Shown here: positions 1 through 30,155 of the stretch, piece by piece | Numbering within the stretch: the first letter of the stretch is position 1 | How the letters are laid out: each line of letters starts with the position of its first letter | NCBI GenBank assembly: GCA_002505325.1 | Contig: DAUV01000105.1 | Location: forward strand, 8,482 to 38,636 | Length of the DNA stretch: 30,155 bases | Direction of reading: 5' to 3' | Source: Euryarchaeota archaeon UBA623 | GTDB lineage: Archaea > Thermoplasmatota > Poseidoniia > Poseidoniales > Thalassarchaeaceae | Notes under the pieces: generated by a model | What the model was told of the DNA's origin: nothing | Seen by the model: the letters and a program-made list of their open reading frames with translations, nothing else | Databases searched by the model: none | Program-made: the position numbers and the translations under genes

Positions 1-1154
1 ACTCTGTGTCGACCAGCTTCTCCCTTCTCTTGCAGCCTCTCTGGGTCAGCCAACTCGGCCATGATGGCATCCGCCATGGAGGCCGGATCTCCCATCACGA
101 ACAGCCTGCCTACGCTCTCGTCCACCATCTCTGGCAACGGTCCGTGGTTTACTGTTACAACGGGAGTACCCGAAGCCATGGCCTCTAGCGGAATAAGGCC
201 CTGGCCTTCGTAGTAAGAAGGATAGACTACGAGGTCGACGGAGCGGAACAGCGCCGCCAATTCTTCGAAATCCATCCCAGACTCAATTGTTACCGCGTCA
301 GCCACACCGAGCAATCGAGCCTGCCTCTGTAACCGTGAGCGTAGATGCCCCCGTCCGACAATTACCAGACGGGCCTGAGGGTCTGATGAATGGACATTGG
401 CGAAGGCCCGGAGCAACAGACCGTACCCTTTCCTCGCCGCGAGACGCCCCACTGCTAGCAGCAGACGTGAGCCGCCATACTTAGATCGAATCCCTTCGTG
501 GGTTGCGATAGAATCTTCATCATCCCGATGTAGCGGCACGAACATGCTGGTATCAACGCCCCAGTGTACCACTTCACAGTCCCAGTCGGACGGTGGTGAG
601 TAGCGCGTCTCAAAGTCATGCTTAGTAGACTCGGAGTTGGCCACACACACGCTGGAGCCATGGATTGCAGCCTTCTCATAACCGGCGTAGTGCTTGGCCG
701 TCAAGAGTATCGCGAGGTCATTTGGGTTGGCCCAGACTGCCGCCTCCTTCTGCTTCGAGGCGGCAACCAAACCATCTCGTTCGCCTAGCCACGAGCCGTG
801 CAGTGAGGAGACCACCGGAGCAATGTTCTCCCGACAACTCTTGAACTGCTTGGCATTCCACGATATCATCGGGCAGTGTAGGTGGACGACATCTACTCGG
901 TCGTGAGCGTGCAGGCGCTTCAGCGCACGCATTGCACTGCGACCGTAAGAGCGTGTGAATGCCATTGGGATGGGGGCCCACCCTACACTCAGCACCTCGA
1001 CACCTTCGATTCTTGGTGCAACACCTCCTCCTGATCGGGTGATGACGGAGATTCGGTGGCCTCTAGCGGCCAGAGCGGCGGACAGGTGGTACACCGTAGA
1101 ACCCATCCCGCCCCAGCGAGGCGGATATTCGGCTGACAGCATGGCTATGTGCAT
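1..1154 (-). CDS. Glycosyltransferase family 4 (GT-B fold), 3' end truncated by the window edge; absent from the supplied ORF track
   Basis: Manual translation of the minus frame from ATG at 1154 is open to position 1. It reads MHIAMLSAEYPPRWGGMGSTVYHLSAALAARGHRISVIT...DVVHLHCP...SLHGSW...LLAVGRLAARKGYGLLLRAF...LVIVGRG...DLVVYPSYYEGQGLIPLEAMASGTPVV. The N-terminal YPP..GG motif and the C-terminal E-x7-E (EGQGLIPLE) are GT4 hallmarks. A GGGGG SD-like run lies just upstream of the ATG. Confidence 0.93.
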   Translation of the reverse strand, partial: MHIAMLSAEYPPRWGGMGSTVYHLSAALAARGHRISVITRSGGGVAPRIEGVEVLSVGWAPIPMAFTRSYGRSAMRALKRLHAHDRVDVVHLHCPMISWNAKQFKSCRENIAPVVSSLHGSWLGERDGLVAASKQKEAAVWANPNDLAILLTAKHYAGYEKAAIHGSSVCVANSESTKHDFETRYSPPSDWDCEVVHWGVDTSMFVPLHRDDEDSIATHEGIRSKYGGSRLLLAVGRLAARKGYGLLLRAFANVHSSDPQARLVIVGRGHLRSRLQRQARLLGVADAVTIESGMDFEELAALFRSVDLVVYPSYYEGQGLIPLEAMASGTPVVTVNHGPLPEMVDESVGRLFVMGDPASMADAIMAELADPERLQEKGEAGRHR

Positions 1155-1259
1155 GGTTCCCCCATATTCGGGGCTCAGCACCCGCATTTCAAGAGCGCGA
1201 CCTCTGGGCAGCGCTTCGCATTGTTCAAAACGAGGCCTTTGGTCGTCGCCTTCGATAGT

Positions 1260-1991
1260 ATGCCCGACTCTCTACCAGTTCATGTCACTGTGGTGATACC
1301 CACGCGCAATGAAGAAGCCGCCATCGTGGACACAATTCGCTCCATTCCGAATGATGGCTGGTGCGAGAAACTAGACTTCCTCATTATTGACGGCAACTCG
1401 ACCGACCGCACTAGAGAGCTCGCTGAGGGCGAGGGAGCGACTGTGTATGTCGAACCTAGGAAAGGATACGGTAGAGCGTACAAGACGGGTTTCTCAATGG
1501 CTCCAGGAGATGTCATTGTGACCATGGATGCGGACTGTACATATCCCGGCGAAGAGGTTCCTGGGCTGGTGCAGAAGTTGCTCAATGAGGATTTGCAGTG
1601 GATTACTTGCGACAGGTTGCGGCGGGCCGAGGAAGGGGCGATGCCTGGAATCCACGGCTTTGGTAATTGGGTTCTGAGTACAACTGCAAGTCTGCTCTAC
1701 TGGTACGGTGTGCATGATTCACAAAGTGGTATGTGGGTGTTCCGCAAGTCAATATTCGAGGACGAGCGCGTGCGCCCCAAGCACGATGGTATGCCACTTT
1801 CTCAGGAGTTCAAAATCAGGGCGCGCCGGTATCTGGGTAAGAAGAATACAGCTGAGGTGAGTGTTCCTTACCGACCACGTGTCGGCGAGGCAGAAATCAA
1901 CACTTGGGGGGATGGTTTGCTCAACCTACGATTCCTCTTCACCCATAGGCTAGGGCTAACCCGTCAAGTCACGCTCTGGGGCCCAGAGTAA
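1260..1991 (+). CDS. Glycosyltransferase family 2 (DPM1-like polyprenol-phosphate glycosyltransferase)
   Basis: Motifs VVIPTRNEE, IIDGNSTDRT, KGYGRA, VTMDADCTY (DxD), DSQSGMWVFR and YRPRVGE. Start moved from 1149, which would overlap the divergent GT4 start, to ATG 1260 (MPDSLPVHVTVVIP). Confidence 0.92.
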   Translation: MPDSLPVHVTVVIPTRNEEAAIVDTIRSIPNDGWCEKLDFLIIDGNSTDRTRELAEGEGATVYVEPRKGYGRAYKTGFSMAPGDVIVTMDADCTYPGEEVPGLVQKLLNEDLQWITCDRLRRAEEGAMPGIHGFGNWVLSTTASLLYWYGVHDSQSGMWVFRKSIFEDERVRPKHDGMPLSQEFKIRARRYLGKKNTAEVSVPYRPRVGEAEINTWGDGLLNLRFLFTHRLGLTRQVTLWGPE

Positions 1992-2041
1992 CAAATCTAG
2001 GCTACCCAACTACTGCCTTCGATAAGATGGACCAGTACTAG

Positions 2042-2794
2042 TCAGTACACGCCAGAGTGCTCCTGCATCCTTCCGTACCAACCGGATATGACTTGGTGAT
2101 TCTCGACTATGTCGAACCCATTCAGGCCCTGCATCGATCGAAGTATCCCGAAGTTGGCGTAGTCCGCTCCGTTAGGCTCTCTCTCCCCGAAGAAGTTCCC
2201 CTCAATCCCCTTGGACATCTCGTCCAGTTGGTACTGGAGATTCTCTCGAGGCGGGAGTTCGAACATATTCGCTCTGCTCTTGCCTACCATGCGCATGATG
2301 AAGGCCCCTAGCCATTTGTTAATCAGGCGGCTGCCAAACGAGAAGTTGTCAACTCTGGTCACGTAATCTAGGGCCTGGAGAGAGGTCCTGTACGAGGTGT
2401 AGATTACTGCGACGATAGACTTCCCTAGGATTTTGTTGGAAAAGTCCATCCATCGATCCTGCTCAAAGTCCTCGCCTATTCTCGGGAACGAGTTCGAATC
2501 ATTAGAGTCGATGTAGTGGAGGATGTAGTTCGAGTCGTTCACCTGGGTGCCATCGACGTCGACGAACACTGGAACCATGCCCCAGTCAGACCACTTCAAC
2601 TGCGTCTTGAAGGTAGGGTCGACCTCGACCTTAGAATACTCGATATCCCTCGAACCTAAGAGCGCCTTGACCTTGAAGCAGAACGGACAGGTCTCAAAGC
2701 AATACATAGTTGGGAGGCCGTTAACCACCCTTTCAGGAACCAGAACCTCCTGCACTCCCGAAGGCGGTTTCTGTTCAACGGAGACCTCTGTCAC
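2042..2794 (-). CDS. Glutaredoxin/GST-fold protein of the microsomal prostaglandin E synthase-2 (mPGES-2/PTGES2) type
   Basis: N-terminal TCPFCFKVKALL (CPFC), VEVDP, cis-Pro motif MVPV and QVNDSNYI. C-terminal PNGADYANFGILRSMQGL...GWY. Both halves match the mPGES-2 pattern as I recall it. GTG start. Confidence 0.8.
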   Translation of the reverse strand: MTEVSVEQKPPSGVQEVLVPERVVNGLPTMYCFETCPFCFKVKALLGSRDIEYSKVEVDPTFKTQLKWSDWGMVPVFVDVDGTQVNDSNYILHYIDSNDSNSFPRIGEDFEQDRWMDFSNKILGKSIVAVIYTSYRTSLQALDYVTRVDNFSFGSRLINKWLGAFIMRMVGKSRANMFELPPRENLQYQLDEMSKGIEGNFFGEREPNGADYANFGILRSMQGLNGFDIVENHQVISGWYGRMQEHSGVY

Positions 2795-2913
2795 GGCAAT
2801 GCACCATAACTAGCACTTGTGAATCCATCGAAGCGGCACTGTCATCTCTTCTTGCTGAACTAGACACTATACTTTGATTCACGTATGGCGTTGAAGAATG
2901 TCCAATCATTGAA

Positions 2914-2927
2914 CCAAGTCACTTATG
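2914..2927 (+). promoter_or_regulatory. Putative BRE/TATA box of the tandem-dockerin gene
   Basis: CCAAGTCACTTATG ends 25 nt before ATG 2953, a spacing typical of a leaderless archaeal transcript. A near-identical copy lies at 3770-3783. Confidence 0.55.
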
Positions 2928-2952
2928 TCTGGCACATCGATGGAACCTGTTC

Positions 2953-3570
2953 ATGGACCGAACAGTGGACCTAACAATCGCTGCGCTGATCTTTTTGGCT
3001 GGCACAGCAGGCCTCGTTTCCGGTGAGGATATCGGAGACGTTGAAACAACGAATGATATGGATGACGAGTCAGCTGAGGCTGCACTCATCGACGCGCGTT
3101 ACCTCCGCGGTGATGCCAACGACGATGGAAGTGTAGATCTCGGTGACTTCATTGTGATGGCACAGTACATTGCCGGATACGGCAGGGCTCCAGCCTCGAT
3201 GGTTCAGGCAGACATCAATGGCGACCGTTCAGTCGACGTGCTGGACTTGGTCATCCTGGCTGACTACCTATGGGGGGGAGACGAGTCTGATTCCGGACCT
3301 CAATCTCTGGACAGCAGCACCACTAAGGCCAGCAAGACCTCTGTGGAGGTCTGTGACAGCGAGTCTGTGCGAGTGCTACGTGGTGACGCGAACGACGATG
3401 GAAGCGTAGATATCGGCGACTTCATTGTGATGGTGCAGTATATCCTCGGTTACGGGGACGCACCTGCCTCGATGCAGGGAGCCGACATCAACGGCGACCA
3501 CACGGTCAACGTGCTCGACATAGTGATGTTAGCAGATCACCTATGGGGTGGTCAGTGCGAGCGCTGCTAA
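2953..3570 (+). CDS. Secreted or anchored protein made of two type I dockerin domains
   Basis: Hydrophobic leader (IAALIFLAGTAGLV), then two 59-aa domains. Each has paired Ca-binding loops, GDANDDGSVD(L/I)GD and ADINGD.(S/T)V(D/N)VLD, followed by helices. The protein ends in CERC. Confidence 0.88.
   Translation: MDRTVDLTIAALIFLAGTAGLVSGEDIGDVETTNDMDDESAEAALIDARYLRGDANDDGSVDLGDFIVMAQYIAGYGRAPASMVQADINGDRSVDVLDLVILADYLWGGDESDSGPQSLDSSTTKASKTSVEVCDSESVRVLRGDANDDGSVDIGDFIVMVQYILGYGDAPASMQGADINGDHTVNVLDIVMLADHLWGGQCERC
3103..3552 (+). repeat. Intragenic tandem duplication of the dockerin domain (3103-3279 and 3376-3552)
   Basis: The two 59-aa units align without gaps, 47/59 identical by manual count. 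Confidence 0.92.
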
Positions 3571-3590
3571 GCATATAGCCACACAATACG

Positions 3591-3615
3591 CTGAGTCTTC
3601 TTTGTAAGAACTCAG
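3591..3615 (+). terminator. Hairpin just downstream of the dockerin gene (possible terminator)
   Basis: CTGAGTCTT-ctttgt-AAG(A)ACTCAG forms a 9-bp stem with a single bulge, starting 20 nt after the TAA. There is no long U tract. Confidence 0.3.
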
Positions 3616-3633
3616 TGCTGCAACCAAGCGCGT

Positions 3634-3695
3634 GCCTTCGCGCCGTCTACTGCCCTCTGTTATGGGTCCCTCAAGTAGGGGACGGTTGCGAAGGC
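3634..3695. other. Long intergenic stem-loop of unknown function
   Basis: GCCTTCGCG-CCGTC pairs with GACGG(T)TGCGAAGGC (about 14 bp, one G-U pair, one bulge). It extends with TACT/AGTA and encloses an inner GCCC/GGGT hairpin. Confidence 0.45.
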
Positions 3696-3769
3696 CGCCA
3701 AATGAGATGAATAGAGAGCTCACTCACCACGCGATATCAGTGGGCTTGATGCAGAGGTGACTCAAGGAC

Positions 3770-3783
3770 CCAAGTCGCTTATG
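3770..3783 (+). promoter_or_regulatory. Putative BRE/TATA box of the microprotein gene
   Basis: CCAAGTCGCTTATG is 13/14 identical to 2914-2927 and ends 26 nt before ATG 3810. Confidence 0.55.
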
Positions 3784-3809
3784 ATGGATATGCTGATGAT
3801 TACTGCTTG

Positions 3810-4013
3810 ATGGACCGAAACCTGGACCTACAAATCGCCGCCCTGATTTTTATGAGCGGCACGCAAGCCCTAGTCTCCGGTTCCGAGGAAGGAGACGTAG
3901 GAACGACGAACGCCCTTACCCTAGTGGAGGAGGATCTCGAGGAACCGATTCCCGCCCCGAGGCCGCGTAGCACCTCGTTTCCACTGTTCCGACCCATAGG
4001 GCCGACAGTCTGA
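3810..4013 (+). CDS. 67-aa microprotein sharing its N-terminal 34 aa with the dockerin protein; Pro/Arg-rich tail
   Basis: MDRNLDLQIAALIFMSGTQALVSGSEEGDVGTTN aligns ungapped with MDRTVDLTIAALIFLAGTAGLVSGEDIGDVETTN (23/34). Nine of the identical codons differ only synonymously. It has its own promoter copy. Confidence 0.72.
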   Translation: MDRNLDLQIAALIFMSGTQALVSGSEEGDVGTTNALTLVEEDLEEPIPAPRPRSTSFPLFRPIGPTV

Positions 4014-4074
4014 GCAGGAAATGTCCAACCATCTAACCAACCGCTTGATATTCTCCAAGCCGTTGGCCCTCAAC

Positions 4075-6522
4075 ATGAACCGGAGTCCACGGACTGCAAT
4101 TCTAGTACTGCTGATGATGCTGAGCTCAGGCTGCCTAGGAGCTATAGATGATATCGATGATATCGACGACGATGTCATCGATCCGATTCTTGACTGGCTT
4201 GAGGGCGAGTACCCTCGGCTGGACCTACCTACCCGTGAGCGCACCTCACCAGTGCTCGACATATACGACGAGTGCGAGATTCTGCTGACGGACCTTCAGG
4301 ACTCAATCTACAACGAGATGCTGGTCGCGCTGGACCAGCAGGCGTACTGGCACTGGGCCGGCCCCGTCTGGCGCGGCGGCTGGTTGGAAGATGATGTGAT
4401 GGTGGAGATGGATGGCGCGCCCATGGCTGCCGAAGATGGATCGGCTGATTTCGGGTCAAACACCGATGATACTAGCCGTGAGGGCGAGTACTCCGAGACC
4501 AACAACCAGGAGGAAGGCGTCGACGAGGCTGATTTTCTGAAGACCGACGGTTACCACATCTACATGCTCAACGGCAACTTGCTGGTGATTATGGGCGTCC
4601 CCGAGTTTGGCGAGCTTACACTCGAGTCCAACATGAGCGTGCAGGGCTATCCGATGCAGATGATGCTTGATGGTGACAGACTCGTCATCGCTTCTTCGAT
4701 ATACTACTGGAACCTTCCAGTCGATGATCCGCTTCGGGAACTGATGTCGGAAGAGGTCACCGTTAACTATCCTGGGGAAAAGGAGTACTCCTACACCTAC
4801 ACGCGCGTTCAGAACCTAGTGAAGTACACCGTAGTCGACATCTCCGACAGGACTACTCCAGAGGTCGAGCGTGAGATCTACATCGAGGGTAACTACCACA
4901 CCGCGAGACTGGTCGACGGGACTATGCGCTCGGTGACCCATCTGTGGACATACATCGAGGGTATGCGTACTTGGGTCTCCTTGCCTGATACCTACTGGGA
5001 GACTGATTCCGACGAGGAGAGGATGGAGATTTGGAACGAGAGCATGGAAGAGACCATCGCCGCCAATCGGGCCATCATAGACGATTTGACCCTAGATGAC
5101 TTCGCCCCACACATCTACGAGGTTGGAGAAGACGGCTTGTTCCAGCATCCGATTAGTTCGGGCGACTGTAGCGAGTACTCGGCCAGCGCTGACAGTGCCG
5201 GTCGAGGATTCTCGACCATCATGACAATCCAGATGCTAAGTGACGACTCTGAAATGGAAGTTGACCACATCACATCCTCGTGGGCACACGTATACGCATC
5301 TCAGGACGTCATGGTGTTAGCAGAACCGGCCAACGACTGGTGGTGGTTCTGGCGTAACTTCGGTTGGGATGACGCTACTAACATACACGTCTTCGACATC
5401 AGTGATCCTTCCGAGACGACTTATGTGGCTTCAGGCAGGATTGATGGCACGGTGCAGGATCAGTTCTCGCTCTCGGAGTACAACGGGGTCATCCGTGTCG
5501 CCTCCACTGAGGACGCATGGGACCGCTGGTGGCTAGGGACCGAGGAATCGTCCGGACCAACCAACAATGTGTTCACCCTCGTCGCCATGGAGTGCATGAT
5601 TCCTGAGGGATGTGAGGGCGACTCCAGTGAGCTGATTCAGATCGGCCACGTCGGTGACATCGCCGAAGGTGAACGTATCTGGAGCGCCCGCTTCGTGGGC
5701 GACCGCGCCTACCTAGTCACCTTCCGCAACATCGATCCACTATGGGTCATCGACCTCACTGATCCGACCAATCCAGAGATACTCGGCGAACTCGAAGTTC
5801 CGGGTGTCTCGACCTACATCCACCCGGTTGATGCGAACACTCTGTTGACCATCGGTATCGGGCCAGGGATCGATGGAGAGGGGCTTGACTGGTCCGTCAC
5901 ACAGATTTCCCTATTCGATGTCAGTGATCCTACCAACCCGGTGCTCGCTGACTCACTACCACTGTCTCCGGCCTACGAGGACGATAGTTGCGATGAGTGG
6001 GGATGCGGCTGGTCGTGGTCATACTCCGAGGCCACTTACGAGCACAAAGCGTTCACCTATTGGGCGCCTGAACAGTTGCTCGCAGTACCCCTGTCCACAT
6101 ACCGTTACACCTACGACGAGGTCACCATCGACGGGCGTACATACACCTACTCCGGATATGAGTTCGTCTCAACACTCGAACTCATCGACGTAGACGTCGA
6201 GAGCGGTACTCTCAGCACCCACGGAATGGTCAACCATTCCGAGTTCTACAACGAGGACGGCCTGTCAGGCTGGTGGGGTGGTTCGACCAGTATCCGCCGA
6301 TCAATTTTCATGGGCGACTACATCTACGCCTTCTCTACCGCTGGCGCCTCAGTCCACAGAACCGACGACCTCGAGTCCATGGTCGAACTTGAGATTCCAG
6401 GATACGACGAGCCAGAGGTCTACTACTACGAAGATGAAGGCGAGGCTACCGATCCAGAGACCACCTCGTCTGATGGCGAAGACCGAGAGGAAGACGAGGA
6501 CTCCGCAACCGTAGAGGGCTAA
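4075..6522 (+). CDS. Acidic lipoprotein with a beta-propeller domain (Beta_propel/COG4880-like)
   Basis: Start moved to ATG 4075, giving MNRSPRTAILVLLMMLSSGCLG (lipobox SGC). Family-type motifs: TNNQEEGVDEADFLKTDG.HIY, DQFSLSEYNG.IRVAST, ERIWSARF.GDRAYLVTFR.IDPL.VIDL.DP..P.ILGEL..PG.S.YIHP and SIRRS.F.GDYIY. Confidence 0.88.
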   Translation: MNRSPRTAILVLLMMLSSGCLGAIDDIDDIDDDVIDPILDWLEGEYPRLDLPTRERTSPVLDIYDECEILLTDLQDSIYNEMLVALDQQAYWHWAGPVWRGGWLEDDVMVEMDGAPMAAEDGSADFGSNTDDTSREGEYSETNNQEEGVDEADFLKTDGYHIYMLNGNLLVIMGVPEFGELTLESNMSVQGYPMQMMLDGDRLVIASSIYYWNLPVDDPLRELMSEEVTVNYPGEKEYSYTYTRVQNLVKYTVVDISDRTTPEVEREIYIEGNYHTARLVDGTMRSVTHLWTYIEGMRTWVSLPDTYWETDSDEERMEIWNESMEETIAANRAIIDDLTLDDFAPHIYEVGEDGLFQHPISSGDCSEYSASADSAGRGFSTIMTIQMLSDDSEMEVDHITSSWAHVYASQDVMVLAEPANDWWWFWRNFGWDDATNIHVFDISDPSETTYVASGRIDGTVQDQFSLSEYNGVIRVASTEDAWDRWWLGTEESSGPTNNVFTLVAMECMIPEGCEGDSSELIQIGHVGDIAEGERIWSARFVGDRAYLVTFRNIDPLWVIDLTDPTNPEILGELEVPGVSTYIHPVDANTLLTIGIGPGIDGEGLDWSVTQISLFDVSDPTNPVLADSLPLSPAYEDDSCDEWGCGWSWSYSEATYEHKAFTYWAPEQLLAVPLSTYRYTYDEVTIDGRTYTYSGYEFVSTLELIDVDVESGTLSTHGMVNHSEFYNEDGLSGWWGGSTSIRRSIFMGDYIYAFSTAGASVHRTDDLESMVELEIPGYDEPEVYYYEDEGEATDPETTSSDGEDREEDEDSATVEG

Positions 6523-7896
6523 TCAAGAGAACTCCAAAGCCCGTCCGGCAGATCCAGGCGCAGCTACAGCATTGCCGCGCAGTGTGCCGCCCACATCACG
6601 TGAGTGCACCACTACTCCGTCGACGATAGTGAACATGGGCCATCCTGTTAGCACCATCTTGTCAAGTGCTGTCCAGCCGACGTGAGTCCATGTATCTGCG
6701 TCGCGGACCTCTCTGCGAGACTCCATGTCAACGAGGACGAGGTCAGCGTCCATGCCTTCGGCTAGCTTGCCCTTACCGGTCATGCCGTATACCCGGGCAG
6801 GCCCTTCGCACATCCAGCCTACCACGTCAGGCACACTGCATCTTCCGTCAGCCGCATGGGTCAACATCAGCGGTAACGAGGTCTCTACACCAGGCATACC
6901 CGAGTGCGCTTGAGGGAACCCCAGCCTCTTGTTCTCAAGCGTATGCGGAGCGTGATCAGTGGCGATGCAATCGATGGTGCCATCCCTCAGGCGCCGCCAC
7001 AACGTCTCACGGTCTTCAGCGTACCTGATTGGCGGGTTCATTACCAGTCTAGTGTCCCGCTCGGCCACGTCGTTATCGTCGAAAGTGAGGTGTTGTGGGC
7101 AGACTTCCGTGGTAAGTAGAGCGCTCTTGTTACTGGCTAACCAGTCGGCTTCGAGAGCGCTGGTCAGGTGCAGGACATGCAACCGGTGTCCGTGAGATTC
7201 TGCCAGTGCGGCTGCTCTCTGGGTAGCGATCAGAGCAGTCTCGCTGTCCCGCCACTCGGCGTGGGCGGCAACATCAGTCCTGTGAGCGAACTTGGGCCTG
7301 CGCGCGTTCAACCGATCCTCGTCCTCAGCGTGAACTGCAATGATGCCAGCGGTGCCTGCGAAAATGTCCTCGAGGTGCTGCTGCTGGTGCACCAACAGGT
7401 CCCCTGTGCTGCTGCCCATGAACACCTTGATGCCACAGATTCCAGTTGTGGCTGATGGAGCGTCGGGAGTGCCTACTGCCTGTTGTAGGTCGGCAACGTT
7501 GTTTGGAGTGGCACCGATGAAGAAACCGTGATGAGTCACCGCACTACGAGCCGCCGAGTCTAGTTTGGCTCGCATAGCTTCCATGGTAGTAGCGGCAGGG
7601 ATATTGTTCGGCATGTCTAGGAAGGAAGTGACTCCACCGGCGGCCGCAGCCCTACTGCCGCTACCAATGTCTTCCTTATCGGGCTGCCCGGGCTCACGGA
7701 AATGCACCTGAGGATCGATTGCACCCGGGAGCAGGTGCAACCCCTCACCATCAATCATGGGCTCGCCATCAAGTGGCTCTAGCCCCCCTCCCGGAGCGAC
7801 CGAGGCAATCTTCCCAGCAACTACTCGCAGGTCTCCTTGAACGATGTCACCGCCGATGACCATTGCCGAATTTCGAATCAGAAGGTCGTCAACCAC
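6523..7896 (-). CDS. pyrC: Dihydroorotase (amidohydrolase superfamily, DxQVH type)
   Basis: Motifs LPGAIDPQVHFREPG, SFLDMPNNIP, GIKVFMGSS (carbamylated Lys), VHAED, HVLHLTS, EVCPQHL, MNPPIR and ATDHAPH. Confidence 0.85.
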   Translation of the reverse strand: MVDDLLIRNSAMVIGGDIVQGDLRVVAGKIASVAPGGGLEPLDGEPMIDGEGLHLLPGAIDPQVHFREPGQPDKEDIGSGSRAAAAGGVTSFLDMPNNIPAATTMEAMRAKLDSAARSAVTHHGFFIGATPNNVADLQQAVGTPDAPSATTGICGIKVFMGSSTGDLLVHQQQHLEDIFAGTAGIIAVHAEDEDRLNARRPKFAHRTDVAAHAEWRDSETALIATQRAAALAESHGHRLHVLHLTSALEADWLASNKSALLTTEVCPQHLTFDDNDVAERDTRLVMNPPIRYAEDRETLWRRLRDGTIDCIATDHAPHTLENKRLGFPQAHSGMPGVETSLPLMLTHAADGRCSVPDVVGWMCEGPARVYGMTGKGKLAEGMDADLVLVDMESRREVRDADTWTHVGWTALDKMVLTGWPMFTIVDGVVVHSRDVGGTLRGNAVAAPGSAGRALEFS

Positions 7897-7979
7897 TCTC
7901 TCGCCTGAAGGACTGCGGTGCGAGAAGTCTCATGACTGTTCGTGTGCGCATTCATGCCTTCTATTCGTCTAAGGTGCTG

Positions 7980-7988
7980 TTCATATAA
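7980..7988 (+). promoter_or_regulatory. TATA box of the tRNA-Met gene
   Basis: TTCATATAA ends 22 nt upstream of the mature tRNA 5' end. Confidence 0.55.
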
Positions 7989-8010
7989 CCAACCGTAGAC
8001 CCAAGGACAT

Positions 8011-8088
8011 AGCGGGTTGGAGTAGCCAGGTTATCTCGTCGGGCTCATAACCCGGAGACCGGTAGTTCAAATCTACCACCCGCTACCA
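8011..8088 (+). tRNA. Initiator tRNA-Met(CAT), intron-less, with genome-encoded CCA
   Basis: Acceptor stem AGCGGGT/ACCCGCT (A1-U72). Anticodon arm TCGGG-CTCATAA-CCCGG has three consecutive G-C pairs. T arm GGTAG-TTCAAAT-CTACC. Discriminator A, then CCA. Confidence 0.97.
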
Positions 8089-8227
8089 TAGACAAAACAT
8101 AACTGAAAGTGAAATTCGTTGTACTGAGAGCAAACGACGAGGTGAAGCACTTTCAACCGCCGGCAAGGGTCATTCGTTTGTTCAAGTACTATCGAAGCCC
8201 GATAGAGACCATAACAAGGTGAAAGAC

Positions 8228-9229
8228 ATGACCAAGAAGACAGCAAGTGAGAAGGTTGAGGAAGAGAAGATAGTGATTGACGTGGACGAGCCCGAGAGCA
8301 CCGTAGAAGATCTTCCAGGAGTCGGACCTGCGACGGCGGAGAAACTGCGCGAGGCAGGCTTTGAAGAATTACTCTCCATAGCGGTGATGAGTCCGAATGA
8401 GCTGGCCGAGCAGGCCGAATTAGGCGAGGCCGTAGCGGCCAAAATCATCTCTGGCGCAAAGAAGATGGCCAACATAGGCGGATTCGTCAGTGGCACAGCA
8501 CTTCTAGACCGCCGTCGACAGGTGCAGAAGCTTACATCGGGAACCTCGTCATTGGATGAGTTACTTGGTGGTGGATTCGAGACTCAGGCTATCGTAGAGG
8601 TTTACGGTGAGTTCGGCAGTGGTAAGACGCAGATTGGACACCAACTCGCAGTCAATACAATCCTACCTCTAGATCAGGGTGGATTCGATGGCGAGGTCTT
8701 CTATATCGATACTGAGGACACTTTTAGGCCCGAGCGGATAACGCAGATGGCTGAAGCTGTCGGCATAGATCCACAGGATGCCCTTGACAGGATTCATGTC
8801 GCTCGGGCTTACAACTCAGCCCACCAGATGCTCCTGGTGGATGAGATCAAGAGGATGTCAAAGAACATCGATGTCAAGCTAATCATCGTCGACTCGTTGA
8901 CCAGTCATTTCCGCGCCGAGTACATCGGACGCGGCATGCTGGCTCCTAGACAGCAGAAGCTCAATCGCCACATGAAGGAGCTCAAACAAGTTGCAGACGT
9001 CCAGAATGCTCTGGTTCTGGTGACCAATCAGGTCATGTCGAAGCCCGATGCGATGTGGGGAGATCCGACGAGAGCCATTGGAGGGCACATCGTAGCACAC
9101 GCCAGCACATTCCGCTTGTACCTCAGGAAGTCGAAGGGGGGCCGACGCATAGCCCGCCTCGTCGACAGTCCTAACTTACCTGAGGGCGAAGCGGTCTTTA
9201 CCGTGACATCCGAGGGCCTAGAGGACTGA
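8228..9229 (+). CDS. radA: DNA repair and recombination protein RadA
   Basis: N-terminal HhH ([15 protein letters not shown]), Walker [22 protein letters not shown], Walker B IIVDS, LVTNQV, GGHIVAH and [17 protein letters not shown] lies 5 nt before ATG 8228. No intein. Confidence 0.98.
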
Positions 9230-9285
9230 TTCCTGTAGGCTCCTCGGGTCCGAAAGATAGGCCGTAGAAGGCAATATACTGCCGG

Positions 9286-10992
9286 TCAAGCCCGAATCTC
9301 TGCCATCGCCTCACTCAACTCGCCAATCAATGATGCAACGTGCTCCTTGTCAAAACCAAGGTCGAGTCCAGCGGCTCCGAACAGTTCCGGGAGCGGCTTG
9401 GTATTGCCCAGCCTCATGGCCCGTGCGTAGCGGGCGAGACCGTCCTCTGCGTCTCTTCTGTGGTACTGCCACATTTGCAGCGCTCCGAGTTGAGCTATTC
9501 CGTACTCGATGTAGTAGAAAGGCACTTGGAACAGATGAAGTTGGCTCTGCCAGGAAGTCTCTTTCAATCCTTCAAAACCACTCCAATCGGTCCTTGGACC
9601 AAACCTTTGCCTCAACTCCATCCAGTGTTTAGAACGATCTTCATGAGTATGTTCGGGATTGGCGTATACCCAATGTTGGAAGGCATCTATAGTAGCCATC
9701 CAAGGCAAGAAGCAGACGATTTTCTCAAGATCATCGAGCTTCGCTCTACGGGATTCCTCGTCACTGTAAAATACGCCCCATTGAGGTTGACTCATCAGCT
9801 CCATAGACATCGAGGCTACCTCAGCAAATTCAAGAGGAGGGTTTCGCTCTCCTATGAGGTCCAAGTCGGAACTGTAGCACGAGTGGAACGCGTGCCCAGC
9901 CTCGTGCAGCATTGTAGACAGATTGTCATGAGTGCCAGCCGCGTTCATGAAGATGAACGGTATCCGAGTCTTCTCGAGATTGGCCTGATAGCCGCCAGGT
10001 GCCTTCCCCTTCCTGCTCTCAAGGTCGAGTGATTCCTTCTCCCTTAGCATGTCAAACATGCCTCCCAGTTCGGGCGACATGTCATGGAAGACATCCGAGC
10101 AACCTTTGATCAATCCCTCGACATCCTCGAAGGGCCTCAGTGGCGGCCTTCCGTGGATGTCCACTCCTCCACCGCTCTTCTCGCTGACGTCCCACGGTCG
10201 TAATGTGGCAACTCCGAGAGCCTCACGCCTACGCTCTTGGATTTCATGCATCATTGGCACGCAGACGCGCTCGATTGAGTCGTGAAACTCTAGACAGTCT
10301 TCCATAGAGTAGTCGTAGCGATGCTTGGCTTCGAAGATGTAGGAGCGGTAGTCATTGAATCCAGCGTTTACCGCTATCCGATGCCGGATTCGAATCAGTT
10401 TGTCGTAAATCTCTGACAGCCTCTCCGTGTCACTGCTCATCCTTTCCATGACCGCCCTCCAAGCAGCCTCCCTGATACCGCGATCAGTACTCTCGAAGTA
10501 GAGGGCCATCTGTGGAAATGTCTTCTCCTCGCCTTCAAACTCCACGGTCATGGCTCCGGTGATAGTGCTGTGTTCTGTCTCCAGTTTGGCCTCCTCAATC
10601 TGTAGAGCGATGTTCTCCTCTCGAAAGGTCTCGATATCGGTCCGGATGCACTTAATCATCAAGTCATAGCGAGGCGGCAGGTCGCTGACTGCGGAGTGAC
10701 CAGCAAGCCTGCGGTTGAAGGCGTCGCCGAATTCCGACAACTTGGGCTGGGCATTCTCAATGAAGTCTAGGTAGGCCTGACGCTTTGCCTCGCTTTCGGT
10801 GTCGCATGTCATAGCAATGCTCAGAAGTGTCCCCGCCTCAGAGATGTGCTCAGAAAGGGTCGAACAGTCTTTGATCAGAGTTTCGAGACAGCCCGAGCAG
10901 CTCAACTCGCGATTCAAGAGGTCGTGGGCATAAGGCTCAATGTTCTCCCACTGAGTAGCATCGAAATCCTCAGTGATGAATCCAGAACCCAA
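9286..10992 (-). CDS. pepF: M3 family oligoendopeptidase (PepF-like)
   Basis: Motifs RKGKAPGGY, PFIFMNAAG, zinc motif HEAGHAFH, FAEVASMSMEL and HLFQVPFYYIEYGIAQLGA. TTG start with SD GAGGTG overlapping the upstream stop. Confidence 0.92.
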   Translation of the reverse strand: MGSGFITEDFDATQWENIEPYAHDLLNRELSCSGCLETLIKDCSTLSEHISEAGTLLSIAMTCDTESEAKRQAYLDFIENAQPKLSEFGDAFNRRLAGHSAVSDLPPRYDLMIKCIRTDIETFREENIALQIEEAKLETEHSTITGAMTVEFEGEEKTFPQMALYFESTDRGIREAAWRAVMERMSSDTERLSEIYDKLIRIRHRIAVNAGFNDYRSYIFEAKHRYDYSMEDCLEFHDSIERVCVPMMHEIQERRREALGVATLRPWDVSEKSGGGVDIHGRPPLRPFEDVEGLIKGCSDVFHDMSPELGGMFDMLREKESLDLESRKGKAPGGYQANLEKTRIPFIFMNAAGTHDNLSTMLHEAGHAFHSCYSSDLDLIGERNPPLEFAEVASMSMELMSQPQWGVFYSDEESRRAKLDDLEKIVCFLPWMATIDAFQHWVYANPEHTHEDRSKHWMELRQRFGPRTDWSGFEGLKETSWQSQLHLFQVPFYYIEYGIAQLGALQMWQYHRRDAEDGLARYARAMRLGNTKPLPELFGAAGLDLGFDKEHVASLIGELSEAMAEIRA

Positions 10993-11001
10993 ACTACCAC
11001 C

Positions 11002-11271
11002 TCACTTGCGAGCCGGTCTCGGACCATCTGGCAAAGGCCCCTCTTGGCGACTCCACTTGGCACACTTCCACTCCTCTGCCGAGTCAATGACCTGCTGCCT
11101 GATTTGCTCAAGTTCTGGGTGCTCAGGATTGTTATCCTCAATCCAGCAAGCTGTGCAGTACCTCTTGCTCTCGAAGTCCACGAAGTTGCCCGGAGTACAG
11201 TTCACCTTGCAGGTGGTGCAGTGCCTGAATCCGTGAAATTTCGCCATTTTCCCCGAGGAACCCTCGGGCAT
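11002..11271 (-). CDS. Small hypothetical protein with two CxxC motifs (putative zinc finger)
   Basis: CTTC-x17-CTAC. It fills the gap between cgi121 and pepF on the same strand, and its stop overlaps the pepF SD. Alternative start at ATG 11247. Confidence 0.7.
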   Translation of the reverse strand: MPEGSSGKMAKFHGFRHCTTCKVNCTPGNFVDFESKRYCTACWIEDNNPEHPELEQIRQQVIDSAEEWKCAKWSRQEGPLPDGPRPARK

Positions 11272-11307
11272 CTCGCCTATGAGTTTGACCCCATAGGGGT
11301 CAATCGC

Positions 11308-11877
11308 CTACATATCAGCGAGAGCGGTGTGGAGAACGAAGGCATCCTCCTGCCGTGCCTCCTCTATTGAGTCTCCAATCTCGATGACACCTAGTCTCAG
11401 TAAGCCGGCTTCGCTTGGAATAGGTCTGCGGGCGAGTAGCCTCGCTCCAAGGTGCTCTATCAGCCTAGTCGCTTCGATTTCGTCGTCTAGATAGCTAGTG
11501 CGTAGAACCTTTGTCCGACCGAACTCCTCTCCGACCACTGTTTCTGGCAGGTGGATTATCCAAGCCGACTGGTCGCCGCTGCTGATGCCGGCACGCTCAA
11601 AGGCGGAACTGAGTTGATGCGTACCTGAGATTAGCCTTAGGAACTCTGCATCACAGGTCCTTGCCACCATGCGACCAGACTCCTCCAGTCTCCTGAGGGC
11701 TGCCCAAGCCGTCCACAGTCGAAACTCACTACAAGCGGCGTCGTAGGCCAGAAGCAGCCATCTCTCACTCGGCCTCCACTCTCTAAACAGCGCAACCACT
11801 TCGCTCGGCTCAATCATTGCTTCTCCGAAGCTGATACCCCAAGCCGGGAACCATGGCATTGACGAGGATTGGCCCAT
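11308..11877 (-). CDS. cgi121: KEOPS complex subunit Cgi121-like protein
   Basis: AEFLRLISGTHQLSSAFERAGI matches the Cgi121 core motif (E.L....GT.QI..A...G) as I recall it. Size is appropriate. The rest of the protein is divergent. Confidence 0.7.
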   Translation of the reverse strand: MGQSSSMPWFPAWGISFGEAMIEPSEVVALFREWRPSERWLLLAYDAACSEFRLWTAWAALRRLEESGRMVARTCDAEFLRLISGTHQLSSAFERAGISSGDQSAWIIHLPETVVGEEFGRTKVLRTSYLDDEIEATRLIEHLGARLLARRPIPSEAGLLRLGVIEIGDSIEEARQEDAFVLHTALADM

Positions 11878-11910
11878 GCGCTGCGATGGACTCCCGTTGA
11901 AGAAGGGTCT

Positions 11911-14460
11911 CTATCGCGAACCCCGTCTAACAGCGCGACCAGCCGTTGCGACCACTCCGTCCACCAGTTGAGGACTCCATCCACGTAGATCAGACAATTT
12001 CTGCATGTCTCGCTCGGTCAGAGCAGCCACGTCTGCGGCGTTGGAGACGCCCAGCAGGTCGACCATCTGCCTTGCTCTGGACCTACCGACTCCTCGCAGG
12101 GCCACTAGGCCTAGAAGATCTGACTTGCATCCGTACCGTACCCTGCGGTGAATCTCATCTACTGCCTTCACTAGGGTGCGATGAGCATCCCTGTCCATCG
12201 AAGAGAGCTCCTCATCCTCGACCAGAATCCTTCTAGTCGCGTAGAGTAGCCACTCGGCCAACTCGACACGTCCTCGCAAATCTCCTGGCTGTACTCCCCA
12301 GTCTCTCTCTACCTGCTCTACACGGATTTCCTCGGTCCACGATTGGAGTACGAGGACGCCTTTCATCCGACGCTCCTCGTCAAGATCTACTGCCTCGGCG
12401 AGAAACTCCCTTTCATGACCGTGAAGAGCGGCTTGAATGGCATCGTAGTCACCCTTTCTCGGCCACAGTGGCAGGAAGTCGGGGGTGCAAGAGACTAGAT
12501 GTAAGAGGCTTAGAGGAGAGACCTGCCCGTAATCGTCTTCCCCTGTGAGGATGGCCATGGCTCTGCCTAAACCATCGCGTATGATGCGCCCAGATATTGG
12601 ATTGAGGTACAACTGTGCGACTCTCTCTCCTAGAGGTGTGGCGCTGTAGGCCATCGAAGGCGATTCAGGAGGGGCGACCTCGTATGAGTCATGCACACTG
12701 GCCTTACGGAAACCAAAGATGGGGGGGCCACGACGAGGCCTCTCGCCGTGCCTCATATTCGGCTCAGATGCGACATCCAGGCCTGTCACTTCGGAGGCGG
12801 AACCGACCCATGACGGAAGCTCATCCTCCCAATCTTCAGGTTGCTCGACAGGAGGCTCTTCGAGGATTCTCGCCCGGACCTCGTCAGATTCTCCGAGTCT
12901 TTCAATCATCCCGTTTGATGCGAGCCAACTGACTACGTCGTCTATTCTAGCAGCCAGAGATTCCGAATCCAACTGGGTTGCTAGGAATGTTTTGGAGAAG
13001 AATTTCCCGAGGGCGTCCCTGTCAGCAGTGCCTCCAGTAGCAACCATGGATAGGACATGAGTGAGTAAAGCAGGATCTTCCTCGGCTCTCAGGGCGTTTG
13101 GATTGGCGAGTTTTGAAGTCACTTCCTCGGGTTCGCCGTGCAGGTATAGATCAATTAGATGAGACTCCTCTTCGCGGCCCTTGGCAAGTAACCACGCCTC
13201 ACCGACGTTGTCGTACTTTGGTCGCCCCGCCCTCCCCATCATTTGCAAGATTTCGAGTACTGGAAGTGGCATTGTCGTGCCCGCAGCCGCACTCCACCTC
13301 CTGTAGTCCCTGACTACTACCGTTCGTGCGGGTAGATTGACTCCCTGCGCGAGTGTCGGTGTGGCGACCACGCAAAACAAATCACCGTTTCTGAACGAGT
13401 CTTCGACAATATTGCGGTGTTTACTGGTTAGTCCTGCGTGGTGGAAGGCAACACCACCTCTGAGTGAAGATTCCAGCGAGCCCACCATGGCAGAGGAGTC
13501 GCCGCTCCCGACGAGTTTGTCGCCGATATCTTGCCACCGCTCGTCTATACGATTATCGAAGTCATGGCTGCCCTCAATCAGCATCCGCTGGATGTGTTTG
13601 GAGAGTTCGCGTGCTTCTTTCTGAGCAGAGGCACGTGAGGACACGAAGACGAGGAGTTGTCCGCCGTTTTGGATGGTGTCTTGCAGGATTGCCTGCAACG
13701 GCCGGGTAGTCTTACCCTCCAATTCACGCGCCTCAGGCAGTATCTCTTCTCCAGACCCATCTACTCGGTGCACTCTGGCATCCAACCCTGTCAATGTGCC
13801 GTAGTGCAGAGCGACGGGGCGCCAGTCAGATACAATCAACTCTGAATCAAGCCACTCTGCCATCTCTGTGGCGTTTCCTACAGTGGCGGAAAGCGCGATA
13901 ATCTGAGCTTCAGGTCTCCTGTGTCGGATTCGCGACAGCAAGACCTCAAGAGTCGGGCCACGCCCTGGGTCATGCAGCAGATGAAACTCGTCGCTGACGA
14001 CAATACCGACTCTGTCCATCATCTCGGAGCGAGTCCGTAGGAGCGAATCCAACTTCTCGCTGGTACACACAAGAATATCTGCCTCCTCTATCATCCCGGT
14101 CTCGCCCCCTCTATCGCCGATGGCAAGCCCGACGCGCAGTCCAACTGCAGAGGCAATCTCTCTCAACTCAGCCACCTTCTCCGTGGCCAGAGCCTTTAGC
14201 GGCACCACATACAGAGCGCGAGCACCTTCTAGGTCACTGGTCAAGCGGTGGACTATGGTCAAATGAGCTACCAGCGACTTGCCGCTGGCGGTCGGGATGG
14301 TGAGCATCACATTACGGCCCGATAGGGCATGTGGCAAAGCCTCTGCCTGAGGTGGAAACAACTCCTCAATACCCCATTTCTCACGCAGCATAGACACGAT
14401 TCTCTTGTCCATCCCGAGGTCTTCGAGCCTGCGCGAAGGAGGCCCTGTTGATTGGGTCAC
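11911..14460 (-). CDS. hel308: Ski2-like SF2 DNA helicase Hel308 (Hjm)
   Basis: Q motif ELFPPQ, Walker A PTASGKS, VVPLKALA, TSEK, DEFH box, ALSAT, FHHAGL, TPTLAQGVNLPA, QMMGRAGRPKYD, WH motif ATPLG, ratchet RVRYG and C-terminal HhH LRGVGRSRA. Confidence 0.95.
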   Translation of the reverse strand: MTQSTGPPSRRLEDLGMDKRIVSMLREKWGIEELFPPQAEALPHALSGRNVMLTIPTASGKSLVAHLTIVHRLTSDLEGARALYVVPLKALATEKVAELREIASAVGLRVGLAIGDRGGETGMIEEADILVCTSEKLDSLLRTRSEMMDRVGIVVSDEFHLLHDPGRGPTLEVLLSRIRHRRPEAQIIALSATVGNATEMAEWLDSELIVSDWRPVALHYGTLTGLDARVHRVDGSGEEILPEARELEGKTTRPLQAILQDTIQNGGQLLVFVSSRASAQKEARELSKHIQRMLIEGSHDFDNRIDERWQDIGDKLVGSGDSSAMVGSLESSLRGGVAFHHAGLTSKHRNIVEDSFRNGDLFCVVATPTLAQGVNLPARTVVVRDYRRWSAAAGTTMPLPVLEILQMMGRAGRPKYDNVGEAWLLAKGREEESHLIDLYLHGEPEEVTSKLANPNALRAEEDPALLTHVLSMVATGGTADRDALGKFFSKTFLATQLDSESLAARIDDVVSWLASNGMIERLGESDEVRARILEEPPVEQPEDWEDELPSWVGSASEVTGLDVASEPNMRHGERPRRGPPIFGFRKASVHDSYEVAPPESPSMAYSATPLGERVAQLYLNPISGRIIRDGLGRAMAILTGEDDYGQVSPLSLLHLVSCTPDFLPLWPRKGDYDAIQAALHGHEREFLAEAVDLDEERRMKGVLVLQSWTEEIRVEQVERDWGVQPGDLRGRVELAEWLLYATRRILVEDEELSSMDRDAHRTLVKAVDEIHRRVRYGCKSDLLGLVALRGVGRSRARQMVDLLGVSNAADVAALTERDMQKLSDLRGWSPQLVDGVVATAGRAVRRGSR

Positions 14461-14507
14461 GACACGTCTTCGATTCGGCCGTTCTAAAGGATGCCGAGTA
14501 GTGAGGA

Positions 14508-14981
14508 CTAATTCCAGCGATGGAAGGCGGGATGACCCTCCTTTACGGCCACAAAGAGCCCCTCTCCAGTGGCACAGACTTCGCCACCTGCTCTCAAGGC
14601 CATTCTCACCTTCACTCGTCCCTCTTCGATTTCCTTAATCTCCGAGCTGACCTGCAGAGCAACTCCGCATGGAGTGGGCCTTCTGAGTTTAATCGAGTAA
14701 GACGCGGTCACGGTACAGGGGGGCTCGGATTCATTGGATTGATCCATCAGGGCTATCGCTGCTGTCCAGTTGCCGTGACAGTCCAGAAGTGTCCCGATTA
14801 TCCCACCATTAATCATGCCTGGAAATGCCTGATGCTCAGCTTTGGGAGAGAATTCCATCTCCAATCCGTGCTCACTACGGAATGAGCGGATTTTCAAGCC
14901 GTTCTGATTGGCTGGTCCACAGCCAAAGCAGATACTATTCGGGGCATGCTCCTCTTGTACTGATGGCCCCCTCTGTCTCAT
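14508..14981 (-). CDS. PaaI-family hotdog-fold thioesterase
   Basis: CFGCGPANQNGL, HQAFPGMINGGIIGTLLDCH and VTASYSIKLRRPTP. Confidence 0.85.
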   Translation of the reverse strand: MRQRGPSVQEEHAPNSICFGCGPANQNGLKIRSFRSEHGLEMEFSPKAEHQAFPGMINGGIIGTLLDCHGNWTAAIALMDQSNESEPPCTVTASYSIKLRRPTPCGVALQVSSEIKEIEEGRVKVRMALRAGGEVCATGEGLFVAVKEGHPAFHRWN

Positions 14982-15068
14982 ACGACTTGCGAAGGCGCAC
15001 TAGGAATTGAAAATTCCTAGAGTCTGTCTGACGCATGCTCTTAATCGAGAGACCTTTTCCGTGAACCG

Positions 15069-16439
15069 GTGACAGACGCGAATTCGAGTTCACAGGATGA
15101 CGGCCCTGCTGAGGCAGCGGCTCCGAGGCCCAAGAGAAGACGGTCACAACCGTTGAAGGTTGCCAATCAAATTCCACAGAGCCGGCGCAAGGAGATAGAG
15201 AAAGCCCTCGAAGACACTCAGGGCACTCCGAAGAGATGGTCGAGGAAGAACGGTCCGAAGTATCACAGGTTCCTCAAGAAGAGAATAAGTCCCGGCACCG
15301 TGAGACAGATTGAATTTGATTTATTGGATGTCGATATAGGGGAGTCATGGCCAATCCCCATCACTGTGGTCCACGGGGCTAGGCCCGGCCCTGTGGTCAC
15401 CGTGCTCGGAGCACTTCACGGAAACGAGCTCGTTGGACCGCTAGCTCTGACCTATCTATGCGGGCCGAACTTCCTTGGTGAGGACAAGGCAATCGACCCC
15501 GCTGTTATGGCTGGAACGCTTCGAATAGTCCCCGTGGTCAATCTACCTGGATATCGGCGACAGAGCAGGTACATGGCGGATGGTAGAGATTTGAACAGGA
15601 GCTTTCCGGGAAAGCCCGATAGCAACACCACTTCAAGAGTGGCACACCGATTGTGGCACGAAATTATCTCGGGCAGTGATCATGTGATTGACCTTCATAC
15701 TGCTGCTGCCGGCCGAACCAATATGCCCCAGATTCGTGCTAACTTGGCAGATCGCCTCAGCAATAGAATTGCTAGGTCGTTCGGCATTGAGACGATACTA
15801 GACAATGTTGGCCCGAAAGGCTCTCTGCGCAAGACTTCCAATGATGCTGGAATTGGGGCCATAACTTACGAGGGCGGCGGTTCGAACGAGGCTGATCCTG
15901 AATCCGTACAGGTTGCTATCTATGGGGTGCTGAATGTACTCCGCAGCCTCAAGGTATTGCCTGGCTATCCGAGCCGACCAAGATTCAGAATACTAGCCTC
16001 TGGATCGGTATGGATTCGCTCCGACCAAGGCGGCTTGCTCGATGTATTGACTCCCGCAGGCAGTTTTGTCGAGGACGGTGAGACGGTTGCCACGGTGACA
16101 GACCCAGAGAGGCCCGGCGAGAGTTACGATATTCTCTCTCCAACTAGGGGCCTGCTGATTTCGACCGCTACCCACCCGTTCGTCAACGCTGGCACACCAA
16201 TTGGCCATCTTCTTCCGGTTACCCGCGGCATCAAAACGCTGCGCAAGCGACTGGATCCAGAGGGATGTCTCGTCACCAGTGGCTCAGACGGCGAACCGCC
16301 TTGGAGAGAGGATGAGGACGTCGAGGACATTTCCGTAGCGGGGGAATGGTCCGGCGGCTCACCAGACGCGGAATGGGGTCGCAACGAGGAAGATCCAGCA
16401 GACGAAGAAGCTGGTGAGGCCGATCCAAAATGGGCTTGA
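15069..16439 (+). CDS. Succinylglutamate desuccinylase/aspartoacylase family (M14-like Zn) enzyme with charged terminal extensions
   Basis: ALHGNE (Zn-binding H/E), RDLNRSFPG, VIDLH, RTNMPQIR, ITYEGG and a C-terminal sandwich half WIRSDQGGLL...SP..G. Confidence 0.88.
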   Translation: MTDANSSSQDDGPAEAAAPRPKRRRSQPLKVANQIPQSRRKEIEKALEDTQGTPKRWSRKNGPKYHRFLKKRISPGTVRQIEFDLLDVDIGESWPIPITVVHGARPGPVVTVLGALHGNELVGPLALTYLCGPNFLGEDKAIDPAVMAGTLRIVPVVNLPGYRRQSRYMADGRDLNRSFPGKPDSNTTSRVAHRLWHEIISGSDHVIDLHTAAAGRTNMPQIRANLADRLSNRIARSFGIETILDNVGPKGSLRKTSNDAGIGAITYEGGGSNEADPESVQVAIYGVLNVLRSLKVLPGYPSRPRFRILASGSVWIRSDQGGLLDVLTPAGSFVEDGETVATVTDPERPGESYDILSPTRGLLISTATHPFVNAGTPIGHLLPVTRGIKTLRKRLDPEGCLVTSGSDGEPPWREDEDVEDISVAGEWSGGSPDAEWGRNEEDPADEEAGEADPKWA

Positions 16440-19400
16440 TTAGTCCAGTTTGGGTGCTCGAGGTATCTCGTCCTCGTCTTCGAATACCGGTACGGATGGC
16501 AGTTCAACCGGAGTATTCTGCTGCCCCATGAGCGCATTCAAATCAGGTGCGGAGGGCAAATCGTAGTCCTGAAACTCTGGTGAGAGTGAGAACTTCTCTG
16601 GCTTCAGATTGTACGCCTCGTAAGCGTCTTTGAGTTTGCGTTTGTGCGATAATCTTCCCACGGCGTAGACGCAGCCGCCAATCACGGACAGTAGCACCAC
16701 GAGAATCGCAGCGAGTCCAGTAGGGGAAGTGACGTAGGAGAGTAACTTCTCTGAGAGTGTCTCCGGCGGTATCCATACATCCATATCTATGTCCCAGATG
16801 AAGACAGTAGTCTGCCCCGAGTCTACTAGGGTAGCAGTGATCTGCTGTGGCCCGCTACCTTGGTCGCACAAGTAGATGGTTAGGGTAGTGTCCCCTGCCT
16901 CACAGTCGATAGACTCGATGACGACCTCCCTCCCATCGAAGCTGACATTCTCCGTCAATGTGTAATCACCAAATTGCCATGACAGCGAGACGACGACATT
17001 TTCTGGTATCGAGTCTATACTGAGAACAAGACTCTCATTGACTGCGTCCCACAAGTGTACTTGGCGGAAGTCAGGGATAGTTGTGACCAAGTTCTTCCTA
17101 CTCAATCCATCATCGACTGCATCGTTGCAGTCGTCATCTCGGCCATTCCAAGTCTCGACTCCTGCGGGGTTGATGGTGCCGACAAGGTCATCACAGTCCT
17201 CAAAGTCATAGAATCCGTCCTCATCGCGATCGAAGTTGAACTGCTTGGGGTCTGAACCACTGACCATCACCTCATGACCGTCCGACATCCCGTCTGTGTC
17301 GCTGTCGGCCAGTTCCGGGTTAGTGGTAAAGTTGTGAAACTCGTCGAAGTCAGTCAGTCCGTCGTCGTCACTGTCGAGTTCGAAAAAGTCCTCGTCAACG
17401 ACTTCGTCACAGTCATTGTCCTTGCCATCGAGGACTTCGGGCTTGAGTGGCGCTCTATCGAAGTCCTCGTCTTCACAGTCTTGGAACCAGTACCAGCCGT
17501 CGGAATCAGCATCGTCGTCGTGGACCAGTGGATCGGCCCCCATCGAAGAGTACTCGTTGTACTCTAGTCCGTCGGGTAATCCGTCGTCGTCAGTGTCTCC
17601 ATCAAGGTGGTCGGTGGTGATATTGTGATACTCGTCGTAGTCGGTCAACCCATCATTGTCTGTATCACGGGTCCAATAATCCTCGTCGATTAGAAAGTCA
17701 CAGTCGTTGTCGAAGCCATCGAGTAGTTCGACGTGACCAGGGGATCGTTCACCATCTTCGTCATCACAGTCCTCAAACCAGTACCACAAGTCTGAATCAG
17801 AGTCGGGGTCATACACTAACGGGTCTGAGCCAAGGGCGGCGTAGGTGTTGACCTCCTCACCGTCATCCAATCCATCATCGTCGGTGTCGGAGTCCATGTA
17901 GTCGGTGCCGTGGACGTGGTATTCGTTCCAGTCCTTGAGTCCGTCGTTGTCTCTGTCAGTGAAGTTGTAACCCTCATCGACAAAGGTGTCGCAGTTGTCA
18001 TCGATATCGTTCAGTAGCTCCGGCCGGCCTGGATTGACATTTGGGTCTGTATCATTACAGTCATTGAAGTGATAAAATAAATCGGAGTCGGCATCAGGAT
18101 CGTACCAAAGAGGGTCACTCTGCCAGAAGTTAATTTCAGCACCATCGCTCAGCCCATCATCATCAGTGTCGGAATCGAGTGGGTCGGTACCAGTAGTAGT
18201 CACTTCAGACGAATCGCTCAGCCCATCAAGGTCGGTATCAACAGCCAATGGGTCTGTTCCATGTACCATCACTTCATCGAAGTCGCTCAATCCATCATCG
18301 TCAGTATCGGAGTCATAGGGATCAGTACCGTATACCAGCGTCTCATTCTCGTCGCTCAGCCCGTCGTCATCGTGGTCGTAGTCTATGTCTACTCCATGCA
18401 ATAATAACTCCCATGAACCTAGTGTGCCAGTTCCGCCCGAAGATGTGTCACGTACCTTCAGCGTCCAATTTCCCAATGAAGACTCATCCCAGTGTCTTAC
18501 AGTGCTAAACATCCAGTTAGAGTAGTGGTTTCCATTGTCGTTGCGCGACTCAGCCAACCAAGACTCAGTTCCGGAAGGAGAGACTAGTACGATATCGAGG
18601 TCTCCTCTCGCAGTGTGAGTTATGTCGACCACCACATCTACGCTCTCGAGTGAGTAATCGTTTGGAACCATGGTCGTGAACTCGGTCCAATCAGGCGTAT
18701 CATCAGGGATGTCCGTCGAAGGAGTATAGGGCCCGTAGGTGGAGTTCAACTCATCTCCTACGTTAATCCAGTTCTCGGCTACAGAGACGGCAGCGCCGGC
18801 ATCCACCACTCCGAAACCGTACTTATGTGAGACGTCGTGCCCGGCGCCGTTTACGTCCCATGACCAGTCACTGGCATCATTCATGCGCGCACTGTTGACT
18901 AGAACGTGTTGCACATCCCTCCAAGTCAGGTTTTCGTTGGCGTCGAGTATCAGCGCAATGACTCCAGCGGCCAACGGGGTGGCGCTAGAAGTGCCGCCGA
19001 AGGTATGAGTCACGTTGCCGCTGCTGTTGTAGCCGCCTGTGCCGGAGATATCGGTCGTGGTGATGCCTTCGCCGTCACCATTGGAGTGAGCTGCGACGAG
19101 TATGTTCGCCCCCGGCTCAGCGTAATAGGATTGGTCACCGTCATGGTTGATTGCGGTGACGGCTATGGTGAAGCGACTGTTGGCGTAACCGTCGTAGTTT
19201 GAGTTATCATCCGAGCCAAGGCCGTTGCCTGCAGCCCATGTGATTAGGTTACCCAATCCCTCACGTCCGTTGTAGGCATCACTTTCGAAGGCCGCCAGAG
19301 TTAGCGGCCCGGGCGCCTCTAGGGTCTGACCGTCATCGGCAGGGCCCCAAGAATTAGTGTAAATATCGATATCGTCACTCTCGTAACTAAGCGCATCAGC

Positions 19401-20225
19401 TTCAGTCGCATCACCAGCCCAGCACGCAATCAGCGTCGAGCCAGCAATGGTTGCGTTGAATGCGACTCCGGTGACGTCCAGTGCGTTGTTCCCGACGGCA
19501 GCAGCCACTCCGGCTACGGCCGTGCCGTGACCGTTCCAGCTGGAAGGACTGGGATCACTATCGTCGTCACACCAGTCGTACGAGAGTAGCGATGAGTAGT
19601 GGGGACTGAGGTCGCTGTGGGCATGATCGAGCCCGTCATCGACCACACTGATTACTACCCCAGATCCGGTGTAGGTGTCCCATGTGCTGGTGACGTTGAC
19701 ATCCTCTCCCGATAAGCCGTTGGTCTGGCCGGTGTTCTCAAGGTGCCACTGCGCGGAGAACTCCGTGTCGTTCGGCGAGAGTCGCGGTTCCTGCTTCTTA
19801 TCCAACAGTGGCGAGAATGATTCAATTTCTCCCGCTTCAAGAGACTGCTGGAGCAGAACCATCGACTTGAGTGGGTTGTCGAAAACCCAGATGTAGGCTC
19901 CCCGAAGAATCGGAGCCGGTTCGCTCAATTCAGGCGCTGCCTTAGTCAATTGGTGCTTTTCAAGAGGAACTCTTGTGACGACAAGCCACTCGTGCACTTC
20001 TTCGAGGTCACCCTCCGAGTAAACACTCATGTCCCCGACTCTTTCAAAGGCCAACTGCACGGCCCGTGAGTATGTCGGCAGTATCTCGTCGCCCTCTATT
20101 CCAAGGCCTACCGGCTGCTCCGCACCACCAGCAATCACGCCCCCAAAGGGGGCGAATAGGAGGATGATGAGTACTGCTAGCGCCGTGCGCATGACCGAAC
20201 TCGAACGCATTCGACATTTAGCCAT
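16440..20225 (-). CDS. Membrane-anchored kexin/furin-like S8 protease with P domain and Asp/Cys-rich Ca-binding repeats
   Basis: Signal region RTALAVLIILLFAP; triad VVDDG, NGHGTAVAG and GGTSSATP; oxyanion AAGNG; SWGPADDG; P domain (VDVVVDITHTARGDLDIVLVSPSGT...GNWTLKVRD); DxDxDGLxD and DCxD...DNDCD repeats; C-terminal TM helix. Start moved from 20294, which lies inside the upstream gene, to ATG 20225; 20210 and 20192 are alternatives. Confidence 0.92.
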   Translation of the reverse strand: MAKCRMRSSSVMRTALAVLIILLFAPFGGVIAGGAEQPVGLGIEGDEILPTYSRAVQLAFERVGDMSVYSEGDLEEVHEWLVVTRVPLEKHQLTKAAPELSEPAPILRGAYIWVFDNPLKSMVLLQQSLEAGEIESFSPLLDKKQEPRLSPNDTEFSAQWHLENTGQTNGLSGEDVNVTSTWDTYTGSGVVISVVDDGLDHAHSDLSPHYSSLLSYDWCDDDSDPSPSSWNGHGTAVAGVAAAVGNNALDVTGVAFNATIAGSTLIACWAGDATEADALSYESDDIDIYTNSWGPADDGQTLEAPGPLTLAAFESDAYNGREGLGNLITWAAGNGLGSDDNSNYDGYANSRFTIAVTAINHDGDQSYYAEPGANILVAAHSNGDGEGITTTDISGTGGYNSSGNVTHTFGGTSSATPLAAGVIALILDANENLTWRDVQHVLVNSARMNDASDWSWDVNGAGHDVSHKYGFGVVDAGAAVSVAENWINVGDELNSTYGPYTPSTDIPDDTPDWTEFTTMVPNDYSLESVDVVVDITHTARGDLDIVLVSPSGTESWLAESRNDNGNHYSNWMFSTVRHWDESSLGNWTLKVRDTSSGGTGTLGSWELLLHGVDIDYDHDDDGLSDENETLVYGTDPYDSDTDDDGLSDFDEVMVHGTDPLAVDTDLDGLSDSSEVTTTGTDPLDSDTDDDGLSDGAEINFWQSDPLWYDPDADSDLFYHFNDCNDTDPNVNPGRPELLNDIDDNCDTFVDEGYNFTDRDNDGLKDWNEYHVHGTDYMDSDTDDDGLDDGEEVNTYAALGSDPLVYDPDSDSDLWYWFEDCDDEDGERSPGHVELLDGFDNDCDFLIDEDYWTRDTDNDGLTDYDEYHNITTDHLDGDTDDDGLPDGLEYNEYSSMGADPLVHDDDADSDGWYWFQDCEDEDFDRAPLKPEVLDGKDNDCDEVVDEDFFELDSDDDGLTDFDEFHNFTTNPELADSDTDGMSDGHEVMVSGSDPKQFNFDRDEDGFYDFEDCDDLVGTINPAGVETWNGRDDDCNDAVDDGLSRKNLVTTIPDFRQVHLWDAVNESLVLSIDSIPENVVVSLSWQFGDYTLTENVSFDGREVVIESIDCEAGDTTLTIYLCDQGSGPQQITATLVDSGQTTVFIWDIDMDVWIPPETLSEKLLSYVTSPTGLAAILVVLLSVIGGCVYAVGRLSHKRKLKDAYEAYNLKPEKFSLSPEFQDYDLPSAPDLNALMGQQNTPVELPSVPVFEDEDEIPRAPKLD
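17100..18385 (-). repeat. Intragenic array of alternating DxDxDGLxDxxE (TSP3-like) and DCxDxD..PG..E..D..DNDCD..VDE modules
   Basis: Four Cys-containing modules (DCNDTD...DDNCD, DCDDED...DNDCD, DCEDED...DNDCD, DCDDLV...DDDCN) alternate with runs of D(T/S)DDDGL(S/T/D/P)D units in the translation. Confidence 0.85.
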
Positions 20226-20250
20226 TCGTCTGTAGCGTGAAGCACCTGCT

Positions 20251-21507
20251 TCACGACTGAGGGAACTCCGAGATGGCTGCATGGACCTCTTCATCAGTCA
20301 TCATTCTACGCTGTCCCTTGGCCACCTCAAACAAGTTCGATACCAGTTCGTCAGTCGCTACGTAGCCGTTCTGCTGTAGCCACCAGATTATGTTGGAGCG
20401 TCCACTCATGTGACCTATCCGGATTACCTGCTGCAATCCATAGTCCGCAGCAGGTACTCCAGAGTAAACGCGGTCTGCGAGCCACTGGTCGCCCTTCTTC
20501 ATCGCCTTGACCACCGCGGACGCGTGTACACCTGTTCCGGTCTCGAAGGCGTCCTCGCCGAATACAGGGTAGTTGCGAGGCAGAGCAACTTCGACGTATT
20601 CGTGCGCCTTACGCACGTAATCGTTTAGGGCAGTCAAGTCATTGCTGATTACCCCCATAAGACTGAGATTTACAAGCGTCTGGTCGAGAGGGGCGTTTCC
20701 GGCCCTCTCGCCCACTCCAAGAGCAGTTCCGTGGATAACATCGGCCCCAGCCTCGTAGGCAGCGAGATTGTTGGCAACCCCCAGTCCACGGTCTTGATGT
20801 CCGTGCCAGTTGACCTCGATGTCTCGGCGCTTCACCCCTGCATCGGGTATCACTTCGTCCTGAATGAAAGAGAGCAACTTGTGGACTCCGTTGGGAGTAA
20901 CGTGCCCGCATGTGTCGCAAACACAGATTCGGTCAGCACCAAGCTCCAGTGCCCTAGTGTATACGGCTTTGATCTCCTCTGGTTTACTGCGCGTGGTGTC
21001 CTCGGTGACAAACATCACTGGGATGTCGTTGTCGATAGCGAATGAAACAGCCTTCTCAGCCGTTGAGATAATCTTCTCCATCGTCCAGTCTTCAGCATAC
21101 TGACGAATTGGGCTGGTCCCTAGGAAGGCGCTAGCCTGTATCTGCCGTTCGTGCTTGGCCTGCAGATCTACCAGCGGTTCGATATCGCTCACCACTGTGC
21201 GAACAGCGCATCCGGGGCGCAGCGCGTAGTCGTTCTCACCCATGTGAGTGAGCATTGCGTCGATATGACCGACATGGAATGGGCCAGCACCAGGAAGTCC
21301 GAGATCCGCTTTCTGGATTCCAAGGGTCTCCATGAAGTCAATCAACTCAATCTTCTGTTCGATGGTCGGGTTGCGAGCACTCGGGCTCTGCAGGCCATCA
21401 CGCAAGGTCTCGTCGTCGAACCACAATTCATGAGGGTGGTTCGACCCATTACGCTCAATCTCGTAATCTATCTCGTTCCAATCGTAAATCAGGTCCTGCT
21501 CATCCAT
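20251..21507 (-). CDS. DRE-TIM metallolyase, LeuA/homocitrate-synthase family, without a C-terminal regulatory domain
   Basis: DETLRDGLQS, FVTEDTTRS, VCDTCGHVTP, WHGHQDRGLGVAN (HxH), GVGERAGNAPL, FETGTGVHASA and IGHMSGRSN. SD GAGGTG. Substrate cannot be assigned from sequence alone. Confidence 0.85.
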   Translation of the reverse strand: MDEQDLIYDWNEIDYEIERNGSNHPHELWFDDETLRDGLQSPSARNPTIEQKIELIDFMETLGIQKADLGLPGAGPFHVGHIDAMLTHMGENDYALRPGCAVRTVVSDIEPLVDLQAKHERQIQASAFLGTSPIRQYAEDWTMEKIISTAEKAVSFAIDNDIPVMFVTEDTTRSKPEEIKAVYTRALELGADRICVCDTCGHVTPNGVHKLLSFIQDEVIPDAGVKRRDIEVNWHGHQDRGLGVANNLAAYEAGADVIHGTALGVGERAGNAPLDQTLVNLSLMGVISNDLTALNDYVRKAHEYVEVALPRNYPVFGEDAFETGTGVHASAVVKAMKKGDQWLADRVYSGVPAADYGLQQVIRIGHMSGRSNIIWWLQQNGYVATDELVSNLFEVAKGQRRMMTDEEVHAAISEFPQS

Positions 21508-21569
21508 TGCCCCACCTCGCTTTACGACGCAACGCGATGGTGCACTCGGTGTTTGAAGCCATCGGGCTC

Positions 21570-22607
21570 TCAGGACTTCGCCCGGGTCTCGCTACGAACC
21601 ATTGCAGTCACAGATAGAATAGCACCTATTCCGGCGCCCAGTAGCCCGAAACTGGCTGCGACTAGAACTATGAACATCAGGGCTAGATAAAGCATGGAGA
21701 CGAAGAAGGAGCGGACGGCCGTCGGTATCCTCCCAGTGGGGTCGCGTTGCTCGCTGAGGTCCACTCTCCAGACTGTGCTTGAGTACCAGATGCTCAGTCC
21801 AATTGTTGTCAAGCCGAGGACTTGATAGATGGTATCACTCTCATTTATGCCACCGTAACTCATTGGGGCGGCTGCCGACAAAATCACTAGAAGCACAGCG
21901 TATGCCTTCATCTCGTGAACCGTCCTTTCTGGTCCCTTGACATTCGGCATCATCGGGATGCCCACATTCCCATACTCTTCGGAACGGTACAGTGCTAGCG
22001 CCCAGAAGTGAGGTGGAGTCCACAGGAAGATTAGCAGGAACATGAACCACGGCATCAGACTGCCTAGGTCGAGGAGAGACTCCAGCATAATCTGGGCTGA
22101 GTCAGTAGCTACCGTGAGTTCGCCCTCGGCCGCTGCCCAGCCTATTACGGGCGGAGTCGAGCCGGCGATACCGCCGATAACTATGTTCTGCGGCGTCGTA
22201 CGCTTCAGCCATATGCTGTAGATGAATACGTAGAACAGGATACTGAAAGCCGACCAGAATGCAGCTACTGAGTTAGCCAGTATCTCAAACCACGCTACTC
22301 CGAGAAGTGACAAGGCAACCCCGAATCCCAGAGCGGCGTTGGCCGAGACCTCACCCGCAGGCACGGGACGACTCTTTGTGCGCGTCATCAGCGGATCGAT
22401 GTCCCTGTCATACCACATGTTGATCGCGTTGGCGCCTCCAGCGCTCAGATACCCTCCTACGAATACCACCAGCATTGTCCACACTGTGTTTGCATCTAGT
22501 CCGCCGCCGAGTTGGTCATGCACAAGCACGGCGCACAACGCAGTAATCTGCAGAAGCACGACCACCCCTGGCTTTGTCAGAGTGAAGTATGGTCTCAGAT
22601 TACTCAT
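21570..22607 (-). CDS. ctaB: Protoheme IX farnesyltransferase (heme O synthase)
   Basis: LTKPGVV, NMWYDRDIDPLMTRTKSRP, LKRTTPQNIVIGGIAG and LWTPPHFWAL. SD GGAGG precedes ATG 22607, overlapping the ctaA stop. Confidence 0.95.
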   Translation of the reverse strand: MSNLRPYFTLTKPGVVVLLQITALCAVLVHDQLGGGLDANTVWTMLVVFVGGYLSAGGANAINMWYDRDIDPLMTRTKSRPVPAGEVSANAALGFGVALSLLGVAWFEILANSVAAFWSAFSILFYVFIYSIWLKRTTPQNIVIGGIAGSTPPVIGWAAAEGELTVATDSAQIMLESLLDLGSLMPWFMFLLIFLWTPPHFWALALYRSEEYGNVGIPMMPNVKGPERTVHEMKAYAVLLVILSAAAPMSYGGINESDTIYQVLGLTTIGLSIWYSSTVWRVDLSEQRDPTGRIPTAVRSFFVSMLYLALMFIVLVAASFGLLGAGIGAILSVTAMVRSETRAKS

Positions 22608-23640
22608 CGGCAACCTCCGCTACAGGTGCCATCATCGTCCCCATCCAAGCTGTAGATAGGACGATGAAAGAGAGTGAGGCTACAAGCAGATGGATTAGCG
22701 AGAGATACTCGGTGTAACCGTCACTGATGTTCCATGATAGGATATACAAGGCTCCGATGCTGATGTTTACCAGATACAGTATGGTAGACGCCCAGAACCA
22801 CTTGCACAACACACTGTCCAATCCAAATTCCTTCCAGGCCAACCACGATGCCCCCAATAGACTGGCTGCGACTCCAACTACCATCCATCTATGGATAATC
22901 TGGGACTGAAGCACCCAGTCGTGAACCGATGAAATCAATTCTCCGTGGCACAATGGCCACGATTCAAACAAACCGTTGACCCCGCAAGCGGAGTTCGCTC
23001 CATGGGTGGTCGAAACGAAAGCGCCTGAGAACAGTGTGAACAAGATTCCCGTTGAAATCCAGAACAGCCAACCCCTCCACTTTTTTGAAGTCGGCCCGAA
23101 GTTTGCCCAATCAGGCAGTTTGCTATGGTCTCTTGATATCGCTAGCCAGAGCCAGATTAGACTGAGCATGAATGCTAGGGCCGAGCCCAAATGCAGAGCG
23201 ACACTCCAGTGTTCGTTGTCCATACTGACTGTCAGCCACCCTACAGCCCCCTGCCATACTATCAGAGCCACAGCAACGCTGGAGGCTAGATAAACCTCGG
23301 AACCAAGTCCATCTTCACGCCTGACAATCAGCCAATTGAGAAAAACCAGAGGTCCTAGAACGGCTCCTGCGAGCAGCCGGTGCGCCCACTCTGTGAAGAT
23401 CTGAAAAGTTGTGTAACGGTGACCACTGCCCCTTGAGTCAAACTCGTCGGGATGGGCCTCATACCATGCCCCTTGCTCGGCCTCCGAGACATCAAAGCCA
23501 ATCGTGCCAAAGCAGGTCGGCCAGTCTGGACATGATTCCCCAGCGTCGTAGATTCGAATCACGCCACCGAGGGCGATGACAAGGAAGGTGACTATCACTA
23601 AAGCCCCAGTCAATCGCTTGGCCTGAATCTTGTCGAGCAA
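22600..23640 (-). CDS. ctaA: Heme A synthase, type 1
   Basis: ESCPDWPTC Cys pair, EWAHR, VALHL, second Cys pair ACG...WPLC, IIHR and LIHL (four His). About eight hydrophobic segments. Immediately upstream of ctaB. Confidence 0.9.
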   Translation of the reverse strand: MLDKIQAKRLTGALVIVTFLVIALGGVIRIYDAGESCPDWPTCFGTIGFDVSEAEQGAWYEAHPDEFDSRGSGHRYTTFQIFTEWAHRLLAGAVLGPLVFLNWLIVRREDGLGSEVYLASSVAVALIVWQGAVGWLTVSMDNEHWSVALHLGSALAFMLSLIWLWLAISRDHSKLPDWANFGPTSKKWRGWLFWISTGILFTLFSGAFVSTTHGANSACGVNGLFESWPLCHGELISSVHDWVLQSQIIHRWMVVGVAASLLGASWLAWKEFGLDSVLCKWFWASTILYLVNISIGALYILSWNISDGYTEYLSLIHLLVASLSFIVLSTAWMGTMMAPVAEVADE

Positions 23641-23707
23641 CTAAAACCTCTCCTCTGAGAGAGCCTCGGTGTTCAAACAAATAGACTTGCCCGAACCGAT
23701 GCGGAAC

Positions 23708-23962
23708 TCACTCTGTGTGAGGGTCTACATCAATCGGTATACGGTGCTGCTCGTATTCCAGCATCGCTATCTTGTTGGGGTCCAGAACTACTCTCCACTG
23801 TGCCTCTTCAACACCATACAGCTGAATCAACTCGTCGCTGAAGTGTTGACGTAATTCGTCCTCGGTTACGAAGAGAGGGGCTCCCATGCTGATCTGAAGC
23901 GCTCTCGCACCGATAATCCTCGCCTTTTCGAAGCGTGTGTGGGGTCTTGCGGGCTCTACCAT
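23708..23962 (-). CDS. rpoK: DNA-directed RNA polymerase subunit Rpo6 (K)
   Basis: [21 protein letters not shown] signature, then DP..IA..E......IPI after an extended central segment. Confidence 0.95.
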
Positions 23963-24036
23963 CGGCCGGGCGACCAGCGACCCCCAAATAAGGCCTATGA
24001 CAAACTAGTCGCCCCCACAGGGGGCGTGCAATCCCC

Positions 24037-25197
24037 TCAATCGCGCTCTACCATCATGGCAACGGCGTTGCCTCCGCCGAGGCATATTGTCACGATGCCA
24101 CGGTGCCCTCCGGTGCGCTCGAGGGCGTTCACCAGAGTCATCAGGCAGCGCGTACCGGTGGCTCCTAGCGGATGGCCTATTGCCACCGCCCCCCCATGTG
24201 GATTGAAATGGCCCTCTGGAGCGCCAAGAGCCATCTGAATGGCACACGAGGCCGCAGCGAAGGCTTCGTTATGCTCTAGAATGTCGATGTTCTCCATGCT
24301 CATCCCGGTCTGCTCGAGGAGTTTGTGAACGGTTGGGATGGGGGCGGCCATCACCCGGTGCGACTCGACACCCGAGGTAGCATAGCCGACAATACGCGCA
24401 AGTATGGGCAGACCATGCTGTTTAGCAGTATCTTCGGATGCAATCAGCACTGCCGAGGCTCCGTCCGAGACCTGACTGGAGTTTCCCGCTGTGACCTGCC
24501 CACCTTCTGTGAAAACGGCTGCTAGGCCACCTAGGGATTCCATAGTCGAGCCGCTGCGAATACCCTCGTCACGCTCTAGCCCACCTACAGCAAACACCTC
24601 TTTGTCTAACCAGCCTTCTTCCCAAGCCTTGTTGGCCAGAGCGTGCGAACGCACGGCGAAAGCATCGGACTGCTCCCGTGTGATGCCATTCTCGTTAGCA
24701 ATAGTCTCACCTGTGTTTCCCATTGACTCGCCGGTGTATGCATCCTTTAGACCGTCGTGCACAAGCACTGATTCCAATGAGGCATAGGAGATGTCATCGC
24801 CGCGTCTGGCTCCTCTGATGAAGTGAGGGGCGTTACTCATTGACTCCATCCCTCCAGCCACTACGAGGCTCGAGACACCAGCGCTGATTTCTGTAGCTGC
24901 TATCATAGCAGCTTTGAGACTTGAACCGCAGACTTTGTTGATGGTGGTGCAGGGAGTGCTGACTGGTAAGCCTGCATTGACTGCTACCTGTCTAGCAGGG
25001 GCTTGTCCGGCACCGGTTTGTAGGACGTGGCCCATGTAGACCTGGTCAATGAGACCACTCGATGGATCGATATCAGCTCGTTGCAATAGCTCCTTCACAG
25101 CCAGCGTACCGAGTTCGGTGGCACTGAAACCGGACAGAGCACCACGGTGCTTCCCCACGGGGGTCCGGGCATAGGCGCAGATGACCGCTTGCGGCAT
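24037..25197 (-). CDS. Acetyl-CoA C-acyltransferase (thiolase, bacterial type)
   Basis: ARTPVG, NKVCGSS (catalytic Cys), AGGMESMS, GNSSQVSDGA, NEAFA, GHPLGATG and TICLGGG. Start moved to ATG 25197 because 25278 lies inside the TDO gene. Confidence 0.93.
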   Translation of the reverse strand: MPQAVICAYARTPVGKHRGALSGFSATELGTLAVKELLQRADIDPSSGLIDQVYMGHVLQTGAGQAPARQVAVNAGLPVSTPCTTINKVCGSSLKAAMIAATEISAGVSSLVVAGGMESMSNAPHFIRGARRGDDISYASLESVLVHDGLKDAYTGESMGNTGETIANENGITREQSDAFAVRSHALANKAWEEGWLDKEVFAVGGLERDEGIRSGSTMESLGGLAAVFTEGGQVTAGNSSQVSDGASAVLIASEDTAKQHGLPILARIVGYATSGVESHRVMAAPIPTVHKLLEQTGMSMENIDILEHNEAFAAASCAIQMALGAPEGHFNPHGGAVAIGHPLGATGTRCLMTLVNALERTGGHRGIVTICLGGGNAVAMMVERD

Positions 25198-25255
25198 GAC
25201 CCACTCGAGAGGCGAGCGAGCCTTCAATGGTCCGATTGACGAGTCGTGCCGACGA

Positions 25256-26335
25256 TTACGAATCAGCAGTGTAGCCATAGAACTCTGCGTTCTTTAGGGC
25301 AGGCCGCTTCTCTGGCTTGACTAGTATTGTCCTGACCCCCCACAGGTCTTTGAAAATGCGATACTGCGAGGTCGCATCGAGGTAGTCAACTCCACTGGTC
25401 CCTCCTGTGCCTATTCTCCTTCCCATGATACGTTCAACCATACGTGCATGAGAATGTCTCCACTTCACCATCGACTCCTCTAGTTCTACGATTGCGTCAA
25501 TCAGAGTACGAGGCCAAGTCAGTAACGGAAGTTCGCGATAGGACTCGATGAACAGCAGACCAGCACGGGCTCGGCTGACCTCGCCCTCCGGCATAAGGAA
25601 GGAAACCGCCCCATCATGGGCGGCAGCCATCCTAGCCGCCATTTTGTCCGGGTCACCTGCACCCCAGCCTGCTGACCTCTCGGCAGCCTCCTCACAGACA
25701 GCTCTGTGGGCTCCCAGATGGGTTTCGATGTATGCTCTGACATTCTCCGCATCGCCCTCGCTACCGTATGAGGAACCCATGATTGGGGTTCGTTCCACCC
25801 AGTTCATCATCGACTCGTAGAGAGATGGCTGCAACAACGCATCCTCTAGTCGTGCGAGCATGGCCGCACTTCGCTCGTCCCCCTCCGCCATTCTCCTGAA
25901 ACTGGAAAGCGGGTCCATCCCACCTATCCTGTCGTCGTTATCGAGGCCGAGGAGAATTTCAAACTCGCGCATCTGAAACGACTCAAACCCTGAGGCCGTT
26001 CCAAGGCCGTCGCGGAAGGCGAGGAAGCCTTGCGGCGTAAGCGTCTCAAGTACAGCCCACTGGTTCCCCATCAACCGGAAGATTTCGGTGGTCCTGCCGA
26101 GATGGTCAACAGCTCGAGGAATGTCATCCTCTGGGACATGGTCACAGCCGAGGATGTTTCGGACTTCAGTCAACTCACGAATCACCTGCTTGAACCAAAG
26201 CTCGAATGTTTGGTGTACGATGATGAAGTGCATCTCGTCGGAATTTATCTCGCGGCCCTCCCCCTGCAATTCCAGCAGTTCGTGCAACCTTAGGTAATCA
26301 GCATATGTCCAGTTGCCGGGCCCACTCTCTCCCAT
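25256..26335 (-). CDS. kynA: Tryptophan 2,3-dioxygenase (long type)
   Basis: YADYLRLHELLELQ, DEMHFIIVHQTFELWFKQ, FRDGLGTASGFESFQMR, WRHSH (proximal heme His) and GRRIGTGGTSGVDYL. Confidence 0.95.
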   Translation of the reverse strand: MGESGPGNWTYADYLRLHELLELQGEGREINSDEMHFIIVHQTFELWFKQVIRELTEVRNILGCDHVPEDDIPRAVDHLGRTTEIFRLMGNQWAVLETLTPQGFLAFRDGLGTASGFESFQMREFEILLGLDNDDRIGGMDPLSSFRRMAEGDERSAAMLARLEDALLQPSLYESMMNWVERTPIMGSSYGSEGDAENVRAYIETHLGAHRAVCEEAAERSAGWGAGDPDKMAARMAAAHDGAVSFLMPEGEVSRARAGLLFIESYRELPLLTWPRTLIDAIVELEESMVKWRHSHARMVERIMGRRIGTGGTSGVDYLDATSQYRIFKDLWGVRTILVKPEKRPALKNAEFYGYTADS

Positions 26336-26438
26336 GTCCCCTCCTGACAGCCGTCGCTTGAAGCATTGTCGCCGAACCCGAATCCTCTAAACGCCCGAAC
26401 CACGCCGAAATAGTGTGTCTGAAAGGTGCGGTGGGCCG

Positions 26439-27020
26439 ATGCCTTCCAATAATTCACAACTTCCCGAATCAGTGTTGTTCGTCGAGGAGGGCCTTGAGCT
26501 TAGTCAGACAACTCTGGAAGAGGCCGAGGAACTGTTCTCGGTGGTCGAAGCAAATCGTGATTACCTCAGGGAGTGGCTTCCTTGGTTGGACGGAACTAAC
26601 AGCGTAGAAGACGAGGTCTCCTTCATCAGAGGAGTTCTAGAGGAGTATCACAGAGGAGACGGAGTCCACTATGCCATCAGAATGAACGGAGAGTTAGTCG
26701 GAAGTATGGGCCTGAATTGGATAGACCGCGGCAACCGGGGATGCGGAGTCGGATATTGGCTGTCAGAGGAGCACACCGGACAAGGAATTGCCACTCGTAG
26801 TTGCGTTCGTCTAATGGAGCACTGCTTCGATGATCTTGGACTCCATCGCTTCGTGCTCGAAGCAGCCACCGACAACTTCGCCAGTCGCGCTATCGCTGAG
26901 CGATTAGGAATGCGACTCGAAGGTATCACCAAGGACAGGGAGTGGCTGTATGACCACTATGTCGACTCTGCCCTATACGCTATTACCGCGCCCGAATGGC
27001 AGTCTCAAGATCAAGACTGA
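26439..27020 (+). CDS. RimJ/RimL-family GNAT N-acetyltransferase
   Basis: NRDYLREWLPWLD, GVGYWLSEEHTGQGIAT, DLGLHRF and NFASRAIAERLG.RLEG. ATG 26439 follows a GGTG SD-like element; GTG 26415 is an alternative start. Confidence 0.9.
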   Translation: MPSNNSQLPESVLFVEEGLELSQTTLEEAEELFSVVEANRDYLREWLPWLDGTNSVEDEVSFIRGVLEEYHRGDGVHYAIRMNGELVGSMGLNWIDRGNRGCGVGYWLSEEHTGQGIATRSCVRLMEHCFDDLGLHRFVLEAATDNFASRAIAERLGMRLEGITKDREWLYDHYVDSALYAITAPEWQSQDQD

Positions 27021-29161
27021 ATCAGGCCGTGGTCCTCTATTGAGCAGTTACCAGAGGGTAGACAGGATAGTAGGTCATCCTGAGCTAGGCCGGTCGCCTT
27101 GGAGATACGATTGGCTACACTTTCCTTCTTCTCTCTCCCGGGAATCACTTTGCCCCATCTCTCGAAGTTTTCTGAGATTGTCGCAGGAGTGCCTGACACC
27201 GGCATCGGGACCCCATTCACCACTGCCATGCCGATAGCTAACTCTAGGGGCAGATTACGATGCCAATTGCGCTGCCCTCTTACGACGAAGGAACCTCTGG
27301 CTAACGACTCACCAGTTTCAGTGGTTTTTGAGACCTGGCTCGACCTAGCATGGAAGGCGGTGGCCGCAGCGCCACCACTCCCCCATGCCCTTGACCAGCA
27401 GACCGCGATTTGGGCAGCCTCCGAATGCATCGATTCCGGCAATTCTCTTGCGTCTTCTATGCCTTCAGCCAGATTCTGAACTATCTGCAACGAAGCCACA
27501 CCCTCTGGGATGGTCTCTGACGGGTTCTGGTTGGGTGCAAAGCCGTCATTGAGTTTGAGTGAACACGATGGCGCTCCATGTAGATCGGCGTGGAAATAGA
27601 GATCATTGGAAGATAGATGCTTTCGAACTACGACATCGTTCCCTTTCGCGTCTTTCCCACCGATGAGCAGGTGACCGCCTGAAAGCATCGCCCAGCGATG
27701 CTTTTCGAACCAGAAGCGCTTGCTACGCTGCCTCGATCTAAGTCTGCCCGCAGCAGCATCCTTGGCAGCACGTTTCTCGGCCTTCTCGCGAGCTTGCTTG
27801 GTATTGGCCAGAGCCGTTTGAGCGCCCTTGGCCTTGCTTTTCTGGGTACTGGCCTCCTCGAAGTAGCGCTGGGCATTCTGGTGCACAGTCTTGGAGACAT
27901 AGAGGGTGATGCTAGCACCGGGGTCTCCTTCCTCGTCTGGCAGATAGGCCACTATGGTCTGTTTCGCTGGGTCTGCGCTGTCTATCCAGGGCACGTCATA
28001 GATTCTGTCTCCGACGCTCTGCCAGCCATCCGAGTCGACAGCGTCGTTGAATTGGGTCAGCAGCGAATCCACGTGTTCCCAGTTGCCTTGAATCGCCTTA
28101 CCCAACTCCTGAGTAATCGCAGCGCGTTCGTGGAACCTGTCTATGGCCGCGCTCTGTTGCGCTGCCCGCCGACCCAACTTCGCTTGCTTTTCCCCCGCGT
28201 CTTCTCCGGATTCAACTAAACGCTCCTCTTCTCGACGTATGAAAGCGGCAGCGTCGTGTGAGCCGAATACAGCGTCGTAAGCCAAGGATAGCGATGCGGC
28301 CCTCACCATTGTACTGCCGTCCGTATATGACAGGTCGATTGGGGCAATCTCAGTAATCCCGGATGAGGCAGTGTCCCGGTCGGCCTCATTATCGGCAGCC
28401 TCCCATGTCTGTCTGGCCTCTGAATCAATCATCCACATCATCGCCCCATCTCCTTCTGACAATTCAACTAGCATTGACTGTATGGCTTCCTCCAGAGCGT
28501 CGCGCTGCTCTGAGTCGAGCGAGTTTGCACCCATCTTCTCATCAAGTCCAGCAATAGAGCATGCCGTGCTGCCGTAGATTCTACCGAAATTTGCTCGGGC
28601 AGCTAGGGTACGGATTAGGTCGTGCTTACTGCCATCTAGCAGGTTATCGAGCGCTGACCTGTCCATATTGCGTGGATCGACAGTCTCAGGAGGAGGAGCG
28701 TAGGCGACCCCCTTCTTCAGCGAGCGACTGGCATACTTGGCATGAGTGAGCGGTTGTATGATGACTCCATTGTCATCGAGCAGTATCACGTTGCCGTCGC
28801 GGAATAACTCGATGACGAGCTTGAGTCGTCCGCCACCATGCTCAAAGGTCAACTCGATGACCCTGTCAAAGCCAAACTGCTCGACTGCTATTAGACGTGA
28901 ATTATTGAGATGCTTGCGCAGAACCATGGCGAACTGAGAAGGCTTCGAAGGCATCGGTCGGTCGCGCTGAGATGTGTAGACGCGACGACCTCTGACGATT
29001 ACTAGATCAGTCGATGGCACCCCTTTCCGATTCAGACGCACGACGACCTGCTCGTAGTGCGGCTGGTATGCCTTGCGTGCACGAGCCCCTATCAGTTCGG
29101 AAAGCTCACGCACGATGCGTGCGACATCGAAGGATGAGGACTGCTCGCGCATACTGCTCAA
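27011..29161 (-). CDS. rqcH: Ribosome quality-control protein RqcH/Rqc2 (NFACT family)
   Basis: NFACT-N (FAMVLRKHL, FGFDRV, IELFRDGNVIL), HhH, central coiled coil (NAQRYFEEA...KAKGA), NFACT-R (WFEKHRW, GGKDAKGND, YFHADLHGAPS) and NFACT-C (KTTETGESLARGSFVVRG.RNW). Confidence 0.93.
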   Translation of the reverse strand: MSSMREQSSSFDVARIVRELSELIGARARKAYQPHYEQVVVRLNRKGVPSTDLVIVRGRRVYTSQRDRPMPSKPSQFAMVLRKHLNNSRLIAVEQFGFDRVIELTFEHGGGRLKLVIELFRDGNVILLDDNGVIIQPLTHAKYASRSLKKGVAYAPPPETVDPRNMDRSALDNLLDGSKHDLIRTLAARANFGRIYGSTACSIAGLDEKMGANSLDSEQRDALEEAIQSMLVELSEGDGAMMWMIDSEARQTWEAADNEADRDTASSGITEIAPIDLSYTDGSTMVRAASLSLAYDAVFGSHDAAAFIRREEERLVESGEDAGEKQAKLGRRAAQQSAAIDRFHERAAITQELGKAIQGNWEHVDSLLTQFNDAVDSDGWQSVGDRIYDVPWIDSADPAKQTIVAYLPDEEGDPGASITLYVSKTVHQNAQRYFEEASTQKSKAKGAQTALANTKQAREKAEKRAAKDAAAGRLRSRQRSKRFWFEKHRWAMLSGGHLLIGGKDAKGNDVVVRKHLSSNDLYFHADLHGAPSCSLKLNDGFAPNQNPSETIPEGVASLQIVQNLAEGIEDARELPESMHSEAAQIAVCWSRAWGSGGAAATAFHARSSQVSKTTETGESLARGSFVVRGQRNWHRNLPLELAIGMAVVNGVPMPVSGTPATISENFERWGKVIPGREKKESVANRISKATGLAQDDLLSCLPSGNCSIEDHGLIQS

Positions 29162-29211
29162 CCCGCCCGGCTCAACTGCCCTTCATCAGGCAATCGCTTG
29201 ATCAAATCGGC

Positions 29212-30072
29212 CTAATTCCCGATAGATGACTGGAATTTCCCTATCTCAACTAGGACTCCAGCCTCGTGTGCATACTGGTTACTTGGGACCTCTACCAGTA
29301 CTGCATCTGGTATTCTTTCTACTATCCCGTGAACCTTGTCAATGTCGTGTAGGGTGTCAGAGGAAGCGGTCATCACAGCGCAAGGAACTCGGATGGCCGA
29401 TAGGTCATCGGGGAGTCGGTAGCGGATATTTGCTCTCGCACTGAGGAGCATCCTCTGCAGATCTTGTGCAAGCAGAGCCCTGCGGTATCTGATTCGCTGA
29501 CCCTCCTCTTTGGTCCTACGGTCTACCAGCCAGACTGTGAATCGCATCAGGGAAGGGTGAACGAACCTAGGAATTGGCATTTTGAGCAGAATTCTCGCCC
29601 AAAGAGGGAACTCGAAGTCTGGGTTCGGGGCGAGCAGTATCGAAGAGCGGCCGCCAAGCACCCCACCTTGGTATGCTTCGATTAGCAAGGTCGCTCCTAG
29701 GGACGACGAGAACCAGTCAACCTCAGTTGATTCTATACCAAGTTTGTCTAGAACAGCGGCGACATCGTGACCATGATGTCGCATCTCAAAGTCCTCCTGC
29801 CCTACCTTTCTAGTGATTCGGGAACTCTTTTTTTCACGTGTCTCAATGTAGACTATCGGACGACGGGAAACCCATTCGGTCAGAAGCGGACGCCAACCCT
29901 CGAAGACAGAACCCCAGCCAGGAACGACCACAGCAGGATCTAAAGAGGCTGCAGATGAATCAGTAGGGACCCACCGTAGGACCCTTACCGAAATATTCGG
30001 AGCGACTTCAACAAAAAGCTCCTCAGCATTGGCCCCGGAAAGATGAGGTGCACCGCTCCACATTTCTTCCAT
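29212..30072 (-). CDS. Alpha/beta-fold hydrolase
   Basis: VVVPGWGS oxyanion strand, nucleophile elbow FSSSLGAT, acid TASSDTLH and C-terminal QYAHE. ATG 30072 follows the track's TTG at 30075. Confidence 0.75.
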   Translation of the reverse strand: MEEMWSGAPHLSGANAEELFVEVAPNISVRVLRWVPTDSSAASLDPAVVVPGWGSVFEGWRPLLTEWVSRRPIVYIETREKKSSRITRKVGQEDFEMRHHGHDVAAVLDKLGIESTEVDWFSSSLGATLLIEAYQGGVLGGRSSILLAPNPDFEFPLWARILLKMPIPRFVHPSLMRFTVWLVDRRTKEEGQRIRYRRALLAQDLQRMLLSARANIRYRLPDDLSAIRVPCAVMTASSDTLHDIDKVHGIVERIPDAVLVEVPSNQYAHEAGVLVEIGKFQSSIGN

Positions 30073-30119
30073 CAAATTGGCCTAGAGGGATAGGTGGATT
30101 TCATCCTTGGGTCGGGCAA

Positions 30120-30155
30120 TCATCTGCCACGACCGCCGCCACCGGACCTGCCGCC
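30120..30155 (-). CDS. 3' end of an upstream gene with a Gly/Arg-rich tail (truncated by the window edge)
   Basis: The reverse complement reads GGC GGC AGG TCC GGT GGC GGC GGT CGT GGC AGA TGA = GGRSGGGGRGR*. Only 11 codons are visible, so the product cannot be assigned. Confidence 0.45.
   Translation of the reverse strand, partial: GGRSGGGGRGR

Follow-up and report, generated by a model that had tools for sequence, protein, structure and literature searches.

A candidate expression-and-export cassette heading unrelated small proteins in Thalassarchaeaceae, with covariation-supported mRNA hairpins in its leader codons

The window analysed here is the whole 30,155-nucleotide stretch of contig DAUV01000105.1 (positions 8,482 to 38,636, forward strand) from Euryarchaeota archaeon UBA623 (Thalassarchaeaceae; assembly GCA_002505325.1), whose genome of 1.22 Mb is 67% complete. 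Two of its genes, one for a 205-aa di-dockerin protein and one for a 67-aa microprotein, share a promoter box and an N-terminal leader (Table 1); their neighbors encode GT4, GT2, a GST-like protein, a beta-propeller protein, an amidohydrolase, RadA, an M3 peptidase, and Hel308.

Table 1. Positions of the two cassette copies and the adjoining gene in the window
Feature	Positions	Strand	Remarks
Putative promoter, di-dockerin gene	2897..2929	+	common T8-type box; TATA position fits weak genome-wide signal
Upstream box AATGTCCAATC	2897-2907	+	di-dockerin promoter
CCAAG	2914-2918	+	di-dockerin promoter
TATA-like box CTTATGTC	2922-2929	+	di-dockerin promoter; -31..-24 from ATG
Di-dockerin gene, 205 aa	2953..3570	+	Pfam Dockerin_1, 2 stretches
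Leader module, di-dockerin gene	2953..3063	+	codons 1-24 signal-peptide-like; 25-37 acidic GDVETTN part
Predicted hairpin H1 (nt 3-19 of coding sequence), dockerin copy	2955..2971	+	RNAalifold, 75 sequences
Predicted hairpin H2 (nt 28-51), dockerin copy	2980..3003	+	RNAalifold, 75 sequences
Predicted hairpin H3 (nt 63-88), dockerin copy	3015..3040	+	11-bp stem, 4-nt loop
Putative promoter, microprotein gene	3750..3783	+
Upstream motif TGCA-N4-TGACTCA	3750-3764	+	kept at microprotein loci of all five genera
CCAAG	3770-3774	+	microprotein promoter
TATA-like CTTATG	3778-3783	+	microprotein promoter
Microprotein gene, 67 aa	3810..4013	+	intact in 20/20 genus genomes
Predicted hairpin H1, microprotein copy	3812..3828	+
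Predicted hairpin H2, microprotein copy	3837..3860	+
Predicted hairpin H3, microprotein copy	3872..3897	+	7-bp stem CGUCUCC/GGAGACG plus inner helix
Beta-propeller (PF09826) lipoprotein gene	4021..6522	+	Pfam E = 2.4e-117

A first-pass annotation made from the sequence had described an ungapped pair of 34-aa leaders with 23 identities, nine of the identical residues being encoded by different synonymous codons, and translation of 2953-3054 and 3810-3911 bears this out (73/102 nt agree); equally sound was its remark that similarity stops abruptly past the leader, as blastn and tblastx find none after about codon 36 in any frame. A tblastn search of the whole 1.22-Mb genome with one leader has the other as its one convincing match (E = 2.8e-10), and no copy beyond these two was found in this genome by tblastn, by a regular expression for the GLVSG c-region, or by a covariance model. 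Since the codon preceding 3810 differs among orthologs (ttg, tcc, tca, ttc), the conserved microprotein start is the ATG at 3810 and not the TTG at 3807.

Judged from its orthologs, the 67-aa ORF is a real gene and not a decayed dockerin gene: it is intact in every Thalassarchaeum species genome surveyed, has homologs in five genera of Thalassarchaeaceae (82 of the 149 family genomes searched), and occurs at 102 loci of species-representative genomes with a reading frame that is unbroken throughout some 100 species. The same survey refutes the idea, which the first-pass annotation had itself raised, that the short ORF might be a variably truncated dockerin pseudogene, and makes the microprotein, with five genera versus two for the di-dockerin protein, the older and more widespread paralog. 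The product consists of the leader (residues 1-24), an acidic stretch bearing EEDxE(E/D)PIPAP, and a Pro/Arg tail that varies; AlphaFold2 predicts a helix at residues 3-22 and disorder elsewhere, Pfam gave no match to the microprotein or its cargo part, and a protein-language-model atlas no usable one. The leader (dN/dS 0.21) is the best and the tail (0.3-0.4, and 0.41 among close species) the least conserved part. The protein-level constraint proposed for the leader is upheld by purifying selection in the orthologs.

The di-dockerin protein has a T8-type leader with an apolar run of 18 aa, an acidic linker, two type I dockerins (recognized already in the first reading; Pfam E = 2.5e-20), and a C-terminal CxxC. 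Its orthologs are full-length in 12 of 20 genus genomes, with a fragment cut at a contig end in one more, and are also present in genus g14. Synonymous change is low in codons 1-24 of the gene (dS 0.12 versus 0.81 for the remainder), and past the leader dN/dS is 0.11.

The 14-nt box CCAAGTC(A/G)CTTATG (2914-2927 and 3770-3783) ends 25 and 26 nt before the respective ATGs, as originally noted, and a search of both strands of the genome finds CCAAG-N3-CTTATG at these two sites only. Nor is the box simply the generic promoter of the lineage, a possibility that had been flagged: only its TATA-like part occupies the generic -30 to -25 position. The di-dockerin promoter box is common to all T8-type paralogs (di-dockerin, HNLF-repeat protein, L078, and L079), and the microprotein upstream motif differs from the T8-type upstream box, defining two promoter/leader subtypes. 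The distance from TATA-like box to ATG, from which we infer the transcription start, implies that the di-dockerin mRNA is leaderless.

Promoter and leader had been proposed to form a reusable module, and profile searches provide the further copies on which that proposal turns. The promoter and first 36-40 or so codons head at least four other cargos in two genera (the di-dockerin and three acidic proteins, one of them with HNLF repeats), and at least five cargo types are now known for the module. In 85 of the order's 301 genomes a leader profile finds the module, and apart from two weak hits all lie within five genera of one family; among 1.84 billion protein representatives the profile search identifies 32 true clusters only, all with the module at the extreme N-terminus of the precursor, 27 of them matching from residue 1 and five having another called start (three with a longer N-terminus, where the match begins at residue 17-18, and two with a later start). 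A covariance model of the RNA element, searched independently of the peptide, returned the same loci in the same five genera.

Synonymous sites within the leader are unusually constrained: dS for codons 1-24 is 0.03 among close species and 0.11 across the genus, as against 0.35 and 0.79 for codons 1-24 of the gene next to it in those genomes, a synonymous change 7-10 times below that of the neighboring gene's signal peptide (this control is the beta-propeller gene; the GST-like neighbor, present in two loci only, was dropped). Covariation supports three hairpins in the sense mRNA of the module, apparently kept by compensatory substitutions. Specifically, i) H1 is 86.9% paired in 75 sequences, with compensatory change in 4 of 5 pairs; ii) H2 is 94.5% paired in the same number, and base 3 of Ala11 covaries with base 2 of codon 16 (GC:42, CG:21); iii) H3 spans the V22-S23-G24 and G28-D29 codons, the V-S codons being the reverse complement of the G-D codons, and is recovered by prediction in almost every one of 82 distinct sequences; and iv) on 59 sequences 88.6% of H3 cells pair, versus 31-60% with the partner slid, and 8 of 11 pairs show compensatory change, which 0/500 shuffles reach. 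Over 75 sequences and 105 nt there are 13 double-change pairs versus 7.4 +/- 1.2 in shuffles (0/500), although such shuffle tests overstate significance because the sequences are related, and many of the paired columns show no variation at all (shuffled mean 79-83% paired).

Individual exchanges in H3 illustrate the compensation: Ser23 UCC/Gly28 GGA becomes Thr23 ACC or ACU with synonymous Gly28 GGU; Val22 becomes Ile (AUC) with synonymous Asp29 GAU in two separate clades; and Val22/Asp29 becomes Ala22/Gly29 or Gly22/Ala29. In the g14 clade H2 and H3 persist with their register shifted, and two synonymous third positions covary there (Ala11 with Gly17). RNAalifold gave no sense-strand consensus for a small mixed set of 17 sequences, the consensus structure appearing only when the g14 register was set apart and 59-75 sequences were used, and single-sequence sense-strand folding energies are no better than those of shuffles (z = -0.2 and -0.1). 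An antisense-strand RNA was considered, the microprotein copy folding strongly in that direction (z = -3.7), and rejected: the fold is not conserved across genera, and the G.U pairs are compatible with sense RNA alone. Rfam 15 contains no matching family; a radC RNA match of 18.7 bits (cut-off 40, E = 0.58) falls elsewhere in the dockerin gene.

These pairings alter the meaning of one earlier observation. Conservation does continue past the hydrophobic stretch into VSG-xxx-GDV, as had been reported; it need not mark a peptide motif, however, because the same nucleotides form the two strands of a conserved mRNA hairpin, and by the covariation VSG-xxx-GDV would be partly an RNA palindrome. The hairpins would also largely explain why the leader is more conserved than an ordinary signal. 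We would caution that conservation beyond a signal peptide can mirror RNA pairing and need not be a sorting motif.

The leader peptide itself most likely serves as a Sec-type signal of N-in/C-out orientation, with cleavage probably following V/A-S-G. Its predicted helix is followed by small residues ahead of the V-S-G site, and the variants V-S-G, V-T-S/G, L-G-S, and A-S-V all permit the putative cleavage, the same codons being constrained by H3; the strongly acidic C-flank produces a charge difference favoring N-in/C-out; and one cargo, the dockerin pair, consists of extracellular Ca-binding modules. Microprotein-type leaders of four genera have an apolar core of 10 aa flanked by Gln and Gln/Lys/Arg, and the summed insertion energy of most such leaders (+4.5 to +8 kcal/mol; +1.9 in g14) is too weak for a stable membrane anchor; the neighboring lipoprotein signal peptide scores +1.9 kcal/mol. 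T8-type and g14 leaders, with apolar runs of 17-21 aa, score +0.2 to +3, like true membrane helices of the same genome. The n-region is atypical, reading MDRxxD (net -1) in Thalassarchaeum and MDQxLD, without Lys or Arg, in g12, g4, and g15, whereas 17 of 21 lipobox signals of the genome have a net positive n-region; g15 leaders place Lys/Arg at position 19, within the would-be hydrophobic span. Within the microprotein, conservation is highest in the leader, the reverse of the usual pattern for cleaved signals.

Other signal classes fit poorly. The class III (type IV pilin/archaellin) motif [K/R/D/E]-[G/A] directly before the hydrophobic stretch is absent in every leader, residues 1-9 mostly lacking Gly and Ala (exceptions are Ala2 in 2/26 and g14 Ala5 in N-A-D); and residues 1-30 contain neither the RR of Tat signals nor the conserved Cys of lipoproteins, in contrast to the beta-propeller neighbor with its lipobox SSGC. 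We identified no dedicated peptidase or anchor for which the leader, as once suggested, might be the signal; nor does a leader/core peptide precursor of the RiPP kind, also suggested, agree with a hydrophobic leader and no maturation genes nearby.

Throughout the 13 genera of the family, the beta-propeller gene is a single-copy core gene. Its translation probably begins at the ATG at 4075 (MNRSPRT..., with the lipobox), a reading supported by an in-frame stop immediately ahead of this internal Met in a g4 ortholog; the microprotein ORF ends 61 nt before that start and 8 nt before the longest ORF. The gene lies directly downstream of the microprotein in g1, g4, g12, and g14, is separated from it by an HTH gene in 2 of 4 g15 loci read, and is present without the microprotein in eight genera. 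In some genera a membrane-bound HTH regulator adjoins the microprotein. We rejected the notion that the microprotein is the split-off N-terminus of an HVO_0163-like membrane regulator, as similar composition is accompanied by no alignable homology and both genes coexist in g4 and g15.

On balance we think it probable that the whole is an export cassette in which a Sec-type signal is dual coding with three mRNA hairpins. Such a cassette, specific to the Thalassarchaeaceae lineage (Marine Group IIb archaea) and serving both expression and export, would comprise a promoter of leaderless type, roughly 90 nt of structured 5′ coding sequence, and an encoded peptide formed by an N-terminal signal of some 24 residues plus about 12 acidic residues. 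Its founding member would be the gene for the ~65-aa microprotein just upstream of the core beta-propeller lipoprotein gene in five genera; the cassette would then have been duplicated in Thalassarchaeum and g14 (some g14 MAG names read 'MGIIb-O1'), where at least four other small proteins, acidic or Ca-binding and presumably extracellular, now carry it, the di-dockerin of the window among them. The hairpins may govern how the leaderless mRNA is initiated, how stable it is, or how translation of the export signal is paced.

The N-terminal helix could instead be an uncleaved signal-anchor or a helix-packing membrane segment, tethering the acidic tail, dockerins, and other cargos to the cell surface or docking them onto a membrane partner such as the beta-propeller lipoprotein or an HVO_0163-like membrane regulator. 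Conservation in the family does peak in the hydrophobic segment (26 diverse sequences all have AALIF, G17, and L21), with mean pairwise identity of 0.72 for the segment versus 0.48 for the neighboring lipoprotein signal peptide; the longer apolar runs of T8-type and g14 leaders would suit an anchor; and synteny with the lipoprotein gene is kept in five genera. We nevertheless consider an anchor rather unlikely, given the short core and unfavorable insertion energy in four genera and the large share of conservation that RNA pairing accounts for; a conserved helix face serving as a packing interface was also rejected, the helical moment of conservation not being significant (p = 0.076). Still less do we favor a conserved unit that is primarily RNA, whether a structured 5′ end that regulates in cis or a small RNA of dual function, with the short ORF a regulatory upstream ORF for the beta-propeller gene and the peptide constrained mainly by the RNA. 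The constrained synonymous sites, the three hairpins (including pairs between two synonymous positions), the poorly conserved tail, and the closeness of the ORF to the beta-propeller start would all be expected; but this is improbable, since many third positions change between paralogs and genera with the residues unchanged and the frame is never broken, which indicates selection on protein as well, and since the product clearly matters where the same module heads a 205-aa dockerin protein whose remainder is under purifying selection. Moreover, the beta-propeller gene has a TATA-like box of its own and does without the microprotein in eight genera, and Rfam offers no match.

We give little credence to the microprotein as precursor of a secreted signaling or antimicrobial peptide with a conserved leader and a fast-evolving mature part. 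The small gene, the conserved leader with a tail that varies across species, and the membrane-bound HTH regulator adjacent in some genera are what one would look for, but the tail dN/dS among close species indicates no diversifying selection, the window encodes no C39-peptidase transporter, radical-SAM, YcaO, or lanthipeptide enzyme, and the hydrophobic leader lacks a double-glycine motif and is carried by the dockerin protein as well. Least credible by far is that the two leaders resemble each other by chance, or that the short ORF is a dockerin gene copy that was truncated and is now decaying. A 67% complete genome with two leader copies only would accord with this; the E value of the pair, an ORF that stays intact under purifying selection in 20/20 genus genomes as well as four further genera, which mostly lack the dockerin gene, and the absence of a dockerin remnant in every frame downstream of the short ORF speak decisively otherwise.

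The export cassette we favor resembles several known systems in part. Like Sec-type class I signals, the leader is N-terminal, its n-region is short, its apolar helix spans 10-18 residues, small residues occupy the putative -3/-1 positions (V-S-G), and extracellular-type cargo (dockerins) lies beyond; unlike them, it has a net negative n-region (without Lys/Arg in three genera), is far more conserved than the signal peptide of the neighboring gene, remains conserved for about 12 residues past the putative cleavage site, and is encoded by structured RNA. YSIRK-G/S and KxYKxGKxW signal peptides of Gram-positive surface proteins have an n-region motif shared by unrelated proteins; the leader likewise is a recognizable signal-peptide motif on otherwise unrelated surface proteins of one lineage, but has no sequence relationship to them, belongs to another domain of life, and has its motif (AALIF..G...L) in the hydrophobic core rather than the n-region. 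Phr/ComC pheromones, bacteriocins, and conotoxin superfamilies combine a conserved signal with a variable mature part, and the microprotein also is a small gene with a far better conserved leader and several cargos; it differs in having no processing or transport genes nearby, a tail under weak purifying rather than diversifying selection, and a 180-aa folded dockerin pair as one cargo. RiPP and double-glycine leaders are hydrophilic and end in GG, GA, or GS, whereas the leader here is hydrophobic, with no maturation or C39-peptidase genes among its neighbors. The secretion-monitor arrest peptides SecM, MifM, and VemP carry a conserved C-terminal arrest motif and lie upstream of a Sec/YidC component; the microprotein too is a small ORF with an N-terminal export-like signal and an acidic Pro-rich body immediately upstream of a gene, but its C-terminal part is the least conserved, where an arrest motif should be conserved, and the gene downstream is a PF09826 beta-propeller, not Sec/YidC; in eight genera this gene has no such ORF upstream.

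Hairpins at the 5′ end are known to stabilize mRNAs. In bacteria, how accessible the start codon is has been reported as a main determinant of initiation on leaderless mRNAs (PMC8459731). As in structured 5′ ends of leaderless mRNAs, H1 includes the third base of the AUG; here, however, the hairpins lie wholly inside a signal-peptide coding region, are conserved together with the peptide across about 100 species, and match no Rfam family. We put forward tentatively, as possible though doubtful, that the structured ~90-nt region works as an RNA device in leaderless mRNAs, having co-evolved with the export signal it encodes, the whole unit spreading as a portable cassette; the hairpins might gate the 5′-terminal AUG, protect the 5′ end, or time translation or membrane targeting. 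If this is true, the coding is dual and the apparent peptide motif is in part an RNA palindrome. Covariation-supported RNA structure in the coding region at the very 5′ end of apparently leaderless mRNAs is new here, and raises the question of how initiation proceeds on a partly paired start codon.

Very little is known of how the abundant, uncultured Marine Group II archaea express and export surface proteins. The module would be a natural archaeal example of one promoter-plus-signal unit reused for different cargos, and the microprotein family is conserved in about 100 species, unannotated-looking, and tied to a core surface lipoprotein. We found nothing in the literature on Marine Group II dockerins or on the leader family. 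The dockerins of the di-dockerin gene are the only ones of their genome, in which (at 67% completeness) no Cohesin domain was matched; sub-threshold cohesin-like matches (16-17 bits) do occur in proteins of 1500-1740 aa in 3 of 20 sister genomes.

The leader pair in the window (2953-3054 and 3810-3911) encodes 34 residues, 23 of them identical, with 73 of 102 bases identical and synonymous codon differences at nine identical residues; each leader finds the other as its sole match in the genome (E = 2.8e-10; a 53% G+C, 67% complete MAG of 1.22 Mb in 128 contigs), so the paralogous leaders and shared box described in the first-pass annotation stand. Past about codon 36 the two genes share no similarity in any frame, and a Pfam search of the microprotein gene returned no match. 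The pattern CCAAG-N3-CTTATG occurs genome-wide only at these two sites; in its full 14 nt the box is confined to the leader paralogs, which rules out the alternative that it is the generic promoter of the lineage. The upstream regions of 649 long ORFs carry a weak T-then-A signal at -30 to -25 and purines at -34 to -31, as well as a G-rich Shine-Dalgarno signal at -11 to -8. The archaeal TATA box of leaderless mRNAs lies at -30 to -25 from the start, and the CTTATG(TC) part of the box falls exactly at the genome-wide TATA position, suggesting that transcription of both genes probably begins at the ATG. Farther upstream, TGCA-N4/5-TGA(C/A)(T/G)CA is kept in all five genera with the leader, some 45-60 nt before the microprotein ATG, and its palindromic TGACTCA may be a regulator binding site.

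Comparison across genomes indicates that the short ORF is a real, old gene, and the di-dockerin gene a younger, narrower member. Specifically, i) each of the 20 species-representative genomes in the genus has the short ORF unbroken, 66-93% identical; ii) the leader profile matches 85 of 301 order genomes, all but two weak matches falling in five genera of one family (Thalassarchaeum or g1, 11/11; genera g12, 16/18; g14, 19/22; g15, 22/24; g4, 14/14), with no match in eight other genera of the family; iii) a species-genome scan found 102 microprotein loci; and iv) the di-dockerin paralog is confined to g1 and g14. A variably truncated dockerin pseudogene is excluded by the intact ORF and its five genera against two. 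Across genera, conservation peaks in the first 24 residues (AALIF, G17, and L21 are invariant); next comes an acidic stretch that contains (E/D)P-x-P, and then a poorly conserved tail of about 20 residues. Within the genus, dN/dS rises from 0.21 in the leader to 0.30 in the acidic stretch and 0.34-0.41 in the tail. Marine Group IIb microproteins also occur in two "bacterial" MAGs (L146, NZKZ01000073, labeled Acidiferrobacter sp.; L147, PBOU01000145, labeled Planctomycetaceae), which are probably mis-binned archaeal contigs.

A second leader subtype (T8; LTIAALIFL[AV]GTAGLVSG, behind the box AATTGTCCAATC-N5-ACCAAG-N4-TTATGTC, whose AATTGTCCAATC is unlike the microprotein upstream motif) precedes the di-dockerin, an acidic protein with HNLF / VHDTLPPVISL repeats, a Cys-containing acidic protein of 162-211 residues, and acidic proteins of 94-97 residues. 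In two sister genomes the HNLF-repeat gene is followed, some 40-50 nt on, by a gene for an S15 X-Pro dipeptidyl peptidase; in a third, a frameshift breaks the HNLF-repeat gene after codon 29. Among 1.84 billion representative proteins, a profile search yielded only 32 true clusters, mostly microproteins and all with the module N-terminal; the proposed reusable module with variable cargos is therefore borne out, within one narrow lineage. The microprotein and T8 types stay consistently distinct from species to species, and so give no hint of gene conversion between them.

Coordinates of features in the window (unprefixed) and at other loci (L, locus; G, genome; C, contig).
Feature	Coordinates	Strand	Remark
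Box CCAAGTC(A/G)CTTATG	2914-2927	+	ends 25 nt before di-dockerin ATG
Box CCAAGTC(A/G)CTTATG	3770-3783	+	ends 26 nt before microprotein ATG
Upstream motif TGCA-N4/5-TGA(C/A)(T/G)CA	3750-3764; same position in L035, L052-L083		motif conservation
Di-dockerin gene	2953-3570	+	two Dockerin_1 modules (Pfam)
Microprotein gene	3810-4013	+	
Hairpin H1	2955-2971 (di-dockerin); 3812-3828 (microprotein)		
Hairpin H2	2980-3003 (di-dockerin); 3837-3860 (microprotein)		
Hairpin H3	3015-3040 (di-dockerin); 3872-3897 (microprotein)		
GUUGAAACGACGA (V-E-T-T)	3898-3909; 3041-3052		
HNLF-repeat gene + S15 peptidase gene	L033 2965-3279 + 3315-5258; L034 2789-3178 + 3229-5157		
HNLF-repeat gene, frameshifted	L036 2931-3041		genome G010
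1284-aa subtilase gene	16440-20294	-	domains
HVO_0163-like gene	G000:C36:4650-4832 (L099 1219-2097)	-	outside the window
HVO_0163-like gene, other loci	L035 2369-3175; L072 2910-3914; L086; L090; L095		
Sub-threshold cohesin-like matches	G015:C20:47918-48271; G006:C45:13993-14349; G003:C1:3950-4303		

Synonymous divergence is strongly depressed in leader codons 1-24: dS is 0.11 in the microprotein gene, versus 0.41-1.6 farther downstream, and 0.12 in the di-dockerin gene, versus 0.81 (0.02-0.03 versus 0.18-0.26 in close species only); codons 1-24 of the neighboring beta-propeller gene, our control in the same genomes, give 0.35 in close species and 0.79 across the genus. When codons 20-35 of 82 distinct family members were folded, the same predicted hairpin (H3) appeared almost everywhere, the V22-S23 codons (GUC UCC) being the reverse complement of G28-D29 (GGA GAC). 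In a gap-free alignment of 59 sequences (11-bp stem, 4-nt loop), 88.6% of cells pair, versus 31-60% with the 3' partners slid by 1-3 columns, and both sides change in 8 of 11 pairs, values reached by none of 500 shuffles. With 75 sequences, RNAalifold predicts two further hairpins, H1 (nt 3-19) and H2 (nt 28-51); the three hairpins together show double changes in 13 pairs versus 7.4 +/- 1.2 after shuffling (0/500), in sequences that are related to one another and with many paired columns that never vary. Compensation in H3 includes Ser23 UCC and Gly28 GGA to Thr23 ACC/ACU with synonymous Gly28 GGU; Val22 to Ile (AUC) with synonymous Asp29 GAU, in two separate clades; Val22/Asp29 to Ala22/Gly29 or Gly22/Ala29; and Ser23 AGC paired with Ala28 GCU; some of these changes can be explained only by an RNA constraint. 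Within H2, base 3 of Ala11 and base 2 of codon 16 covary. Sequences of the g14 clade retain H2 and H3, as helices of 14 and 10 bp, in a shifted register; pairing there reaches 96.5%, and the synonymous third positions of Ala11 and Gly17 covary.

Single-sequence folding energies of the leader RNA are no better than those of shuffles. The many G.U pairs can form only in the sense RNA; the antisense strand of one copy also folds, into a structure that is not conserved. A search with a covariance model of the element led back to the loci already known in the five genera and to no others, no Rfam family matches the hairpin region, and leader family and RNA structure alike are absent from Pfam, Rfam, a protein-language-model atlas, and the literature searched. 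The VSG-xxx-GDV conservation beyond the hydrophobic stretch is real, as first proposed, but largely reflects H3 rather than a special sorting signal; just after H3, family members are nearly identical, base for base, in GUUGAAACGACGA (V-E-T-T), and we found no pairing partner for it. H1 includes the third base of the AUG, and one study (PMC8459731) names start-codon accessibility as a main determinant of leaderless initiation in bacteria; initiation control is therefore one candidate role of the hairpins, beside 5'-end protection and translation pacing.

The reading that we favor, with some reservation, is a cassette peculiar to this lineage: leaderless promoter, hairpin-bearing 5' coding region, and Sec-type export signal would be inherited and duplicated together as one unit, the leader putatively being exported via Sec and cleaved. 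AlphaFold2 (28 homologs) predicts a single helix at residues 3-22 with disorder after it (mean pLDDT 64). In four genera the microprotein-type leader has an apolar core of only 10 residues, bounded by Gln and by Gln/Lys/Arg, while T8-type and g14 leaders have 17-21 apolar residues. We summed over segments the values reportedly given by the biological hydrophobicity scale of Hessa et al. 2005, obtaining +4.5 to +8 kcal/mol in four of five microprotein genera, +1.9 in g14, and +0.2 to +3 for T8-type leaders; the neighboring lipoprotein signal scores +1.9 and true membrane helices of this genome +1.2 to +2.1. For the microprotein these sums favor a cleavable signal over a stable anchor, and we consider it unlikely that the leader is an uncleaved anchor or helix-packing segment.

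V-S-G places small residues at -3/-1 of the putative cleavage site. The leader n-region is net negative, whereas 17 of the 21 lipobox signals in this genome have a net positive one; because the C-flank is very acidic, the charge difference nevertheless predicts an N-in/C-out orientation. Ordinary Sec signal peptides are the nearest known counterparts, but the cassette leader has an acidic n-region, is highly conserved, and is encoded by structured RNA; family-specific conserved signals such as YSIRK work alike but are unrelated. A locus that is mainly a regulatory RNA with an upstream ORF seems to us improbable. The GLVSG ending is not general among this genome's N-termini, and the leaders have no class III, Tat, lipobox, or double-glycine motif; this last absence, and the lack of peptide-maturation enzymes among nearby genes, speak against the leader/core peptide precursor once suggested, and we give very little credence to a pheromone-like precursor.

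Sub-threshold cohesin-like matches (16-17 bits versus a cut-off of 24.1) lie inside 1500-1740-aa proteins of three sister genomes, which are possible di-dockerin partners; the window's own 67% complete genome has no such match. The subtilase (Peptidase_S8, proprotein-convertase P-domain, bacterial TSP3 Ca-binding repeats, MopE-type metal-binding motif) is probably another large secreted Ca-binding protein in the window.

In four genera the next gene downstream of the microprotein encodes a PF09826 beta-propeller lipoprotein of the 800-aa class, and in g15 an HTH gene intervenes in two of four loci read. The lipoprotein is a single-copy core gene in 13 of 13 genera; where the microprotein is absent, its upstream neighbor is usually an HVO_0163-like membrane-anchored double-HTH gene (N-terminal hydrophobic segment, acidic loop, second membrane segment, wHTH domains), or other genes, and in g4 and g15 this HTH gene adjoins the microprotein. 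The beta-propeller probably starts at ATG 4075 (MNRSPRT..., lipobox SSGC) and not at 4021, because outgroup genera start there and in one g4 ortholog a stop codon closely precedes it; at TATA distance from this ATG lies TTGATATT (4045-4052), so that the gene may have its own leaderless promoter rather than translational coupling to the microprotein.
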